Part shown: positions 1-64,000 of the stretch, piece after piece
Position numbering within the stretch: the stretch's first letter is position 1
Layout of the letters: each line of letters begins with the position of its first letter
IMG/VR virus record: IMGVR_UViG_3300021963_000054
Coordinates: 1-64,000 of that record
DNA: 64,000 nucleotides
Direction: 5' to 3' (one strand)
From: a virus
The notes under the pieces: generated by a model
What the model was told of the DNA's origin: nothing
Databases searched by the model: none
The model's input: only the letters and a program-made list of their open reading frames with translations
Program-made: the position numbers and the translations under genes

Positions 1-298
1 CTTCAATCTTGTCCATAGCATCAAAGAATGTTCCCAACTGGTCTCCGATGGTTGACATGATATCATTTGGATCCTTTGATAGGTTTTCCTTTATCTCTTT
101 TTTCTTTTGCTCAAACTGTTGCTTTTGCTCTTTTGTTGGTGCCTTGCCTTCGTGCTGTTTGGAGAATTGCTTGTCCAAATCATCCAAAACACCCTTTACG
201 TCACCAGCGGCGCTTTTGATATCTTTGTAGAGTTGACAGCCCTTTTTAACTGCGGCTACAGCGCCATTAGCTAGGGCAAGGAGTGTTAACGGATCCAT
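1..298 (-). CDS. Hypothetical phage protein (partial, runs off the left edge)
   Basis: Not in the ORF track. ATG at 298 on the minus strand reads MDPLTLLALANGAVAAVKKGCQLYKDIKSAAGDVKGVLDDLDKQF..., open to position 1. A late-promoter-like AATAAATA lies on the minus strand at 355-362. Confidence 0.75.
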   Translation of the reverse strand, partial: MDPLTLLALANGAVAAVKKGCQLYKDIKSAAGDVKGVLDDLDKQFSKQHEGKAPTKEQKQQFEQKKKEIKENLSKDPNDIMSTIGDQLGTFFDAMDKIE

Positions 299-340
299 TT
301 TTTGTTATTGTTGTTTTTTTACTACATAACAAAAAAAGAC

Positions 341-384
341 TTGACATTATTACCTATTTATTGTATACTCTATCCATAGATTGA
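341..384 (+). promoter_or_regulatory. Sigma70-type early promoter
   Basis: TTGACA 341-346, 17-nt spacer, TG-TATACT 364-369, then CATAGATTGA 375-384. Confidence 0.85.
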
Positions 385-397
385 AAAAGGAACGAAA

Positions 398-595
398 ATG
401 TCTTGGATTCTAGAAGGTCAAAAAGTTGCAGGTGAGTACCTTGGTACTCATTCCTTTACCGGCGTTGTTGTTGAGAGCCGTGTTAAATATGGTGGTAAAG
501 TTAGTAATACTATTGTGTTAGATACACCCATTGTGGTGTTTGGTGATATCCGTGAGCGAGTCCTGATGGATACCGAAGAATTAATACTTTTGTGA
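398..595 (+). CDS. Hypothetical early protein
   Basis: 65 aa ORF with AAGGA RBS, directly behind a strong promoter. Confidence 0.75.
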   Translation: MSWILEGQKVAGEYLGTHSFTGVVVESRVKYGGKVSNTIVLDTPIVVFGDIRERVLMDTEELILL

Positions 596-598
596 TAC

Positions 599-641
599 TT
601 GACATTCCTACCATTCCTGTTATACTAAACCCATAGATTGA
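599..641 (+). promoter_or_regulatory. Sigma70-type early promoter
   Basis: TTGACA 599-604, 16-nt spacer, TATACT 621-626, CATAGATTGA 632-641. Confidence 0.8.
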
Positions 642-655
642 TTGAAAGAGCCAAA

Positions 656-928
656 ATGTCCAAGATGATTGAATACACCCTTGAAATTTACAAGACTGAC
701 AAGCGTACCAAAGAAGGCAAGCGCCTTGTCGCCAAACAAGATTTTGCTCCATCTACCAAAGATTACATTTCCACAGTTGTTGAATCAAAACGCAAATTGG
801 GTTTCATTGTTGAAGTTTTTGAAACCTATGTCACCCGCAAAAACCTGATGGCTGGCAAAGAATTCCAAGAACGATACGACACACCGTATTTTTGTTCTCC
901 CTCCAGTGAATCTTACTGGTCAATGTAA
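656..928 (+). CDS. Hypothetical early protein
   Basis: ORF track gives 638-928; the ATG at 656 after GAAAGAG is the more likely start. C-terminus TPYFCSPSSESYWSM. Confidence 0.7.
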   Translation: MSKMIEYTLEIYKTDKRTKEGKRLVAKQDFAPSTKDYISTVVESKRKLGFIVEVFETYVTRKNLMAGKEFQERYDTPYFCSPSSESYWSM

Positions 929-952
929 AAATTTTATTAAAGGAGTTTCCAA

Positions 953-1363
953 ATGGCTTATATGAACCAAGAGCGTAAAGCAAAAATCAAAGCAAACCTT
1001 GATGCCGCATTGAAAGGCACTGGCGTTAAATTTTCGTTGAAATGTTCTAGCCTTTCCATTACTTGCACAATCAAGTCCGCACCGATTGACTTTATCGCAA
1101 ATTCCAACGAGACTTGTGGTAAAGATTTTTATCAAGTGGCTAAAGGTTTCAAACCCAATACAACTGGTTATGAACAGGTCAATCCTTACTGGTACCAGGA
1201 TCACTATTCTGGCAAAGCCAAAGAGTTGATGACCAAAATTGTCAAGGCTATGTACTCTGCCGATTACTATGACCGTTCGGATGCCCAAACCGATTACTTT
1301 GATACCGCCTATTATGTGCATATCAATGTCGGTAGCTGGAACAAACCTTTCATTGTAAAATGA
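953..1363 (+). CDS. Hypothetical phage protein
   Basis: 136 aa, strong AAGGAG RBS, C-terminal SDAQTDYFDTAYYVHINVGSW motif. Confidence 0.8.
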   Translation: MAYMNQERKAKIKANLDAALKGTGVKFSLKCSSLSITCTIKSAPIDFIANSNETCGKDFYQVAKGFKPNTTGYEQVNPYWYQDHYSGKAKELMTKIVKAMYSADYYDRSDAQTDYFDTAYYVHINVGSWNKPFIVK

Positions 1364-1482
1364 AGAAGTATGCCGTAATTCACAACGGCAAGATTATTGG
1401 AATTTTCAACATTCTTGCCTGTGCAAAAATTTACGTGGCTGGCTTAAAAAATGCTTGCATTCAGCAGATGGATCTGTTATAA
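1360..1482 (+). CDS. Small hypothetical protein (40 aa)
   Basis: ATGA overlap with the upstream stop; MKKYAVIHNGKIIGIFNILACAKIY... Confidence 0.45.
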   Translation: MKKYAVIHNGKIIGIFNILACAKIYVAGLKNACIQQMDLL

Positions 1483-1483
1483 T
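1455..1483 (+). promoter_or_regulatory. Sigma70-type promoter
   Basis: TTGCAT 1455-1460, 17-nt spacer, TGT-TATAAT 1478-1483. Confidence 0.6.
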
Positions 1484-1502
1484 TGTTTTTTAGGAATTTA
1501 TT

Positions 1503-1631
1503 ATGTTTGAAAAAAATGAATTTGAATCTTTGATGGTTGATTCTCCTGAAGTGCCAATGACGGATGAAGATGTGTTGCGAATGGCAGAATATTATGGATA
1601 CGGACTAGAAGAAGAAAGCGAGTTTGATTAA
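1503..1631 (+). CDS. Small acidic hypothetical protein (42 aa)
   Basis: TAGGA RBS; MFEKNEFESLMVDSPEVPMTDEDVLRMAEYYGYGLEEESEFD. Confidence 0.6.
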   Translation: MFEKNEFESLMVDSPEVPMTDEDVLRMAEYYGYGLEEESEFD

Positions 1632-1632
1632 A

Positions 1633-1935
1633 ATGCCTCAAGGGACTTATATACTAATAACAAGCGATGGTTATCGTGTCACGCCGTTAAACGATTATGA
1701 TAGTTTATTTGACGGCTATATGCCGGATATGTCAAAATATTTAAATACAGATAAGTTAGTTGAAGCCTTCGGTGAATGTCATGTGTTTAAAACACAATCC
1801 GAAGCCATAGAAGTAGCCAGAACATTATCAAAAGCATACCAAGAAACCGAAGATGGTATTCTTGTGATGACAGATTATAGAAAATATTCTTTTCAGGAGT
1901 TGAAAGATGGCAAAGCCAGCAAGAGTTCGGATTGA
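1633..1935 (+). CDS. Hypothetical protein
   Basis: ORF track gives 1624-1935; ATG at 1633 is coupled to the upstream stop. Confidence 0.65.
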   Translation: MPQGTYILITSDGYRVTPLNDYDSLFDGYMPDMSKYLNTDKLVEAFGECHVFKTQSEAIEVARTLSKAYQETEDGILVMTDYRKYSFQELKDGKASKSSD

Positions 1936-2950
1936 TGATGAACCGCGATTTAGTGAACCAATGTCTAAACTGGAATTGGTTCATACACTAAATTGGTACC
2001 ACCAAAACAAAGAATCCAAAGATGCATTAAATTACATAAATTTATACGTTAAGAAAAATAAAATTCAAGGCAAGATTGATACATCCAATGGTATTTTGAC
2101 CGTTGGATGGTTGTGTCGTTTGGTATTGAACGGCAATGACATTGGTGATACTGGTCGTGCATATATCAAAAAGAATTTATTCTTCATTGATGATACACCA
2201 GCGCCAGTTGTTGTCGTTGATAAAGGTCCATCTATTCAAGACCGATTGAACGAGAAAATATCGGAGATTGCCGGCGACCTTGAAGGTGCAATTGATGAAG
2301 TTGTTACCAGTAAATTTAATACCATGCCATCGCCGTTTGCAATTATGCAAGACCGAGCAAAAGGAATGCATGCCAATAAGTTGGTTGATATTTTCAAAAA
2401 ACGCCGAAGTGAATTTGATGAAGTTCTAAACACAAAAGATGCCGAATTGCGTGAAGGTTATTCCAATTTTACAAAACCGCAATTGAAGAAATTGGTTGCG
2501 TATTGTGATACAATTATTACCGATGCAATGAAGATTGCGGGTGAGGCTAAAATAAATCGTAAGCCACGAAAACGCAAAGCAAAAACGCCGGACCAACTTG
2601 TATCCAAAGTACAATACTGTGAAAAATTTGATGACTTGAAATTGGTATCAATAAAGCCAAAAGATATCATTGGTGCTATGCAGTTATGGGTGTTCAATAC
2701 CAAAAATAAAAAACTTGGCGTTTATCATGCGGATGATGCTGGTGGTTTTGGTATTAAGGGAACATGCGTTACAAATTATACCGAATCCAAATCTATAAGT
2801 AAGACAGTAAGAAAGCCAGGCGAAATGTTGCCAGAAGTATTGAAAGCTGGCAAAATAGCTTTGCGTAATATTTTATCTGGTATTGCTACAAAAGAATCTT
2901 TATTGAATGGTAGAATTAATAAAGATGTTGTCCTGTTGCGTGTCCTATGA
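1907..2950 (+). CDS. Conserved T4-like phage hypothetical protein
   Basis: 347 aa, AGGAG RBS, basic KPRKRK linker, C-terminal LNGRIN motif; sits upstream of rnh. Confidence 0.75.
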   Translation: MAKPARVRIDDEPRFSEPMSKLELVHTLNWYHQNKESKDALNYINLYVKKNKIQGKIDTSNGILTVGWLCRLVLNGNDIGDTGRAYIKKNLFFIDDTPAPVVVVDKGPSIQDRLNEKISEIAGDLEGAIDEVVTSKFNTMPSPFAIMQDRAKGMHANKLVDIFKKRRSEFDEVLNTKDAELREGYSNFTKPQLKKLVAYCDTIITDAMKIAGEAKINRKPRKRKAKTPDQLVSKVQYCEKFDDLKLVSIKPKDIIGAMQLWVFNTKNKKLGVYHADDAGGFGIKGTCVTNYTESKSISKTVRKPGEMLPEVLKAGKIALRNILSGIATKESLLNGRINKDVVLLRVL

Positions 2951-2989
2951 TTACCTATCTTTTCTAAAAACTTATGCTATAATGACCAA

Positions 2990-3829
2990 ATGATTATATT
3001 CGACTACAACCAAGTTGTGATTGCCAACTTGATGGAACAAATTGGCTCCTCAAAAACACCTGTTGAAGAATCTTTGGTTCGCCATATGGTTCTTAATACT
3101 ATCCGTGCTAACGTGAAGAAATTCCGTGAGTATGGTGAAGTGATTATTGCTTGCGATAATCGCCATTACTGGCGCAGAGAAATCTTTCCGCCATACAAAG
3201 GTCACCGAAAGAAAAATCGTGATGCATCCGGGCATGACTGGACTGCAATTTTTGATTGCATGGCTAAGATTCGCCAAGAGTTGAAAGACCATTCGCCATA
3301 CAAAGTGATTGATATCCATGGTGCCGAAGCTGATGATATCATCGGTGTGTTGACGCAAGCCTATTCAAAAAATGAACCTGTATTGATTTTGTCTTCCGAT
3401 AAAGACTTTGTGCAATTACAAATCTATCCGAATGTTAAACAATACTCACCAACAATGAAGAAATTCATTAATACTGATGATCCAATCAAGCAGTTAAATG
3501 AATTGATTGTTACTGGTGATAAGGGTGATGGTATTCCAAACATTTTGTCGCCAGATAATTCTATTATTGACGGCATTCGGCAAAAATCTGTGACCAAGAA
3601 GTTTCTGGAAGAAGTTGCTGAAACGGGCACAAGTAAATTTAATGATGTGCAAATGCGAAATTGGTCTCGGAACAAACAGTTGATTGATTTGACTATGATT
3701 CCTGGATCAATCTCAAAAAACATTATAGATACATACATAGAAACAAAACCAGCAACCCGCCAGCAATTTATGAATTACATGATTGCAAACCGGCTAAAGA
3801 ATTTGCTTGAAGTAATTGATGAATTTTGA
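2990..3829 (+). CDS. rnh: T4-like RNase H / 5'-3' exonuclease (FEN family)
   Basis: Motifs IIFDYNQ, YWRREIFPPYKGHR, EADDIIG, SSDKDFVQL, GDKGDGIPN. Confidence 0.93.
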   Translation: MIIFDYNQVVIANLMEQIGSSKTPVEESLVRHMVLNTIRANVKKFREYGEVIIACDNRHYWRREIFPPYKGHRKKNRDASGHDWTAIFDCMAKIRQELKDHSPYKVIDIHGAEADDIIGVLTQAYSKNEPVLILSSDKDFVQLQIYPNVKQYSPTMKKFINTDDPIKQLNELIVTGDKGDGIPNILSPDNSIIDGIRQKSVTKKFLEEVAETGTSKFNDVQMRNWSRNKQLIDLTMIPGSISKNIIDTYIETKPATRQQFMNYMIANRLKNLLEVIDEF

Positions 3830-3838
3830 GGAAAATAA

Positions 3839-4270
3839 ATGAATGATTTAATGTACCACGAAATCTTTGCTTTGTTTGAAAAAACAGAAAAGAGAGCCGA
3901 AAAGATTAATGTTTTACGGAAACATGGCGACAGGAACTTGAAAGAGTTTTTGGTTGCAGTTTTTAATCCAAATGTAATCTTTGATGTTGAGATTCCAGAT
4001 TATAAACCAGCAAAAGAACCTGAGGGTCTAAACATTCTCTATCTTCATAATGAGGTACCGAGATTGTACCGATTTATTGCTGGGCATCCACGCAGGGCGC
4101 AAGGATTGACACCCCAAAAACAAATGAGTTTGTTGATTCCTCTGTTGGAAGCACTTCATAAAGATGAGGCTGATTTGCTTGTTAGGGCTATGAAAAAAGA
4201 TTTACGTATTCCTTTTCTCACACCAAAACTAGTCAAAGATGCTTTTCCAGATATTGATTTAGGAGATTAA
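3839..4270 (+). CDS. Conserved T4-like hypothetical protein
   Basis: 143 aa, GAGGA RBS, LLEALHKDEA and LVKDAFP motifs of a family that usually follows rnh. Confidence 0.75.
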   Translation: MNDLMYHEIFALFEKTEKRAEKINVLRKHGDRNLKEFLVAVFNPNVIFDVEIPDYKPAKEPEGLNILYLHNEVPRLYRFIAGHPRRAQGLTPQKQMSLLIPLLEALHKDEADLLVRAMKKDLRIPFLTPKLVKDAFPDIDLGD

Positions 4271-4271
4271 A

Positions 4272-4487
4272 ATGTCTGATGGTGGTAAAGGTAGTATACC
4301 AAGACCATTTAGCGTTACCCAACAAGAATATGATACCAGATGGGATGCAATTTTTGGTCGTGACATAAAAAGTGATGAACGTTTGATGGAAATGCCAGGC
4401 ACAGTTGGTAGTGCCAAATTGACATTTAAGGATGAAAATGAAAGTAGCTGTAATAACACCGACAATCGGAACCAAGTATCTCAGTAA
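4272..4487 (+). CDS. Small hypothetical protein (GGKGSxPRP motif)
   Basis: AGGAG RBS; MSDGGKGSIPRP...WDAIFG. Confidence 0.65.
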   Translation: MSDGGKGSIPRPFSVTQQEYDTRWDAIFGRDIKSDERLMEMPGTVGSAKLTFKDENESSCNNTDNRNQVSQ

Positions 4488-5202
4488 GTGTATTCAATCC
4501 GTTGATAGTCAAACATATGATGATTTGACGCATTATGTTTTCATGGATGGAATGCAATACTGGAAAGAAATTGATGATATCATTGAAGGTTCTGAAAAAG
4601 TCCGTGTAATAAAAATTGAAGAAAACGTCGGTAAAGGATGGTACGGTCATCGTGTTTACTCGGCGTGTTCATTTTTGGTGAATGCTGATGTAATCATTTA
4701 CCTTGATGAAGATAATTGGATTGATCCGTGTCACGTTGAAAAACTTGTTAAAGTTATACAAAAGGGAAATGATTGGGCATATAGCCTTAGAAAGATTTAC
4801 GATAAAGATGAAAAATTACTATGCGAAGACAATTGCGAAAGTCTTGGAAAATGGCCTGTTTTCTTTGACGAGAAAGTTAACCACATTGATACTTCCAGCT
4901 TTGCTATTAAGCGTGATATTGCTGTTCGCATTGGTCACGCATGGTATGGGCAGTGGGGCGCTGATAGACAATTTTATCAAGCACTATCAACCCATTTTCC
5001 CAATTACGATTGCACCAATGCACACACCTTATGCTATCGCTTAGATGGTAATCCGAATTCTGTGAAAGCAGATTTCTTTGAGAGTGGTAATGCTATCAAT
5101 GCGACAAAATATAATGGAAGTTTCCCATGGAAAATAAACAAATTGCTAAAAATAGAACCGCGCTCATTACCGGTGGGTCAGGTTATCTCGGTTCGCACCT
5201 AA
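4432..5202 (+). CDS. Glycosyltransferase family 2
   Basis: N-terminal VAVITPT...CIQSVDSQTY; DxD-type YLDEDN motif. Confidence 0.88.
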   Translation: MKMKVAVITPTIGTKYLSKCIQSVDSQTYDDLTHYVFMDGMQYWKEIDDIIEGSEKVRVIKIEENVGKGWYGHRVYSACSFLVNADVIIYLDEDNWIDPCHVEKLVKVIQKGNDWAYSLRKIYDKDEKLLCEDNCESLGKWPVFFDEKVNHIDTSSFAIKRDIAVRIGHAWYGQWGADRQFYQALSTHFPNYDCTNAHTLCYRLDGNPNSVKADFFESGNAINATKYNGSFPWKINKLLKIEPRSLPVGQVISVRT

Positions 5203-6095
5203 GCAAAAAACTAAAGCAACAAGGATGGAAAGTAATTATCCTTGATAGAAAGATGGGTCCCACACATCCTTACGTGGATGCATTTTATTGTGGCGATGTT
5301 CGGAATAGATTTCTCTTAGAAGATATTTTCAAAAACAATTTAATTGATATTGTATTTCACTTAGCTGGTCGGATTGAAGTTGGCGAATCAGTAAATAATC
5401 CTACCGAATTCTGGGAAGTCAATGTTGGCGGAACAGTCGCTGTTCTAAATGCCACGAGTAAATTTGGTGTGAATAAGATTGTTTTTTCATCCACTGCTGG
5501 AGTTTACTGGGCAGGTGCTATGGAAATACCAGAAGATGAATGCACCACAAGTAATAATCCTTACAGCAATAGTAAAATGTCTTGTGAGTATGCCATTGAA
5601 GATTCTGGTTTGAAATATGTAATTTTTAGGTATTTCAATCTGGCTGGCGCTGATCCAGATGGAGAAATGGGTGAGTGCCATGAACCGGAAACACATCTAA
5701 TTCCCAGAATTCTACAAAATCTAAATACGGTTGAAGTGTATGGAAATGACTATGACACACCAGATGGAACATGCGTTAGGGATTACGTCCACGTTTGTGA
5801 TGTTGTTGACGCACACTTGGAAGCGATAAAATATCTTGACAATTCTGGTGAATCTGGAGTTTTTAATCTAGGTTCAGGAGTTGGCTATAGTGTTCTTGAT
5901 ATTATAAAAACAGTTAAAAAAGTAACAAATAAAAAAGTAAATTATACCATAATGCCAAGGAGAGAAGGCGATCCAAGTCATTTGGTCGCTGATATCACCA
6001 AAGCAAAAACCATTTTGAATTTTAATCCAAAACATGATATATCATCCATCGTCAAATCGGCCTATGAGTGGGAAGAGATTAGGTCAATCACCTGA
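5127..6095 (+). CDS. galE: UDP-glucose 4-epimerase
   Basis: Rossmann TGGSGYLGSH, FSSTAGVY, YSNSK catalytic YxxxK, RYFNLAGA, PETHLIP, DGTCVRDYVHV. Confidence 0.93.
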   Translation: MENKQIAKNRTALITGGSGYLGSHLSKKLKQQGWKVIILDRKMGPTHPYVDAFYCGDVRNRFLLEDIFKNNLIDIVFHLAGRIEVGESVNNPTEFWEVNVGGTVAVLNATSKFGVNKIVFSSTAGVYWAGAMEIPEDECTTSNNPYSNSKMSCEYAIEDSGLKYVIFRYFNLAGADPDGEMGECHEPETHLIPRILQNLNTVEVYGNDYDTPDGTCVRDYVHVCDVVDAHLEAIKYLDNSGESGVFNLGSGVGYSVLDIIKTVKKVTNKKVNYTIMPRREGDPSHLVADITKAKTILNFNPKHDISSIVKSAYEWEEIRSIT

Positions 6096-6648
6096 AGATA
6101 TTCCATTCAACGTTCAAGATAAGTTTGACAATGTATTTCTTGACAACCATATCTTTTTCTTGAGCGGTGAAATAAATGAAGAAAACATCCTCAAAGCAAC
6201 ACAATGGTTAGTCTATGAAAATGCTTACCATGATCCAGAAAAACTTTTACAGTTGTATATCAATTCTACGGGCGGTGATTTGTATCAAGCACTTGGTCTA
6301 ATTGATATGATGCGTATTAGCAAAAATAGAATCCGAACAATCGGTGTTGGTGCTGTTATGTCGGCTGCATTCCTAATCTTTGCATCCGGTGAAAAGGGCG
6401 AAAGATTAATTTCCAAAAATTGTAGTATCATGTGTCACCAGTATTCTGATACCTACGAGGGAAAGCACCACGACTTAAAGTCATTCACAAAAGAGGCTGA
6501 ATTGACTAATCAAAGAATGTTGAATATACTTCAAGAGGCTACGGGCATGAGCGCACGTAATGTTAAGACCAAACTTTTATCACCTAGCGATGTTTGGTTG
6601 ACTGCTGATGAAGTTATTAAGCTAGGTGTAGCTGACCGCATTCTTTAA
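6064..6648 (+). CDS. clpP: ClpP-family protease subunit
   Basis: LYINSTGG, GAVMSAA (catalytic Ser), IMCHQ (His), DVWLTADE...GVAD (Asp). Start moved to ATG 6064. Confidence 0.9.
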   Translation: MSGKRLGQSPEDIPFNVQDKFDNVFLDNHIFFLSGEINEENILKATQWLVYENAYHDPEKLLQLYINSTGGDLYQALGLIDMMRISKNRIRTIGVGAVMSAAFLIFASGEKGERLISKNCSIMCHQYSDTYEGKHHDLKSFTKEAELTNQRMLNILQEATGMSARNVKTKLLSPSDVWLTADEVIKLGVADRIL

Positions 6649-6670
6649 CGGAGGTTAATCAAAAGAAAAA

Positions 6671-6850
6671 ATGATTGGTGGCACTAAGGTAGAAAAAGTC
6701 TACAAAACTAAATTTCGGAAAAAAGAAGATTCAGTATCCGACTGGAAACAACCAAAACAAAAACACCACGATAAATCTTTTTATCGTTTGGTGAAGGAAG
6801 AAAACAATGAGTATGATTCAGGTTATTCAAAAGCAAATAAAAGAAATTGA
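6671..6850 (+). CDS. Small basic hypothetical protein (59 aa)
   Basis: MIGGTKVEKVYKTKFRKKED...; below the ORF-track cutoff. Confidence 0.55.
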   Translation: MIGGTKVEKVYKTKFRKKEDSVSDWKQPKQKHHDKSFYRLVKEENNEYDSGYSKANKRN

Positions 6851-6974
6851 AGCTAGAATCAAAACAGATTCTGGTGATGTTGAGGAACTCAAGAAGGCTT
6901 TAGCCCGCTTGAAAATGCAGGAATTTGAAGAAGATATAAAAGAGTCCGACAACAGGCAACTATTACAAGGTTGA
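6807..6974 (+). CDS. Small coiled-coil protein (55 aa)
   Basis: AAGGA RBS; MSMIQVIQKQIKEIEARIK...RQLLQG. Confidence 0.6.
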   Translation: MSMIQVIQKQIKEIEARIKTDSGDVEELKKALARLKMQEFEEDIKESDNRQLLQG

Positions 6975-7026
6975 TGTTGTAGAAAAACAACAAGAGGGTT
7001 GACAGGTGCTTATATTATGATATAAT
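6975..7026 (+). promoter_or_regulatory. Sigma70 promoter with upstream palindromic operator
   Basis: TGTTGT-N6-ACAACA 6975-6992, TTGACA 6999-7004, TG-A-TATAAT 7021-7026. Confidence 0.8.
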
Positions 7027-7033
7027 AAGCACT

Positions 7034-7405
7034 ATGAATATCCCTTCCGTTGGTTCAAAAGTTTCCGTTACTGTTCGCCTTAGAACTAATTACTTATACG
7101 CACCAGAGCCGTATGAGGATGTTGAATTAACGGGCACAGTCGTTAAAAGTCAACGATGGGTTGATGCCGATAGTTTTTCACTTGAAACTATTGACAAAGA
7201 ATACCCGGTCAAAATAATTCCGTCCTCTTGGGTGCGGAATGTCAAAATAATTTCTGGCTCGGTTCAGAGTATCAGAAAATTCCTAGTCAAAGGTAGCAAA
7301 GGTGAGTATACCGTAACGCAAAACGGCAAGCATTACTCCTGCACCTGCATTGGCTTCAAGTATCATGGAAAATGCAAGCATATTACCGCTGTTGCAAAAA
7401 TGTAA
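7034..7405 (+). CDS. SWIM zinc-finger protein
   Basis: C-terminal YTV...CTCIGFKYHGKCKH (CxC...CxH). Confidence 0.8.
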   Translation: MNIPSVGSKVSVTVRLRTNYLYAPEPYEDVELTGTVVKSQRWVDADSFSLETIDKEYPVKIIPSSWVRNVKIISGSVQSIRKFLVKGSKGEYTVTQNGKHYSCTCIGFKYHGKCKHITAVAKM

Positions 7406-7452
7406 CACTATGCTTGCAAAATATCCTGGCTTGTGTTATAATGACTTATCTT
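7390..7452 (+). promoter_or_regulatory. Sigma70 promoter with upstream palindromic operator
   Basis: TGTTGC-N6-GTAACA 7390-7407, TTGCAA 7414-7419, 17-nt spacer, TATAAT 7437-7442. Confidence 0.7.
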
Positions 7453-7470
7453 TGTTAATTAGGAGTGTAT

Positions 7471-7692
7471 ATGAATGATTGGGACCGAGACAATCTAAAT
7501 TTTTTGACGCATTGCTCTAGGGCAGAATTGTGTGACATGGCAAAAGAGATGGATCTTGAAGACTTAAATTATGCAATAAAATTACTTCGGATTGGTCGTT
7601 CCGAATTGATGGTTCAAGAAATGGAACAATGCTTGGATGATGTTGAAGACCTGACGGTGGCTAAAAATTTGTTGAATAAAATTAAGGGATAA
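7471..7692 (+). CDS. Hypothetical protein
   Basis: AGGAG RBS then ATG 7471 (ORF track start 7465). Confidence 0.7.
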   Translation: MNDWDRDNLNFLTHCSRAELCDMAKEMDLEDLNYAIKLLRIGRSELMVQEMEQCLDDVEDLTVAKNLLNKIKG

Positions 7693-7693
7693 T

Positions 7694-7891
7694 ATGGATC
7701 AGTTTACACTAATGGCAGAAACACTCACGGGTTACAATTACAAGTTTGTCCGAAATTACGTTATGGAAGATGAAGAAGCCACCAATGAATCGTTAGCATT
7801 GGTTGAGAGTACATTACTTCATGGTTATACAATCACCAATATTCAAGAATATAAAACCGTGATGAAACGGGTAACTCAAAAGGTGGCATGA
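7694..7891 (+). CDS. Hypothetical protein
   Basis: 65 aa, AAGGGA RBS. Confidence 0.65.
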   Translation: MDQFTLMAETLTGYNYKFVRNYVMEDEEATNESLALVESTLLHGYTITNIQEYKTVMKRVTQKVA

Positions 7892-8018
7892 TGCGTGAAT
7901 TTTCTTTTTTTCTTGAAGCCTGGAAATTCTGTATTCAGAATAAAATTCCCACAACAACAATCCAACGAAAAAGCTGGAAAGTTTGGACAGTTGCAGTAAA
8001 CTCAGGATTTGAATTAGC

Positions 8019-8369
8019 ATGATTATACATGGTCGCTTGGGTAAGAGTAAGCCCAAAAAGAAAACGAAAAAAGAATTGGCCGAGTATGATGCTTGGCTCC
8101 AAAGTGTCAATAGCATGACCACAAATTTTTCTATTAAGAAGACAAAAGTGATTTTACAAAATAAATTTCCCAAGTTGGCTATTCCTGCGGATCGTGATTC
8201 AAAAAAGTATCCTAGCAAAGTGACTCCCGGCGGTTCTGCAACAAAACCAATCTACGGCAAAGTGTACACTGGTACCGAAATGAAAGGCATTGGCACTTTA
8301 CATAAGAGTAATGCGGTGCCAATTTTCTCAGCCGAGGAAGCGATTGACCAAGCAAACATGAGGCGGTAA
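8019..8369 (+). CDS. Basic hypothetical phage protein
   Basis: Lys-rich; C-terminal YTG...GIGTLHKSNAVP...MRR motif. Confidence 0.75.
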   Translation: MIIHGRLGKSKPKKKTKKELAEYDAWLQSVNSMTTNFSIKKTKVILQNKFPKLAIPADRDSKKYPSKVTPGGSATKPIYGKVYTGTEMKGIGTLHKSNAVPIFSAEEAIDQANMRR

Positions 8370-8370
8370 G

Positions 8371-8499
8371 ATGGAAGTATTCATTTCCACAAGTAGTATA
8401 TTTGTTTTAGGATTATTCTTCGGCGCACTATTGGGCCGAATTGTAACCTTTAGTATTCTAGCCGCTGGCTGTGTGGTAATGTTAATACTTAGGTACTAA
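8371..8499 (+). CDS. Small membrane protein (42 aa)
   Basis: MEVFISTSSIFVLGLFFGALLGRIVTFSILAAGCVVMLILRY; entirely hydrophobic. Confidence 0.55.
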   Translation: MEVFISTSSIFVLGLFFGALLGRIVTFSILAAGCVVMLILRY

Positions 8500-8574
8500 T
8501 GTTGTATTTCTGCGACAACTCCAAAAAATGCTTGACAATTTTTACCATCCTGTTATACTATATTCATAGATTGA
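8500..8574 (+). promoter_or_regulatory. Sigma70 promoter with upstream palindromic operator
   Basis: TGTTGT-N6-GCGACA 8500-8517, TTGACA 8532-8537, TATACT 8554-8559, CATAGATTGA 8565-8574. Confidence 0.8.
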
Positions 8575-8590
8575 TAGAAAGAGGTTGAAA

Positions 8591-9343
8591 ATGAAGTTGC
8601 TCTCCACTGGTAATCCAAAAGTTCTCAAAGGCATGTCTCAAGGATATAACACTTATATCTTACACTTAGCCCCTGCTGATTTGTCGGGTTATGAAACCTG
8701 TGCAAAGCGCACCGCTGGTTGTACCGCGGCTTGTCTCAATACCGCTGGTCGTGGCGGCATGTTCAAGCGTGGCGAGAATACCAACGTTATTCAACAAGCC
8801 CGCATCCGCAAAACAAAAATGTTTTTTGAGAACCGCGTAGAATTTATGGCTACACTGGTTAAAGATATTGAGTTGGCTATCAAGCAAAGCAAAAAAATGG
8901 AATTGGTGCCTGTGTTCCGCTTGAATGGCACTTCCGACTTGGCTTGGGAAAAATACGAAGTTGTTCGCAACGGTCAATTATTCCGTAACATCTTCACCGC
9001 TTTCCCAGAAGTCCAATTTTACGACTACACTAAAATCCTTGGTCGTAAAATCAAAGAGTATTCAAATTATCAATTGACGTTTTCAGCCGCGGACGGTAAC
9101 GATTCCGATGTGTTGAAAGCCTTGAATGAGGGTTTGAATGTTGCGGTAGTCTTCGGTATCAAAAAAACATTGCCGATGCCTGTTGATTACCTCTCTCGCC
9201 CAGTCTTTAACGGCGATGAATCCGACTTGCGTTTCCTTGACCCTAAAGGTGTGATTGTCGGTCTCTATGCTAAAGGCAAAGCAAAAAAAGATACTACCGG
9301 TTTCGTTAAGTATCCTACTATCATGTTGCAACAAGCCGCATGA
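8591..9343 (+). CDS. GP88-like Cys-cluster protein
   Basis: CAKRTAGCTAACL, RLNGTSD, FYDYTK, GDESDLRFLD motifs; GAGG RBS before ATG 8591. Confidence 0.7.
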   Translation: MKLLSTGNPKVLKGMSQGYNTYILHLAPADLSGYETCAKRTAGCTAACLNTAGRGGMFKRGENTNVIQQARIRKTKMFFENRVEFMATLVKDIELAIKQSKKMELVPVFRLNGTSDLAWEKYEVVRNGQLFRNIFTAFPEVQFYDYTKILGRKIKEYSNYQLTFSAADGNDSDVLKALNEGLNVAVVFGIKKTLPMPVDYLSRPVFNGDESDLRFLDPKGVIVGLYAKGKAKKDTTGFVKYPTIMLQQAA

Positions 9344-9358
9344 TTACCAGCCATCTGG

Positions 9359-9397
9359 TTGACAGGTGGCATTTTTCCTTGTATAATGATTTATCTT
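9359..9397 (+). promoter_or_regulatory. Sigma70 promoter (consensus)
   Basis: TTGACA 9359-9364, 17-nt spacer, TATAAT 9382-9387. Confidence 0.85.
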
Positions 9398-9416
9398 AAA
9401 TTAAATGGAGTTTATT

Positions 9417-9803
9417 ATGACCAAAGCTAAAAATGTTAAACCTGCTAAGACCGTTCGTTTGAAAGCATGGGAGCCAATCTTCCAATTGCTTATGACTGGT
9501 GATGCGGTTAAAAAAGAAGTGTTTGAGAATTTACTTGGCGATGCCTTGAAATACAAATTGTCGGCTCACATTCTTGAAATTAAAATTCGGAGTGAAGCCG
9601 TTATCCGTGTCGTGAAAGATGGTCGTAAAGTTGTATCATACCAACTTATGAATCCTACCGCTGATACGGTTCTAAAATATTGGAAAGACCGCGGTATCGT
9701 TCTTGATGCTGTGAAGAACCTTAAAGATTTGCAAGCTACGCCTGCAAAAGAAACCGAAGTCCTTACTGTGACTGAGGTTACCGAGCCAACTGTTTCGGCT
9801 TAA
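9417..9803 (+). CDS. Hypothetical protein
   Basis: GGAG RBS before the ATG at about 9417 (track start 9405); bounded by its own promoter and terminator. Confidence 0.75.
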   Translation: MTKAKNVKPAKTVRLKAWEPIFQLLMTGDAVKKEVFENLLGDALKYKLSAHILEIKIRSEAVIRVVKDGRKVVSYQLMNPTADTVLKYWKDRGIVLDAVKNLKDLQATPAKETEVLTVTEVTEPTVSA

Positions 9804-9824
9804 GTTAAAAACTTTCATAAGTTT

Positions 9825-9852
9825 AGCCTGGGTGCAATGCCCAGGTTTTTTT
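9825..9852 (+). terminator. Rho-independent terminator
   Basis: CCTGGG-tgcaatg-CCCAGG followed by T7. Confidence 0.85.
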
Positions 9853-9867
9853 CTATGGAGAAATGAA

Positions 9868-10017
9868 ATGTGGAGATTATGGGCTAAAGCACTAGGTGAA
9901 AAATCTGGAGAAGATAATAGCGAGGCTGATAAAGTTGCTTGCATTCGGTCGCTGATTGTGTTATCATACATCATCACTAACCTTTTTATTATTGCTGGCG
10001 TAATTCGCCATTGGTAA
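9868..10017 (+). CDS. Small membrane protein
   Basis: GGAG RBS; MWRLWAKALGEKSG... with a C-terminal hydrophobic helix. Confidence 0.7.
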   Translation: MWRLWAKALGEKSGEDNSEADKVACIRSLIVLSYIITNLFIIAGVIRHW

Positions 10018-10020
10018 ACT

Positions 10021-10263
10021 ATGTCATTCTTATCTACTCACACGTATACTACGGTACCTGTTGTACAGGTAAATACTGCTGGTCCTACAATGACTTTTCC
10101 TGAACCAATCAGTTATGAATTTCAAGTTGTTGAATATATTGATGATGATGAAAAAATAACTAGAGTTGCTTTGCAAGTGAAAAAAAATGTCCATGACCAA
10201 TTTGGAAATATTAAACTAGCTGGCTATTGGCAAGATGTGCCTCGAATAAAGATGAAACTATGA
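10021..10263 (+). CDS. Hypothetical protein
   Basis: 80 aa ORF, overlaps the next start (ATGA). Confidence 0.65.
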   Translation: MSFLSTHTYTTVPVVQVNTAGPTMTFPEPISYEFQVVEYIDDDEKITRVALQVKKNVHDQFGNIKLAGYWQDVPRIKMKL

Positions 10264-10799
10264 ATATTTTTTACCTTGACCATGATGTTTCTAATTGTGC
10301 TATGATGCACAACGACAAGCATTGTGTTAAAATGATCCTTGAATATGCTCAATTACTTTCTACTGCCCATCGTTATCTTGATGGCACTCAATCTGTTGGC
10401 CTCTCTAAAACTGGTCGCAAACAAACTAGATATGTTCTTCCTGACGGGCGTGAATCTGTGCTTTATTCTGCTACTCATATCAATCATCCTTCAGCCGTAT
10501 GGGTAAGAAAATCTGATGCCAACTATGCTTGGTTGTACAGACTGTTTGGCGCACTGATGGACGAATACACATATCGTTATGGTAAAATTCATTCGTGTGA
10601 ACGACTTTCACAAGCACTGAGTTATAGACCCCAAAATATTCCTGTTGGTCCATTTACTGAACCTACTCCTGCTATGCCTGATGAAGTGAAAATTCTCGGT
10701 GATTCTATTGCATCATATCGGAATTACTACATAAACAACAAAACCCATCTCGCAAACTGGAAGAAAAGAGAAATTCCTTCCTGGTTCTGTGCTATATAA
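10260..10799 (+). CDS. Pyrimidine-dimer DNA glycosylase-like (DenV-related) protein
   Basis: MNIFYLD...DKHCVKMILEYAQLLSTAH, THINHPS, EYTYRYGKIH, PAMPD. Start moved to 10260. Confidence 0.75.
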   Translation: MNIFYLDHDVSNCAMMHNDKHCVKMILEYAQLLSTAHRYLDGTQSVGLSKTGRKQTRYVLPDGRESVLYSATHINHPSAVWVRKSDANYAWLYRLFGALMDEYTYRYGKIHSCERLSQALSYRPQNIPVGPFTEPTPAMPDEVKILGDSIASYRNYYINNKTHLANWKKREIPSWFCAI

Positions 10800-10808
10800 G
10801 AGTGTAAC

Positions 10809-11108
10809 ATGCCTACATATAACTTCCTGAATATTGAAACTGGTGAAGAATTTGAAGCGTTTATGAAATTTTCTGAACGTGAAGAATATCTGAAAACCAA
10901 TCCACAGATTCAATCTGTGATGACTGCACCTGCGATTGTGTCGGGCGTGTCTACATCAAAACAAAACCGTGTTCCCGATGGGTTCAAAGAGGTTCTATCA
11001 AAAATCTCTGAGGCTCATCCTGCTAGTACAGTTGCGGATAAGCACGGAAGAAAATCAATCAAACAAGCCAGAACCGAACAGGTGATTAAAAAGCACATGA
11101 AAGGATAA
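10809..11108 (+). CDS. FmdB-like small protein (zinc-ribbon Cys residues absent)
   Basis: MPTYNF...TGEEFE and DGFKEVLSKI...HP motifs; position upstream of phoH. Confidence 0.6.
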   Translation: MPTYNFLNIETGEEFEAFMKFSEREEYLKTNPQIQSVMTAPAIVSGVSTSKQNRVPDGFKEVLSKISEAHPASTVADKHGRKSIKQARTEQVIKKHMKG

Positions 11109-11134
11109 TGGCATCAAAAATATAGAGGGTCTTC

Positions 11135-11887
11135 ATGGCAAGAAAAGCAAATACAAAGATTAGACTTGTTGATGAATCTGATGTGCAACCGAAACCAACG
11201 AATGCATTAAAAATCAGAATAGATGATTTAAAAACTTTTGACCCACTAACAAACAATCAAAAATTATTTTTTGATGCATATAAGAGAGGCGATTATTTTG
11301 TAGCATTACATGGTGTAGCAGGAACAGGTAAAACATTCTGTGCATTATACAAAGCACTAGAAGAAGTTTTAGATAAGAGTAATCCATTTCATAAAATCAT
11401 TATTGTCCGTTCTGCGGTACAATCAAGAGAAATGGGTCATTTGCCTGGTGATGTTGCAGAGAAGATGGAAATCTATCAGCAACCATATCAACAAATTTGT
11501 CATACTTTGTTTGGTCGCAAAGATGCGTATCAAAGACTTGAAGAACAAGGATATGTTGAATTCATTTCAACATCATTCATTCGTGGTATGTCATTTGATG
11601 ATGCAATTATTATCGTTGATGAAATGCAAAATTTGACGTTTGAAGAAATTGATACTGTTATGACCCGTGTTGGTTATCGTTCAAAGATTATCTGGTGTGG
11701 CGACTATCGCCAAACAGATTTGAACAAAAAGAAAAATGATATGAGTGGTATTTTGAAATTCTTTGATATTGCAATGCACATGAATGCATTCACTAGAATT
11801 GAATTTACCGCAGATGATATCGTTCGGTCATCACTTGTGAAAGATTACATCCTCGCTAAAATGCAACATGAGGATGCATGTAATTAA
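11135..11887 (+). CDS. phoH: PhoH-family ATPase
   Basis: GVAGTGKT, GHLPGD, FIRGMSFDDAIIIVDEMQN, CGDYRQTD, DIVRS. Confidence 0.95.
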   Translation: MARKANTKIRLVDESDVQPKPTNALKIRIDDLKTFDPLTNNQKLFFDAYKRGDYFVALHGVAGTGKTFCALYKALEEVLDKSNPFHKIIIVRSAVQSREMGHLPGDVAEKMEIYQQPYQQICHTLFGRKDAYQRLEEQGYVEFISTSFIRGMSFDDAIIIVDEMQNLTFEEIDTVMTRVGYRSKIIWCGDYRQTDLNKKKNDMSGILKFFDIAMHMNAFTRIEFTADDIVRSSLVKDYILAKMQHEDACN

Positions 11888-11890
11888 ATT

Positions 11891-12568
11891 ATGTTTACCT
11901 ATTGCCCACCTAAGAAACTTGAAGACTTAAAATCAGAAACACTAGAGAACGGAAGATTTTATGTGACGCCAGATGGTAAGAGATTGCCATCTGTAACAAC
12001 AGTCTTGGGCGCAATGGGTAAGAAAGCCATCTATGAATGGCGCCAGCGTGTTGGTGCAGAGGAAGCAAATCGTATATCACGAATTGCATCTGGGCGTGGT
12101 ACACGTATGCATACGCTATGCGAAAAGTATTTGAATAATCAAGACATAGGTAAACCGATGCCCGATGCTTTGGAATTGTTTAGAAAAGTAAAGCCGTATC
12201 TAAATAAAATCAACAACATTCATTATCAAGAATGTGCATTGTGGTCAACAAAACTTGGCATGGCTGGGCGTGTAGATTGTATCGCAGAATATGATGGTGT
12301 TCTTTCTGTCATTGATTTTAAGACTTCGGCTAGAGTGAAAACAAGAGAAGATATTCCTGCATATTTTGCTCAATGTACCGCTTATGCATTGATGTATGAA
12401 GAATTGATTGGTGTAAGAATTGACCAAATAGTTGTTATCATGGCAGTTCAAGAAGATAACCCAATCATCTTTGTTGAGCCGATGAGAAAACATATAAATA
12501 CTTTACTAGAGTATATTAGTTTTTACCGAAAACAAAATGAAAAGAACAATTATTACCCGACAAACTAG
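11891..12568 (+). CDS. PD-(D/E)XK exonuclease
   Basis: LPSVTTVL, RGTRMH, AGRVDC, VIDFKTS, QCTAY; typical neighbour of phoH. Confidence 0.88.
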   Translation: MFTYCPPKKLEDLKSETLENGRFYVTPDGKRLPSVTTVLGAMGKKAIYEWRQRVGAEEANRISRIASGRGTRMHTLCEKYLNNQDIGKPMPDALELFRKVKPYLNKINNIHYQECALWSTKLGMAGRVDCIAEYDGVLSVIDFKTSARVKTREDIPAYFAQCTAYALMYEELIGVRIDQIVVIMAVQEDNPIIFVEPMRKHINTLLEYISFYRKQNEKNNYYPTN

Positions 12569-12585
12569 TTTTGTTGTGTTATAAT
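12493..12585 (+). promoter_or_regulatory. Candidate late (TATAAATA 12493-12500) and sigma70 extended -10 (TGT-TATAAT 12580-12585) promoters upstream of the tmRNA
   Basis: Exact T4 late consensus, plus an extended -10 about 6 nt before the presumed acceptor-piece start. Confidence 0.55.
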
Positions 12586-12591
12586 TAGTGT

Positions 12592-12995
12592 TATTGCTGT
12601 ATGAAGCAAAGAGAAAAGTGTCCTGGACGGGGGTGCGAATCCCCCCACCTCCACCATAAGGATTTAAGTGGATAATAAACTTAAAGAATTGCAGGAAAAC
12701 TTAGCTAAAGATTTAGTTAAGTGTGAAGCCCGTGAGGGAATAACATTAACTGAAGAAAATTTAGAAAAGATTTCCGATGCTTATTCAAAAGTTTATGATA
12801 TCATTACTGAGATAAAATCTTTATGATGGGGGTGACCTAGATTCGACAGGGCAACAAGTACATGCGTGGACAGCACGGTAGGCGATGACCGTAAATCAAG
12901 CAAAAAACGTAAATGCAAATGACGAAAGTTTTGCTTTAGCGGCCTAAACGCCGCTTAGGGTTTCGGTAGGTTTCCTCGTAACAGAATAACCTACC
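12592..12995 (+). ncRNA. ssrA: Circularly permuted (two-piece) tmRNA
   Basis: Acceptor piece: T-arm GGGGG-TGCGAAT-CCCCC 12629-12645, CACCTCC-A-CCA 12646-12656. Coding piece: begins GGGGGTG 12828-12834 (7/7 pairing with G3.U70), then GATTCGAC, with CAGGGC pairing to GTCCTG. Tag ANDESFALAA* 12915-12947 with hairpin AGCGGC/GCCGCT; terminal hairpin GGTAGGTT/AACCTACC 12965-12995. Outer ends are approximate. Confidence 0.93.
12668..12826 (+). CDS. 52-aa helical protein nested in the tmRNA intervening segment
   Basis: TAAGGA RBS 12657-12662, GTG start; MDNKLKELQENLAKDLVKCEAREGITLTEENLEKISDAYSKVYDIITEIKSL*. Fills 159 of the 171 intervening nt. Confidence 0.6.
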   Translation: MDNKLKELQENLAKDLVKCEAREGITLTEENLEKISDAYSKVYDIITEIKSL

Positions 12996-13019
12996 AATAT
13001 TTTAACAAGGAGTTTTATT

Positions 13020-13556
13020 TTGAAGAAAATCGCAATCGCAAGTTTAATTGCTATCGCCGCTACAGTACAAGCTGGTGGTTTTGTTTCGTATGGTGTTGAC
13101 CAAGTTACTGACCGAGTAAGCAACCAACAAAGTATCGCACAGTATGTCCGTGCTGGTACTACGTTAGGTGGTTTCAATCTTGGCTTGCAAAATCGCAATG
13201 CTCGTACTAATGACAATCTCTCCATGTACAATAGTTTGGAACTTACCGCTGGTAAAACAGTTTTTGGTATTAACCCATTCGTTGGCGTTGGTTTTGATAA
13301 TGGTGGCGCTGGTGCAAAGCCATATGAATATGGTCTAGTCGGCGCAAACGCTGGAGTTAAAGTTGGTCCTGGTTATGCCATGGCTGGTGCTAAGACCCGT
13401 GTAAATTGGGATAGCGCAAATCCAAAACAATCTGTAGTATTTGCTAGTTACGACATGCCAGTCATCAGCAAAGTATCTGTTGGTGTTGGTGTTAGCCAAA
13501 GCTATCAAGATATTCAAGACCGTGCGGTCGGACTTACAGTCTCAGTAGGATTCTAA
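13020..13556 (+). CDS. Outer-membrane beta-barrel (porin-like) protein
   Basis: AAGGAG RBS, TTG start, signal peptide ending VQA, alternating amphipathic strands, terminal ...VSVGF (BAM-type C-terminal Phe). Confidence 0.75.
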   Translation: MKKIAIASLIAIAATVQAGGFVSYGVDQVTDRVSNQQSIAQYVRAGTTLGGFNLGLQNRNARTNDNLSMYNSLELTAGKTVFGINPFVGVGFDNGGAGAKPYEYGLVGANAGVKVGPGYAMAGAKTRVNWDSANPKQSVVFASYDMPVISKVSVGVGVSQSYQDIQDRAVGLTVSVGF

Positions 13557-13614
13557 TATCGGAGTTTGTTAGTTCTCAATAAAAACTAACACACACTAAC
13601 ACACAGGAGAAACT

Positions 13615-13887
13615 ATGTCAAACATGACACCTTTTGAGATACGCCTTGACCTACTAAAAATGGCACAAGGAATGCTATCAGATGATTATTATGGTAAGCG
13701 TGAACAAATCAGTAACGATTGGTCCATGCAATGTGAATCTGCAAAAATCAAAGGCGAGACACCGCCAGCACACCCAGGCTTTCCGCCTTACCCCTCCGAA
13801 ACAGAAATTATAGCCAAAGCACAAGTGCTTAATGGTTTCGTTTCTAACGTTTCTATAGAAACTCCAAAAGTCTCTAAGAAATCTTAA
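13615..13887 (+). CDS. Conserved phage hypothetical protein
   Basis: AGGAG RBS; TPFEIRLDLLKMA...YPS...IIAKA..LNGFVS. Confidence 0.75.
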   Translation: MSNMTPFEIRLDLLKMAQGMLSDDYYGKREQISNDWSMQCESAKIKGETPPAHPGFPPYPSETEIIAKAQVLNGFVSNVSIETPKVSKKS

Positions 13888-13934
13888 TTGGAGGTATGCC
13901 AGTTATCTGGCATTCACACACAGAAAGGAAACAG

Positions 13935-14492
13935 ATGCGAAGTAAACCTATACTTTTGAGTATAATTTTCTCATCAATAATTTTGTCATTATCATTGGTG
14001 AATGTTGACACCAGAAACATTCTACCGATGAAGTCAACATTCAATGCACTCACTATGGATGCAAAGAAACAGGTAACATGCCTAGCTGAAAATATTTATT
14101 TTGAAGCGGCGCATGAACCAAACGAAGGTAAGAAAGCGGTAGCATTCGTAACCTTTAACAGAGTACAGTCCGGGTATGCCGATGACATATGCGGAGTTGT
14201 AAAGCAAAAGACTGGTAACACTTGCCAATTTTCTTGGTATTGTGACAGCACATTTACCAGTAAGACATTGACAATCAAGAACACTTTGTTGTATAATGAG
14301 ATTTTAGAGTTATCAACAAACCTTTTCTTGAATTTTGAAAGAATGACCGATGTAACAAACGGAGCAACTTATTACCATGCTGATTATGTAAATCCAGGTT
14401 GGACAAAACTAAAAAAGGAGAAACAAATTGGCAGGCATATTTTCTACAAAAGCAAAGGTGACAAAATTGACAGAAACAAAGGAATTATCTAA
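13935..14492 (+). CDS. SleB-like cell-wall hydrolase (Hydrolase_2) with N-terminal signal/anchor
   Basis: CLAENIYFEA, NRV, ICGVVKQ, CQFSWYC, GATYYHADYVNPGW, IGRHIFY; AAGGA RBS before ATG 13935. Confidence 0.9.
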   Translation: MRSKPILLSIIFSSIILSLSLVNVDTRNILPMKSTFNALTMDAKKQVTCLAENIYFEAAHEPNEGKKAVAFVTFNRVQSGYADDICGVVKQKTGNTCQFSWYCDSTFTSKTLTIKNTLLYNEILELSTNLFLNFERMTDVTNGATYYHADYVNPGWTKLKKEKQIGRHIFYKSKGDKIDRNKGII

Positions 14493-14493
14493 A

Positions 14494-14712
14494 ATGAACA
14501 AAGACTTGATTACGATATTTGTGTCCATGACTATAGTTCTATGCACTCTTATAGTCTCAATGGGATTTTACAGTATAAACGACAGAAACAATATGGCAAA
14601 AAACATTGAAGCGGCTATTGCCAAAGGTGTTGATCCAGTTTCTGTTAAGTGTGCATATGAAACAAACACAAATGCAATCTGTATAACTTACGCAGCCACG
14701 GTTAGAAAATGA
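14494..14712 (+). CDS. Small single-pass membrane protein
   Basis: MNKDLITIFVSMTIVLCTLIVSMGFY... GVDPVSVKCAY; start at ATG 14494. Confidence 0.7.
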   Translation: MNKDLITIFVSMTIVLCTLIVSMGFYSINDRNNMAKNIEAAIAKGVDPVSVKCAYETNTNAICITYAATVRK

Positions 14713-15872
14713 GTGACGTAGATAGAATTTTTAGAGAATTGAAACTCGCCGCATCACAAATCGGCGAAGGTGCACCTAGGAAATATCGGGTTTCTAAATC
14801 AAAAGGAAAACGGAGAAAACGTGCAATGAAAGCATGGACTTATGACGCAATGGATATGAATATGAATGAAATGAAAACAGGTATAAACGATAAATTTTTT
14901 GTTGGCGCATCTGATTACAGCGATTGGCTGTACATGCAAATGATTGATGCTCGGTCAGAAAAGAAAATTTCAACACACAATTCTGAATTGAAGTTGCATG
15001 GCAATCGTCAAAAGTGGAAAGAATTTATTGAAGAAGAATTTGAGGGTGACCACATTCTTCAATTCACCAGTTCCAGTGGTCTTATCATCACCGAAGGTTT
15101 TAATTTCATTCGCTATGATGTGAATTCTAATTCCATTACTACTCAAACTTATGGTGATAAAATCTTCATTAAAAATGTTGAAGACATGTTCCTAAAACAT
15201 TTTGAAGAAGTTACATCATACATTGAGTGGGTGTATGGTGCGAATGGTGATAGCGTCAATGTTCCTTTGAATGCGGATCGTTTGCCTGTTGATGAAATGT
15301 ATCCGTTTCTCAAAGAACCATTGACCGACTACTATGACCGTTACCTGGAATCTAATGCAAACATTCTTTTGTTGATTGGACCACCAGGAACTGGTAAGAC
15401 TACTTTCATTCGTGGTCTTCTTGCACACAGTAACTCCTCGGCTATCGTAACATACGATGCCGCAATTCTGGAGAAAGATTATCTGTTTGCACGATTCATT
15501 GAAGATGAAACTGGTGTAATGGTGCTTGAAGATTCTGATAACTTCCTGAAAGCACGTAGCGATGGTAATACCATGATGCATCGTTTTCTGAACGTTGGTG
15601 ATGGTCTTGTTACAACAAAAGGTAAGAAGTTGATTTTCTCAACTAACTTGCCAAGCATTCGTGACATTGATCCTGCGTTGATTCGCCCTGGTCGTTGTTT
15701 TGACATTGTTTCTTTTGATTCATTAAAACAAAAAGAAGCCGAAGCACTGGCTAAGAAAATCGGTGTTAAGTTGGATGGTAAGCGTGATAGCTGGACTATC
15801 GCAGAAGTGTTCAACAAACAAATTGAACAAAGTGCCAACAAAACAGTTGGTAGCAAAATGGGTTTCGTTTAA
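14709..15872 (+). CDS. AAA+ ATPase
   Basis: Walker A GPPGTGKT, Walker B MVLEDSD, FSTN, SRH DPALIRPGRCFD, C-terminal MGF. Confidence 0.9.
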   Translation: MSDVDRIFRELKLAASQIGEGAPRKYRVSKSKGKRRKRAMKAWTYDAMDMNMNEMKTGINDKFFVGASDYSDWLYMQMIDARSEKKISTHNSELKLHGNRQKWKEFIEEEFEGDHILQFTSSSGLIITEGFNFIRYDVNSNSITTQTYGDKIFIKNVEDMFLKHFEEVTSYIEWVYGANGDSVNVPLNADRLPVDEMYPFLKEPLTDYYDRYLESNANILLLIGPPGTGKTTFIRGLLAHSNSSAIVTYDAAILEKDYLFARFIEDETGVMVLEDSDNFLKARSDGNTMMHRFLNVGDGLVTTKGKKLIFSTNLPSIRDIDPALIRPGRCFDIVSFDSLKQKEAEALAKKIGVKLDGKRDSWTIAEVFNKQIEQSANKTVGSKMGFV

Positions 15873-15882
15873 GGAGTATATT

Positions 15883-16155
15883 ATGGCAGTAAAACAATTT
15901 AGTATTAATCAAATCTCTAGTGAGGCTGACCGCAAGAAATTGCTTGATGCTATGAAAGAGTGTTCCAATTCTATGATTCGTATGGAAGGCGAAAAAGACT
16001 TTATCAAGGAAGCAATCAAAGAAATTTGTGAAGACTTGAAGTTACCAAAGCGAATTGTGAATCGTCTAGTTAAAGTTTATCACAAACAAAACTATGATGA
16101 AGAAGTTGCTGTGCATGAACAATTTGAACAATTGTATGAAACGATTGTTAAGTGA
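15883..16155 (+). CDS. dsbA: T4-like dsDNA-binding protein DsbA
   Basis: AAGGAG RBS; ...LVKVYHKQNYDEE...LYE; synteny dsbA-33-59-32. Confidence 0.8.
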   Translation: MAVKQFSINQISSEADRKKLLDAMKECSNSMIRMEGEKDFIKEAIKEICEDLKLPKRIVNRLVKVYHKQNYDEEVAVHEQFEQLYETIVK

Positions 16156-25425: not shown

Positions 25426-26764
25426 TAATCGTGTTTTACAGACAACACAATATACAATAAAGCCAAACGGTTTATCATTAGCAACTAAATTAGGTGTTAT
25501 TGACTTGACTGGTATGTTTGAAGAATTGAATATTTTTGACAGTATCTTTAATCCGTGCATGACTGGAACTATTCTTATACGAGATGCGAAAGGATTGTCA
25601 AATAAACTATCGTTTGATGGCTCAGAAATTCTTTTGATTGATATGGGAAAAACAGAAAACGAAGCAACAATTAAAAAATCGTTTAGAGTTTATAAGCAAA
25701 GTTCCCGTAAAACTGTAAATATAAGTACCGAACTTTATGTTCTACATTTCGTTTCAGATGAATTTATTCTATCACAGCAAATCAAAATATCAAAATCATA
25801 TCGGGACACTTATACCAATGTCGCTCTTGATATTCTAAAAAATTATTTGTTGGTAAATTCTGATGGATTATTCTTAATGGAATCATCAAAGGGAATAAGA
25901 ACGGTTGTTTTACCAAATAAAACTCCATTTGAATGTTTAGATTGGTGTTCAAAGAAAGCGGTTAATGATGATTTGTCACCAACATTCTTATTCTTTGAGA
26001 ATAAGTTTGGATATAATTTTTTGACAATATCAAGTATGTTGCAACAAAAAGCAATCCATGACATTAACTATCAGCCAAAAAATTTAGCATTGAAAGATTT
26101 GGAAGAAAATGAAATGATGGGTGCTAGATATCTTGAAGTTGTTTCTCAATTTGATTTGAATAAAAACATCAAGCATGGGGTTTATGCTGGTACATTCATT
26201 GGCTTTGATATTACCACACGAAATGTTGTTAAGAAAATAGTGGATTTTGATAGTGTGTATTCAACTGGCAATCATGCAAACAAAACACCAAACATAGGCG
26301 TTATTACAAATAAAGCTGGTATCAAAAATACCGAGATGTTTAACTCCAGAAGAGTTTTGTTTTCGTCTGGAATTTTCAATTCTGCAAGCAATTACATTAA
26401 AGAAAATGATCCATCATCCATTGATTCTGATGATGATACATACAACTATGTGATACAGAGAGAATCAGCTATCCGAAATTTGATGAATCAAAGATTGAAA
26501 GTTGTTATGCCAGGAAACTTTGATTTGATTTCTGGTACGAATGTGAACATAACAGTTCCAACAATCAGCGAACAATCTTCGGAAGATTCTCAAGATAACA
26601 CAGACAAAACAAAGAGTGGTAAATATTTGATTGTAGCTACCAGACAGATGATTACTTACGATAAGCATGAGACTATTATGGAAGTAGCAACAGATTCCAC
26701 AAACAAAGATACAGTTTATCAAAGCACACAGATACAAAACGATTTAGCGGACTTCTATGGATAA
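25418..26764 (+). CDS. Baseplate hub protein (gp27-like)
   Basis: Sits between gp53 and gp5; FLFFEN..GYNF, VMPGN, SGKYLIVA motifs. Confidence 0.7.
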   Translation: MSDNRVLQTTQYTIKPNGLSLATKLGVIDLTGMFEELNIFDSIFNPCMTGTILIRDAKGLSNKLSFDGSEILLIDMGKTENEATIKKSFRVYKQSSRKTVNISTELYVLHFVSDEFILSQQIKISKSYRDTYTNVALDILKNYLLVNSDGLFLMESSKGIRTVVLPNKTPFECLDWCSKKAVNDDLSPTFLFFENKFGYNFLTISSMLQQKAIHDINYQPKNLALKDLEENEMMGARYLEVVSQFDLNKNIKHGVYAGTFIGFDITTRNVVKKIVDFDSVYSTGNHANKTPNIGVITNKAGIKNTEMFNSRRVLFSSGIFNSASNYIKENDPSSIDSDDDTYNYVIQRESAIRNLMNQRLKVVMPGNFDLISGTNVNITVPTISEQSSEDSQDNTDKTKSGKYLIVATRQMITYDKHETIMEVATDSTNKDTVYQSTQIQNDLADFYG

Positions 26765-27878
26765 TAATTTTGCTGGCATGAATGGTTTTATTTGGTGGGT
26801 TGGTGTAGTTGAAAATCGCTACGATCCACTAAAGCTAGGACGTTTGCGTGTCAGAATTGTTGGCTGGCACAATGAAGATAAGAATGAATTAAAATCAGAA
26901 CACTTACCTTGGGCTGATGCGCTTACACCATTAACTCATACAAATGCATCACTTGATGTAAAAGAAGGCGATTGGGTTACTGGATTTTTTACTGATGGAA
27001 CTAATGCACAGAAGCCGGTTGTCTTCGGTCAATTGAATGGAATAAAATCCTCAGAATTTAATACGAATCAAGGATTTTCGCCACAGCTTACTGATGCACA
27101 AAAAGCAATACAGCCAAAAGCGGCTGATGCTATTGTGACGGAAAAACTGGATGAACCTACCACACCAAGAACAGCAAGAGGTGTAGTAGCTGGAACTCCA
27201 GTTGGCGTAGCAAATGAAAAACGAGCGCACGTTTGTGACATTAGAGAAGAAATGAAAATGGCAGCCGCTCTAGCAAGACTTAAATTTTCTCAATTGGTAC
27301 AAGCAATAAGAACAGCAGTAAGAGCAATTCTGGATGCGTTAGGAAATTCGCCAGATGGAATAGTGGCTAGATTTATTGAGATTGCAAAAGCCTTATTAAG
27401 AGATTTGAAATTCATACAATCTATCATAGAAGAAATTCGTGACTGGACGAGAGTGATTGTAGATTTTGCAAGAAAAGTTCGTGCTATGATTGATTGGATA
27501 TTAACGTTACCAAAAAAGTTATTAGCATTTCTGAAAGATTGTCTTGCTGAATTATACGCATCTTTGAAAACTGGAATAGCAGATTTATTTTCTCTTTCCG
27601 GCGGTGTCGGTGATAATACAGAATCTGGAATAACAGAAGCAATGGGAGTATTTGGAGAAATTGTAGATACAGCAAAATCAACAGTTCAAGCTGGTATTGA
27701 AGTTGTAGCCGCACCAGTTGCTATTGTGACCGCGTTTACTTCTCCAACTTCTGCGGCCGATATTACTAAAGCTGGAGATTTAGTTACCGGATATCTATCG
27801 GAGACCGCATTAAGTAACGCTTCTTCAAATACAATAAATGATATACAAAATAGTAGTTCTAATTTACAAATGGCTTAA
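26757..27878 (+). CDS. 5: Central spike gp5, N-terminal OB-fold part
   Basis: WWVGVVENRYDPLKLGRLRVRIVGWH, LPWA, GFFTDG..AQKPVV; helical C-terminal half; no lysozyme domain. Confidence 0.85.
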   Translation: MDNNFAGMNGFIWWVGVVENRYDPLKLGRLRVRIVGWHNEDKNELKSEHLPWADALTPLTHTNASLDVKEGDWVTGFFTDGTNAQKPVVFGQLNGIKSSEFNTNQGFSPQLTDAQKAIQPKAADAIVTEKLDEPTTPRTARGVVAGTPVGVANEKRAHVCDIREEMKMAAALARLKFSQLVQAIRTAVRAILDALGNSPDGIVARFIEIAKALLRDLKFIQSIIEEIRDWTRVIVDFARKVRAMIDWILTLPKKLLAFLKDCLAELYASLKTGIADLFSLSGGVGDNTESGITEAMGVFGEIVDTAKSTVQAGIEVVAAPVAIVTAFTSPTSAADITKAGDLVTGYLSETALSNASSNTINDIQNSSSNLQMA

Positions 27879-27881
27879 ATT

Positions 27882-28766
27882 ATGACAGATACATTAGCAA
27901 ATCCTGATGAATTAAACAAACCAGCCGAAGATGAATCTTGGACCGAAAGGGAGTCTGACGCTAGTGTTGAAAATCCACCAACTTATCCACATAACAAAGT
28001 TATGATGACCGAATCTGGTCATCTATTTGAAATGGATGATACACTTGGTCGTGAGAGAATTCGTCTACAACATGGTGGTGCAAAAAATAACGGCGTTGGT
28101 TCTTTCTTTGAAATGCATTCCAACGGCGACATGACCACAAAGATACAACGAGACAATTATGAAATTGTTCTTGGTAAAAATAGAGTATTGATTAAAGGCG
28201 TGTGTAATGTTACAATAGAGGGCGATTCTATCGTGCATGTTAAGGGTAATAAGTATGAGAGAATTGATGGTGATTTAGTTCAAGAAGTTCGTGGTAATGT
28301 TACACAAAATTTTAAAAAGAAAGCAAAGATTCTTTCCGACGGAGATATGTCTATAGGTTGTGGAGATCCAGCAACAGGAAAATTGTCTATATCAAATGGC
28401 GACCATACATACATACAAGGCGATTTAGTTGTTGCAGGATCAATTGAAGCAGACATGGTAACAGCAAAAACTAAAGTAAATGCGGGCAAACAAGTTAATG
28501 CTGGTCCTCTCGGTTTTGTTTCCGAGACGGGTGGACTTGCTGTGGGGTTTCCGGTAGCTATACCATATTGTATTACTGCTCCCGAGGGTTTTATATCTGC
28601 TGGAACAACAGTTTTTGCTGGCGTTTCTGTTGAAGCTCCTTTGGTCGCAGGCGTCATAGTTACCGATGTGCTTGGACCAATGCAAATGATGAGAGATATT
28701 TACAACTTCCACCAACACGCTGGTGTTCATGGAATTACTAGCGAACCGCTAGAACCTATGCTTTGA
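27882..28766 (+). CDS. Central spike gp5, C-terminal beta-helix part with HxH apex
   Basis: YPHNKV..TESGHLFEMDDT.GRERI..H, repeated V.G beta-helix strands, terminal FHQHAGVH. Confidence 0.8.
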   Translation: MTDTLANPDELNKPAEDESWTERESDASVENPPTYPHNKVMMTESGHLFEMDDTLGRERIRLQHGGAKNNGVGSFFEMHSNGDMTTKIQRDNYEIVLGKNRVLIKGVCNVTIEGDSIVHVKGNKYERIDGDLVQEVRGNVTQNFKKKAKILSDGDMSIGCGDPATGKLSISNGDHTYIQGDLVVAGSIEADMVTAKTKVNAGKQVNAGPLGFVSETGGLAVGFPVAIPYCITAPEGFISAGTTVFAGVSVEAPLVAGVIVTDVLGPMQMMRDIYNFHQHAGVHGITSEPLEPML

Positions 28767-28778
28767 TATGGAGATAAA

Positions 28779-29597
28779 ATGAGTAGCATTTTTGGTAAGT
28801 TAGGTTATAATTTTGATAGCACCAAATTTGGTGATTCTTTGGCTTTGCCCGATAAAGTTAAAAATTATTTGAATACTGCGCCTGTTAAGTTAGAAACTTG
28901 GCAACTAAATGATATCGCTAATGGAAATATTCAACTGACGGATTACTATAAAAATCCTGTTTTGAATATTTGTAATCAAATAATGGCGAATGTGAATACA
29001 ATAATTGCCGTGGTAGATACGATAACGACATACGATTCTCCGACGGCACAAGCTGTAATGACTACATTATCATCTAATGTTAACAGTACAATTATTGAAT
29101 TTCAAAAATTCATATCGCATACATCTAATGTATCCGGAGTTACCAATTCTAGAAAAACAGCAGGAACTGATATTGATTATCCAGACTATAATAAAGCAGT
29201 AAACTTGGGACAGCAATTGTTGTTATTGACAAATCAATCAGATTCTGTACAAAATTCTACGCCATTGTTGGGCAGTATGACCAGTTTGTTTGTTGGTAAT
29301 GATTTAGCCGCAAACTTAATAGTTTTTCTTTCCGATTTAAGCACATTGAATGCCAGTATTCGCCCAGTAACAACATCAAACATAACATTAAGTCAAGCAA
29401 CCGCAATATTATCCCACATTAACACAGCAAACAATTTGGTGACAACCAGAAAAGACCATGATTTTAATTTCTATAGAAATGGCCAAATTGTAATGACCGA
29501 TTACAATAAAGTTAGTCGTTTGACTAAACTTGGAAATACGCAGACTTATTTGGTGAATAATTTGATAGGCACAGACAAGTATAAAGATAACATCTAA
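28779..29597 (+). CDS. Hypothetical virion/baseplate protein
   Basis: 272 aa, GGAG RBS, inside the baseplate operon. Confidence 0.7.
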   Translation: MSSIFGKLGYNFDSTKFGDSLALPDKVKNYLNTAPVKLETWQLNDIANGNIQLTDYYKNPVLNICNQIMANVNTIIAVVDTITTYDSPTAQAVMTTLSSNVNSTIIEFQKFISHTSNVSGVTNSRKTAGTDIDYPDYNKAVNLGQQLLLLTNQSDSVQNSTPLLGSMTSLFVGNDLAANLIVFLSDLSTLNASIRPVTTSNITLSQATAILSHINTANNLVTTRKDHDFNFYRNGQIVMTDYNKVSRLTKLGNTQTYLVNNLIGTDKYKDNI

Positions 29598-29617
29598 GTA
29601 ACTAAGATAAATAGAAC

Positions 29618-30022
29618 ATGGCCACAGTAGTAACAGCAACAACTAGAAAATATAAAGACCTGGACTTGGCTTTTATGGCTCATCCTATAAAAAAGGATGT
29701 AAATAAGCACGTGGACGAGATGGCGGTAATCAATTCAGTTAAGAATTTGATTTCAACTTCTCGGTATGAAAGACCTTTCCAGCCTCAATTGGGATCCGGT
29801 GTTCGTAACTTGCTATTTGAAAACATGGATTCCATAACATCTTCCGCATTGAAGCGTGAGATTGTGCAGACTTTAGAAAACTATGAGCCAAGAGTTATCG
29901 TGAAAAGTGTAGCAGTATCGCCAGATTATGAAAACAATTCTTACAGTATTGGTATGACATTTTTGATAGTCAATAGAACAGACCCAATAACAATAAACTT
30001 CTTCTTACAACGAGACAGATAA
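29618..30022 (+). CDS. 25: Baseplate wedge protein gp25
   Basis: YKDLDL, SVKNLI, ERPFQPQLGS, LLFE, NYEPRV. Confidence 0.93.
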   Translation: MATVVTATTRKYKDLDLAFMAHPIKKDVNKHVDEMAVINSVKNLISTSRYERPFQPQLGSGVRNLLFENMDSITSSALKREIVQTLENYEPRVIVKSVAVSPDYENNSYSIGMTFLIVNRTDPITINFFLQRDR

Positions 30023-30023
30023 G

Positions 30024-32096
30024 ATGGCTGACCGTTTAACCGTAACCGAATTAGATTTTGATTCTATCAAAACTAATCTTAGAAATTTTCTAAGACAACA
30101 AACTGAATTTCAAGACTATGATTTTGAAGGTTCTGGACTAAGTGTTCTATTGGACATTCTAGCATACAATACTCACTACAATGCATATTACTTAAATATG
30201 ATTGCCAATGAAGCATTCTTGGATAGTGCTTCTCTTAGAAATTCAGTTGTTTCACATGCAAAACGAGTTGGATATACACCACGTTCAGCTAGAGCGCCAA
30301 GAGCAATTGTTAATGTAACTGTAGAAACAACAAATGCTACGCCAGGATCACTAACTCTTCCTAGAGGATACGCATTCTCATCTTCACAATTAGATGGCGT
30401 ATCATACAAGTTTGTTACCGTAGAATCCACAACAGTTTCTAAAACAGCAAATAATTTTGTTTTCACAAATGTTCCAATCTATCAGGGACAACTTGTTTCA
30501 TACTCTTATACAAACAGTTATTTTTCTAACCCAAAACAACTGTTTACAATACCAGATGCAAACATTGATACTACAACTTTGAGAGTTTCGGTGAAACAGT
30601 CTGCTTCAAATACAGAAACTGTGGTTTATGATTTGTCTACGAATGCTCTTACGGTAGATTCAGCATCAGAAGTTTATTACCTACAAGAAGGCAAAAACAG
30701 TCAGTATGAAATTTATTTTGGTGATAACACCTTAGGAAAAAAGATACCGGATGGTGGTGTAATTACCTTAGAATATTTGATTACCAGCGCAGATGCATCA
30801 AACAAAGCAAATAGTTTTGTTTCTTCTACAACAGTTGGTGGTTATAGTTTAATTTCCGTAAATTCAATTTCTGCGGCTGCTGGTGGTGTTACCAGAGAAT
30901 CTGTAGATTCAATTAAGTTTGCGGCACCTCTTGCTCTACTATCACAGAATCGTGCTGTGACCAAGAATGACTACATCAAGTTAATTCAACAAAACTATCC
31001 AGCTTTTGAAGCTGTGAATGTGTGGGGCGGAGAAGAAAATGATCCACCAGTCTTTGGTAAAGTATTCGTGTCAGCCAAGCCAAAATTAGGTTTTGAAGTT
31101 TCAGACACGGAAAAAGATTTTGTAAAAAATACAATATTGAAGCCAATCAGTATGTTGACAATTACACCAGAAATTGTTGATATTGATTACAATTATTTAA
31201 AAGTAGAATCAAGCGTTTTCTATGACAAATCAAAGTTATCATTAAACGATTCCGAATTGAAAAGTGCAATAGTAACTTTGATTAAGAATTACACAGCTAC
31301 AAATTTGAATCAATTCAACACTTATTTTAGATATTCTGGACTTGAGACAGCGATTGATAATTTTGATAGGTCAATCATATCAAATGAAATAAGTTTGTTT
31401 GTTGCCAAGAAGTTTAGACCCGATTTGATTAATTCGGATAGTTATATTTTGGATTTTGGTTTTGAATTGGCTAGAGGCACAACAAACGATAATTTCTATT
31501 CAACACCAGACTTTACAATGACTGATGAAGATGGCGTTTCACGCCAATGCTTCTTTGAAGAAGTTCCATCATCATTCTCAGGTCTTGAATCTGTAACGGT
31601 AATTAATCCTGGCTTCAATTACACATCAACACCAAAAGTTACGATTGTTGGTGATGGAGAAGGTGCTGTAGCAGTGGCTGAAATAGTTAATGGAAAATTG
31701 AACAAAATTACTGTCACAAATCCAGGCATTGGATACACCACAGCAGCCGTTCAAATCACTGGCGGTGGTGGATCTTTAGGTGCTGGATTGGCTGTGCTTG
31801 AAGGTCGTTATGGACAAATCAGAATTTCATACTTCAAGCCAGATGAAATCAGTAGTCAAAGTACAAAAGTTATTTTGAACAAAAATAAAAACAATGGTGT
31901 AACTGGTGTTATTGATTATACATTGGGTAGAATAACAATCAGTAATTTTAATCCGACGGCAGTTAACAATGACTTCGGCGATATCATGGTTCACATTAAG
32001 CCAAAGATTAGCATCATTCAATCTAAATTAAATAAAATGCTTGTTCTGGATGCAGATGATCCTACCAGCGTTGTTGTTAAAACTACTACAATTTAA
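30024..32096 (+). CDS. 6: Baseplate wedge protein gp6
   Basis: ELDFDSIK, DYDFEGS, LAYNTHY, QNRAVT..DY, WGGEENDPP. Confidence 0.95.
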   Translation: MADRLTVTELDFDSIKTNLRNFLRQQTEFQDYDFEGSGLSVLLDILAYNTHYNAYYLNMIANEAFLDSASLRNSVVSHAKRVGYTPRSARAPRAIVNVTVETTNATPGSLTLPRGYAFSSSQLDGVSYKFVTVESTTVSKTANNFVFTNVPIYQGQLVSYSYTNSYFSNPKQLFTIPDANIDTTTLRVSVKQSASNTETVVYDLSTNALTVDSASEVYYLQEGKNSQYEIYFGDNTLGKKIPDGGVITLEYLITSADASNKANSFVSSTTVGGYSLISVNSISAAAGGVTRESVDSIKFAAPLALLSQNRAVTKNDYIKLIQQNYPAFEAVNVWGGEENDPPVFGKVFVSAKPKLGFEVSDTEKDFVKNTILKPISMLTITPEIVDIDYNYLKVESSVFYDKSKLSLNDSELKSAIVTLIKNYTATNLNQFNTYFRYSGLETAIDNFDRSIISNEISLFVAKKFRPDLINSDSYILDFGFELARGTTNDNFYSTPDFTMTDEDGVSRQCFFEEVPSSFSGLESVTVINPGFNYTSTPKVTIVGDGEGAVAVAEIVNGKLNKITVTNPGIGYTTAAVQITGGGGSLGAGLAVLEGRYGQIRISYFKPDEISSQSTKVILNKNKNNGVTGVIDYTLGRITISNFNPTAVNNDFGDIMVHIKPKISIIQSKLNKMLVLDADDPTSVVVKTTTI

Positions 32097-34885
32097 TGGA
32101 AAACGTTCGCACATCAAACCTGGTATCTTCACAGTTACCAGATTTCGTAAGAAGTGACTATCCAAAATTTGTCACATTCTTAGAGAAATACTATGAATGG
32201 CTGGAAACTACAAATAGCGTTTCCTTTGAAATTGATGCATTACGTAATGCAAATGATATTGATAGTTCTGATGACTATTACATTGAACAACTAAAGAAGG
32301 ATTTAGCTCCTTATTTTCCTCAAGAGATTGTAACCGACAAAAGACTTTTCTTAAAGTTGGTAACTCAATTTTATAAATCCAGCGGAACACAAGAATCTGT
32401 TAAGTTCCTTTTCAGAGCATTGTATAATGAAAACATTGATATCTACTATCCAAAAGAAGATATTTTAAAAACTTCTGATGGTAAATGGGTTTTGCCTTTA
32501 GCCCTTAGAATTGACACCAATGATAACAACATTTTCAACATTGCAAAAACTTTAATTACCGGACAAACTTCAAAAGCTACTGCTTTGGTTGAAAAAGTAA
32601 TTCAATCTGTTGACCGTCAACTTGGTATTACATATACTGAAATTTATGTTTCAAACGTTCAGAGACTGTTTACAACAGGCGAAAGAATAACAGCAACGTA
32701 TGTTGATGAAGATACTGGTCTAAACGTTACTGTTGGCGGTCGTTTGATTGGTGCTCTATCAGAAATAAAAATAAATCCGAACAATAGAGGTCTTTTTTAT
32801 AACGCATATGATCCTGAAACTGGATATGATGGAGATCCTGTTAGTATTGTTGGTGGTTTAAACCCTGTTGCAAATACTCCAGTTGGCGCTGTTGCTTATG
32901 TTGGAGTAACAACAAAGGGTGGTATTACCGATATCATTGTGGAAAAAAGTGGATTTGGATTTAGAGATCCTGCAATAAATTTGAATTCTTCAATCATTGA
33001 CTTCAAAGGCGGTTTTGCCAATACAGTTTTTGGTACAGAAGCAAAAGCCTCTATTAATCTTTTAGACACTTCAGTTTCAAGGAAATTAAATGTCTCAAAT
33101 ATGTCCATTCAAACATTACATGGTTTGCATCCAAATGTTGCAAACGTGGAAAATGTTACGGTAGCAAATGCATCAACATTTGATGCGTTCACAGTTTTTC
33201 CAATTTCATTCGTTATAGTTGATGGCTCCGGCGGTGGTTATCGTCAAAAGCCAACCGTTGAAACTTATAGTTTTTACAATGAAGACTATGATGACATTTT
33301 AGTATGTACTGCAAGAAACATCGTAGCAGGAACATCCCTTATAAATGATACTACACAAAACTTAACAGTTTCTTTTGAGACTGGTGACTATGTTAGATTG
33401 TTTATCAATAATAAATTTGAAGCAATTCGTGAAGTTTCTTCCGTAGATACGAATAATTTATATTTTGCTGAATCATTTCCTAATGATTTATCTGGAGTAT
33501 CCGTTTATAAAGTTCTAAGAAATGATTTATATAAAATCGGATCACTTGGCAGAATAACCATAAACAGTGGTGGTACAAATTACGCAAATGGCGATATTTT
33601 AATTTTTACTGGTGGTTCTGGATATGGAGCAAATGCATTTGTGAACGTTGCTCCGGGCGGCATAATTACTTCTGTAACAATGAATAATCATTCGTCAAAC
33701 GCTTTTGTTATTGGCGGCGAGGGATATAAAAGAGACTCATTGCCAACAATTACCATACAATCATCATCTGGCACAAGTGCTAATCTATCTGTCTCAGAGA
33801 TAACTGGCGATGGTGAGCAATATGGATTGACCACATCAAGAATTGGCGCAATAACATCATTGAGAGTTAGCAGTTATGGTTATGATTATGTTGAAGCTCC
33901 AACAGTCTCTTTGAGAAATGCGGACATTATATTGAATAGTGTTACAGAAGGACAATTGTTTGTTTCAAATACCTCAATTTATCAAGGCACATCAAACATT
34001 AGTTCTTCATTTAGCGCAACAGTGGATTCATATAATTCTGGAACTACAACTCTTAGAATATTTAATTATCGTGGCGTTTTTGACGCAACTAAAGTTATCA
34101 AGTCGGATGATGGAACAGTTACCGGAAATGTAACCTCATCGTTATTTTATGGTGATGGTAACGCAAAAGCTACAGCAAACTTTGAAAATGGATTGATTCG
34201 TTATCCAGGTATTTACTTGAATACTGATGGACAAATTAGTGCGGATAAGAAGTTGCAAGATGGCGAAAAATATCATAACTTCTCATACATTATTAAATCA
34301 CAAACCGACTATTCTAAGTTTAAGAAACCACTAAACGATATTGTACATCCTATTGGAACAAAAACTTTTATCACCAAGATTGACAACAATGAAGAAATGT
34401 TGGCTCAAGTTAACACTTCGTCTTTTATAACAATCACTTCACTCGCCGATACTTACAATATTGCCAATGGCTCTAATAAAATTATTACCACAAATACCAG
34501 CGCAAATCTACAGGCAACGGTTAATGTGGGCGATTTAATCCTTCTGTCAAATGTCCATAGAAGATTGCAAAATACAGTTAATGTTGTTTCAGGATCAAAC
34601 ATCTTGTTTGGTGCGGCTAACAGTGTCAATTTCATAAATGACCTGCAAGACGGCGATACGATATATTTGTCTACCGGTAATACTGTGACAATTAAAGAAG
34701 TCACCAATTCTTCTTTTGCTATACTAGACACCATAATTAATGTAACATCAACTTCAGCGACTGTTAATCTTGTTTATACTGCTACTGTCAGGGCTAATTC
34801 CAGAAATGCAAATACTATTTTTGCAAGTAGCATATTTACATCAAACGGTAGCAATTTGAGCGCAACCATTCAAAAAGTTAGATAA
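32096..34885 (+). CDS. 7: Baseplate wedge protein gp7-like
   Basis: QLPDFVRSDYPKFVTFLEKYYEW, FYKSSGT, LKTSDGKW, LQD..YHNFSY, VHPIG; follows gp6. Confidence 0.8.
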   Translation: MENVRTSNLVSSQLPDFVRSDYPKFVTFLEKYYEWLETTNSVSFEIDALRNANDIDSSDDYYIEQLKKDLAPYFPQEIVTDKRLFLKLVTQFYKSSGTQESVKFLFRALYNENIDIYYPKEDILKTSDGKWVLPLALRIDTNDNNIFNIAKTLITGQTSKATALVEKVIQSVDRQLGITYTEIYVSNVQRLFTTGERITATYVDEDTGLNVTVGGRLIGALSEIKINPNNRGLFYNAYDPETGYDGDPVSIVGGLNPVANTPVGAVAYVGVTTKGGITDIIVEKSGFGFRDPAINLNSSIIDFKGGFANTVFGTEAKASINLLDTSVSRKLNVSNMSIQTLHGLHPNVANVENVTVANASTFDAFTVFPISFVIVDGSGGGYRQKPTVETYSFYNEDYDDILVCTARNIVAGTSLINDTTQNLTVSFETGDYVRLFINNKFEAIREVSSVDTNNLYFAESFPNDLSGVSVYKVLRNDLYKIGSLGRITINSGGTNYANGDILIFTGGSGYGANAFVNVAPGGIITSVTMNNHSSNAFVIGGEGYKRDSLPTITIQSSSGTSANLSVSEITGDGEQYGLTTSRIGAITSLRVSSYGYDYVEAPTVSLRNADIILNSVTEGQLFVSNTSIYQGTSNISSSFSATVDSYNSGTTTLRIFNYRGVFDATKVIKSDDGTVTGNVTSSLFYGDGNAKATANFENGLIRYPGIYLNTDGQISADKKLQDGEKYHNFSYIIKSQTDYSKFKKPLNDIVHPIGTKTFITKIDNNEEMLAQVNTSSFITITSLADTYNIANGSNKIITTNTSANLQATVNVGDLILLSNVHRRLQNTVNVVSGSNILFGAANSVNFINDLQDGDTIYLSTGNTVTIKEVTNSSFAILDTIINVTSTSATVNLVYTATVRANSRNANTIFASSIFTSNGSNLSATIQKVR

Positions 34886-34893
34886 ATAGAAAC

Positions 34894-36222
34894 ATGTCAG
34901 CACTCTTAACTAAAAATTTCAAAATTTTGATGGCAGAGCAAGTCTATAACCTGTTGGACTTGGGTGCAAATTCATACTTGCCCGCCGAAAAAAAATCTTA
35001 TATGTATGCCTTTTTTGGTAGACATTTACCATGGAATTCAGGCACTGAGGTAGAAGGAAGTCCTTCGGAAACCGATGCGGCTATAAATGATTACTACAAG
35101 CGTGGTGTTCTTGCAAAACAAATATCTTTAGAAAACGCATCTCTTGTTATTCCAAGAAATGATTGGGTTTCAAATACCGTATATAACACGTATGAAGCCA
35201 ATACAAATTTTTATGTAATAAATTCTAAGGATCAAGTTTTTAAGTGTCTTTCAAATGTTTCGCCAGGTACAGCTTCTACAGTATCACCAGAATTGACGCT
35301 ATCAACAACATCACTAGAAGAACCTTATGTTGAGACTTCCGATTTTTACAAATGGAAGTACATGTACACATTAACATCTGTACAGAAACAAAAATTCTTA
35401 ACTGATGATTGGATGCCAGTATCAGTAAACAAGTTTGTACGAGCCGCAGCCGAACCAGGCTCAATTGATATTGTGACTGTAACAAATTCTGGTAATAATT
35501 ACACAGTTGGTACTGTACAAAACATCATTACGATTGATGGCGATGGAACAGGTGCAGTATTGAAAGCCAACGTTTCTGGTGGTAAAGTACAAAATATAGT
35601 TATTCAAAATCGTGGAAATTATTACACTTATGCCAATCTAACTTTTACTGATGTTACTGGTGGAATAGGAACATTGGCGACTGCTGAAGTCTCAATCGCT
35701 CCACATAATGGTCATGGTTATGAGCCCGCTTATGAGTTGGGTGGTTCTACAATAATGTTTAATGTGGAATTTGACCAAGATGAGGGTGGAGTATTACCTG
35801 TGGATAATGATTTCCGTGAAGTTGTCATTTTACGAAATCCATACAAATATGGCACAACATCATTAGCCACCGCACAAACATATTCTTTATACACTCTTAT
35901 TAAAGTGTCGCCAGGTGTTGGTGATTTTAATAATGACGAAGTTGTTTATCAGGGAGCAACATACGGCAGTGCGACATTTACGGCTGACGTAATTTCATTT
36001 AGTGAAACACCAAACTTATTGTATCTAAACAATGTTCGTGGAACATTACAAACAAATCAAGCGATTAGAGGTTTGCAAACCGGCGCTATTCGTATCGTAA
36101 ATTCCGTAACAAATCCAACTCTCGATTTGTACTCCGGAAAGATATTATACATATCAGATAAATTACCAATTACAAGAGATCCAGCCCAAACCGAACGAAT
36201 TCGTTTCATTTTGAGTTTCTAA
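34894..36222 (+). CDS. 8: Baseplate wedge protein gp8
   Basis: IPRNDW, FYVINS...VFKCLSN, YKWKYMY, WMPV, GHG, ELG. Confidence 0.85.
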   Translation: MSALLTKNFKILMAEQVYNLLDLGANSYLPAEKKSYMYAFFGRHLPWNSGTEVEGSPSETDAAINDYYKRGVLAKQISLENASLVIPRNDWVSNTVYNTYEANTNFYVINSKDQVFKCLSNVSPGTASTVSPELTLSTTSLEEPYVETSDFYKWKYMYTLTSVQKQKFLTDDWMPVSVNKFVRAAAEPGSIDIVTVTNSGNNYTVGTVQNIITIDGDGTGAVLKANVSGGKVQNIVIQNRGNYYTYANLTFTDVTGGIGTLATAEVSIAPHNGHGYEPAYELGGSTIMFNVEFDQDEGGVLPVDNDFREVVILRNPYKYGTTSLATAQTYSLYTLIKVSPGVGDFNNDEVVYQGATYGSATFTADVISFSETPNLLYLNNVRGTLQTNQAIRGLQTGAIRIVNSVTNPTLDLYSGKILYISDKLPITRDPAQTERIRFILSF

Positions 36223-36233
36223 ACGAGGAATAA

Positions 36234-39200
36234 ATGACTGCTACTTTTAACTACGATCCATACTATGATGATTTTGATGAAGATAAAAACTTCATGCGAG
36301 TTTTGTTTCGTCCTGGGTATTCGGTTCAAGCCCGTGAATTAACACAGCTACAAACTATATTAGCTAACCAAATTGAAAAATTTGGTAATCATATTTTTAA
36401 GAGCGGTAGTCCGATTGTTGGTGGTAAAGTTTCATTAGACACTAAAGCGAATTATGTTGTTCTGGCTGCTCAGTATAATAACTTGGACGTTGATGCTACA
36501 CAATTTCTAAACAAGACTGTCGTTTCGTATAACTCATCAAAAATAATTAGAGCAAAAGTTATCGCAATTGACACATCAACTGCGAATCCAATTCTAATTT
36601 TGAAATATCTAAGTGGCGAAAGATTTTCTGAATCGGACGAAATTCGTGTTTATGGACAAGAAATTTATGCACAACTAAGATCCACAGCAGCCGTTGGTGG
36701 TTCTTACGTTGCTAAATTGCAAGAGGGCATATACTACTTCAAAGGACAATTCGTAAAAGTAGTTCCACAATATCTTGTTCTTGAAATTTTCTATCGTGTA
36801 GGATATAACACATCAACAATCAATCTAAATCCATCTTACAAAGTTGGTATTGAATTTACCGAAACCATTGTTGATGAAATTGATGACACCTCTCTATTGG
36901 ATCCAGCGCAGGGAGCATTTAATTATCAAGCCCCCGGCGCAGAACGTTTTGCGATCCAAACATCTCTTTCAAAGCGGACATTAGATTCTGCTGACATTTC
37001 CACATTCTTTGAAATCGTTCGTCTTGTTAATGGCGTAAAAACAAAAGAAATTGAATATCCAATTTATAGCGAAATTGAAAAAACTTTAGCTCGCCGAACA
37101 CATGACGAATCTGGAAACTATACAGTGGACCCATTTGTAGTTTCTCTTGAAGAAGGAGATAGTGCTAATGGCAAATTTAACGTTGTTTTGGATCCAGGTA
37201 AAGCATATGTGAGTGGTTATGAGTTTGAAACTATTGCTCCAACAATTATTGAAGTTGACCGAGCGAGAGATGTTTCAAATGTTTCAAGTTTTGACTTACC
37301 AACAAACTATGAAAGTAGTTTAGTTCTAGCAAACGTTCGTGGTACACTTGATATTACATCATTCCCATCTTTGGATATTCATTCCGTTCCACTGACAAAC
37401 ATAAGTTTGTCCACAACAGCAACATATAATTCTACCAAAATTGGTACCATTAATGCGAATATGATTCGCTACAATGATTCAACACTTTCATCAAATGGAA
37501 ATAGTCACAGTCATGTAGTGAATACGTTTGGAGCAAACACAACTCCTATCACAGGAACATTAGCCGCATCAGGTTCATCTGCTACTACAATCGCAATTCC
37601 TGCCGCATTCAATGCTGGTTTGCCATTGAATGCATATGCAAACATGTATTTTCAAATTACCAATGGTGCTGGCGCTTCATTGTCGCCAATTCTAATTACT
37701 AGTTCAAATACCGTAACTCTCAATTTAGCATCATCATTGACTTTTATTCCAGGTTCAAACACATTCACTATTCAGTCTGATATTAGAAATGCAGAATCGT
37801 TAGTTCAAAATGGTGGATCATATATTCAATTTGGTGGTAATATTGATGTAGATTCAAAAGATCCAACTACAGGATTTGTATCTATCAGTGAACCAGCAAG
37901 AACAAGTCTTGTTTTTGAAACTCCATATGAAGCTATTAAAGCTAATACAATTAGCAATATGGACTTTCAAGTTAGAAAACTATATCAGGGAACAACGGTA
38001 GGCTCTAGCGGTGTATTTACTGTGACCGCTTCTGGCACAGATACGTTCTCGTTCTCATCTGGAGTAGATCCACTTAGCAATTCGCAGATTCAAGACAATA
38101 TAATTTGTTTTGTTCGTTCCGATAGTGCAAGTAATACTCAGTATGGTATTCAACCTAATACAGTTATTAGTTTATCGCAATCTGGTTTTGCTGTTACTCC
38201 GATATCAGCATCTCAGTTTTCAATTGATTTGAAAGCTACTCAAACAATCAAAGTTGATTTGCTTATAAAAACAAAAATTAATAACGCTGAAGATGGTACA
38301 AACGGTGTTACCAAGCGTAAACAATTGGTGCCAATTACGGGCGGAATAGACTTACATTCATTGATTCCTTATGAAATGAATACTGCTGGAACTGAGGGAA
38401 CAACTGTTCTATATTCAGCAAATACATCTGGCGAAGTAACCTATTTTGCTGGCGGTGCGGTATTCAAAAGTATCGGCGCAATCAATTTTGATAACGGCAC
38501 AGTATTAACAGATTTGAGAACACCAGGAAAAGCAGTTAGCTTGCAAGTTCCGGATGTGTATGAAATTATTGGCATTTATGATTCTAAAAATACAGGATCA
38601 AATGTTACCTCTGCTATGTTGACAACTGCATCTAATGATATTACAACACACTATGAGTTTGACAATGGTCAACGCAAAACTCATTATGACCACGCAACAA
38701 TTAAATTGAAACGTGGTTATTCTGCGCCTGTTGGAAAAGTATTTGTACAATATAGATACTTCAAAAGTTTATCCGTATTTGCAGGCTTATTTGATGTTGA
38801 TTCATACTCAAAAGGTTCAAACATCTCTTATGATGAAATTTCTAAGTTTGATAATAAAGAAGATAAAAAACTTATTCCTCTAAGAGGCGCATTTGACTTT
38901 AGACCCTACAGAGCAATTGGTGGAACATCATTATCTGGAGCATTGAATCCAGAACCACTAGAAAACATCACGATGAATTATGATTACTACTTGCCAAGAA
39001 TTGACCAAGTGGTAGTTAAATCTTCTAGAGAAATTGGAGTGTTGAAAGGACAATCAGCCGTTGTTCCAGTTCCACCTCCAGTTGATAAAAAAGATATGTT
39101 GATTTATACTTTGTATATTCCAGCATATACCGAAAGTGTTAAAGATATCCGCGCAGACTTTAAGAATCATCGCAGATATACGATGAGTGACATTCAGGCG

Positions 39201-42200
39201 TTTGAGGATAGAATTCGTGGACTAGAGTACTATGTTGCATTGACAACATTGGAAAAGGATGCAGCCTCAACAAAAATTCTGGACAACAATGGTCTTGAAC
39301 GCTCAAAATATGGTATTCTTGTTGATAACTTCACAACAAAAGATTCACAAGCCACATTCTCAGACGCAGACTATGATAACAGAAACTTGATTGATGCTGG
39401 AAGATTGTATCCAGCTTCTCTAATGAGAACTGTTGCATTGGAAGCAAATACATCATTAAGCACAGGTGCAACAAAAGTTGTTGGAACTGGTACCAAAAAA
39501 GCATTGATGCTTTCATACACAACCTCTGAATTTGCAAAGCAACCTTATGCAACAAAATCTTTAGCGATTGCTGATGCAACTTTTGCTAACTTTAAAGGTA
39601 AAACAAAACTGTTCCCAGAATTTACTGGAGATGTTGATACTGGTTCTACAGCGAGAGTTACACTAAATTCAACTCAGGGCATTGATAATGCTTTCAACTT
39701 TATCAATGATGCATTTAAGTATGTTGCTGACAATAATAAACAATGGGCTGATGATAGAAATAGTCCCTTTGCTCAAATTGCTGATAGTAAATGGTATAAA
39801 ACTTTAAGAGAAACAGATTATACTAAACAAACAACCATACATTTAGGCGGAAGAACTTTCGGTCAATATGCAGCCGTTAATGACAACACTTATTTGACTA
39901 AGGGCGCAGAACTAAATCAGAAACAAATTTCCACATCAACTTCACAAGTGGACGTTGGAACTTTTGTTACAGATTTGGCTATTCAACCATACATGAAGTC
40001 AAAGCAAATTCTTTTTGCTACCGAAGGCATGAGACCTTCAACAGTAATGTATTCTTTCTTTGATGAAACTGATGTTAACAAGTATATTGTAGTGCCAAAC
40101 AAAGTTACTTTGAATGCTAATACAACTTTGATTTCTGGCGAATCAGTTCTTACAGCAAACACTATTGCAGACTTGACCGCAAACTTAGTAAGTCTATTAT
40201 CTGGTGGAAATTCTTTTGATGCTGGATTTGTTGTTGTAAGTGAGATTGGATCTGCTAATGTATCCATTATCAATGAAACAGGTAAACCTCTTTCGGGTAA
40301 ATATGTTTATGGACTAGACACCGGTAAATATTACACAGTAAGTTCCGTAGATGACCATCGTTCCGGTGTAACAAGAGGCGTTAGTGCTTCAACAATTACC
40401 CTTGCTTCCGATGCGCCAGCTTACAGCATAGTTGGAAACACGATTACTCTTATTCGCTCAACTTCATCATTTGAAGGAGTGGGCGCACAATTTACAGTAA
40501 CATCGTATGATACCAGCACAAAGGTTGCTACCGTAAGTGGAGCAAGTGCATATGCTGGTGGAACATATGTCTATAGTTTTGGAACAAATAGAACGAACAC
40601 TTTAGGACAAGTTGGCGGTGCATTCTATATGCCAAAAGCAACATTCCGTTCAGGTGAAAGAAACTTCCGCGTTACTGAATCTTTTAATAACACATATGAC
40701 GCAGATTCAATTTCGTTCTCAGATAAAACATACAACGCAACTGGTCTAACAGTAAGCAAAACAACTCTTGTTGATACTGTATTGAATGTTGATGTTGATA
40801 GAAAAATTGTTGGCACACAAACTTCTGATAGATTGATTGGTTCTGTAGCATCTGGTCAAGAATTTTTATATGCATGGTCTACTACCGATCCACTTGCACA
40901 AACATTCTTTGTTGATCCTGTAGTATATCCACAAGGTTTGTTCTTAAGTAGTGTTGATTTATTCTTTAAAGCAAAAGATGATGGCAACTTGCCAGTGACA
41001 ATGCAAATTCGTCCAACGGTAAATGGATTTCCATCTTCTGATTACTGGTATCCAGAATCTGTTGTGGTTAAATATCCATCACAGATTAATGTGTCTGAAT
41101 CGCCAAGCGTTTCAATTGCAAGTACAGCTACCAATTTTGAGTTTAGTTTTCCTGTTTATTTGAAACCAGGTCTATACGCACTAATTGTTTTGGCTGATAC
41201 TCAAGACTACATTCTTTGGCAAGCTGAAAAGGGCGGAACAACTACCAACAATGAGTATGTTGATAAACAGCCATACATGGGTACTTTGTATAAATCACAA
41301 AATACCGCAGAATGGACTCCGTTTATTAATGAAGACTTGATGTTTAGATTAAATCGTTGTGTTTTCACAACAAACAGCACTGCAACATATTACTTAAGAA
41401 ATGAAGCATTAGGCAGCGTTACAAATTATGATAAATTGAGATTGATTACAAATTCAATTGTACCAGATGCAAAAGTTACATCGTTGACGCATAGCATCGC
41501 AACGACTACGATTTCGGGCGCAAAAGAATCTTCATTTAGAACATTGTCTCCAGGACAAACATATGATTTCTCCAACGATGACTTATATCAAATTGGTTAT
41601 CGTAGAAAGAAAATGCTCAATGCAAATGATTTTACATTGAAACTTGATATGACAACAACAAGTGATGCTGTGTCGCCAATCTTCTCATTAGAATCTGCTT
41701 ATGTTAACATGTGGGAAAACTACATTGATAATGCAGAAATTAATTCTGAAGACTTCACAATCATTGCCCCAGGCAGTGGTTACAGTAATGCAAACTTGAT
41801 TACTATCACAAGTTCATCTGGTACCGGAGCAAATGCTAACGTGACTGTTGACGCAAATGGTAATGTTATTGCAGTTTATGTAACATCGCCAGGTTCTGGT
41901 TATTTGGATGACTTTGAAATTTCTTACTATACGCATCCAACAACTCCAGCAACAATCGTATTGAATAGCGAATATGATTCTACTGGTGGACCATGTTTAG
42001 CACGTTACATTACCAAGCCAGTTAAGTTAGCTGATGGATATGATGCTGGCGATTTGCGTGTATTCCTTGGCGCAAACAAGCCAGGATCTTCGGAAGTTTC
42101 GGTATTTTATAAAGTATTATCTGATAGTGATGCAACTTCATTTAAGGATAGACCATATCAGAAAATGGTATGTATTAATCCTACGGTAACTGCATCGCCA

Positions 42201-42392
42201 GATACAGAAGGCTTCCGTGATTATGAATATCGCCCATCTGCAACAGTAAACGCAATTACATATACTGGCGAAAATGGAGTTACATATGATACATTTAAGA
42301 CTTTTGCAATTAAAATTGTATTGACCTCCAGTGATCCAGCGATTGTGCCAAGTGTTAAAGACTTGCGTATCATCGCAACTCCTGCCGAGTAA
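36234..42392 (+). CDS. Large virion structural protein (DUF4815/VrlC-like)
   Basis: PYYDDFD...VLFRPGYSVQARELTQLQ, LARRTHDESGNY, RRYTMSDI, DPLAQTF, DLRIIA. Confidence 0.85.
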   Translation: MTATFNYDPYYDDFDEDKNFMRVLFRPGYSVQARELTQLQTILANQIEKFGNHIFKSGSPIVGGKVSLDTKANYVVLAAQYNNLDVDATQFLNKTVVSYNSSKIIRAKVIAIDTSTANPILILKYLSGERFSESDEIRVYGQEIYAQLRSTAAVGGSYVAKLQEGIYYFKGQFVKVVPQYLVLEIFYRVGYNTSTINLNPSYKVGIEFTETIVDEIDDTSLLDPAQGAFNYQAPGAERFAIQTSLSKRTLDSADISTFFEIVRLVNGVKTKEIEYPIYSEIEKTLARRTHDESGNYTVDPFVVSLEEGDSANGKFNVVLDPGKAYVSGYEFETIAPTIIEVDRARDVSNVSSFDLPTNYESSLVLANVRGTLDITSFPSLDIHSVPLTNISLSTTATYNSTKIGTINANMIRYNDSTLSSNGNSHSHVVNTFGANTTPITGTLAASGSSATTIAIPAAFNAGLPLNAYANMYFQITNGAGASLSPILITSSNTVTLNLASSLTFIPGSNTFTIQSDIRNAESLVQNGGSYIQFGGNIDVDSKDPTTGFVSISEPARTSLVFETPYEAIKANTISNMDFQVRKLYQGTTVGSSGVFTVTASGTDTFSFSSGVDPLSNSQIQDNIICFVRSDSASNTQYGIQPNTVISLSQSGFAVTPISASQFSIDLKATQTIKVDLLIKTKINNAEDGTNGVTKRKQLVPITGGIDLHSLIPYEMNTAGTEGTTVLYSANTSGEVTYFAGGAVFKSIGAINFDNGTVLTDLRTPGKAVSLQVPDVYEIIGIYDSKNTGSNVTSAMLTTASNDITTHYEFDNGQRKTHYDHATIKLKRGYSAPVGKVFVQYRYFKSLSVFAGLFDVDSYSKGSNISYDEISKFDNKEDKKLIPLRGAFDFRPYRAIGGTSLSGALNPEPLENITMNYDYYLPRIDQVVVKSSREIGVLKGQSAVVPVPPPVDKKDMLIYTLYIPAYTESVKDIRADFKNHRRYTMSDIQAFEDRIRGLEYYVALTTLEKDAASTKILDNNGLERSKYGILVDNFTTKDSQATFSDADYDNRNLIDAGRLYPASLMRTVALEANTSLSTGATKVVGTGTKKALMLSYTTSEFAKQPYATKSLAIADATFANFKGKTKLFPEFTGDVDTGSTARVTLNSTQGIDNAFNFINDAFKYVADNNKQWADDRNSPFAQIADSKWYKTLRETDYTKQTTIHLGGRTFGQYAAVNDNTYLTKGAELNQKQISTSTSQVDVGTFVTDLAIQPYMKSKQILFATEGMRPSTVMYSFFDETDVNKYIVVPNKVTLNANTTLISGESVLTANTIADLTANLVSLLSGGNSFDAGFVVVSEIGSANVSIINETGKPLSGKYVYGLDTGKYYTVSSVDDHRSGVTRGVSASTITLASDAPAYSIVGNTITLIRSTSSFEGVGAQFTVTSYDTSTKVATVSGASAYAGGTYVYSFGTNRTNTLGQVGGAFYMPKATFRSGERNFRVTESFNNTYDADSISFSDKTYNATGLTVSKTTLVDTVLNVDVDRKIVGTQTSDRLIGSVASGQEFLYAWSTTDPLAQTFFVDPVVYPQGLFLSSVDLFFKAKDDGNLPVTMQIRPTVNGFPSSDYWYPESVVVKYPSQINVSESPSVSIASTATNFEFSFPVYLKPGLYALIVLADTQDYILWQAEKGGTTTNNEYVDKQPYMGTLYKSQNTAEWTPFINEDLMFRLNRCVFTTNSTATYYLRNEALGSVTNYDKLRLITNSIVPDAKVTSLTHSIATTTISGAKESSFRTLSPGQTYDFSNDDLYQIGYRRKKMLNANDFTLKLDMTTTSDAVSPIFSLESAYVNMWENYIDNAEINSEDFTIIAPGSGYSNANLITITSSSGTGANANVTVDANGNVIAVYVTSPGSGYLDDFEISYYTHPTTPATIVLNSEYDSTGGPCLARYITKPVKLADGYDAGDLRVFLGANKPGSSEVSVFYKVLSDSDATSFKDRPYQKMVCINPTVTASPDTEGFRDYEYRPSATVNAITYTGENGVTYDTFKTFAIKIVLTSSDPAIVPSVKDLRIIATPAE

Positions 42393-42394
42393 TC

Positions 42395-42628
42395 ATGCTT
42401 GTGAAAGTTGAAGGTACCAATTTTATTAAAGATACCGGCACAAACGCCCTGTTGATGACGGGGCGGAATGCTTTGGTAGAAAATGAAGCAAGGAAAAAAC
42501 TTGCCGATAGGATGAATGGCAAAAATAATGAGATAAATAACTTGAAGAATCAAGTGGAAGAATTGTCTTCGGATATGAAGGAAATTAAGTCCCTACTAAA
42601 CGCATTGTTGAAACAGAGTAAAGAATAA
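42395..42628 (+). CDS. Small coiled-coil virion-associated protein
   Basis: 77 aa, C-terminal EINNLK...DMKEIKSLL heptads. Confidence 0.7.
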   Translation: MLVKVEGTNFIKDTGTNALLMTGRNALVENEARKKLADRMNGKNNEINNLKNQVEELSSDMKEIKSLLNALLKQSKE

Positions 42629-45600
42629 TGTCAATTAATAACATTACACGAACAAATACGATTGATGAATGGCGCATCCAGACAAATCAATCTGCGACCG
42701 AACTTAATAAAATAGAGACTGGAAATTATGATAAATTTTCTGGCTCTCTTAATATTGCATGTACCGCAGTTTTATCCATTACCGCTCAAGGAACTCCGCT
42801 TCAAGTTTCAAATAATGCACTAATTGGCACTCAACTTACCGTCGGTAAAGATATTATTTTAGGTTCAGAAATATCTCAAACCGGTAATTTGTCAGTTGGC
42901 AATACAGTTTATATTTACGGTGGTGCAACGGCACTTTATGTTGCAAACAATGTAATATCTAATGGCAGTCTTCTTGTTAGAAACACAATCACAACAAACA
43001 ATGTAACCGTAAATTCAAACGTAGTTGTTGTGGGTACAGCAAACGCAGGATATTTAGGTGTAGCAAATAGTGGTTATGTTGGCACAACTTTAACTGTTAT
43101 TGGAAATACAGCAGTTGGTAATTTGACAACCGCAAACTCAGTTGTTGCAGACAATGGTCGCTTTAGTAATAACGTAACTGTAGAACATATCATAGCGGCT
43201 AATTCTGTTGTATCTTATGGCGCTAGAATAACCAATAACACAATTACAGGCAATTTAAATTCAACATCTGTTGTAGCTGATAATGCAAGAATCACAGCAA
43301 ATGCTACAGCAACAGAAATAACTGTCACAACTCTAAATGCAACAAATGCTAGAGTGTCGGGAAATGCAAACGTTGCACACCTAACATCTTCTGGTTCTGT
43401 TGTTGCTGATAATGCAAGAATCACAGCAAATGCTACAGTTGCACACCTAACATCTTCTGGTTCTGTTGTTGCTGATAATGCAAGAATCACAGCAAATGCT
43501 ACGGCAACTGAAGTAACTGTGACAACTTTAAATGCAACTAATGCTAGAATTTCAGCAAACGCAAACGTTGCACATCTAACATCTTCCAGCTCTGTTGTTG
43601 CAGACAATCTAAGAATAACAAGTCCAACTGCTTCTGCTAACATCAGCGGTAACGTTATTGCCGGAAACGTAAATACACAAGGTATGGTGTATGCTGGTTC
43701 TTTAGTATCAGGTAAGACAGATGTTGGCGCATTAACTGTAACATCTTTAAGTACAGGTGGAGAGGCAACGGTTGGCGATTTAAATGTAACTGGCGATTTT
43801 GTATTGTCTGGTAGCATTGTTTATGATGCAGATATATTAACAATTAGCACTGCATCACCAATAACAACTACCGGAGAAGCATACTTTGGTGTATTCAGAG
43901 GAAATGATAAAGGCGGTGTATCTGGTGGATCTGGTGGCGCATCAGCAAATGCCAACGCATATATTCGCTGGAGTTCATCGGCTAACAACTGGCAAATTCG
44001 TGATGTATTCAATTCAGATTCCACAACAACATATTCCAAAATACTTACCGCAAATCTAATTACAACAAGTACTGCATCGGTAAGTAACAATGATTTTGCG
44101 TCTTCATGGTTAATGAAAAACTATGTTGATAATGCAAATACAAATCTAAAAAGTTACGTAGACACAAGTGCTATTCAAACAGCGGCTGCAAATGCTGGAT
44201 TACTTGGTATCAATTTAAGCGCAAACATTGGTGCCGCTAGAATTGCTGATACCGCAAATTCTGGTTTGGGCGATATCATTGTAATGGGTCGTGCTAATGG
44301 CGCATTTGGTGTTGCTAATCTCGCATCAAATACATTCAACGGAACATCAGGTTCTGCGGCACCAAGTAACGGCATAATTTCGTTTACAAGCACGAATGGT
44401 GTCACATTAGTCGGTGCGTCTAATACCATTACTGTTAATACGCCACAAGATGTAAGAACAACGGCAAGTCCAACATTTAGCGGATTGACACTAACCAATG
44501 CTCTTCCTACATCACAAGGTGGTACAGGAGCAACTTCACCTGGCGGTGCGCTAACGAATTTATTACCAGCTGGCGGAACATCAGGATATGTTTTAGCGAC
44601 TAGCGGATCAGGAACTTATTACTGGGCCGCTGGTGGTACTGGAGGTGGTGGTAGTGCAACTCCCGGTACAACAATTGTTTCAACGAGAACAACACCAACT
44701 GTTAATGCATCACAAAGAATATTCGCAACACCTATCTATCAAACTGGTACAGGTCAGTTAAGAGTTTTTATCAATGGTGTTAGACAGTTTGCATCCGAAT
44801 ATACTGAAGGCGCAAATAACTTAACAGGTGTGGCATCAGTATCATCAAATGGTTATTTTTCAACAACATCAGCAACTTCAACTCTTGTTGCTAACGCGGC
44901 TCTTGCGATTACTGGAACATTAACCGGAACAGGAACAATTACATCGTATGTTTCCGGAAAAACATATTATATAAGCAACATAAATGGCAATTTCTTCTCA
45001 CTATCCGAAACTGTAGGTGGTGCGGCTATTACAACAACAGCAGGCACAACAACTGGTCTTTCATTCACGACTGGACATAATGTAACATTAACAACTGGAA
45101 CAAGTGCTGGTGATGCAATTTTACTTGAAGTTGATGCATACACGGTGAATCCTTATTACGCAAATAACATAGCATATGGACCTGTAACTGGCGAAATTGC
45201 CGCATCAGCAAATACCATTCAGTTGGCTATTGACAGTTTGGAATCAAGAAAGATTACAACAACAGCGGCACAAGCAAACGTTGGTGCTGGTCTAATTACA
45301 GTTACAAACGCATATCAAGCCAACGTTGGTGCGGCTAGAATTTCTGATGTAGCAACACTTCAAGCAAATACTGGTGCATTAAGTATTGGTTTAACTAATG
45401 AAATTTCTGGTAGACAAGCAAACGTAGGTGCGGCTGTAATCTCAGTCACAAATGGTTATCAAGCAAATACAGGTGCAGTAAACATTGGTTTAAGTAACGA
45501 GATAACGAATAGACAAGCAAATACTGGTGCAGTAAACATTGGTTTAAGTAACGAGATAACGAATAGACAAGCAAACGTAGGTGCGGCTGCAATTACTGTC

Positions 45601-46230
45601 ACAAATGGTTATCAAGCAAATACTGGTGCAGCCTTAATTACTGCATTAAATGCAAGTAACATTTCTTCGGGTACATTACCATCGGGTAGAATTTCTGGTT
45701 CTTATACTGGTATAACTGGCGTTGGTACACTCACAGCAGGGACTTGGAATGCCACTAGCATTAGTACAACATACACAGATGCTAAAGTAACTTCTGTTGC
45801 TAGTAAGACTGGAGCGGTTTCATTGGCGCAAGCGGACATTTCGGGATTAACAACCGCCAGCAGTCCAACATTTGCTGGACTAACTATAAATGGCTCAATT
45901 ACTGCTACTGGTGATATCACAGCTGGTTACTCGGATGATAAACTAAAAACAAGATTGGGTAATATTGAGAATGCTCTTGATAAAGTCTCGGCTATTTCAG
46001 GATTCTTCTATGAGCCAAATAAAACAGCACAAGATTTAGGTTTTGAAGTTAAGAGAGAAGTTGGTGTATCTGCACAAGAAGTTCAAGCAATTATGCCAGA
46101 AGTTGTTGTTCCTGCTCCAATAGATAATCAATACTTAACTGTTTACTATGAAAAACTTATTCCTCTGTTGATTGAAGCTATTAAAGAATTGAGAGCAGAA
46201 GTTGAAGAAATAAAAGGACAAATTAAATGA
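42628..46230 (+). CDS. Long tail fibre with C-terminal peptidase-S74-type intramolecular chaperone
   Basis: Beta-repeat shaft; GDITAGYSDDKLKT cleavage motif, GVSAQEVQAIMPEVV, YEKLIPLLIEAIKEL. Confidence 0.85.
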   Translation: MSINNITRTNTIDEWRIQTNQSATELNKIETGNYDKFSGSLNIACTAVLSITAQGTPLQVSNNALIGTQLTVGKDIILGSEISQTGNLSVGNTVYIYGGATALYVANNVISNGSLLVRNTITTNNVTVNSNVVVVGTANAGYLGVANSGYVGTTLTVIGNTAVGNLTTANSVVADNGRFSNNVTVEHIIAANSVVSYGARITNNTITGNLNSTSVVADNARITANATATEITVTTLNATNARVSGNANVAHLTSSGSVVADNARITANATVAHLTSSGSVVADNARITANATATEVTVTTLNATNARISANANVAHLTSSSSVVADNLRITSPTASANISGNVIAGNVNTQGMVYAGSLVSGKTDVGALTVTSLSTGGEATVGDLNVTGDFVLSGSIVYDADILTISTASPITTTGEAYFGVFRGNDKGGVSGGSGGASANANAYIRWSSSANNWQIRDVFNSDSTTTYSKILTANLITTSTASVSNNDFASSWLMKNYVDNANTNLKSYVDTSAIQTAAANAGLLGINLSANIGAARIADTANSGLGDIIVMGRANGAFGVANLASNTFNGTSGSAAPSNGIISFTSTNGVTLVGASNTITVNTPQDVRTTASPTFSGLTLTNALPTSQGGTGATSPGGALTNLLPAGGTSGYVLATSGSGTYYWAAGGTGGGGSATPGTTIVSTRTTPTVNASQRIFATPIYQTGTGQLRVFINGVRQFASEYTEGANNLTGVASVSSNGYFSTTSATSTLVANAALAITGTLTGTGTITSYVSGKTYYISNINGNFFSLSETVGGAAITTTAGTTTGLSFTTGHNVTLTTGTSAGDAILLEVDAYTVNPYYANNIAYGPVTGEIAASANTIQLAIDSLESRKITTTAAQANVGAGLITVTNAYQANVGAARISDVATLQANTGALSIGLTNEISGRQANVGAAVISVTNGYQANTGAVNIGLSNEITNRQANTGAVNIGLSNEITNRQANVGAAAITVTNGYQANTGAALITALNASNISSGTLPSGRISGSYTGITGVGTLTAGTWNATSISTTYTDAKVTSVASKTGAVSLAQADISGLTTASSPTFAGLTINGSITATGDITAGYSDDKLKTRLGNIENALDKVSAISGFFYEPNKTAQDLGFEVKREVGVSAQEVQAIMPEVVVPAPIDNQYLTVYYEKLIPLLIEAIKELRAEVEEIKGQIK
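45460..45567 (+). repeat. 54-bp tandem repeat x2 (18 aa) in the tail fibre
   Basis: caagcaaatac(a/t)ggtgcagtaaacattggtttaagtaacgagataacgaataga, twice with 1 mismatch. Confidence 0.9.
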
Positions 46231-47408
46231 CAACAAAAGTCACAGGTTCAGTTTTAGCGGATACCGCAGTTAGTGCGGGAACTTATGGCGGTACACAAAC
46301 CCTTAAAGCATTTACTGTTGATGCACAAGGCAGAGTTACATATGCCGCAAACATAACTTCCGGTGTTATTACTGCTGGAACAAGAGGACAAGGCGCAGAT
46401 ATTATTGTTCCAACAATTCAGTATAATGCATTGGGTCAAATTGTTGCGGCTACAAATACTACAATTCGCACAGCAACAACTTCTGTTACTGGTGTTGTTC
46501 AATTAGCTGATTCTGTTTCTAATACAAGTACTACAGCGGCCGCAACAGCAAGTGCAGTAAAAGCCGCTTTTGATGCGGCGGCTTCAAATGCGTCAACTGC
46601 GCTATCTTCCGCACAAGCAAATACGGGTGCTGTAAATATTGCACTAAGTAATGAAAGTTCAAGTAGACAAGCAAACGTAGGTGCAGTTGCCATTTCAGCC
46701 AAAAATGCTGATAATCTATCATCTGGTACAGTTGCATCTGGTAGAATTTCTGGATCATACACTGGCATAACTGGAGTTGGAACTTTAACTGTAGGATCAA
46801 TACCATACGCAACAAGTGCTGGTAGCGCAAGTTCAGCAACAAATGCAACATATGCAACAAGTGCTGGTAGTGCAACAAATGCATCTGCGGCTACAAATGC
46901 AACATATGCAACAACAGCGGGCAGTGCAACTTATGCTTCAAGTTCTGGTGGAACAAGTAGCGTTGCTTGGACTAATGTAAGTTCAAGACCATTTCAATTA
47001 GTTAGTAGTGGTAGTTTTGCTATTACGGGCACAGATACATTTTATACATTAGCATCACGCCAATCATTCTTTCAAGACCAAGCTGGTATATTCATGTTAT
47101 CTGTTTCTTGGGATTATAATTTTTCATATTTCAGAGGCGCATATATCATAGGGGCAACATATGGTTTAAATCAATTGGGATCAGTTTGGTATTTTCCACA
47201 ACCCAACACCGGCTATCATTTAGGTTTTCCTGGCTCATATGGCGAATACGCAAGATTATATTACTATAATGCCGGCGTAGGTTCAACACAAGAATTTAGA
47301 ATATATTTACAACAAACTACAGCTTACTATTATGGATCAATTCCTGGCGGTAGCGGAAATTGGTATCTACATAGAATTACTGATGGTTATGGCGGATATA
47401 TTGGTTAA
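46227..47408 (+). CDS. Tail fibre / adhesin with Tyr/Gly-rich tip
   Basis: VDAQGRVT and GVVQLADS...AATASAVK fibre repeats; aromatic-rich C-terminal domain. Confidence 0.75.
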   Translation: MTTKVTGSVLADTAVSAGTYGGTQTLKAFTVDAQGRVTYAANITSGVITAGTRGQGADIIVPTIQYNALGQIVAATNTTIRTATTSVTGVVQLADSVSNTSTTAAATASAVKAAFDAAASNASTALSSAQANTGAVNIALSNESSSRQANVGAVAISAKNADNLSSGTVASGRISGSYTGITGVGTLTVGSIPYATSAGSASSATNATYATSAGSATNASAATNATYATTAGSATYASSSGGTSSVAWTNVSSRPFQLVSSGSFAITGTDTFYTLASRQSFFQDQAGIFMLSVSWDYNFSYFRGAYIIGATYGLNQLGSVWYFPQPNTGYHLGFPGSYGEYARLYYYNAGVGSTQEFRIYLQQTTAYYYGSIPGGSGNWYLHRITDGYGGYIG

Positions 47409-47417
47409 GGATAAAAA

Positions 47418-47864
47418 ATGGAAATAATTTACGAACTAGATTCCGGATGCATTGTTAACAATGAATCTGAACAATATTTGACAAACGCTGGAGCAAGAGG
47501 TGCACTAGGAACAATAACAATATTACAAAATATTCCAACGGAAGAACTTGTTTTATATACAGTAAACACTACTACAAAGAAGATAGTTAAAGTTGTTAAC
47601 TCACTACAAGAGAAAGAACATTTAACTTATTTGGATGGAGCAAGAGCCGTTCGTAGTATGATGTTATCACAAACAGATATTTTGATGGGGCAATCGGATA
47701 GACTATCTCTAACGGAAAAAGAAGCATTGGAACAATTCAGACAGGATCTTAGAGATTTCAATAAAGATTTGGAATTAAACGAGAATCATCATTCGGGCGC
47801 AAAAATACAATTAGTTTTGCCTGAAGTACCTGAAGTTCTTAAAAAATATAAGTTATTCTATTAA
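47418..47864 (+). CDS. Tail fibre assembly chaperone-like
   Basis: RAVRSMMLSQTD...FRQDLRD...LPEVP pattern, downstream of a fibre gene. Confidence 0.6.
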   Translation: MEIIYELDSGCIVNNESEQYLTNAGARGALGTITILQNIPTEELVLYTVNTTTKKIVKVVNSLQEKEHLTYLDGARAVRSMMLSQTDILMGQSDRLSLTEKEALEQFRQDLRDFNKDLELNENHHSGAKIQLVLPEVPEVLKKYKLFY

Positions 47865-47873
47865 AGATAAAAC

Positions 47874-48206
47874 ATGGCTGCATTTTCAGAAATCGTTATA
47901 GAGCAAGGCGCAACATTCAACACTACAATTAATGTTGAAGATACAGCTGGAGCCGCAATTAATCTTTATGGTTATACTGCAAACTCCATGATGCGTAAAT
48001 CATACTATTCCTCAAGCGCAACAACAATTACATCTACAGTAACTGGCACAGCAAATGGTGAAGTAACCCTTTCCGTAACTGCGGCTAATACTGCGGCATT
48101 AACTCCCGGAAGATATGTGTATGATGTTATCATTACATCTCCAACTTCCGTTGTCACACGGGTTGTTGAAGGAATTGTTACTGTTCTACCTTCAGTTACG
48201 AGGTAA
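47874..48206 (+). CDS. Small Ig-like virion structural protein
   Basis: IEQGATF, NLYGYT..MRKSY, GRYVYDV, RVVEG. Confidence 0.7.
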   Translation: MAAFSEIVIEQGATFNTTINVEDTAGAAINLYGYTANSMMRKSYYSSSATTITSTVTGTANGEVTLSVTAANTAALTPGRYVYDVIITSPTSVVTRVVEGIVTVLPSVTR

Positions 48207-48208
48207 TT

Positions 48209-48463
48209 ATGGTCACAGCTAGAATCAATACTCCAGGAGTGATTGGTAAAGTTGCTGTTCGCCCAAATCAAAGAACAACAATTGCAGATCCAAAGTTTAT
48301 TCCTAAACCAAATGTTGGTTTAGTTGAATTGTATGATACCACAGTTGATGCTCCGGAAGAGGGCGATGTTATCGCATATGTGGCTAGCACAGGAAAGTTT
48401 GAGAATCAGCCACTCGGTAACGTAAGTGTTCAAGTTCCAAGGATAAATGGCGGAGCTTTTTGA
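48209..48463 (+). CDS. Small virion protein ending NGGAF
   Basis: GAGG RBS, 84 aa. Confidence 0.7.
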   Translation: MVTARINTPGVIGKVAVRPNQRTTIADPKFIPKPNVGLVELYDTTVDAPEEGDVIAYVASTGKFENQPLGNVSVQVPRINGGAF

Positions 48464-48517
48464 CTTACCAAATTCATAAATAGAAGAATAAGAAGATTCC
48501 ACAATTAAGGAACGATA

Positions 48518-50167
48518 ATGGCAAATACAGTAATCCAGTTAAAATATTCCAGCATAACCAACAAACCGCCTACACTTAATGTAGCGGAACCAGCATACTC
48601 TAGTGTATCCGAAACTCTTTGGATTGACAATGGAACTGGTGTCGTAGCGATTGGCGGTAAAGCATATACTGACAAAATTGATGCGGCTGCCTCAGCGGCG
48701 ACAGCTAACGTTCTTGTTAAGAGAGATACTACAGGTAACGCATCTTTCAATTACATCACTGCTAACATTGTTGGTAGCATTTATGGTAATGCAACAAGTG
48801 CAGACAAATGGTATACTCCTAGAGATATTGGTGTTTCCGGTGATGCAACAGGTATCGTTTCTGTTGACGGTACAGCAAACGCTAATATTCCATTAGTTCT
48901 TTCCAACTCTGGTGTGGCTGCTGGAAATTATGGTGGTGCAACAAATGCCGCAGTAATTTCTGTAGACACAAAAGGTCGTGTAACATACGCGGCTAACGTT
49001 CCGATTTCTTCTACACTAAACTTCTCGGGCGATATTGGTGCGGCTCCAGGAACATTATCTCTAATCTCCGATACCCTAACAATCAAGGGCAGTCTAAACG
49101 GCGGTATCAGTACCAATGCTGTTGATGCAAACAATACAGTACTTGTTAATGTTGATAATACTGTTCTTAGAAATTCTGGAAATCAATTTATCTCCGGCGA
49201 CTTGTCATTAACAGGAAGTTTGTTTGTTGCTGGTAATACCACAACAGTGGATACTACAACAATATCAACAGCAGACTCTTTAATTAGACTAGGCGCAAAT
49301 AACACAGTAAGCGATGTTCTAGATATTGGTTTCTATGGCAAAGCAAATACAGGCACAGAAGTAACTCATCACGGTCTTGTTCGTAGAGCAGGAACTGGTA
49401 ATGACTTCTTCTTGTTCAAAAATTTAAATACTGATCCAACAGCAAACGTTCTTGCTACAGGTTCAGTAACGGCTGCTAATACCGCAACATTAAGGGCTAA
49501 CCTAACTGGCGGTATGATTTCCGCTCTTGCTAATACTATTGGTGTTGTTGACGGTGGTACTGGCGCAGGCACATTTGCGACTGGTAGCATTCTAGTTGGT
49601 GATGGAACAAACTCATTAAAAGTACTAGCTAATACCGGTACAGCAGGAGCATATGGTTCTGCATCTAATACATTAATTGTTACCACAGATGCGTATGGTC
49701 GTGTGTCAGCTATTACAAATAGTGCAATTCAAATTGATGCTTCAAACATCGTATCTGGTAATTTAGCAATTAATAGAGGCGGCACAAACAACGATTCTTA
49801 CACAACTGGTGCCGCAGTATTCTATGATGGTACTGCAATTAAGACATTAGCAAATACTGGCACAGCAGGAACTTATGGTTCAGCATCTTATGTTCCTGTG
49901 GTTACAACTGATGCTTTAGGTCGTGTTTCGGGTGTAAGCAATACTGCAATCAATATTGATACAAGCGCAGTCGTTTCCGGCACACTAGGTATCGCAAGAG
50001 GCGGTTCAGGAGCATCTTCATTCTCAGTTAAAGGTGTTATCGTTTCTGATGCGGCATCAACAACTGGTGCATTGTCTGCATTGACTTCACCAACCGAAGG
50101 TCATCTATTACAAATTAATTCATCTGGAGCACCAACTTTTGCACACCTAAATGGTGGAACATTCTAA
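48518..50167 (+). CDS. Fibre protein (Mtd-N-like MANTVIQLK start)
   Basis: Late promoter CATAAATA 48475; VDTKGRVT/TDAYGRVS repeats; ends LNGGTF. Confidence 0.75.
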   Translation: MANTVIQLKYSSITNKPPTLNVAEPAYSSVSETLWIDNGTGVVAIGGKAYTDKIDAAASAATANVLVKRDTTGNASFNYITANIVGSIYGNATSADKWYTPRDIGVSGDATGIVSVDGTANANIPLVLSNSGVAAGNYGGATNAAVISVDTKGRVTYAANVPISSTLNFSGDIGAAPGTLSLISDTLTIKGSLNGGISTNAVDANNTVLVNVDNTVLRNSGNQFISGDLSLTGSLFVAGNTTTVDTTTISTADSLIRLGANNTVSDVLDIGFYGKANTGTEVTHHGLVRRAGTGNDFFLFKNLNTDPTANVLATGSVTAANTATLRANLTGGMISALANTIGVVDGGTGAGTFATGSILVGDGTNSLKVLANTGTAGAYGSASNTLIVTTDAYGRVSAITNSAIQIDASNIVSGNLAINRGGTNNDSYTTGAAVFYDGTAIKTLANTGTAGTYGSASYVPVVTTDALGRVSGVSNTAINIDTSAVVSGTLGIARGGSGASSFSVKGVIVSDAASTTGALSALTSPTEGHLLQINSSGAPTFAHLNGGTF

Positions 50168-50189
50168 ATTATAATGAAAGGATTTTATT

Positions 50190-50750
50190 ATGGATGTGAG
50201 ATTACAAAATGCTTATGTAGAGGTTTTGCTTGGCAATTTTATGGAAGTTGTCAAGCAGAATTTAATGTTTCAAGCACAAATTGAAGTAAATAAGAATAGT
50301 TTACAAGAAGCAGAAGATTCAGTAAGAAGATTAAAAGAAGTTTCTGAAGCGAATATAACATATCAATCTCAACTTGTTGAAAAAGATAAAATTATAAATG
50401 AGTTAACGAGCGAAAGAAATAACCTAAAAAGTTCTTCAGGAAATAATGATTCTTTGAAACAAGAAAAAGATAGATTGCAAAGTGCAGTCAATGACTACAT
50501 GAGACAATTAAAATCTGCACAACAAGAAGTATTGACGGTTAAGAGTGAATCTCAAAATGTTTTATTACAAAACAATAATCGGATTGAAGAACTCACTAAA
50601 TATGTTGCAAGATTGGAAACTGTAGTTCCGGCAAACAAACTTAAAAAAGTTAAACTTGGTGAAGTTATTCAACCTGATACTTCAGAGATTACAGTTGAAG
50701 AACCTGTTCTTCCAATTGATGATGTTGTGAAATCTGGCGGAACATTCTAA
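50190..50750 (+). CDS. Coiled-coil protein ending SGGTF
   Basis: Long heptad pattern, AAGGA RBS. Confidence 0.75.
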   Translation: MDVRLQNAYVEVLLGNFMEVVKQNLMFQAQIEVNKNSLQEAEDSVRRLKEVSEANITYQSQLVEKDKIINELTSERNNLKSSSGNNDSLKQEKDRLQSAVNDYMRQLKSAQQEVLTVKSESQNVLLQNNNRIEELTKYVARLETVVPANKLKKVKLGEVIQPDTSEITVEEPVLPIDDVVKSGGTF

Positions 50751-50760
50751 GATTCGGTAA

Positions 50761-51870
50761 ATGGCAAATACAGTAATTCAATTAAAAAATTCGGGAGCAT
50801 CAGGTAATACACCAAGCACATTAGCGCCGGGTGAATTGGCTATTAACTATGCCGATGGTAAACTGTATTATGGTAATCAAGTAAATACTCCAATTCTATT
50901 TGATGTTATAACTGAGCCTACCGGACTAAATCAAGAAATTCAATTTAATGATTCTGGTGCATTTGGCGCATCAGCAAATCTAAAATTTGATAAAACAACA
51001 AAAACTTTAACTACCGATAAAATTGTTTCGGCGAATATTGAAGTTTCATCAAACTTAGTTGCTGATAATGTAATTGCACATACAGCATTGTATGTTGGCA
51101 TTGCAGATATTTCCCACACTCCTCTAGCGAACTCATTAGGGTACTTCACAGGAAATTCTTCTCCGTATGTTCAAGTAAACATTGAGAATATTGATCCAGA
51201 TGGTTCGGCTGATTGGGTTGCTACTGCTGACGTTGGTAGCGATTCAACATTCTACACAGACGTAGGTATTCAAAACTCAGGCAATTCAGATGGAACAATT
51301 AAACCACTAGATGGTTATTTGTTAGTACAAGGTAACACAGGTCAAATTGGTGGCAATCTTATAATTGGTACCATCTCTGGAACACCAGGGCAAGAAATTC
51401 GTGTTGTCGTTGATGGCAATGAAGATGCGAATGTAGTCTTAAAAATTAATTCTTCTGGTTTGCAGATGGTCAGAGGTGATATCACAAGTAATGTCACCAC
51501 AAGAATTAGTAACGTTTCAAACTCAGCATTTGCACAAGCAAACTTAGCATACAACGCAGCCAATTCCGCAGTAACGACAGGACAAGCCAACGTAGGCGCA
51601 GGATTAATTGTTGTTACTGGAAGAACAAATTTAGCATACGATAAAGCAAATGCCGCATATGATTATGCTAATACACTTATAACAGGTGGTGCTTCTGGTG
51701 ATTATTTTCCAACAAGTTCATATGGTTTCGTGTCTCAAAGTATAATTGCTCTTGTTTCGGATGACACATTCATACAGGGAGAATTAACTGGACCAGTTTA
51801 TGATTGTTCAGATAATCCAATAACTCCCGAAGGCTTTTACTTGGAAAAAGACCTTGGCTATTTAACGTAA
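50761..51870 (+). CDS. Fibre protein (Mtd-N-like)
   Basis: MANTVIQLK...GELAINYADGKLY, IQFNDSGAFG. Confidence 0.75.
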   Translation: MANTVIQLKNSGASGNTPSTLAPGELAINYADGKLYYGNQVNTPILFDVITEPTGLNQEIQFNDSGAFGASANLKFDKTTKTLTTDKIVSANIEVSSNLVADNVIAHTALYVGIADISHTPLANSLGYFTGNSSPYVQVNIENIDPDGSADWVATADVGSDSTFYTDVGIQNSGNSDGTIKPLDGYLLVQGNTGQIGGNLIIGTISGTPGQEIRVVVDGNEDANVVLKINSSGLQMVRGDITSNVTTRISNVSNSAFAQANLAYNAANSAVTTGQANVGAGLIVVTGRTNLAYDKANAAYDYANTLITGGASGDYFPTSSYGFVSQSIIALVSDDTFIQGELTGPVYDCSDNPITPEGFYLEKDLGYLT

Positions 51871-51901
51871 CATAAATAGATTGATAATTTAAGGATATTA
51901 A

Positions 51902-53710
51902 ATGCCAACGCAATTACAGTTAAGAAGAGGAAATACAGCGCAGACTGCAACATTTACTGGAGCAGTGGCTGAGATTACCGTTGACACAGATAAGAAAACA
52001 GTTGTTGTTCACGACGGCACAACAGCTGGTGGTTTTGCTCTTGCTTTAGAATCAGCACAGTTAGACCAATTTGCATTCACAAAAGCAAACTTAGCATTTG
52101 ATAGAGCAAACTCAGCATTTGCTCAAGCAAATGCAGCCTATGATACAGCTAACACAAAATTCAATTCTGCTGGCGGTACAATTTCTGGTAATGTAATCGT
52201 AACTGGTAACGTAACTCCAACAACAGATAATGTTTACAGTTTAGGTTCAGCAGGAAATCGTTGGAAAGATTTGTTTGTTGGACCAGGTTCAGTCAACATT
52301 GATGGTATTGTTATCGGAAACACTGGCGGGAATATTGTAATTAGTGGCGCATCTGATTTTGTTTTTCAACCCACAGGTGGCGCACCTTCAGTTTCTACTT
52401 CCGGTAGTGCTAACATCGCACTCAACGCATTCAATCAAGCTAACTTAGCATACAATCAAGCAAACGTTTCTTATGGTTCTTTTGCACAAGCTAATCTAGC
52501 ATACAGTCAAGCAAACTCTGGAACTGGTATTGCAGTTTCCGCTTTTGCACAAGCCAACTTAGCTTATACCGCGGCTAATAATGCTGTAGACACTTGGGTT
52601 AGAAATCAAGCTAACACAGCATATGACCAAGCAAATAATGCATTCGCTCAAGCTAATCTAGCGTTTACGGCTGCAAATAATGCTGTAGACACTTGGGTTA
52701 GAAATCAAGCTAACACCGCTTATAATAGAGCAAACTCAGCATTCGCACAGGCTAACCTAGCTTACGATACAGCAAATGCCGCATTGCCAAAACTTGGTGG
52801 TACAATTACTGGTGACTTGACTGTTTCTGGTAACTTAGTTATTTCTGGTAATACAACAACACTTAATGTTTCTTCATTGGCTGTTACTGATACTGTTATC
52901 CGATTAGGTACAGATAATCAAACCGACCTACTAGATATCGGTTTTGTTGGTCACTACGCTAATACGCCAAATAATCACACAGGTTTGATTCGTAAATTTA
53001 GCGATGGCAAATATTACTTGTTTGATAATTTGCAAACAGATAATGAGCCAACTAATATTGTTGATATTGCAAACACAAGAGTTGCAACACTAAGCGCAAA
53101 TCTAATCACGAACGTAATCTCATTGCGTGGACTTGATCCATTAGAATATTCAAATACAATTTATACTAATGCACAAGCAAATACAGGCAATGCAGTAATT
53201 ACATTAACATCTGCTTATCAAGCAAACGTCGGTGCTGGACTTATTACTGTAACATCAGATTATCAAGCAAACGTAGGTGCAGGTCTAATTACCAAGGTTG
53301 ATAAAGCTGGTGATGTAATGACTGGCGGTTTGTCTGCTAACGGCGCAATAATTGGCTCAAGTTTGACAGCAAACACTACAGCAACAATTAATACGAATGC
53401 TGTTTATGAATCTACTGCTGTAACAACTGCGGCCAATACTCAATTTACATTAGATTCATTTTCAACAACTGCATATCGTTCAGCTAAATATCTCGTTCAG
53501 ATTTCTAGCGGTTCATCATATGAATTACTAGAAATGACTTTGATCCATGATGGAACGACTGTGTATTTGTCTCAGTATGGTAACATTAAAACTGGTGCAA
53601 CATTAGGTGTATTTGACGCTACAATTTCAACTGGTACTTTAAGTTTGTTAGCTACACCAAACAATGCAGTAACTACGTTCAAGACAGCTATAACTCTGAT
53701 ACCGACATAA
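51902..53710 (+). CDS. Fibre protein with Mtd-N-like head and AFAQAN heptad shaft
   Basis: MPTQLQLRRG...VVHDGTTAGG; 41-bp exact repeat at 52577 and 52676; C-terminal YRSAKYLVQ domain. Confidence 0.8.
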   Translation: MPTQLQLRRGNTAQTATFTGAVAEITVDTDKKTVVVHDGTTAGGFALALESAQLDQFAFTKANLAFDRANSAFAQANAAYDTANTKFNSAGGTISGNVIVTGNVTPTTDNVYSLGSAGNRWKDLFVGPGSVNIDGIVIGNTGGNIVISGASDFVFQPTGGAPSVSTSGSANIALNAFNQANLAYNQANVSYGSFAQANLAYSQANSGTGIAVSAFAQANLAYTAANNAVDTWVRNQANTAYDQANNAFAQANLAFTAANNAVDTWVRNQANTAYNRANSAFAQANLAYDTANAALPKLGGTITGDLTVSGNLVISGNTTTLNVSSLAVTDTVIRLGTDNQTDLLDIGFVGHYANTPNNHTGLIRKFSDGKYYLFDNLQTDNEPTNIVDIANTRVATLSANLITNVISLRGLDPLEYSNTIYTNAQANTGNAVITLTSAYQANVGAGLITVTSDYQANVGAGLITKVDKAGDVMTGGLSANGAIIGSSLTANTTATINTNAVYESTAVTTAANTQFTLDSFSTTAYRSAKYLVQISSGSSYELLEMTLIHDGTTVYLSQYGNIKTGATLGVFDATISTGTLSLLATPNNAVTTFKTAITLIPT

Positions 53711-53740
53711 TAAAATTCATAAACAAAGGGATAGTGAACT

Positions 53741-55696
53741 TTGGCAACAACAAGATTATCAACAGTAATTGGTAACGTCATTGTAGGCGCTACTGGACCT
53801 ACGGGTCCAACAGGTCCCACTGGTCCTACACCATCAATTGGCGGTTCAAACACTCACATTCAATTCAACAATAGTGGTTCTTTAGGTGGATCTTCTAGTT
53901 TAGTTTGGAATGGTACAGGGTTGAGTGTTGCAGGAGATATATTTGCAACTGGCAATAAAATTATAGGTATTAACGGCACAGGAGTTGCTGCCGGTACTTT
54001 TGCTTTTAGAAATTCTTCGGGTGTACAAAAGTCTGCTATTGGTTCATATTACAATATTGCGAATGAGGGGAACCTTGAGTTTATAAATGGCACAACCACT
54101 AGTATGGTGCTTAATTCTAGCGGTAACTTGGGTATTGGGACAAGTTCGCCTCAAGGCTCATTAGATGTTACGGCTACAGGTGCAACAGTTAATCAATTTT
54201 TGACTGGCGGCGGTGGTAACAATTCAGTAACAGGCATTTTTAGAATTGGCTCTGGCTCGGGTAGAGGTGCGAGTATCCAAGGCTTTCGTGGTGCATCTTC
54301 TAATATCCACAGCCTAGATTTCTACACATACAATTCCGCTGATGTTTTTGGTATGCGCCTTGATTCCAGCGGTAACTTGGGTATTGGTACAAGTTCTCCA
54401 GCGGCTGATTTAGAAATTAAACGAACAGGAGCAGTCAATGTTAAATTACAAGTAACTAGTGCTTATGAATCTGCATTATGGCTTGTAAATGGAGGAGGCT
54501 CTGAAGTAAGTGTTATTAACGCTGGAGGTAGTAATATACTTTCGTTTCGCACTAACAACACCGAGCGTATGCGTATCGACTCCAGCGGTAACGTAGGATT
54601 AACAACATCTGCATATACTCTTGGCTCCTTGTTGCAATTGGGTCGAGTATTTTCTTTTGCTCAAGATATTAACAGTGGATATTTAGGCGCTGGCTGGGTT
54701 GGTGGGTCAGCGCCAACTTTTGCAGTCACGGGCAATTATGCAGTACGTGAATATTTTGATAGTGCCCTAGGTACAATAGTTTGGCAGACGGCGGGAACAG
54801 GCACGGCAGGAAACGCAGTTGGTTTTGCCACAAGAATGACTCTCGATAACGCTGGTAACTTGGGTATTGGCACTACAACACCTTCAACTGGTAAATTTAG
54901 TGATGCGTCATATGCGTTTCTAAATCAATCTGCAAGCACTAGCACAGGCACAAATATTTTTGCCAGCAATTCTGATAACTCAAAATATATTGGCTTATGG
55001 AGCGGACATTCAGGGGCAGAGCCTGCAATTGGTGTTAAGACTGGAAATGCATTTACATTTGGTAAATGGGCGGCAATAAACGGAACTGGTGGTTTTACCG
55101 AAAATATGCGTATCGACTCTAGTGGCTCATTATTATTAGGTACAACAACTAACCCAACATCTGGCAGTTTTCCTCGTCCCACTTTATCAATAAAACAGTT
55201 GAATGATTCAGGTAGCGGGTACACCGCTATGCATATTGAGGCATTTGGGGATCAGTCAGTGCTTGGTATTGGTTATAACGGCGATGTTTTTGCATTTAGT
55301 ACGTCATACCGCGGCACAGGAGCTTACCGAGGTATATCTTTCAACACAAGTGGTACTGAAAGAATGCGTATCGACACCAGCGGTAACTTTAGCATTACTC
55401 AAACACCTGGTAAATACACAGTTGACGTAACTGGAGGAGCTACCAGTATTGCTAACGGCGGCACAGTTGATTTTCCTAGTGCGTCAGGAATGCTAGTAGT
55501 GAATAATTGGTTAAATGGAGCCGTAACACTATACCTTTGCGGTGGCGGATCAGTAACTGTAGTTTCAAACGTCATTGCTCAAGCTGGATCTTTTGCTTAT
55601 AACAGTGGTATTGGTGGGTATACTTGGACTAATAATGTTTATGGTGGAACTGCTACATTTGGGTTCTTCTTTGTCCGAACAAGAACAACAGCCTAA
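53741..55696 (+). CDS. Modular tail fibre/adhesin
   Basis: TTG start, short GPT collagen run, six RxDSSGNxGIGT-type junctions separating variable units. Confidence 0.8.
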   Translation: MATTRLSTVIGNVIVGATGPTGPTGPTGPTPSIGGSNTHIQFNNSGSLGGSSSLVWNGTGLSVAGDIFATGNKIIGINGTGVAAGTFAFRNSSGVQKSAIGSYYNIANEGNLEFINGTTTSMVLNSSGNLGIGTSSPQGSLDVTATGATVNQFLTGGGGNNSVTGIFRIGSGSGRGASIQGFRGASSNIHSLDFYTYNSADVFGMRLDSSGNLGIGTSSPAADLEIKRTGAVNVKLQVTSAYESALWLVNGGGSEVSVINAGGSNILSFRTNNTERMRIDSSGNVGLTTSAYTLGSLLQLGRVFSFAQDINSGYLGAGWVGGSAPTFAVTGNYAVREYFDSALGTIVWQTAGTGTAGNAVGFATRMTLDNAGNLGIGTTTPSTGKFSDASYAFLNQSASTSTGTNIFASNSDNSKYIGLWSGHSGAEPAIGVKTGNAFTFGKWAAINGTGGFTENMRIDSSGSLLLGTTTNPTSGSFPRPTLSIKQLNDSGSGYTAMHIEAFGDQSVLGIGYNGDVFAFSTSYRGTGAYRGISFNTSGTERMRIDTSGNFSITQTPGKYTVDVTGGATSIANGGTVDFPSASGMLVVNNWLNGAVTLYLCGGGSVTVVSNVIAQAGSFAYNSGIGGYTWTNNVYGGTATFGFFFVRTRTTA

Positions 55697-55704
55697 GGAA
55701 AAAA

Positions 55705-55977
55705 ATGGAATATACTGTCAACAAGATTCAAGACCAATCATTTGGATATAATATTTCAATGGAACATTTGGGGAAAAAAATTAACTTTAATGTTTTTTGT
55801 GCAAACAGTGAAACTGAAATTCCCGAATTGGTAGCCCATCACCTTGCTTTTTTAGAAGCACCCGTTCCTGTATATCAGACTGAACCCCAAGTCTCTAGTT
55901 TACAAACTTTACTAGAACAACAACAAGCACTCATCACCCAACTGCAAGCCGATGTAGCGGCGCTTAAAGGAGCATAA
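55705..55977 (+). CDS. Small fibre-associated protein
   Basis: AAGGA RBS; coiled-coil end QQQALITQLQADVAALKGA. Confidence 0.7.
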   Translation: MEYTVNKIQDQSFGYNISMEHLGKKINFNVFCANSETEIPELVAHHLAFLEAPVPVYQTEPQVSSLQTLLEQQQALITQLQADVAALKGA

Positions 55978-55983
55978 ACAATG
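55918..55983 (+). repeat. 66-bp direct repeat A, copy 1 (copy 2 at 59992-60057)
   Basis: 63/66 identical, last 41 bp exact; spans a gene end, RBS and the next ATG. Confidence 0.92.
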
Positions 55984-56022
55984 TCAACAATCACATGGAA
56001 CATCAGCGACAAGACTATATAA
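55981..56022 (+). pseudogene. Truncated remnant of a 62249-family gene
   Basis: MSTITWNIS (compare MRTIVWNVS at 62249) runs into repeat B at 56009 and stops after 13 codons, despite a strong AAGGAG RBS. Confidence 0.6.
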
Positions 56023-56045
56023 AATATGGCATCTAATCAAGACTT
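56009..56045 (+). repeat. 37-bp exact direct repeat B, copy 1 (copy 2 at 62596-62632)
   Basis: acaagactatataaaatatggcatctaatcaagactt; homology continues at protein level. Confidence 0.92.
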
Positions 56046-57015
56046 CATCATAAAGAATGGGCTAACAGTTGGCTCATCGCAAGTGATTGCAGCCAATGGT
56101 CGTTGGGTTGGTGCCAACACAGGACTTATTGGTCCACAGGGAAGTGCTGGTCCTGCAGGTCCTCAAGGCGCTCAGGGAGCAACTGGTCCACAGGGAGCGG
56201 CTGCACCTTGGACAGTAATTACAACAAACACTACTGCAACATCAGGTCAACAATTAATTGCAAATACTTATACTGGTGGATTCATAGTAACATTACCAGC
56301 TTCACCTTCAGTTGGTAATGTAGTTAGAATTACCGATGGTTATGATTGGTCAGTAAATAATTTAACTATTGCGGGTAATGGAAGTACAATTGAAAATTCA
56401 GTTAATGATTTGTTAGCTGACGTTAGAGGAACAACAATTGAACTTGTTTATGATAGTTATACATGGCAAGTTGTATCAACGATTGGTCCAACAGGACCTA
56501 CCGGCGCAACAGGACCAACGGGTCCAACAGGTCCGCAAGGAGCACAAGGACCAGGCGGACCAACTGGACCTACTGGCGCACAAGGATTGACTGGTTCTAC
56601 TGGACCAACAGGACCGCAAGGTGCCCAAGGCGCACAAGGTCCTACTGGCGCAACAGGACCAACTGGTGCTCAAGGTGCTCAAGGTCCAACAGGAGCAACA
56701 GGTCCGACAGGCCCAGCTGGACCACAAGGATCTACTCCACCAATTAATGGTTCAAACACGAATATTATTTTTAATAATGCTGGCACTTTAGCTGGCTCTA
56801 ATAATTTTACATGGAATGGTTCAAAAGTAACTGTAACCGGTGAGAATCATGCGAATGTTCATGTAGCAACAAATGGAATTGTAGTGAACAGTTTAAATGT
56901 AGCAACTAGTTATACAATTGCGGCTGGCTATTCCGGCACATCAGCTGGACCAATTACCGTGAATTCTGGCGCAACAGTTACTATAGCGTCTGGTTCACGC
57001 TGGGTAATAGTTTAA
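56026..57015 (+). CDS. Collagen-like fibre protein
   Basis: Gly-X-Y runs (GPT/GAQ/GPQ) flanking a gp34-like TLPASP domain. Confidence 0.85.
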
Positions 57016-57023
57016 GGAAAAAA

Positions 57024-58292
57024 ATGAGTTCAATTGTTGTTTCAGGTGATACAAGCGGCGCAGTAACATTAAATGCACCAACGGTTGCGGGTACGGTAAC
57101 TGTAACATTACCGTCTACTACTGGCACGATGCTAACAACAGCATCAACAACGGGCATCAGCGGTAGCGCAATATCTTCGGGTACTGTTGCAGAGGCTTAT
57201 GGCGGCACAGGCACTACAACGGGCTACTACGGCTTCAAGAACCGCATCATCAATGGTGGCATGACAATTGACCAGAGAAATGCTGGTGCTCTTGTAAGTG
57301 GTGCTTTAGCTGGCTCATACGTTTTGGATAGATGGAAGTTTTGGGTTAATGGAGGCGGCGGTTCTGCCGCTTATACTGTTCAGCAATCAACAATTTCACC
57401 AGCTGGTTTTACAAACTCAATTGCTATTACACAAACAGCTTCCCATTCGCCAATTACCACTCAGTATAATGCAATTGCTCAATATATTGAGGGATATAAT
57501 GTTGCAGATTTTGGGTGGGGCGAGGCTGGAGCAACTGCCGTTACTTTATCTTTTTGGGTTCGCAGTTCTTTAACAGGAACATTTGGGGGTGCTGTATCAA
57601 ATTCAAGTCAAGCTAGGTCGTATCCATTCACATATACCATTAGTTCTGCAAACACTTGGGAATATAAAACAATCACAATTCCTGGAGATACTACTGGCAC
57701 TTGGATCAAAAATAATGGCGCAGGTATTCTTTTATTTTGGCAACTTGGCGTTGGCTCAACATATCTGGGTACTGCTACAGGCGCTTGGCAGGCAGCTACA
57801 TATCTTGGTGCAACAGGTGCTACACAAATCACCGCAACAAACGGAGCCACCTTCTACATCACAGGTGTCCAGTTGGAAAAAGGCGCAACAGCGACTAGCT
57901 TTGACTACAGACCATATGGGACTGAGTTGCAACTTTGTCAGCGATACTTTCAAAGTTTTTCATACACAGGCGGAACAATGATTGCTACTGGCAGTACATT
58001 TGGAACAAGTACTGGAGCGATTCCTTTTAGTTTTTATTTCCCAATGCGTACAACGCCCTCAACAATAACACTTCCAGCAGTGGGAAACACTAGTGGGCAA
58101 TGGACAGTTTTAACTCCCGCAGGAGGTTTTCCGGGGACATTTGGAACGATTACCCTTAACAGCGCAGGCCAAAATAACATGAGGTTAAATTTTGATGGTT
58201 ATACAGGAGTTTATGCTTCCTCTGGTCAGGCGGCATTTCTGTACGCTTGTGGCTCAACGACTACGGTTGTAACTGCATCTGCGGAGTTGTAA
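57024..58292 (+). CDS. Tail fibre / carbohydrate-binding-like adhesin
   Basis: FKNRIINGGMTIDQRN, LDRW, GVQLEKG..ATSFDYRPYGTELQLCQRYF. Confidence 0.8.
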   Translation: MSSIVVSGDTSGAVTLNAPTVAGTVTVTLPSTTGTMLTTASTTGISGSAISSGTVAEAYGGTGTTTGYYGFKNRIINGGMTIDQRNAGALVSGALAGSYVLDRWKFWVNGGGGSAAYTVQQSTISPAGFTNSIAITQTASHSPITTQYNAIAQYIEGYNVADFGWGEAGATAVTLSFWVRSSLTGTFGGAVSNSSQARSYPFTYTISSANTWEYKTITIPGDTTGTWIKNNGAGILLFWQLGVGSTYLGTATGAWQAATYLGATGATQITATNGATFYITGVQLEKGATATSFDYRPYGTELQLCQRYFQSFSYTGGTMIATGSTFGTSTGAIPFSFYFPMRTTPSTITLPAVGNTSGQWTVLTPAGGFPGTFGTITLNSAGQNNMRLNFDGYTGVYASSGQAAFLYACGSTTTVVTASAEL

Positions 58293-58294
58293 TC

Positions 58295-58459
58295 ATGTAC
58301 AAACTAATAAACACACAAACACCAAACGGCTTGCAATTGAGTGATTACGCTTTGCGATTATCTGATGGCGCTTTTGTCAATAGAGAAAACAACGAAGAGT
58401 ATCTAAAATGGCTTGCAGAGGGCAACACGCCTGAACCAGCGGACGAAGGAACAGCATGA
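58295..58459 (+). CDS. Small fibre-associated protein
   Basis: GGAG RBS; EYLKWLAEGNTPEPAD motif. Confidence 0.7.
   Translation: MYKLINTQTPNGLQLSDYALRLSDGAFVNRENNEEYLKWLAEGNTPEPADEGTA

Positions 58460-64000: not shown

Follow-up and report, generated by a model that had tools for sequence, protein, structure and literature searches.

A selected small-protein gene in the spacer of a phage permuted tmRNA gene, with its ribosome-binding site and stop codon in the closing stem

INTRODUCTION

In known two-piece tmRNAs, the intervening segment is removed on maturation. That cuts of the tRNA type can also delimit messages is known from mitochondrial transcripts, in which RNase P and 3'-processing cuts define the mRNA (tRNA punctuation) and the stop codon can lie right at the cut. 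Operons that mix tRNAs and mRNAs include the tufB and tyrT operons of Escherichia coli and the tRNA region of phage T4. Messages with paired ends are represented by the hok/sok type I toxins, whose mRNAs are inhibited by folding back, the 5' end that bears the SD sequence pairing with the mRNA's own 3' end.

Phage two-piece tmRNAs have been published for aquatic T4-like myophages, namely, OM43 phage Melnitz and pelagimyophages (PMC9004378), and cellular beta-type permuted tmRNAs are covered by Rfam families RF01850 and RF04321 (PMC11915505). Intervening sequences with a tRNA-Ala gene or a repetitive element have been described, each as a singular case, as have group I introns in the tmRNA T-loop, some with LAGLIDADG homing-endonuclease genes (36/883) (PMC11915505).

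Here, we describe a permuted tmRNA gene from an uncultured phage that shares with the phage and beta-type two-piece tmRNAs the order acceptor piece-spacer-coding piece, the G3.U70 alanine stem, a tag of the ANDxxxALAA type, and a promoter of its own. Whereas the spacer is non-coding in the papers on those tmRNAs (PMC9004378, PMC11915505), the spacer of this one holds what sequence comparison indicates to be a selected protein gene with its SD and stop codon in the stem that closes the spacer. The original prediction, which was made from the DNA letters alone, knew of no description of this arrangement, and our full-text literature search likewise found no description of protein genes in a tmRNA spacer; a "split tmRNA" match in a ribosome-profiling paper concerns the tag peptide only. 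What is new, then, is the apparently selected protein gene in a tmRNA spacer, whereas the release of an mRNA by tRNA-type processing and the RNA gene itself are known.

RESULTS

An ordinary two-piece tmRNA gene with a 171-nt spacer

The source contig is a 105-kb IMG/VR record of an uncultured T4-like phage from a lake, with an estimated completeness of 61%; the window is the whole stretch of DNA that was analysed, the first 64,000 nucleotides of that record. ARAGORN called a permuted tmRNA with the tag ANDESFALAA at positions 12564 to 13038, and the locus scored 138.8 bits with Rfam model RF04321 (cut-off, 47) and 115.2 bits with RF01850 (cut-off, 84). The 3' tRNA-like half is encoded upstream of the 5' half, with CCA ending at 12656 and G1 at 12828, which is the order that defines a permuted tmRNA. 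The acceptor stem has 7 bp, formed by GGGGGTG (12828-12834) and CACCTCC, and contains the alanine identity pair G3.U70; the tag reading frame, read by ARAGORN as ANDESFALAA-stop, lies at 12915-12947. The predicted promoter of the gene has 10/12 consensus matches and an extended -10 element and falls, in the Rfam alignment, on the promoter portion of the beta_tmRNA model. The tmRNA itself is an ordinary member of the phage two-piece (permuted) type. Direct reading agreed in every position with the coordinates that had been predicted for CCA, the 171-nt spacer, G1, the ORF, and the SD. The features of the locus are as follows.

12557-12585, + strand: predicted sigma-70-like promoter of the tmRNA gene (CCGACA, 17 nt, TG-TATAAT), from a consensus scan
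12595-12656, + strand: tmRNA acceptor piece (3' tRNA-like half), from the RF04321 alignment, ARAGORN, and direct reading
12629-12645, + strand: T-arm, from direct reading, RF04321, and ARAGORN
12646-12652, + strand: acceptor 3' strand CACCTCC, followed by A73 (12653) and the encoded CCA (12654-12656), the same bases as in the acceptor piece
12655-12665, + strand: 5' strand of the closing stem, holding the SD TAAGGA (12657-12662), from MFE folds and register pairing
12657-12827, + strand: intervening segment (spacer) of 171 nt between CCA and G1, from direct reading and Rfam
12668-12826, + strand: 52-codon gene with GTG start and TGA stop, from the ORF list; predicted two-helix hairpin of the "LQENLAKDLV" small-protein family
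12815-12827, + strand: 3' strand of the closing stem (12815-12825) and TGAT leader, coding for I-K-S-L and the stop
12828-13004, + strand: tmRNA coding piece (5' tRNA-like half from G1, tag frame, 3' structures), from ARAGORN and RF01850, its end being that of the RF01850 alignment

The spacer ORF is a gene under selection

The TAAGGA sequence begins at the first spacer base and is followed, after 5 nt, by the GTG codon at 12668, and the TGA codon at 12824-12826 ends one base before G1. According to the original prediction, this frame is a protein-coding gene nested in the tmRNA gene, an idea that would have to be given up if homologous spacers had frame-breaking indels and stops and no conservation of the ribosome-binding site. 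The opposite was seen, in that the frame, SD, and stop are kept and dN/dS is well below 1. With the 52-aa product as the query, 33 loci with 51 to 98% identity were recovered from viral contigs, and a family profile recovered 55. Among 1.84 billion representative proteins, a profile search retrieved 63 clusters, nearly all of them nameless proteins of 48 to 66 aa. Relatives of the ORF start with ATG or GTG and have the SD AAGGA or AAAGG at a proper spacing, and those that have another C terminus stand outside any spacer.

Codon alignments of relatives gave dN/dS values of 0.05 to 0.23 (11 pairs with measurable dS). The window and its closest relative (L093) are separated by 15 synonymous and 5 non-synonymous changes (dN/dS, 0.05; 0.06 to 0.23 for the other pairs), and in the spacers of the window's own clade all differing positions are synonymous and the protein is identical, as read from the alignment by eye rather than by separate computation. 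Taken together with the free-standing homologues, these ratios bear out the predicted nested gene, and on such comparative evidence the spacer ORF is a genuine gene under selection. A blastn search with the locus and a tblastn search with the ORF found no match in 50,697 deposited phage genomes, and hence no cultured relative with the gene.

The closing stem supplies a start signal and a stop codon

The original prediction had the two flanks of the spacer pairing over 11 bp, with the ribosome-binding site paired to the last codons of the ORF. This pairing, between CATAAGGATTT (12655-12665) and AAATCTTTATG (12815-12825) with one G.U pair, is present in both the MFE and the centroid folds, and as a minimal hairpin it is worth approximately -9.3 kcal/mol. 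In related spacers (n = 108), position +i after CCA pairs with position -(i+4) before G1; over positions +1 to +10, pairing is found in 93% of cells, compared with 39 to 56% when one strand is slid, and 5 to 7 pair types per stem position reveal covariation. The CA of CCA pairs with the TG of the TGAT leader in 98 to 100% of spacers, and TGAT is the spacer end in 30/32 tmRNAs of a sample drawn without reference to TGAT. With U(-1) opposite A73, the closing and acceptor stems make up a nearly continuous helix of ~20 bp, on which, we speculate, a double-strand-specific nuclease could also act.

The covariation of the closing stem that the original prediction had made a test of its case was thus found, though to the same degree in spacers without an ORF: among 115 distinct phage tmRNAs, the stem is equally good in non-coding and coding spacers. 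Because it covaries equally without an ORF, the stem appears to be a processing feature that genes make use of and not one that evolved for the 52-codon gene; in these T4-like freshwater phages, the spacer is a hairpin whose basal stem extends from the CA of CCA over ~10 more pairs to the TG of the almost invariant TGAT leader. This stem is presumably kept so that the two tRNA-like halves meet when their ends are processed. With GG at positions +4 and +5, its 5' strand becomes AAGGA, which is a ribosome-binding site, and the TGA of TGAT is a stop codon, so a frame placed between the stem strands gains, as far as sequence can tell, its start signal and its stop for free. Since the stem sequesters the SD (approximately -9 kcal/mol), translation might be poor.

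Spacers of related phages are a slot for unrelated small genes

Spacers were collected from two samples of tmRNAs drawn independently of any ORF, 80 loci anchored on the upstream PD-(D/E)XK nuclease gene and 119 anchored on the G1 junction pattern; the junction finder returned 139 permuted tmRNAs, 115 of them distinct, with spacers of 20 to 382 nt. All relatives come from metagenomic contigs. Many of them are close kin, so that the spacer counts are not counts of independent events. A full-span ORF was present in 19 of the 23 spacers of 130 nt or more, 17 times with an SD, against 0.46 (0.06 with an SD) expected from shuffled interiors, and in 5 of the 11 spacers of 100 to 129 nt, against 1.3 expected. 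An SD-like motif in the first 9 nt tracks the full-span ORF (30/32 versus 17/83; Fisher p = 2e-13), and ~20% of the tmRNAs in both independently drawn samples carry an SD-led ORF.

Clustering of the ORFs from 161 distinct tmRNAs showed that ~20 unrelated families share the spacer position, among them the 52-aa family of the window, a 123-aa and a 50-aa family (both also under purifying selection), and single ORFs of 34, 39, 54, 66, and 68 aa; many of the spacer ORFs of sister phages encode hydrophobic peptides of 23 to 38 aa. In the 30 SD-led spacer ORFs, the start codon lies at +10 to +16, with one at +24. The stop codon is the TGA of TGAT in 21 of the 30, lies 9 to 12 nt earlier in 4, and lies 12 to 39 nt inside the mature coding piece in 5. 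Cargo-bearing tmRNAs are still intact: all 7/7 acceptor pairs and the tag frames are present, and they score 59 to 130 bits with Rfam. That phages use the spacer as an exchangeable slot for small genes is strongly supported by these sequence comparisons. One option in the original prediction was a neutral safe-harbor slot carrying variable genes in related phages. Its cargo slot with variable contents has held up (~20 families and the swaps described below); the word neutral goes further than these comparisons do, the SD and stop coming from a stem that is itself conserved.

Several of the other cargoes have features of their own. Three phages with spacers of 80 to 98 nt (L041, L186, and L132) encode conserved tryptophan-rich hydrophobic peptides that start M-F-(D/E)-x-W-H-W behind a strong SD; their frames have no stop before G1 and end 12 to 39 nt inside the coding piece, so that a cut at G1 would leave a message without a stop. 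The 123-aa cargo (L107-L113 and L234-L246, with 382-nt spacers) has a Q-x-x-G-x-G-like motif and gave weak but consistent Foldseek matches to GNAT acetyltransferases (best E value, 0.013; model pLDDT, 65), and a homologue with 67% identity (L247:1501-2421) makes up the N terminus of a longer protein (at least 306 aa) encoded outside any tmRNA. In L104 and L292-L297, a 215-nt spacer holds two tandem hydrophobic ORFs (36 and 30 aa), and a gene of the 52-aa family stands directly upstream of the same tmRNA; one phage can therefore carry the neighbor gene plus other cargo.

Spacer content is exchanged between close relatives

An exchange is seen in L003, a phage that shares ~93% identity with the window in the 3.8 kb before the spacer and the 0.8 kb after it. 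In place of window positions 12661-12820 it has 49 unrelated bases, which leave a 60-nt non-coding hairpin, and the break points of the swap fall inside the closing stem. At least three types of T-arm and coding piece are found among the tmRNAs that carry the 123-aa cargo, and the 52-aa cargo occurs with acceptor strand CACCTCC or CAGGTCC and with two T-arm types; thus, cargo and carrier do not have one common history. Recombination through the conserved tmRNA halves would be the simplest cause of the exchange.

The window and L003 also differ ~0.8 kb downstream of the tmRNA, where window positions 13596-13915 (ORF 13615-13887; 90 aa; no Pfam match) are absent from L003, a second small-gene indel.

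The 52-aa gene is found inside and in front of tmRNA genes

Most of the 55 loci of the 52-aa family lie in a spacer, end 73 to 91 nt before CCA (directly upstream of the acceptor piece), or lie 260 to 550 nt upstream, and a few copies have no tmRNA within the available stretch. Seen from the gene, the linkage is strong; seen from the tmRNA, it is not: the tmRNA loci that were chosen independently of the ORF hold the family in only 3/116 cases, all three in the window's own clade. Copies inside a spacer make up five sequence lineages with spacers of 170 to 172 nt, and all of them end in -KSL, coded by the 3' strand of the stem. In a family tree built on short sequences, which does not resolve the -KSL group or allow events of capture and exit to be counted, a -DKPKE clade is well supported and is never inside a spacer.

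One relative (L094/L262) has the ORF inside the shell of a decayed tmRNA. The ORF there retains the two ends of the spacer, and on either side of it are degenerate acceptor strands (CAGGACC-ACCA upstream and GAGCCTG downstream). No T-arm is left, and immediately after comes an intact tmRNA whose 119-nt spacer is non-coding. Upstream copies of the -KSL type (e.g., L266) still end in the stem's TCTTTGTGAT. This shell and this ending suggest that the gene moved between the front and the inside of the tmRNA gene, at least once each way, or that the tmRNA was replaced behind the gene. The duplication-and-loss model for permuted genes, in the form in which PMC3978253 cites it, fits such movement of the 52-aa gene.

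Free-standing family genes in two loci, L291 (= L112) and L114, have a T4-type late-promoter motif, TATAAATA, 13 nt upstream, whereas the sole promoter upstream of the in-spacer copies is that of the tmRNA; the timing of expression may therefore differ. In a variant from the window's clade (L009/L091/L259; contig IMGVR_UViG_3300008120_002492), codon ~163 of the PD-(D/E)XK nuclease gene is joined to codon 4 of the 52-aa ORF, with loss of the nuclease C terminus and the whole acceptor piece, while the ORF body and the coding piece stay. The join may be an assembly error; if it is real, it is a deletion that disables the tmRNA.

The 52-aa product is predicted to be a two-helix hairpin

An AF2 model based on the family alignment has helices at residues 2 to 23 and 29 to 51 (pLDDT, 75). 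The peptide had been described beforehand as amphipathic and helical-looking, a description that the modeled amphipathic two-helix hairpin matches, and the model points to a soluble protein rather than a membrane peptide. Pfam, PHROGs, a PDB profile search, and a Foldseek search of the PDB gave nothing usable, and the best score against the ESM Atlas, 0.86, is below the meaningful level; the structure search proposed along with the original prediction thus returned no usable match from the PDB or the ESM Atlas. Our best guess is that the 52-aa product is an accessory small protein that modulates the host rather than a part of trans-translation.

Spacer folding and bacterial tmRNAs

The whole spacer of the window folds unusually well (z = -6.1). 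ORF bodies in spacers fold better than those of free-standing homologues (mean z, approximately -3.0 versus -0.6; one-sided Mann-Whitney p = 0.0025); however, the closest relative, L093, has z = -1.3, and the difference is no more than a hint that they are under a second constraint. A conserved interior RNA structure was considered and dropped, the consensus energy across the five lineages being -2.3 kcal/mol.

Among 141 genomes from a single bacterial class, a permuted tmRNA scored above the Rfam cut-off in 136, a tally that takes in one unpublished genome (G045) by match length alone. Full-model matches span 181 to 343 nt in the bacteria, compared with 353 nt in the window and 242 nt in L003 with its 60-nt spacer, lengths which indicate that the bacterial spacers are mostly shorter than 80 nt. 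Among the eight longest bacterial matches, ARAGORN delimited seven, with spacers of 29 to 133 nt, and none of the seven has an SD-led ORF ending in the closing stem. A pattern scan of genome contigs yielded 4 tmRNAs among 120 loci, the rest being almost all chance matches.

DISCUSSION

We consider it likely that the 52-codon ORF is a selected gene in an exchangeable spacer slot, that the carrier tmRNA gene supplies its promoter, SD, and stop, and that it is released by tRNA-type end processing and translated. The gene would be transcribed from the tmRNA gene's own promoter at 12557-12585 as part of one transcript; RNase P would cut at G1 and 3'-end processing would cut at CCA, and the two cuts would release the SD, ORF, and stop together as an RNA of ~170 nt. 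Translation would take place on this excised RNA or on the precursor before cutting, with the stem partly masking the SD and so limiting output. The tmRNA halves on either side of the slot are highly conserved, so when phages infect the same cell, homologous recombination between them could swap what the slot holds. We infer the cutting into two RNAs and the discarding of the spacer by analogy with bacterial two-piece tmRNAs, whose processing we take as it is cited in PMC3978253 and PMC9004378.

The geometry is compatible with an excised mini-mRNA and with competition between translation and processing, both of which the original prediction had put forward as options. In a strict version of the latter, ribosomes would open the stem and, on reaching the stop, cover the 5' acceptor strand, so that translation and maturation would be mutually exclusive and the cell's translational state would show in the amount of small protein relative to tmRNA. 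Such a switch could explain why the SD begins at the first base past CCA and the stop codon is a single base short of G1, why the stem continues the acceptor helix, and why the TGA-of-TGAT layout recurs in 21/30 SD-led spacer ORFs. We regard it as unlikely all the same: the stem and TGAT are equally conserved in the ~80% of spacers that have no ORF and hence did not evolve for a switch, the cargo is unrelated between phages, and the ORFs that stop 9 to 12 nt earlier or run past G1 indicate that no single geometry is required. It is improbable, too, that the nesting amounts to coupling because the 52-aa protein is a working partner of the tmRNA, e.g., one that modulates SmpB, tagging, or how tagged proteins are proteolyzed. 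Most of the 55 family members do lie in the spacer or upstream of a tmRNA, and the phage contig encodes no SmpB, but synteny alone can account for the linkage, the slot holds ~20 unrelated genes in other phages, and the protein has no similarity to known factors (Pfam, PHROGs, PDB profile search, and Foldseek). The occurrence of the family in just 3/116 independently chosen tmRNA loci, all from the window's clade, means that the tmRNA does not need the 52-aa protein. We give little credence to a further extension, in which 3' trimming turns the excised mini-mRNA into a non-stop message and its product is tagged by the tmRNA cut from the same transcript. Between the stop and the 3' end left by RNase P there would be a single base, so the loss of 2 to 3 bases would suffice. 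If this were true, the dose and lifetime of the cargo would be policed by its own carrier tmRNA, and a non-stop message would be built into those sister families whose frames extend beyond G1.

Two other readings we rate as very improbable. If the ORF were untranslated and open only through RNA-structure constraints in an A+T-rich hairpin, the unusually good fold of the spacer (z = -6.1) and the better folding of in-spacer ORF bodies would be expected, but the changes are mostly synonymous, the interior fold lacks conservation (consensus of -2.3 kcal/mol; z of -1.3 in L093), free-standing genes that have other flanks conserve the same protein, and the SD closely tracks whether an ORF is present; on these sequence data, a reading in terms of RNA structure only is largely refuted. 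A selfish mobile element inserted in the tmRNA gene, in the manner of homing-endonuclease genes in group I introns, would agree with the presence or absence of the gene in near-identical phages and with the safety of a slot that is excised at the RNA level. Against it, the product has only 52 aa and no nuclease, integrase, or transposase domain in Pfam or PHROGs, Rfam finds no intron, and the borders are those of the conserved stem, with no repeats or target duplications.

Under the preferred reading, that of a selected gene in an exchangeable slot, the spacer gene most likely works, by analogy, like a tRNA-punctuated mRNA. The difference is that both flanks here belong to one permuted RNA and are paired together, so that the mRNA, its ends joined in a duplex, is embedded in a stable-RNA gene. 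The likeness to group I introns in tmRNA genes is a protein gene in a part absent from the mature RNA; those introns, however, are self-splicing and their ends are ligated, whereas removal here would be by tRNA-type end processing with no ligation, and they carry selfish nuclease cargo, whereas the phage spacers hold varied small non-nuclease genes with their expression signals within the processing stem. With the hok/sok type, the locus shares the masking of the SD by 5'-3' pairing, and many cargo ORFs of sister phages encode hydrophobic peptides of 23 to 38 aa; the protein of the window differs in being a predicted soluble amphipathic hairpin. A consensus scan of positions 12300-13300 showed no antisense promoter; of the marks of a type I toxin, neither a small hydrophobic membrane peptide nor a cis-antisense RNA was seen at this locus.

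A stable-RNA gene that delivers an mRNA from its "waste" segment would blur the line between RNA-processing signals and translation signals. It would be a natural expression cassette, in which the carrier gives the promoter, SD, and stop and phages trade the contents by recombination. Genome annotators are pointed to tmRNA spacers, where small genes systematically escape notice or are hidden under the tmRNA call. The locus makes two questions testable, whether by-products of RNase P and 3' processing are translated and whether trans-translation acts on a message made beside its own tmRNA. The 50-aa family consistently linked to phage tmRNA genes and the ~20 other small genes are candidates for a role in host takeover. 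These points bear on tmRNA, RNA processing, small proteins, and the plasticity of phage genomes.

Directly downstream of the tmRNA, positions 13020-13556 of the window hold a 178-aa ORF with no Pfam match, whose product has a signal-peptide-like start and is glycine rich with alternating residues; it may be an outer-membrane beta-barrel-like protein.

Follow-up and report, generated by a model that had tools for sequence, protein, structure and literature searches.

We describe a phage tmRNA locus whose intervening spacer harbours a conserved protein-coding gene. The spacer of a permuted tmRNA gene is normally excised and discarded, and the initial annotation of the DNA analysed here (the window, a stretch of 64,000 nucleotides from an IMG/VR virus record; all features lie on the + strand) had treated it as empty. 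It holds instead a 52-codon gene at positions 12668-12826. We consider it probable that the locus as a whole is a working, beta-type two-piece tmRNA gene of a T4-like phage, with the nested gene occupying an exchangeable slot in the spacer. Because phage two-piece tmRNAs have already been published (Buchholz 2022), the tmRNA as first noted is not new; the new point is the spacer as a nested gene encoding a conserved protein, predicted to form two helices.

On the evidence of sequence and covariance models, the surrounding RNA gene is circularly permuted and specifies a two-piece tmRNA of the betaproteobacterial type. The initial annotation had suggested ARAGORN and the Rfam permuted models as checks, and both recognize the locus. 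ARAGORN calls a permuted tmRNA ('tmRNA*') at 12564-13038 with the tag ANDESFALAA*, identical to the tag proposed earlier, and two Rfam models score above their gathering thresholds and far above chance level: RF04321 (tmRNA_permuted; 138.8 bits, gathering 47, E 3.7e-27, 12595-12947) and RF01850 (beta_tmRNA; 115.2 bits, gathering 84, E 2.4e-34, 12556-13004), the latter being retained by Rfam among overlapping clan matches. The gene order is permuted rather than that of a one-piece gene, as had been claimed, with the CCA end at 12656 preceding G1 at 12828 and no CCA end 3' of the coding piece. A thermodynamic fold of 12592-13004, computed blind, recovers the T-arm, the acceptor stem and the inter-piece helices, with a free energy of -126.8 kcal/mol against -92.6 +/- 5.3 for shuffled sequences (z -6.4; 0/100 shuffles equally stable).

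The acceptor piece (12592-12656), which aligns to the Rfam model from 12595 and whose 5' end is placed by reference to the predicted promoter, comprises the 5' strands of the inter-piece helices, the T-arm, the 3' acceptor strand and ACCA. Its T-arm (12629-12645) has a 5-bp stem, GGGGG/CCCCC, and a 7-nt loop, UGCGAAU, and is followed by the 3' acceptor strand CACCUCC (12646-12652), a discriminator A and the CCA ending at 12656 (12646-12656 in all). The coding piece (12828-13004, approximate at its 3' end), delimited with Rfam and ARAGORN, begins with GGGGGUG (12828-12834) and continues through a D-loop analogue, the inter-piece helices, a hairpin, the tag frame and a 3' hairpin. Each element named in the initial annotation, from the T-arm and acceptor end to GGGGGTG, lies where it had been placed, and the proposed 7-bp acceptor stem, pairing 12828-12834 with 12646-12652, indeed includes the G3:U70 pair (G12830:U12650). 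The tag frame identified by ARAGORN (12915-12947) reads GCA AAT GAC GAA AGT TTT GCT TTA GCG GCC TAA, with GCA as resume codon and TAA as stop. The 3' hairpin (12966-13004), formed by GGUAGGUU and AACCUACC and followed by AAUAUUUUA, is a helix present both in the Rfam beta model and in the blind fold and probably marks the transcript end; a simple terminator scan does not call it. The locus therefore combines a score above gathering, permuted order, a 7-bp stem with G3:U70, an alanine-resume tag ending in ..AA and a T-arm of 5 bp and 7 nt, the features by which two-piece tmRNAs were recognized.

Comparison with related viral loci points to a gene that is conserved as a tmRNA. The 32 nt of the acceptor end (12625-12656) are unchanged in 96 IMG/VR contigs, and a second phage type, found in at least 120 contigs, carries the strands CAGGUCC/GGGCCUG, in which two acceptor pairs are fully compensated and G3:U70 is retained. 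ARAGORN calls a tag of like kind, ending in ..AA, in 30 of 34 representative related loci. Relative to one related locus (L218), tmRNA and spacer are 96-100% identical and the flanks 89-92%. Exchange, with putative recombination break-points, is apparent from sequence identities within the tmRNA gene itself: relative to two other loci (L219 and L226), identity falls from 100% in the acceptor piece and 99% in the spacer to 82.8% over the initial 87 nt of the coding piece and 69.7% in the tag region.

The locus departs from tmRNA convention in a typical, non-defining feature, the canonical T-loop U54-U(Psi)55-C56 paired with a 'GG' D-loop analogue (the equivalent of tRNA G18 G19). The T-loop is UGCGAAU, as had been pointed out earlier (TGCGAAT instead of TTCGAAT), with a G (12635) at tRNA position 55, and the D-loop analogue at 12839-12840 is AG. 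An A replaces the first G of the D-loop 'GG' in 193/193 phage loci with the UGCGAAU T-loop, GG is present in 7/7 relatives having a U55 T-loop, and the same UGCGAAU and AG pair occurs in an unrelated bacterial one-piece tmRNA (L385). Since both changes always co-occur, we read them as a compensated tertiary contact in which A18:G55 would replace G18:Psi55, although the departure from the canonical T-loop may entail reduced or altered tmRNA function.

The carrier of this gene is, by its gene content, an uncultured T4-like phage represented by a fragment of about 105 kb. The IMG/VR record (104,951 bp, ~61% complete) encodes PHROG functions typical of such phages, including a gp32-type SSB, a helicase loader, a DNA end protector, baseplate hub and wedge proteins, a tail tube and PhoH. 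The claim that the window lacks smpB extends to the whole 104,951-bp record, in which a search for SmpB (PF01668) returned no match; as the record is only ~61% complete, smpB could still sit in the missing part. ARAGORN detects no further tRNA or tmRNA within the window and no tRNA in the remaining 41 kb of the record. A distant-mode blastn search with 12400-13200 against the INPHARED phage collection yielded no match, so that there is no isolated phage relative to lean on.

Assignment to the beta subgroup, as opposed to the alpha or cyano subgroups, follows from the retained beta model and from the nearest cellular relatives, which are betaproteobacterial. Permuted tmRNA relatives were found in 29 of 401 genomes sampled from the order holding a Duganella MAG, a tally that includes one unpublished genome (G381) which enters no other result; the best four genomes (G397, G247, G339 and G067) carry permuted tmRNAs that share the spacer design and have the tags ANDESYALAA, ANDENFAMAA and ANDENFALAA. 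A scan of bacterial contigs with a T-loop pattern containing two N returned at least 120 matches, mostly one-piece tmRNAs of many phyla; the pattern is too permissive for frequencies to be derived from it, and among the matches listed 2/120 are permuted and 1/120 has the UGCGAAU T-loop. Permuted relatives also occur in Oxalobacteraceae MAGs. A betaproteobacterial host, as guessed in the initial annotation from the tag, is thus reasonable given the 29/401 genomes and the matching tags and spacer design of the best four. The bacterial beta-type two-piece tmRNAs (RF01850; the above four genomes and the Oxalobacteraceae/Duganella MAGs L099 and L152) share with the phage locus the gene order, the helices, the tag style (ANDESYALAA, ANDENFALAA), a spacer with a closing stem followed by UGAU before G1, and up to 87% identity over 77 nt of the coding piece. 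They differ in that their spacers span 30-44 nt without an ORF, against 171 nt with a gene in the phage, and in that their T-loops are canonical (UUCGANU or UUCAAUU) and accompanied by GG, against G55 and A18.

The intervening segment of the phage gene (IVS; 12657-12827, 171 nt), which is expected to be excised at maturation, is predicted to fold into a long rod-like hairpin with a minimum free energy of -42.1 kcal/mol, against -24.0 +/- 3.5 for shuffled sequences (z -5.2; 0/200 as stable). The rod is closed by a stem of nine consecutive predicted pairs between UAAGGAUUU (12657-12665), which contains the Shine-Dalgarno (SD) sequence AAGGA (12658-12662), and AAAUCUUUA (12815-12823), which doubles as the last ORF codons (..K S L). 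Among 126 distinct IVSs, 117 have a closing stem of at least 7 pairs, compared with 22.5% when the two ends are drawn from different IVSs. Within the predicted rod the SD is fully paired, and the folded RNA should therefore be poorly translatable. IVS-borne copies of the ORF yield rod-fold z values of -6.6, -2.2, -3.7 and -3.9, and among eight free or remnant copies just two attain -2, but this contrast is not clean because one free-standing copy (L247) is also strongly folded (z -5.5).

The spacer ORF is, judging from its pattern of substitution and its homologues, a real protein-coding gene under purifying selection, and its translation is likely on the same grounds. It comprises 52 codons (MDNKLKELQENLAKDLVKCEAREGITLTEENLEKISDAYSKVYDIITEIKSL), begins with GTG, is led by the AAGGA SD at a 5-nt spacing and terminates at a TGA (12824-12826) that ends one base before the predicted RNase P site. 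It occupies 93% of the IVS; in shuffled sequences the figure is 37%, and none of them (0/300) attains 93%. Homologues of the protein are encoded at 33 related viral loci with 51-100% amino-acid identity, and the family, which groups into 36 protein clusters of mostly 52 aa, aligns with 18 invariant columns. Pairwise comparisons reveal 6 synonymous and 0 non-synonymous changes (L224) and 15 synonymous and 5 non-synonymous changes (L229; dN/dS 0.05), with dN/dS values of 0.08-0.21 for the remaining pairs. The predicted structure is a two-helix hairpin (pLDDT 76). The protein matches no PHROG family (1e-5; relaxed 0.01) and no Pfam family, its model has 0 Foldseek matches in BFVD at E <= 0.001, and its best ESM Atlas scores, to unnamed clusters, are 0.86, under the level counted as more than a lead.

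In other phages, free-standing homologues of the ORF immediately precede tmRNA genes. IVS-borne copies end in ..KSL, and most free-standing copies in ..DKPKE. At two related loci (L230/L231) the tmRNA halves flanking the ORF have decayed, the ORF survives and an intact second tmRNA gene immediately follows. These loci, together with a third (L233), suggest that free copies of the ..KSL type derive from spacer copies; the free copies of the ..DKPKE type could be ancestral.

More generally, the spacer in this phage lineage is, as far as the comparison of sequences can tell, an exchangeable slot for varied small genes or structured RNAs. The 194 related loci contain 126 distinct spacers of 25-491 nt, of which 70 measure 80 nt or more; in 37 of these an ORF fills 80% or more of the length, compared with 6.0 +/- 2.2 filled spacers (maximum 13) over 100 rounds of shuffling. 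Unrelated ORFs in other spacers share the layout of SD and start codon, and two spacer ORFs score above Pfam cut-offs, for GNAT (PF13508, 28.5 bits, cut-off 27) and CxxCxxCC (PF03692, 29.4 and 26.6 bits, cut-off 23). Sister spacers of the 98- and 100-nt classes have no in-frame stop ahead of the cut site. T-arm-like motifs seen by eye in some spacers (L013/L042/L043, L018) had raised the prospect of nested tRNAs, but ARAGORN detects no tRNA in any spacer of 34 loci.

Expression of the locus would begin at a putative sigma-70-type promoter (12557-12585; consensus scan 10/12 plus TG), composed of the -35 element CCGACA (12557-12562), a 17-nt spacer and a TG-extended -10 element TATAAT (12580-12585). 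This is a pattern match only, in that shuffles of the region yield 2.3 +/- 1.8 such sites and promoter-like sites are no commoner here; two related loci (L234/L235) have TTGACA-17-TATAAT at the equivalent position. Assembled contigs from lake and freshwater metatranscriptomes, which show no ends, may reflect DNA carry-over and sum over relatives of at least 88% identity, cover the coding piece in 4/4 runs and the acceptor piece in 3/4. One contig spanning the junction of spacer and coding piece together with the ORF is found in 2/4 runs (X1 record 5, X2 record 13). The spacer is uncovered in X3 and X4, and the bins at 12454-12588, upstream of the predicted start, have no contig cover in the four runs, gaps that in assembled contigs are not evidence. 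Several contigs match exactly 12592-12656, among others with loose ends, and contig ends are not evidence of transcript ends. Apparent splice joints (12659>12821 and 12662>12838) trace instead to relatives carrying other spacers.

Under the reading we prefer, a single transcript would begin just 3' of TATAAT, host RNase P would cleave 5' of G12828 and host 3'-end enzymes would trim to the encoded CCA at 12656, leaving an acceptor piece of ~65 nt base-paired with a coding piece of ~175 nt. Host AlaRS would charge this tmRNA via G3:U70 and, together with host SmpB, it would rescue stalled ribosomes and append ANDESFALAA. The rod would bring both acceptor strands together, and its closing stem would bury the SD; the transcript is therefore most likely translated before synthesis of the spacer is complete, and would then fold and mature as a stable-RNA precursor. 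A more elaborate version, which we regard as unlikely, ties production of the nested protein to the tmRNA around it: the protein's synthesis would be gated by that RNA's maturation and activity and serve as a readout of them, making the spacer a self-limiting expression slot. The SD would then stay accessible just until transcription has passed the 3' strand of the closing stem, permitting about one round of co-transcriptional translation, after which the RNA would snap into the rod and license the RNase P cut. The released spacer would be a minimal message with its UGA one base from the 3' end, and ribosomes on it would be substrates of the tmRNA excised from the same precursor. If so, the tmRNA halves would make the spacer a portable, self-processing slot, exchanged between co-infecting T4-like phages by recombination.

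Three other accounts of the locus were weighed against a working tmRNA with an expressed nested gene. It is conceivable, if unlikely, that the tmRNA works but that the 52-codon frame is untranslated here, a captured relic preserved by the need for the spacer to form the rod that draws the acceptor strands together. The location of the SD and final codons within the closing stem fits this account, as does the greater structure of IVS-borne copies relative to most free ones, and the available text of a report on the Coxiella 23S rRNA ORF describes a product that can be made in vitro once a promoter and RBS have been engineered (PMC4990558). Selection on RNA pairing alone, however, would not spare amino acids, and the changes among IVS-borne copies are overwhelmingly synonymous (6:0; 15:5, dN/dS 0.05). 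Moreover, IVS copies with only 58-60% protein identity (L242, L234) retain the start codon and the SD at its 5-nt spacing, and the unrelated ORFs of other spacers adopt the same layout.

The two remaining accounts question the tmRNA itself. That the phage tmRNA is a modified competitor, occupying host SmpB or AlaRS or retargeting tagging, with the G55/A18 elbow marking altered function, appears improbable to us, even though a non-canonical T-loop is fixed in >200 viral contigs and published extracts mention both a CDS-less phage tmRNA-like RNA inhibiting host tmRNA (PMC11915505) and the possibility that phage tmRNAs tag host proteins selectively (PMC9004378). Against it stand an intact, conserved tag frame whose endings are the canonical ..LAA and an acceptor stem that has changed in a compensatory manner with G3:U70 kept. 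The combination of G55 and A18, moreover, is found in a second, independent lineage, that of an ordinary bacterial one-piece tmRNA, and so resembles a compensated tertiary contact rather than lost function. We give very little credence to the notion that the locus is chiefly an expression and processing cassette for small genes, in which the tmRNA halves provide a portable promoter, RNase P and 3'-end signals and recombination arms, and tmRNA function is dispensable. Many unrelated ORFs do occupy the slot, break-points do fall inside the gene, and the ORF does outlast decayed tmRNA halves in L230/L231, but those same loci possess the intact second tmRNA gene immediately after, tag frames are conserved, and the tmRNA is conserved regardless of spacer content, 56 of the 126 distinct spacers having fewer than 80 nt and 33 of the remaining 70 lacking a filling ORF.

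The working tmRNA with a nested gene that we favour has partial counterparts in known systems. The initial annotation was right that phage tmRNAs exist, but its description of them as uncommon does not hold for two-piece tmRNAs in aquatic phages: the accessible part of Buchholz et al. (2022, PMC9004378) reports that ARAGORN classed 53 of 133 unique phage tmRNAs as two-piece, 50 of these being from marine or aquatic samples. The OM43 phage Melnitz and the pelagimyophages described there are likewise T4-like aquatic myophages with a complete permuted ssrA, preceded by an early-type promoter, and a phage smpB is not reported in that part of the paper. As described in the same text, the Melnitz gene is of the alphaproteobacterial type and has a glutamine riboswitch; the locus here scores best with the beta model, and Rfam calls no riboswitch in the window. 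The same text does not mention ORFs in the spacer, where the present locus has a protein gene. Foreign inserts are tolerated in other permuted tmRNA spacers, as here: according to excerpts of a 2025 tmRNA database paper (PMC11915505), one holds an intact tRNA-Ala gene, a 'unique feature', and another a repetitive element within a 1152-bp gene. Those inserts are RNA or repeat elements, no protein-coding ORF being mentioned in the excerpts, in contrast to the protein gene found here. The intervening sequence of Coxiella burnetii 23S rRNA, with its S23p ORF, is likewise a stem-closed, excised segment of a stable-RNA precursor containing an ORF; it sits in 23S rRNA and is described, in the text available, as a selfish element (PMC4990558). 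Unlike it, the phage spacer ORF is under clear purifying selection and has free-standing homologues. A search of the literature found no paper describing an ORF in a tmRNA spacer.

The spacers of permuted tmRNA genes are usually regarded as discarded RNA, and pipelines that mask tmRNA genes probably miss genes nested in them. Across an abundant group of T4-like phages from aquatic habitats, the spacer is instead a recurrent home of real small genes, so that one stable-RNA precursor may double as a messenger. The locus thereby offers a testable system for the competition between translation and RNA maturation on one molecule, for the tolerance of the tmRNA T-loop/D-loop contact to change (G18:Psi55 to A18:G55), and for the spread of small 'moron' genes among phages with conserved RNA genes as landing pads.

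The initial annotation described a circularly permuted, two-piece phage tmRNA, and this finding is correct, as are its coordinates and sequence details for the T-arm, the acceptor strands, the G3:U70 pair and the tag frame. On the plus strand, the acceptor piece carries the T-arm GGGGG-UGCGAAU-CCCCC (12629-12645) and closes with the 3′ acceptor strand CACCUCC plus ACCA (ending at 12656), while the 5′ acceptor strand GGGGGUG opens the coding piece at 12828 and forms seven pairs with CACCUCC, including G3 (12830) with U70 (12650). The tag reading frame, evident in the sequence and from ARAGORN, specifies ANDESFALAA* (12915-12947). ARAGORN reports a permuted tmRNA with this tag as the sole gene called in the window, and the Rfam models return 138.8 bits for tmRNA_permuted (gathering threshold 47) and 115.2 bits for beta_tmRNA (gathering threshold 84). 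Blind folding of 12592-13004 recovers the same tmRNA architecture (z = -6.4 versus shuffles). The record holding the window is a 104,951-bp IMG/VR virus, approximately 61% complete, with T4-like gene content (gp32-type SSB, helicase loader, DNA end protector, baseplate and tail-tube proteins, PhoH). The tmRNA is the sole RNA gene detected in its 105 kb, ARAGORN finding no tRNA genes across the window (1-64000) and the rest of the record (L388-L390), and, as noted for the window, no SmpB gene was found in this record at its present completeness. The gene directly 3′ of the tmRNA (13020-13556) encodes a protein of 178 residues that carries a signal-like segment at its N-terminus, is Gly-rich and beta-strand-like in composition, and has no match in Pfam or PHROG.

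The spacer between the CCA of the acceptor piece and G1 of the coding piece (12657-12827, plus strand, 171 nt) contains a protein-coding gene. An SD sequence (AAGGA, 12658-12662) precedes, by a 5-nt gap, a 52-codon ORF that runs on the plus strand from GTG at 12668 to TGA at 12824-12826, the last base of the stop codon falling 1 nt short of the predicted RNase P site. The frame is not due to chance: it occupies 93% of the spacer, whereas interior shuffles average 37% (0 of 300 as high), and versions of this spacer diverge nearly exclusively at synonymous positions, comparison with two related loci yielding six synonymous and no non-synonymous changes (L224) and 15 synonymous and five non-synonymous changes (L229; dN/dS 0.05). 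Its product belongs to a family found at 33 viral loci with 51-100% identity and in 36 unnamed clusters of a large protein collection, most of which have exactly 52 residues; the motifs L.ELQE.LAKDLV and YSKVYD are invariant. AlphaFold models the protein as a two-helix hairpin (pLDDT 76), and family and fold searches yield no match pointing to function.

The spacer also folds into a long rod (-42.1 versus -24.0 ± 3.5 kcal/mol, z = -5.2), which in the fold of the whole precursor is stacked on the acceptor stem. Spacer-borne copies of the gene give fold z-scores of -6.6, -2.2, -3.7 and -3.9; two of eight free or remnant copies reach -2, one of them (L247) at -5.5. We infer that the spacer is under double constraint, to encode the protein and to adopt a fold that lets acceptor strands separated by 171 nt come together. 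With its SD inside the closing stem, the folded spacer RNA should be a poor template for translation. The most economical model would have a ribosome translate the ORF while the spacer is being transcribed, with RNA folding and then tmRNA maturation following. The available expression data are assembled metatranscriptome contigs only, in which DNA is possible, depths are summed over relatives and ends are not shown. Such contigs cover the coding piece in four of four lake or freshwater runs and the acceptor piece in three of the four. In two runs, a single contig bears the ORF across the junction of spacer and coding piece (run X1, record 5, 12661-12877; run X2, record 13, 12627-12862). RNA libraries therefore contain the precursor form with its ORF, a statement of presence only and with DNA possible.

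Coding spacers extend well beyond this family. Both tmRNA pieces are present at 194 loci (88 + 105 + the window), which provide 126 distinct spacers of 25-491 nt. End-to-end pairing of at least seven consecutive pairs is found in 117 of these (median 10), versus 22.5% for ends drawn from different spacers; the spacers begin with 79 different 10-nt sequences and retain this pairing, so the closing stem co-varies. UGAU ends 110 of the 126. Seventy spacers measure 80 nt or more, and in 37 of them a sense ORF fills at least 80% of the length, compared with 6.0 ± 2.2 (maximum 13) in shuffles. Under a stricter rule, 35/126 contain an SD-led ORF, and in 20 of these the conserved UGAU supplies the UGA stop. 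The ORFs are mutually unrelated, and among their products are 23-41-residue membrane peptides and proteins 50-151 residues long. The latter include a 111-residue GNAT acetyltransferase (L330:542-877, minus strand; PF13508, 28.5 bits, cut-off 27; PF00583, 26.6 bits, cut-off 20.7) and 86-residue CxxCxxCC proteins (L255:629-889, minus strand, and L266:940-1200, plus strand; PF03692, 29.4 and 26.6 bits, cut-off 23). Spacers of 98-100 nt (L037, L253, L334, L259, L274, L277) have conserved SD-led hydrophobic frames (MF[DE][EN]WHWVY.. or M.IEWYH..) that lack a stop inside the spacer and continue into the mature coding piece; judged from sequence, these would become non-stop messages once RNase P cleaves. 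Spacers of 215-256 nt (L240:939-1153, L282, L308) contain two consecutive small membrane-peptide ORFs (36 and 25-35 residues) behind one SD-bearing closing stem. Structured, non-coding RNA appears to make up the remaining spacers. T-arm-like hairpins occur in a 78-nt class (L013/L042/L043; GAGGUUCAAGUCCUU), the closing stem of which is similar to a 7-bp acceptor stem, and in a 71-nt class (L018/L059/L068; CGGGUUUGAGUCCCG); ARAGORN finds no tRNA within either.

The 52-codon gene occupies several genomic positions, with tmRNA sequence within about 540 nt in 31/33 loci (by manual inspection). Loci with the gene inside the spacer represent both acceptor types and a lineage whose T-arm differs (L229, L242, L234-L239). 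The C-terminus is ..KSL in spacer-borne copies, where its codons double as the closing stem's 3′ strand, and ..DKPKE in most of the free ones. Free-standing copies are found directly 5′ of the tmRNA gene (L232/L233, L240, L248) or some 400-500 nt 5′ of it (L241, L243-L247, L249). In L230/L231 (L230:640-1260) the ORF sits between decayed acceptor-stem and coding-piece remnants and is directly followed by a permuted tmRNA that is intact and has a spacer of 118 nt, a tandem that looks like an intermediate between the gene-in-spacer and gene-upstream states. In L227 (560-1080) the acceptor piece is missing and an upstream exonuclease gene is fused to codon 4 of the ORF (..AYFAQC|T..KLKELQ), with the coding piece intact behind the junction; its origin is either a genuine deletion or a chimeric assembly. 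Another lineage of phage tmRNAs, the third (L234:640-680, L235, L230:900-940), has the T-arm GCGGG-GGCAGUG-CCCGC, with a loop unlike canonical T-loops, and the D-loop analogue ACAGGAUCGAU; L234 is nonetheless recognised by ARAGORN as a permuted tmRNA (tag ANDEKFRIAA). Exchange within the tmRNA gene itself is indicated by comparison with L219 and L226, which gives identities of 100% for the acceptor piece and about 99% for the spacer, against 82.8% for the 87 nt that open the coding piece, 69.7% for the tag region and 88-89% for the flanks.

The UGCGAAU loop places G at tRNA position 55. The D-loop analogue, AG in the window (A12839, G12840, plus strand), is AG in 193/193 phage loci with this loop, whereas tmRNAs normally have GG, as do all seven relatives whose T-loop has U55 (L099, L152, L233, L376-L379). 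The phage loci probably descend from one ancestor, so the 193 count as one event. An independent case comes from an Elusimicrobiaceae MAG (G403), whose one-piece tmRNA (L385:1500-1850; RF00023, 133.7 bits) combines the rare UGCGAAU loop with AG; a tmRNA with a UCCGAUU loop retains GG. In tRNA, G18 touches Psi55 and G19 pairs with C56, contacts that presumably carry over to the tmRNA elbow. Given these contacts and the co-occurrence of G55 and A18 in the phages and the Elusimicrobiaceae MAG, the change may be read as a swapped tertiary pair (G18:Psi55 to A18:G55) rather than a damaged one.

A betaproteobacterial host had been proposed from the tag. Of 401 genomes sampled from the order containing a Duganella MAG, 29 matched, a tally that counts the unpublished G381, on which no other result depends. 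The best four matches (G397, G247, G339, G067; genomes of 1.9-3.1 Mb) have permuted tmRNAs tagged ANDESYALAA, ANDENFAMAA or ANDENFALAA in loci of 40-50% G+C, with coding-piece identity of up to 87% over 77 nt. Their spacers share with the phage's a closing stem followed by UGAU ahead of G1, but measure only 30-33 nt, compared with 171 nt. From these tags and this spacer design, a betaproteobacterial (Burkholderiales) origin can fairly be inferred, host and donor both being possible.

The tmRNA belongs to an already published class. The OM43 myophage Melnitz carries a two-piece tmRNA (Buchholz et al. 2022, PMC9004378), the same article giving ARAGORN two-piece calls for 53 of 133 unique phage tmRNAs, 50 of those 53 marine or aquatic, and a 2025 tmRNA database paper lists 79 phage sequences (PMC11915505). 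No similar DNA was found for the tmRNA region in the INPHARED collection. Phage tmRNAs had been described as existing but uncommon; this gene is common in uncultured viruses, with identical copies of the final 32 nt of the acceptor piece in 96 IMG/VR contigs and a sister type (CAGGUCC/GGGCCUG, both acceptor strands altered and G3:U70 retained) in at least 120 more. ARAGORN finds a permuted tmRNA with an AND..F/Y..AA-style tag in 30/34 representative loci. A full-text literature search found no title or abstract opening on ORFs in tmRNA spacers; the supplements of PMC9004378 and PMC11915505 might list cases. The window tmRNA is thus not new in kind, but it is a new beta-type member; what is new beyond the published class is a protein gene under selection within an excised spacer, the role of such spacers as a general slot open to exchange, and an apparently compensated elbow pair.
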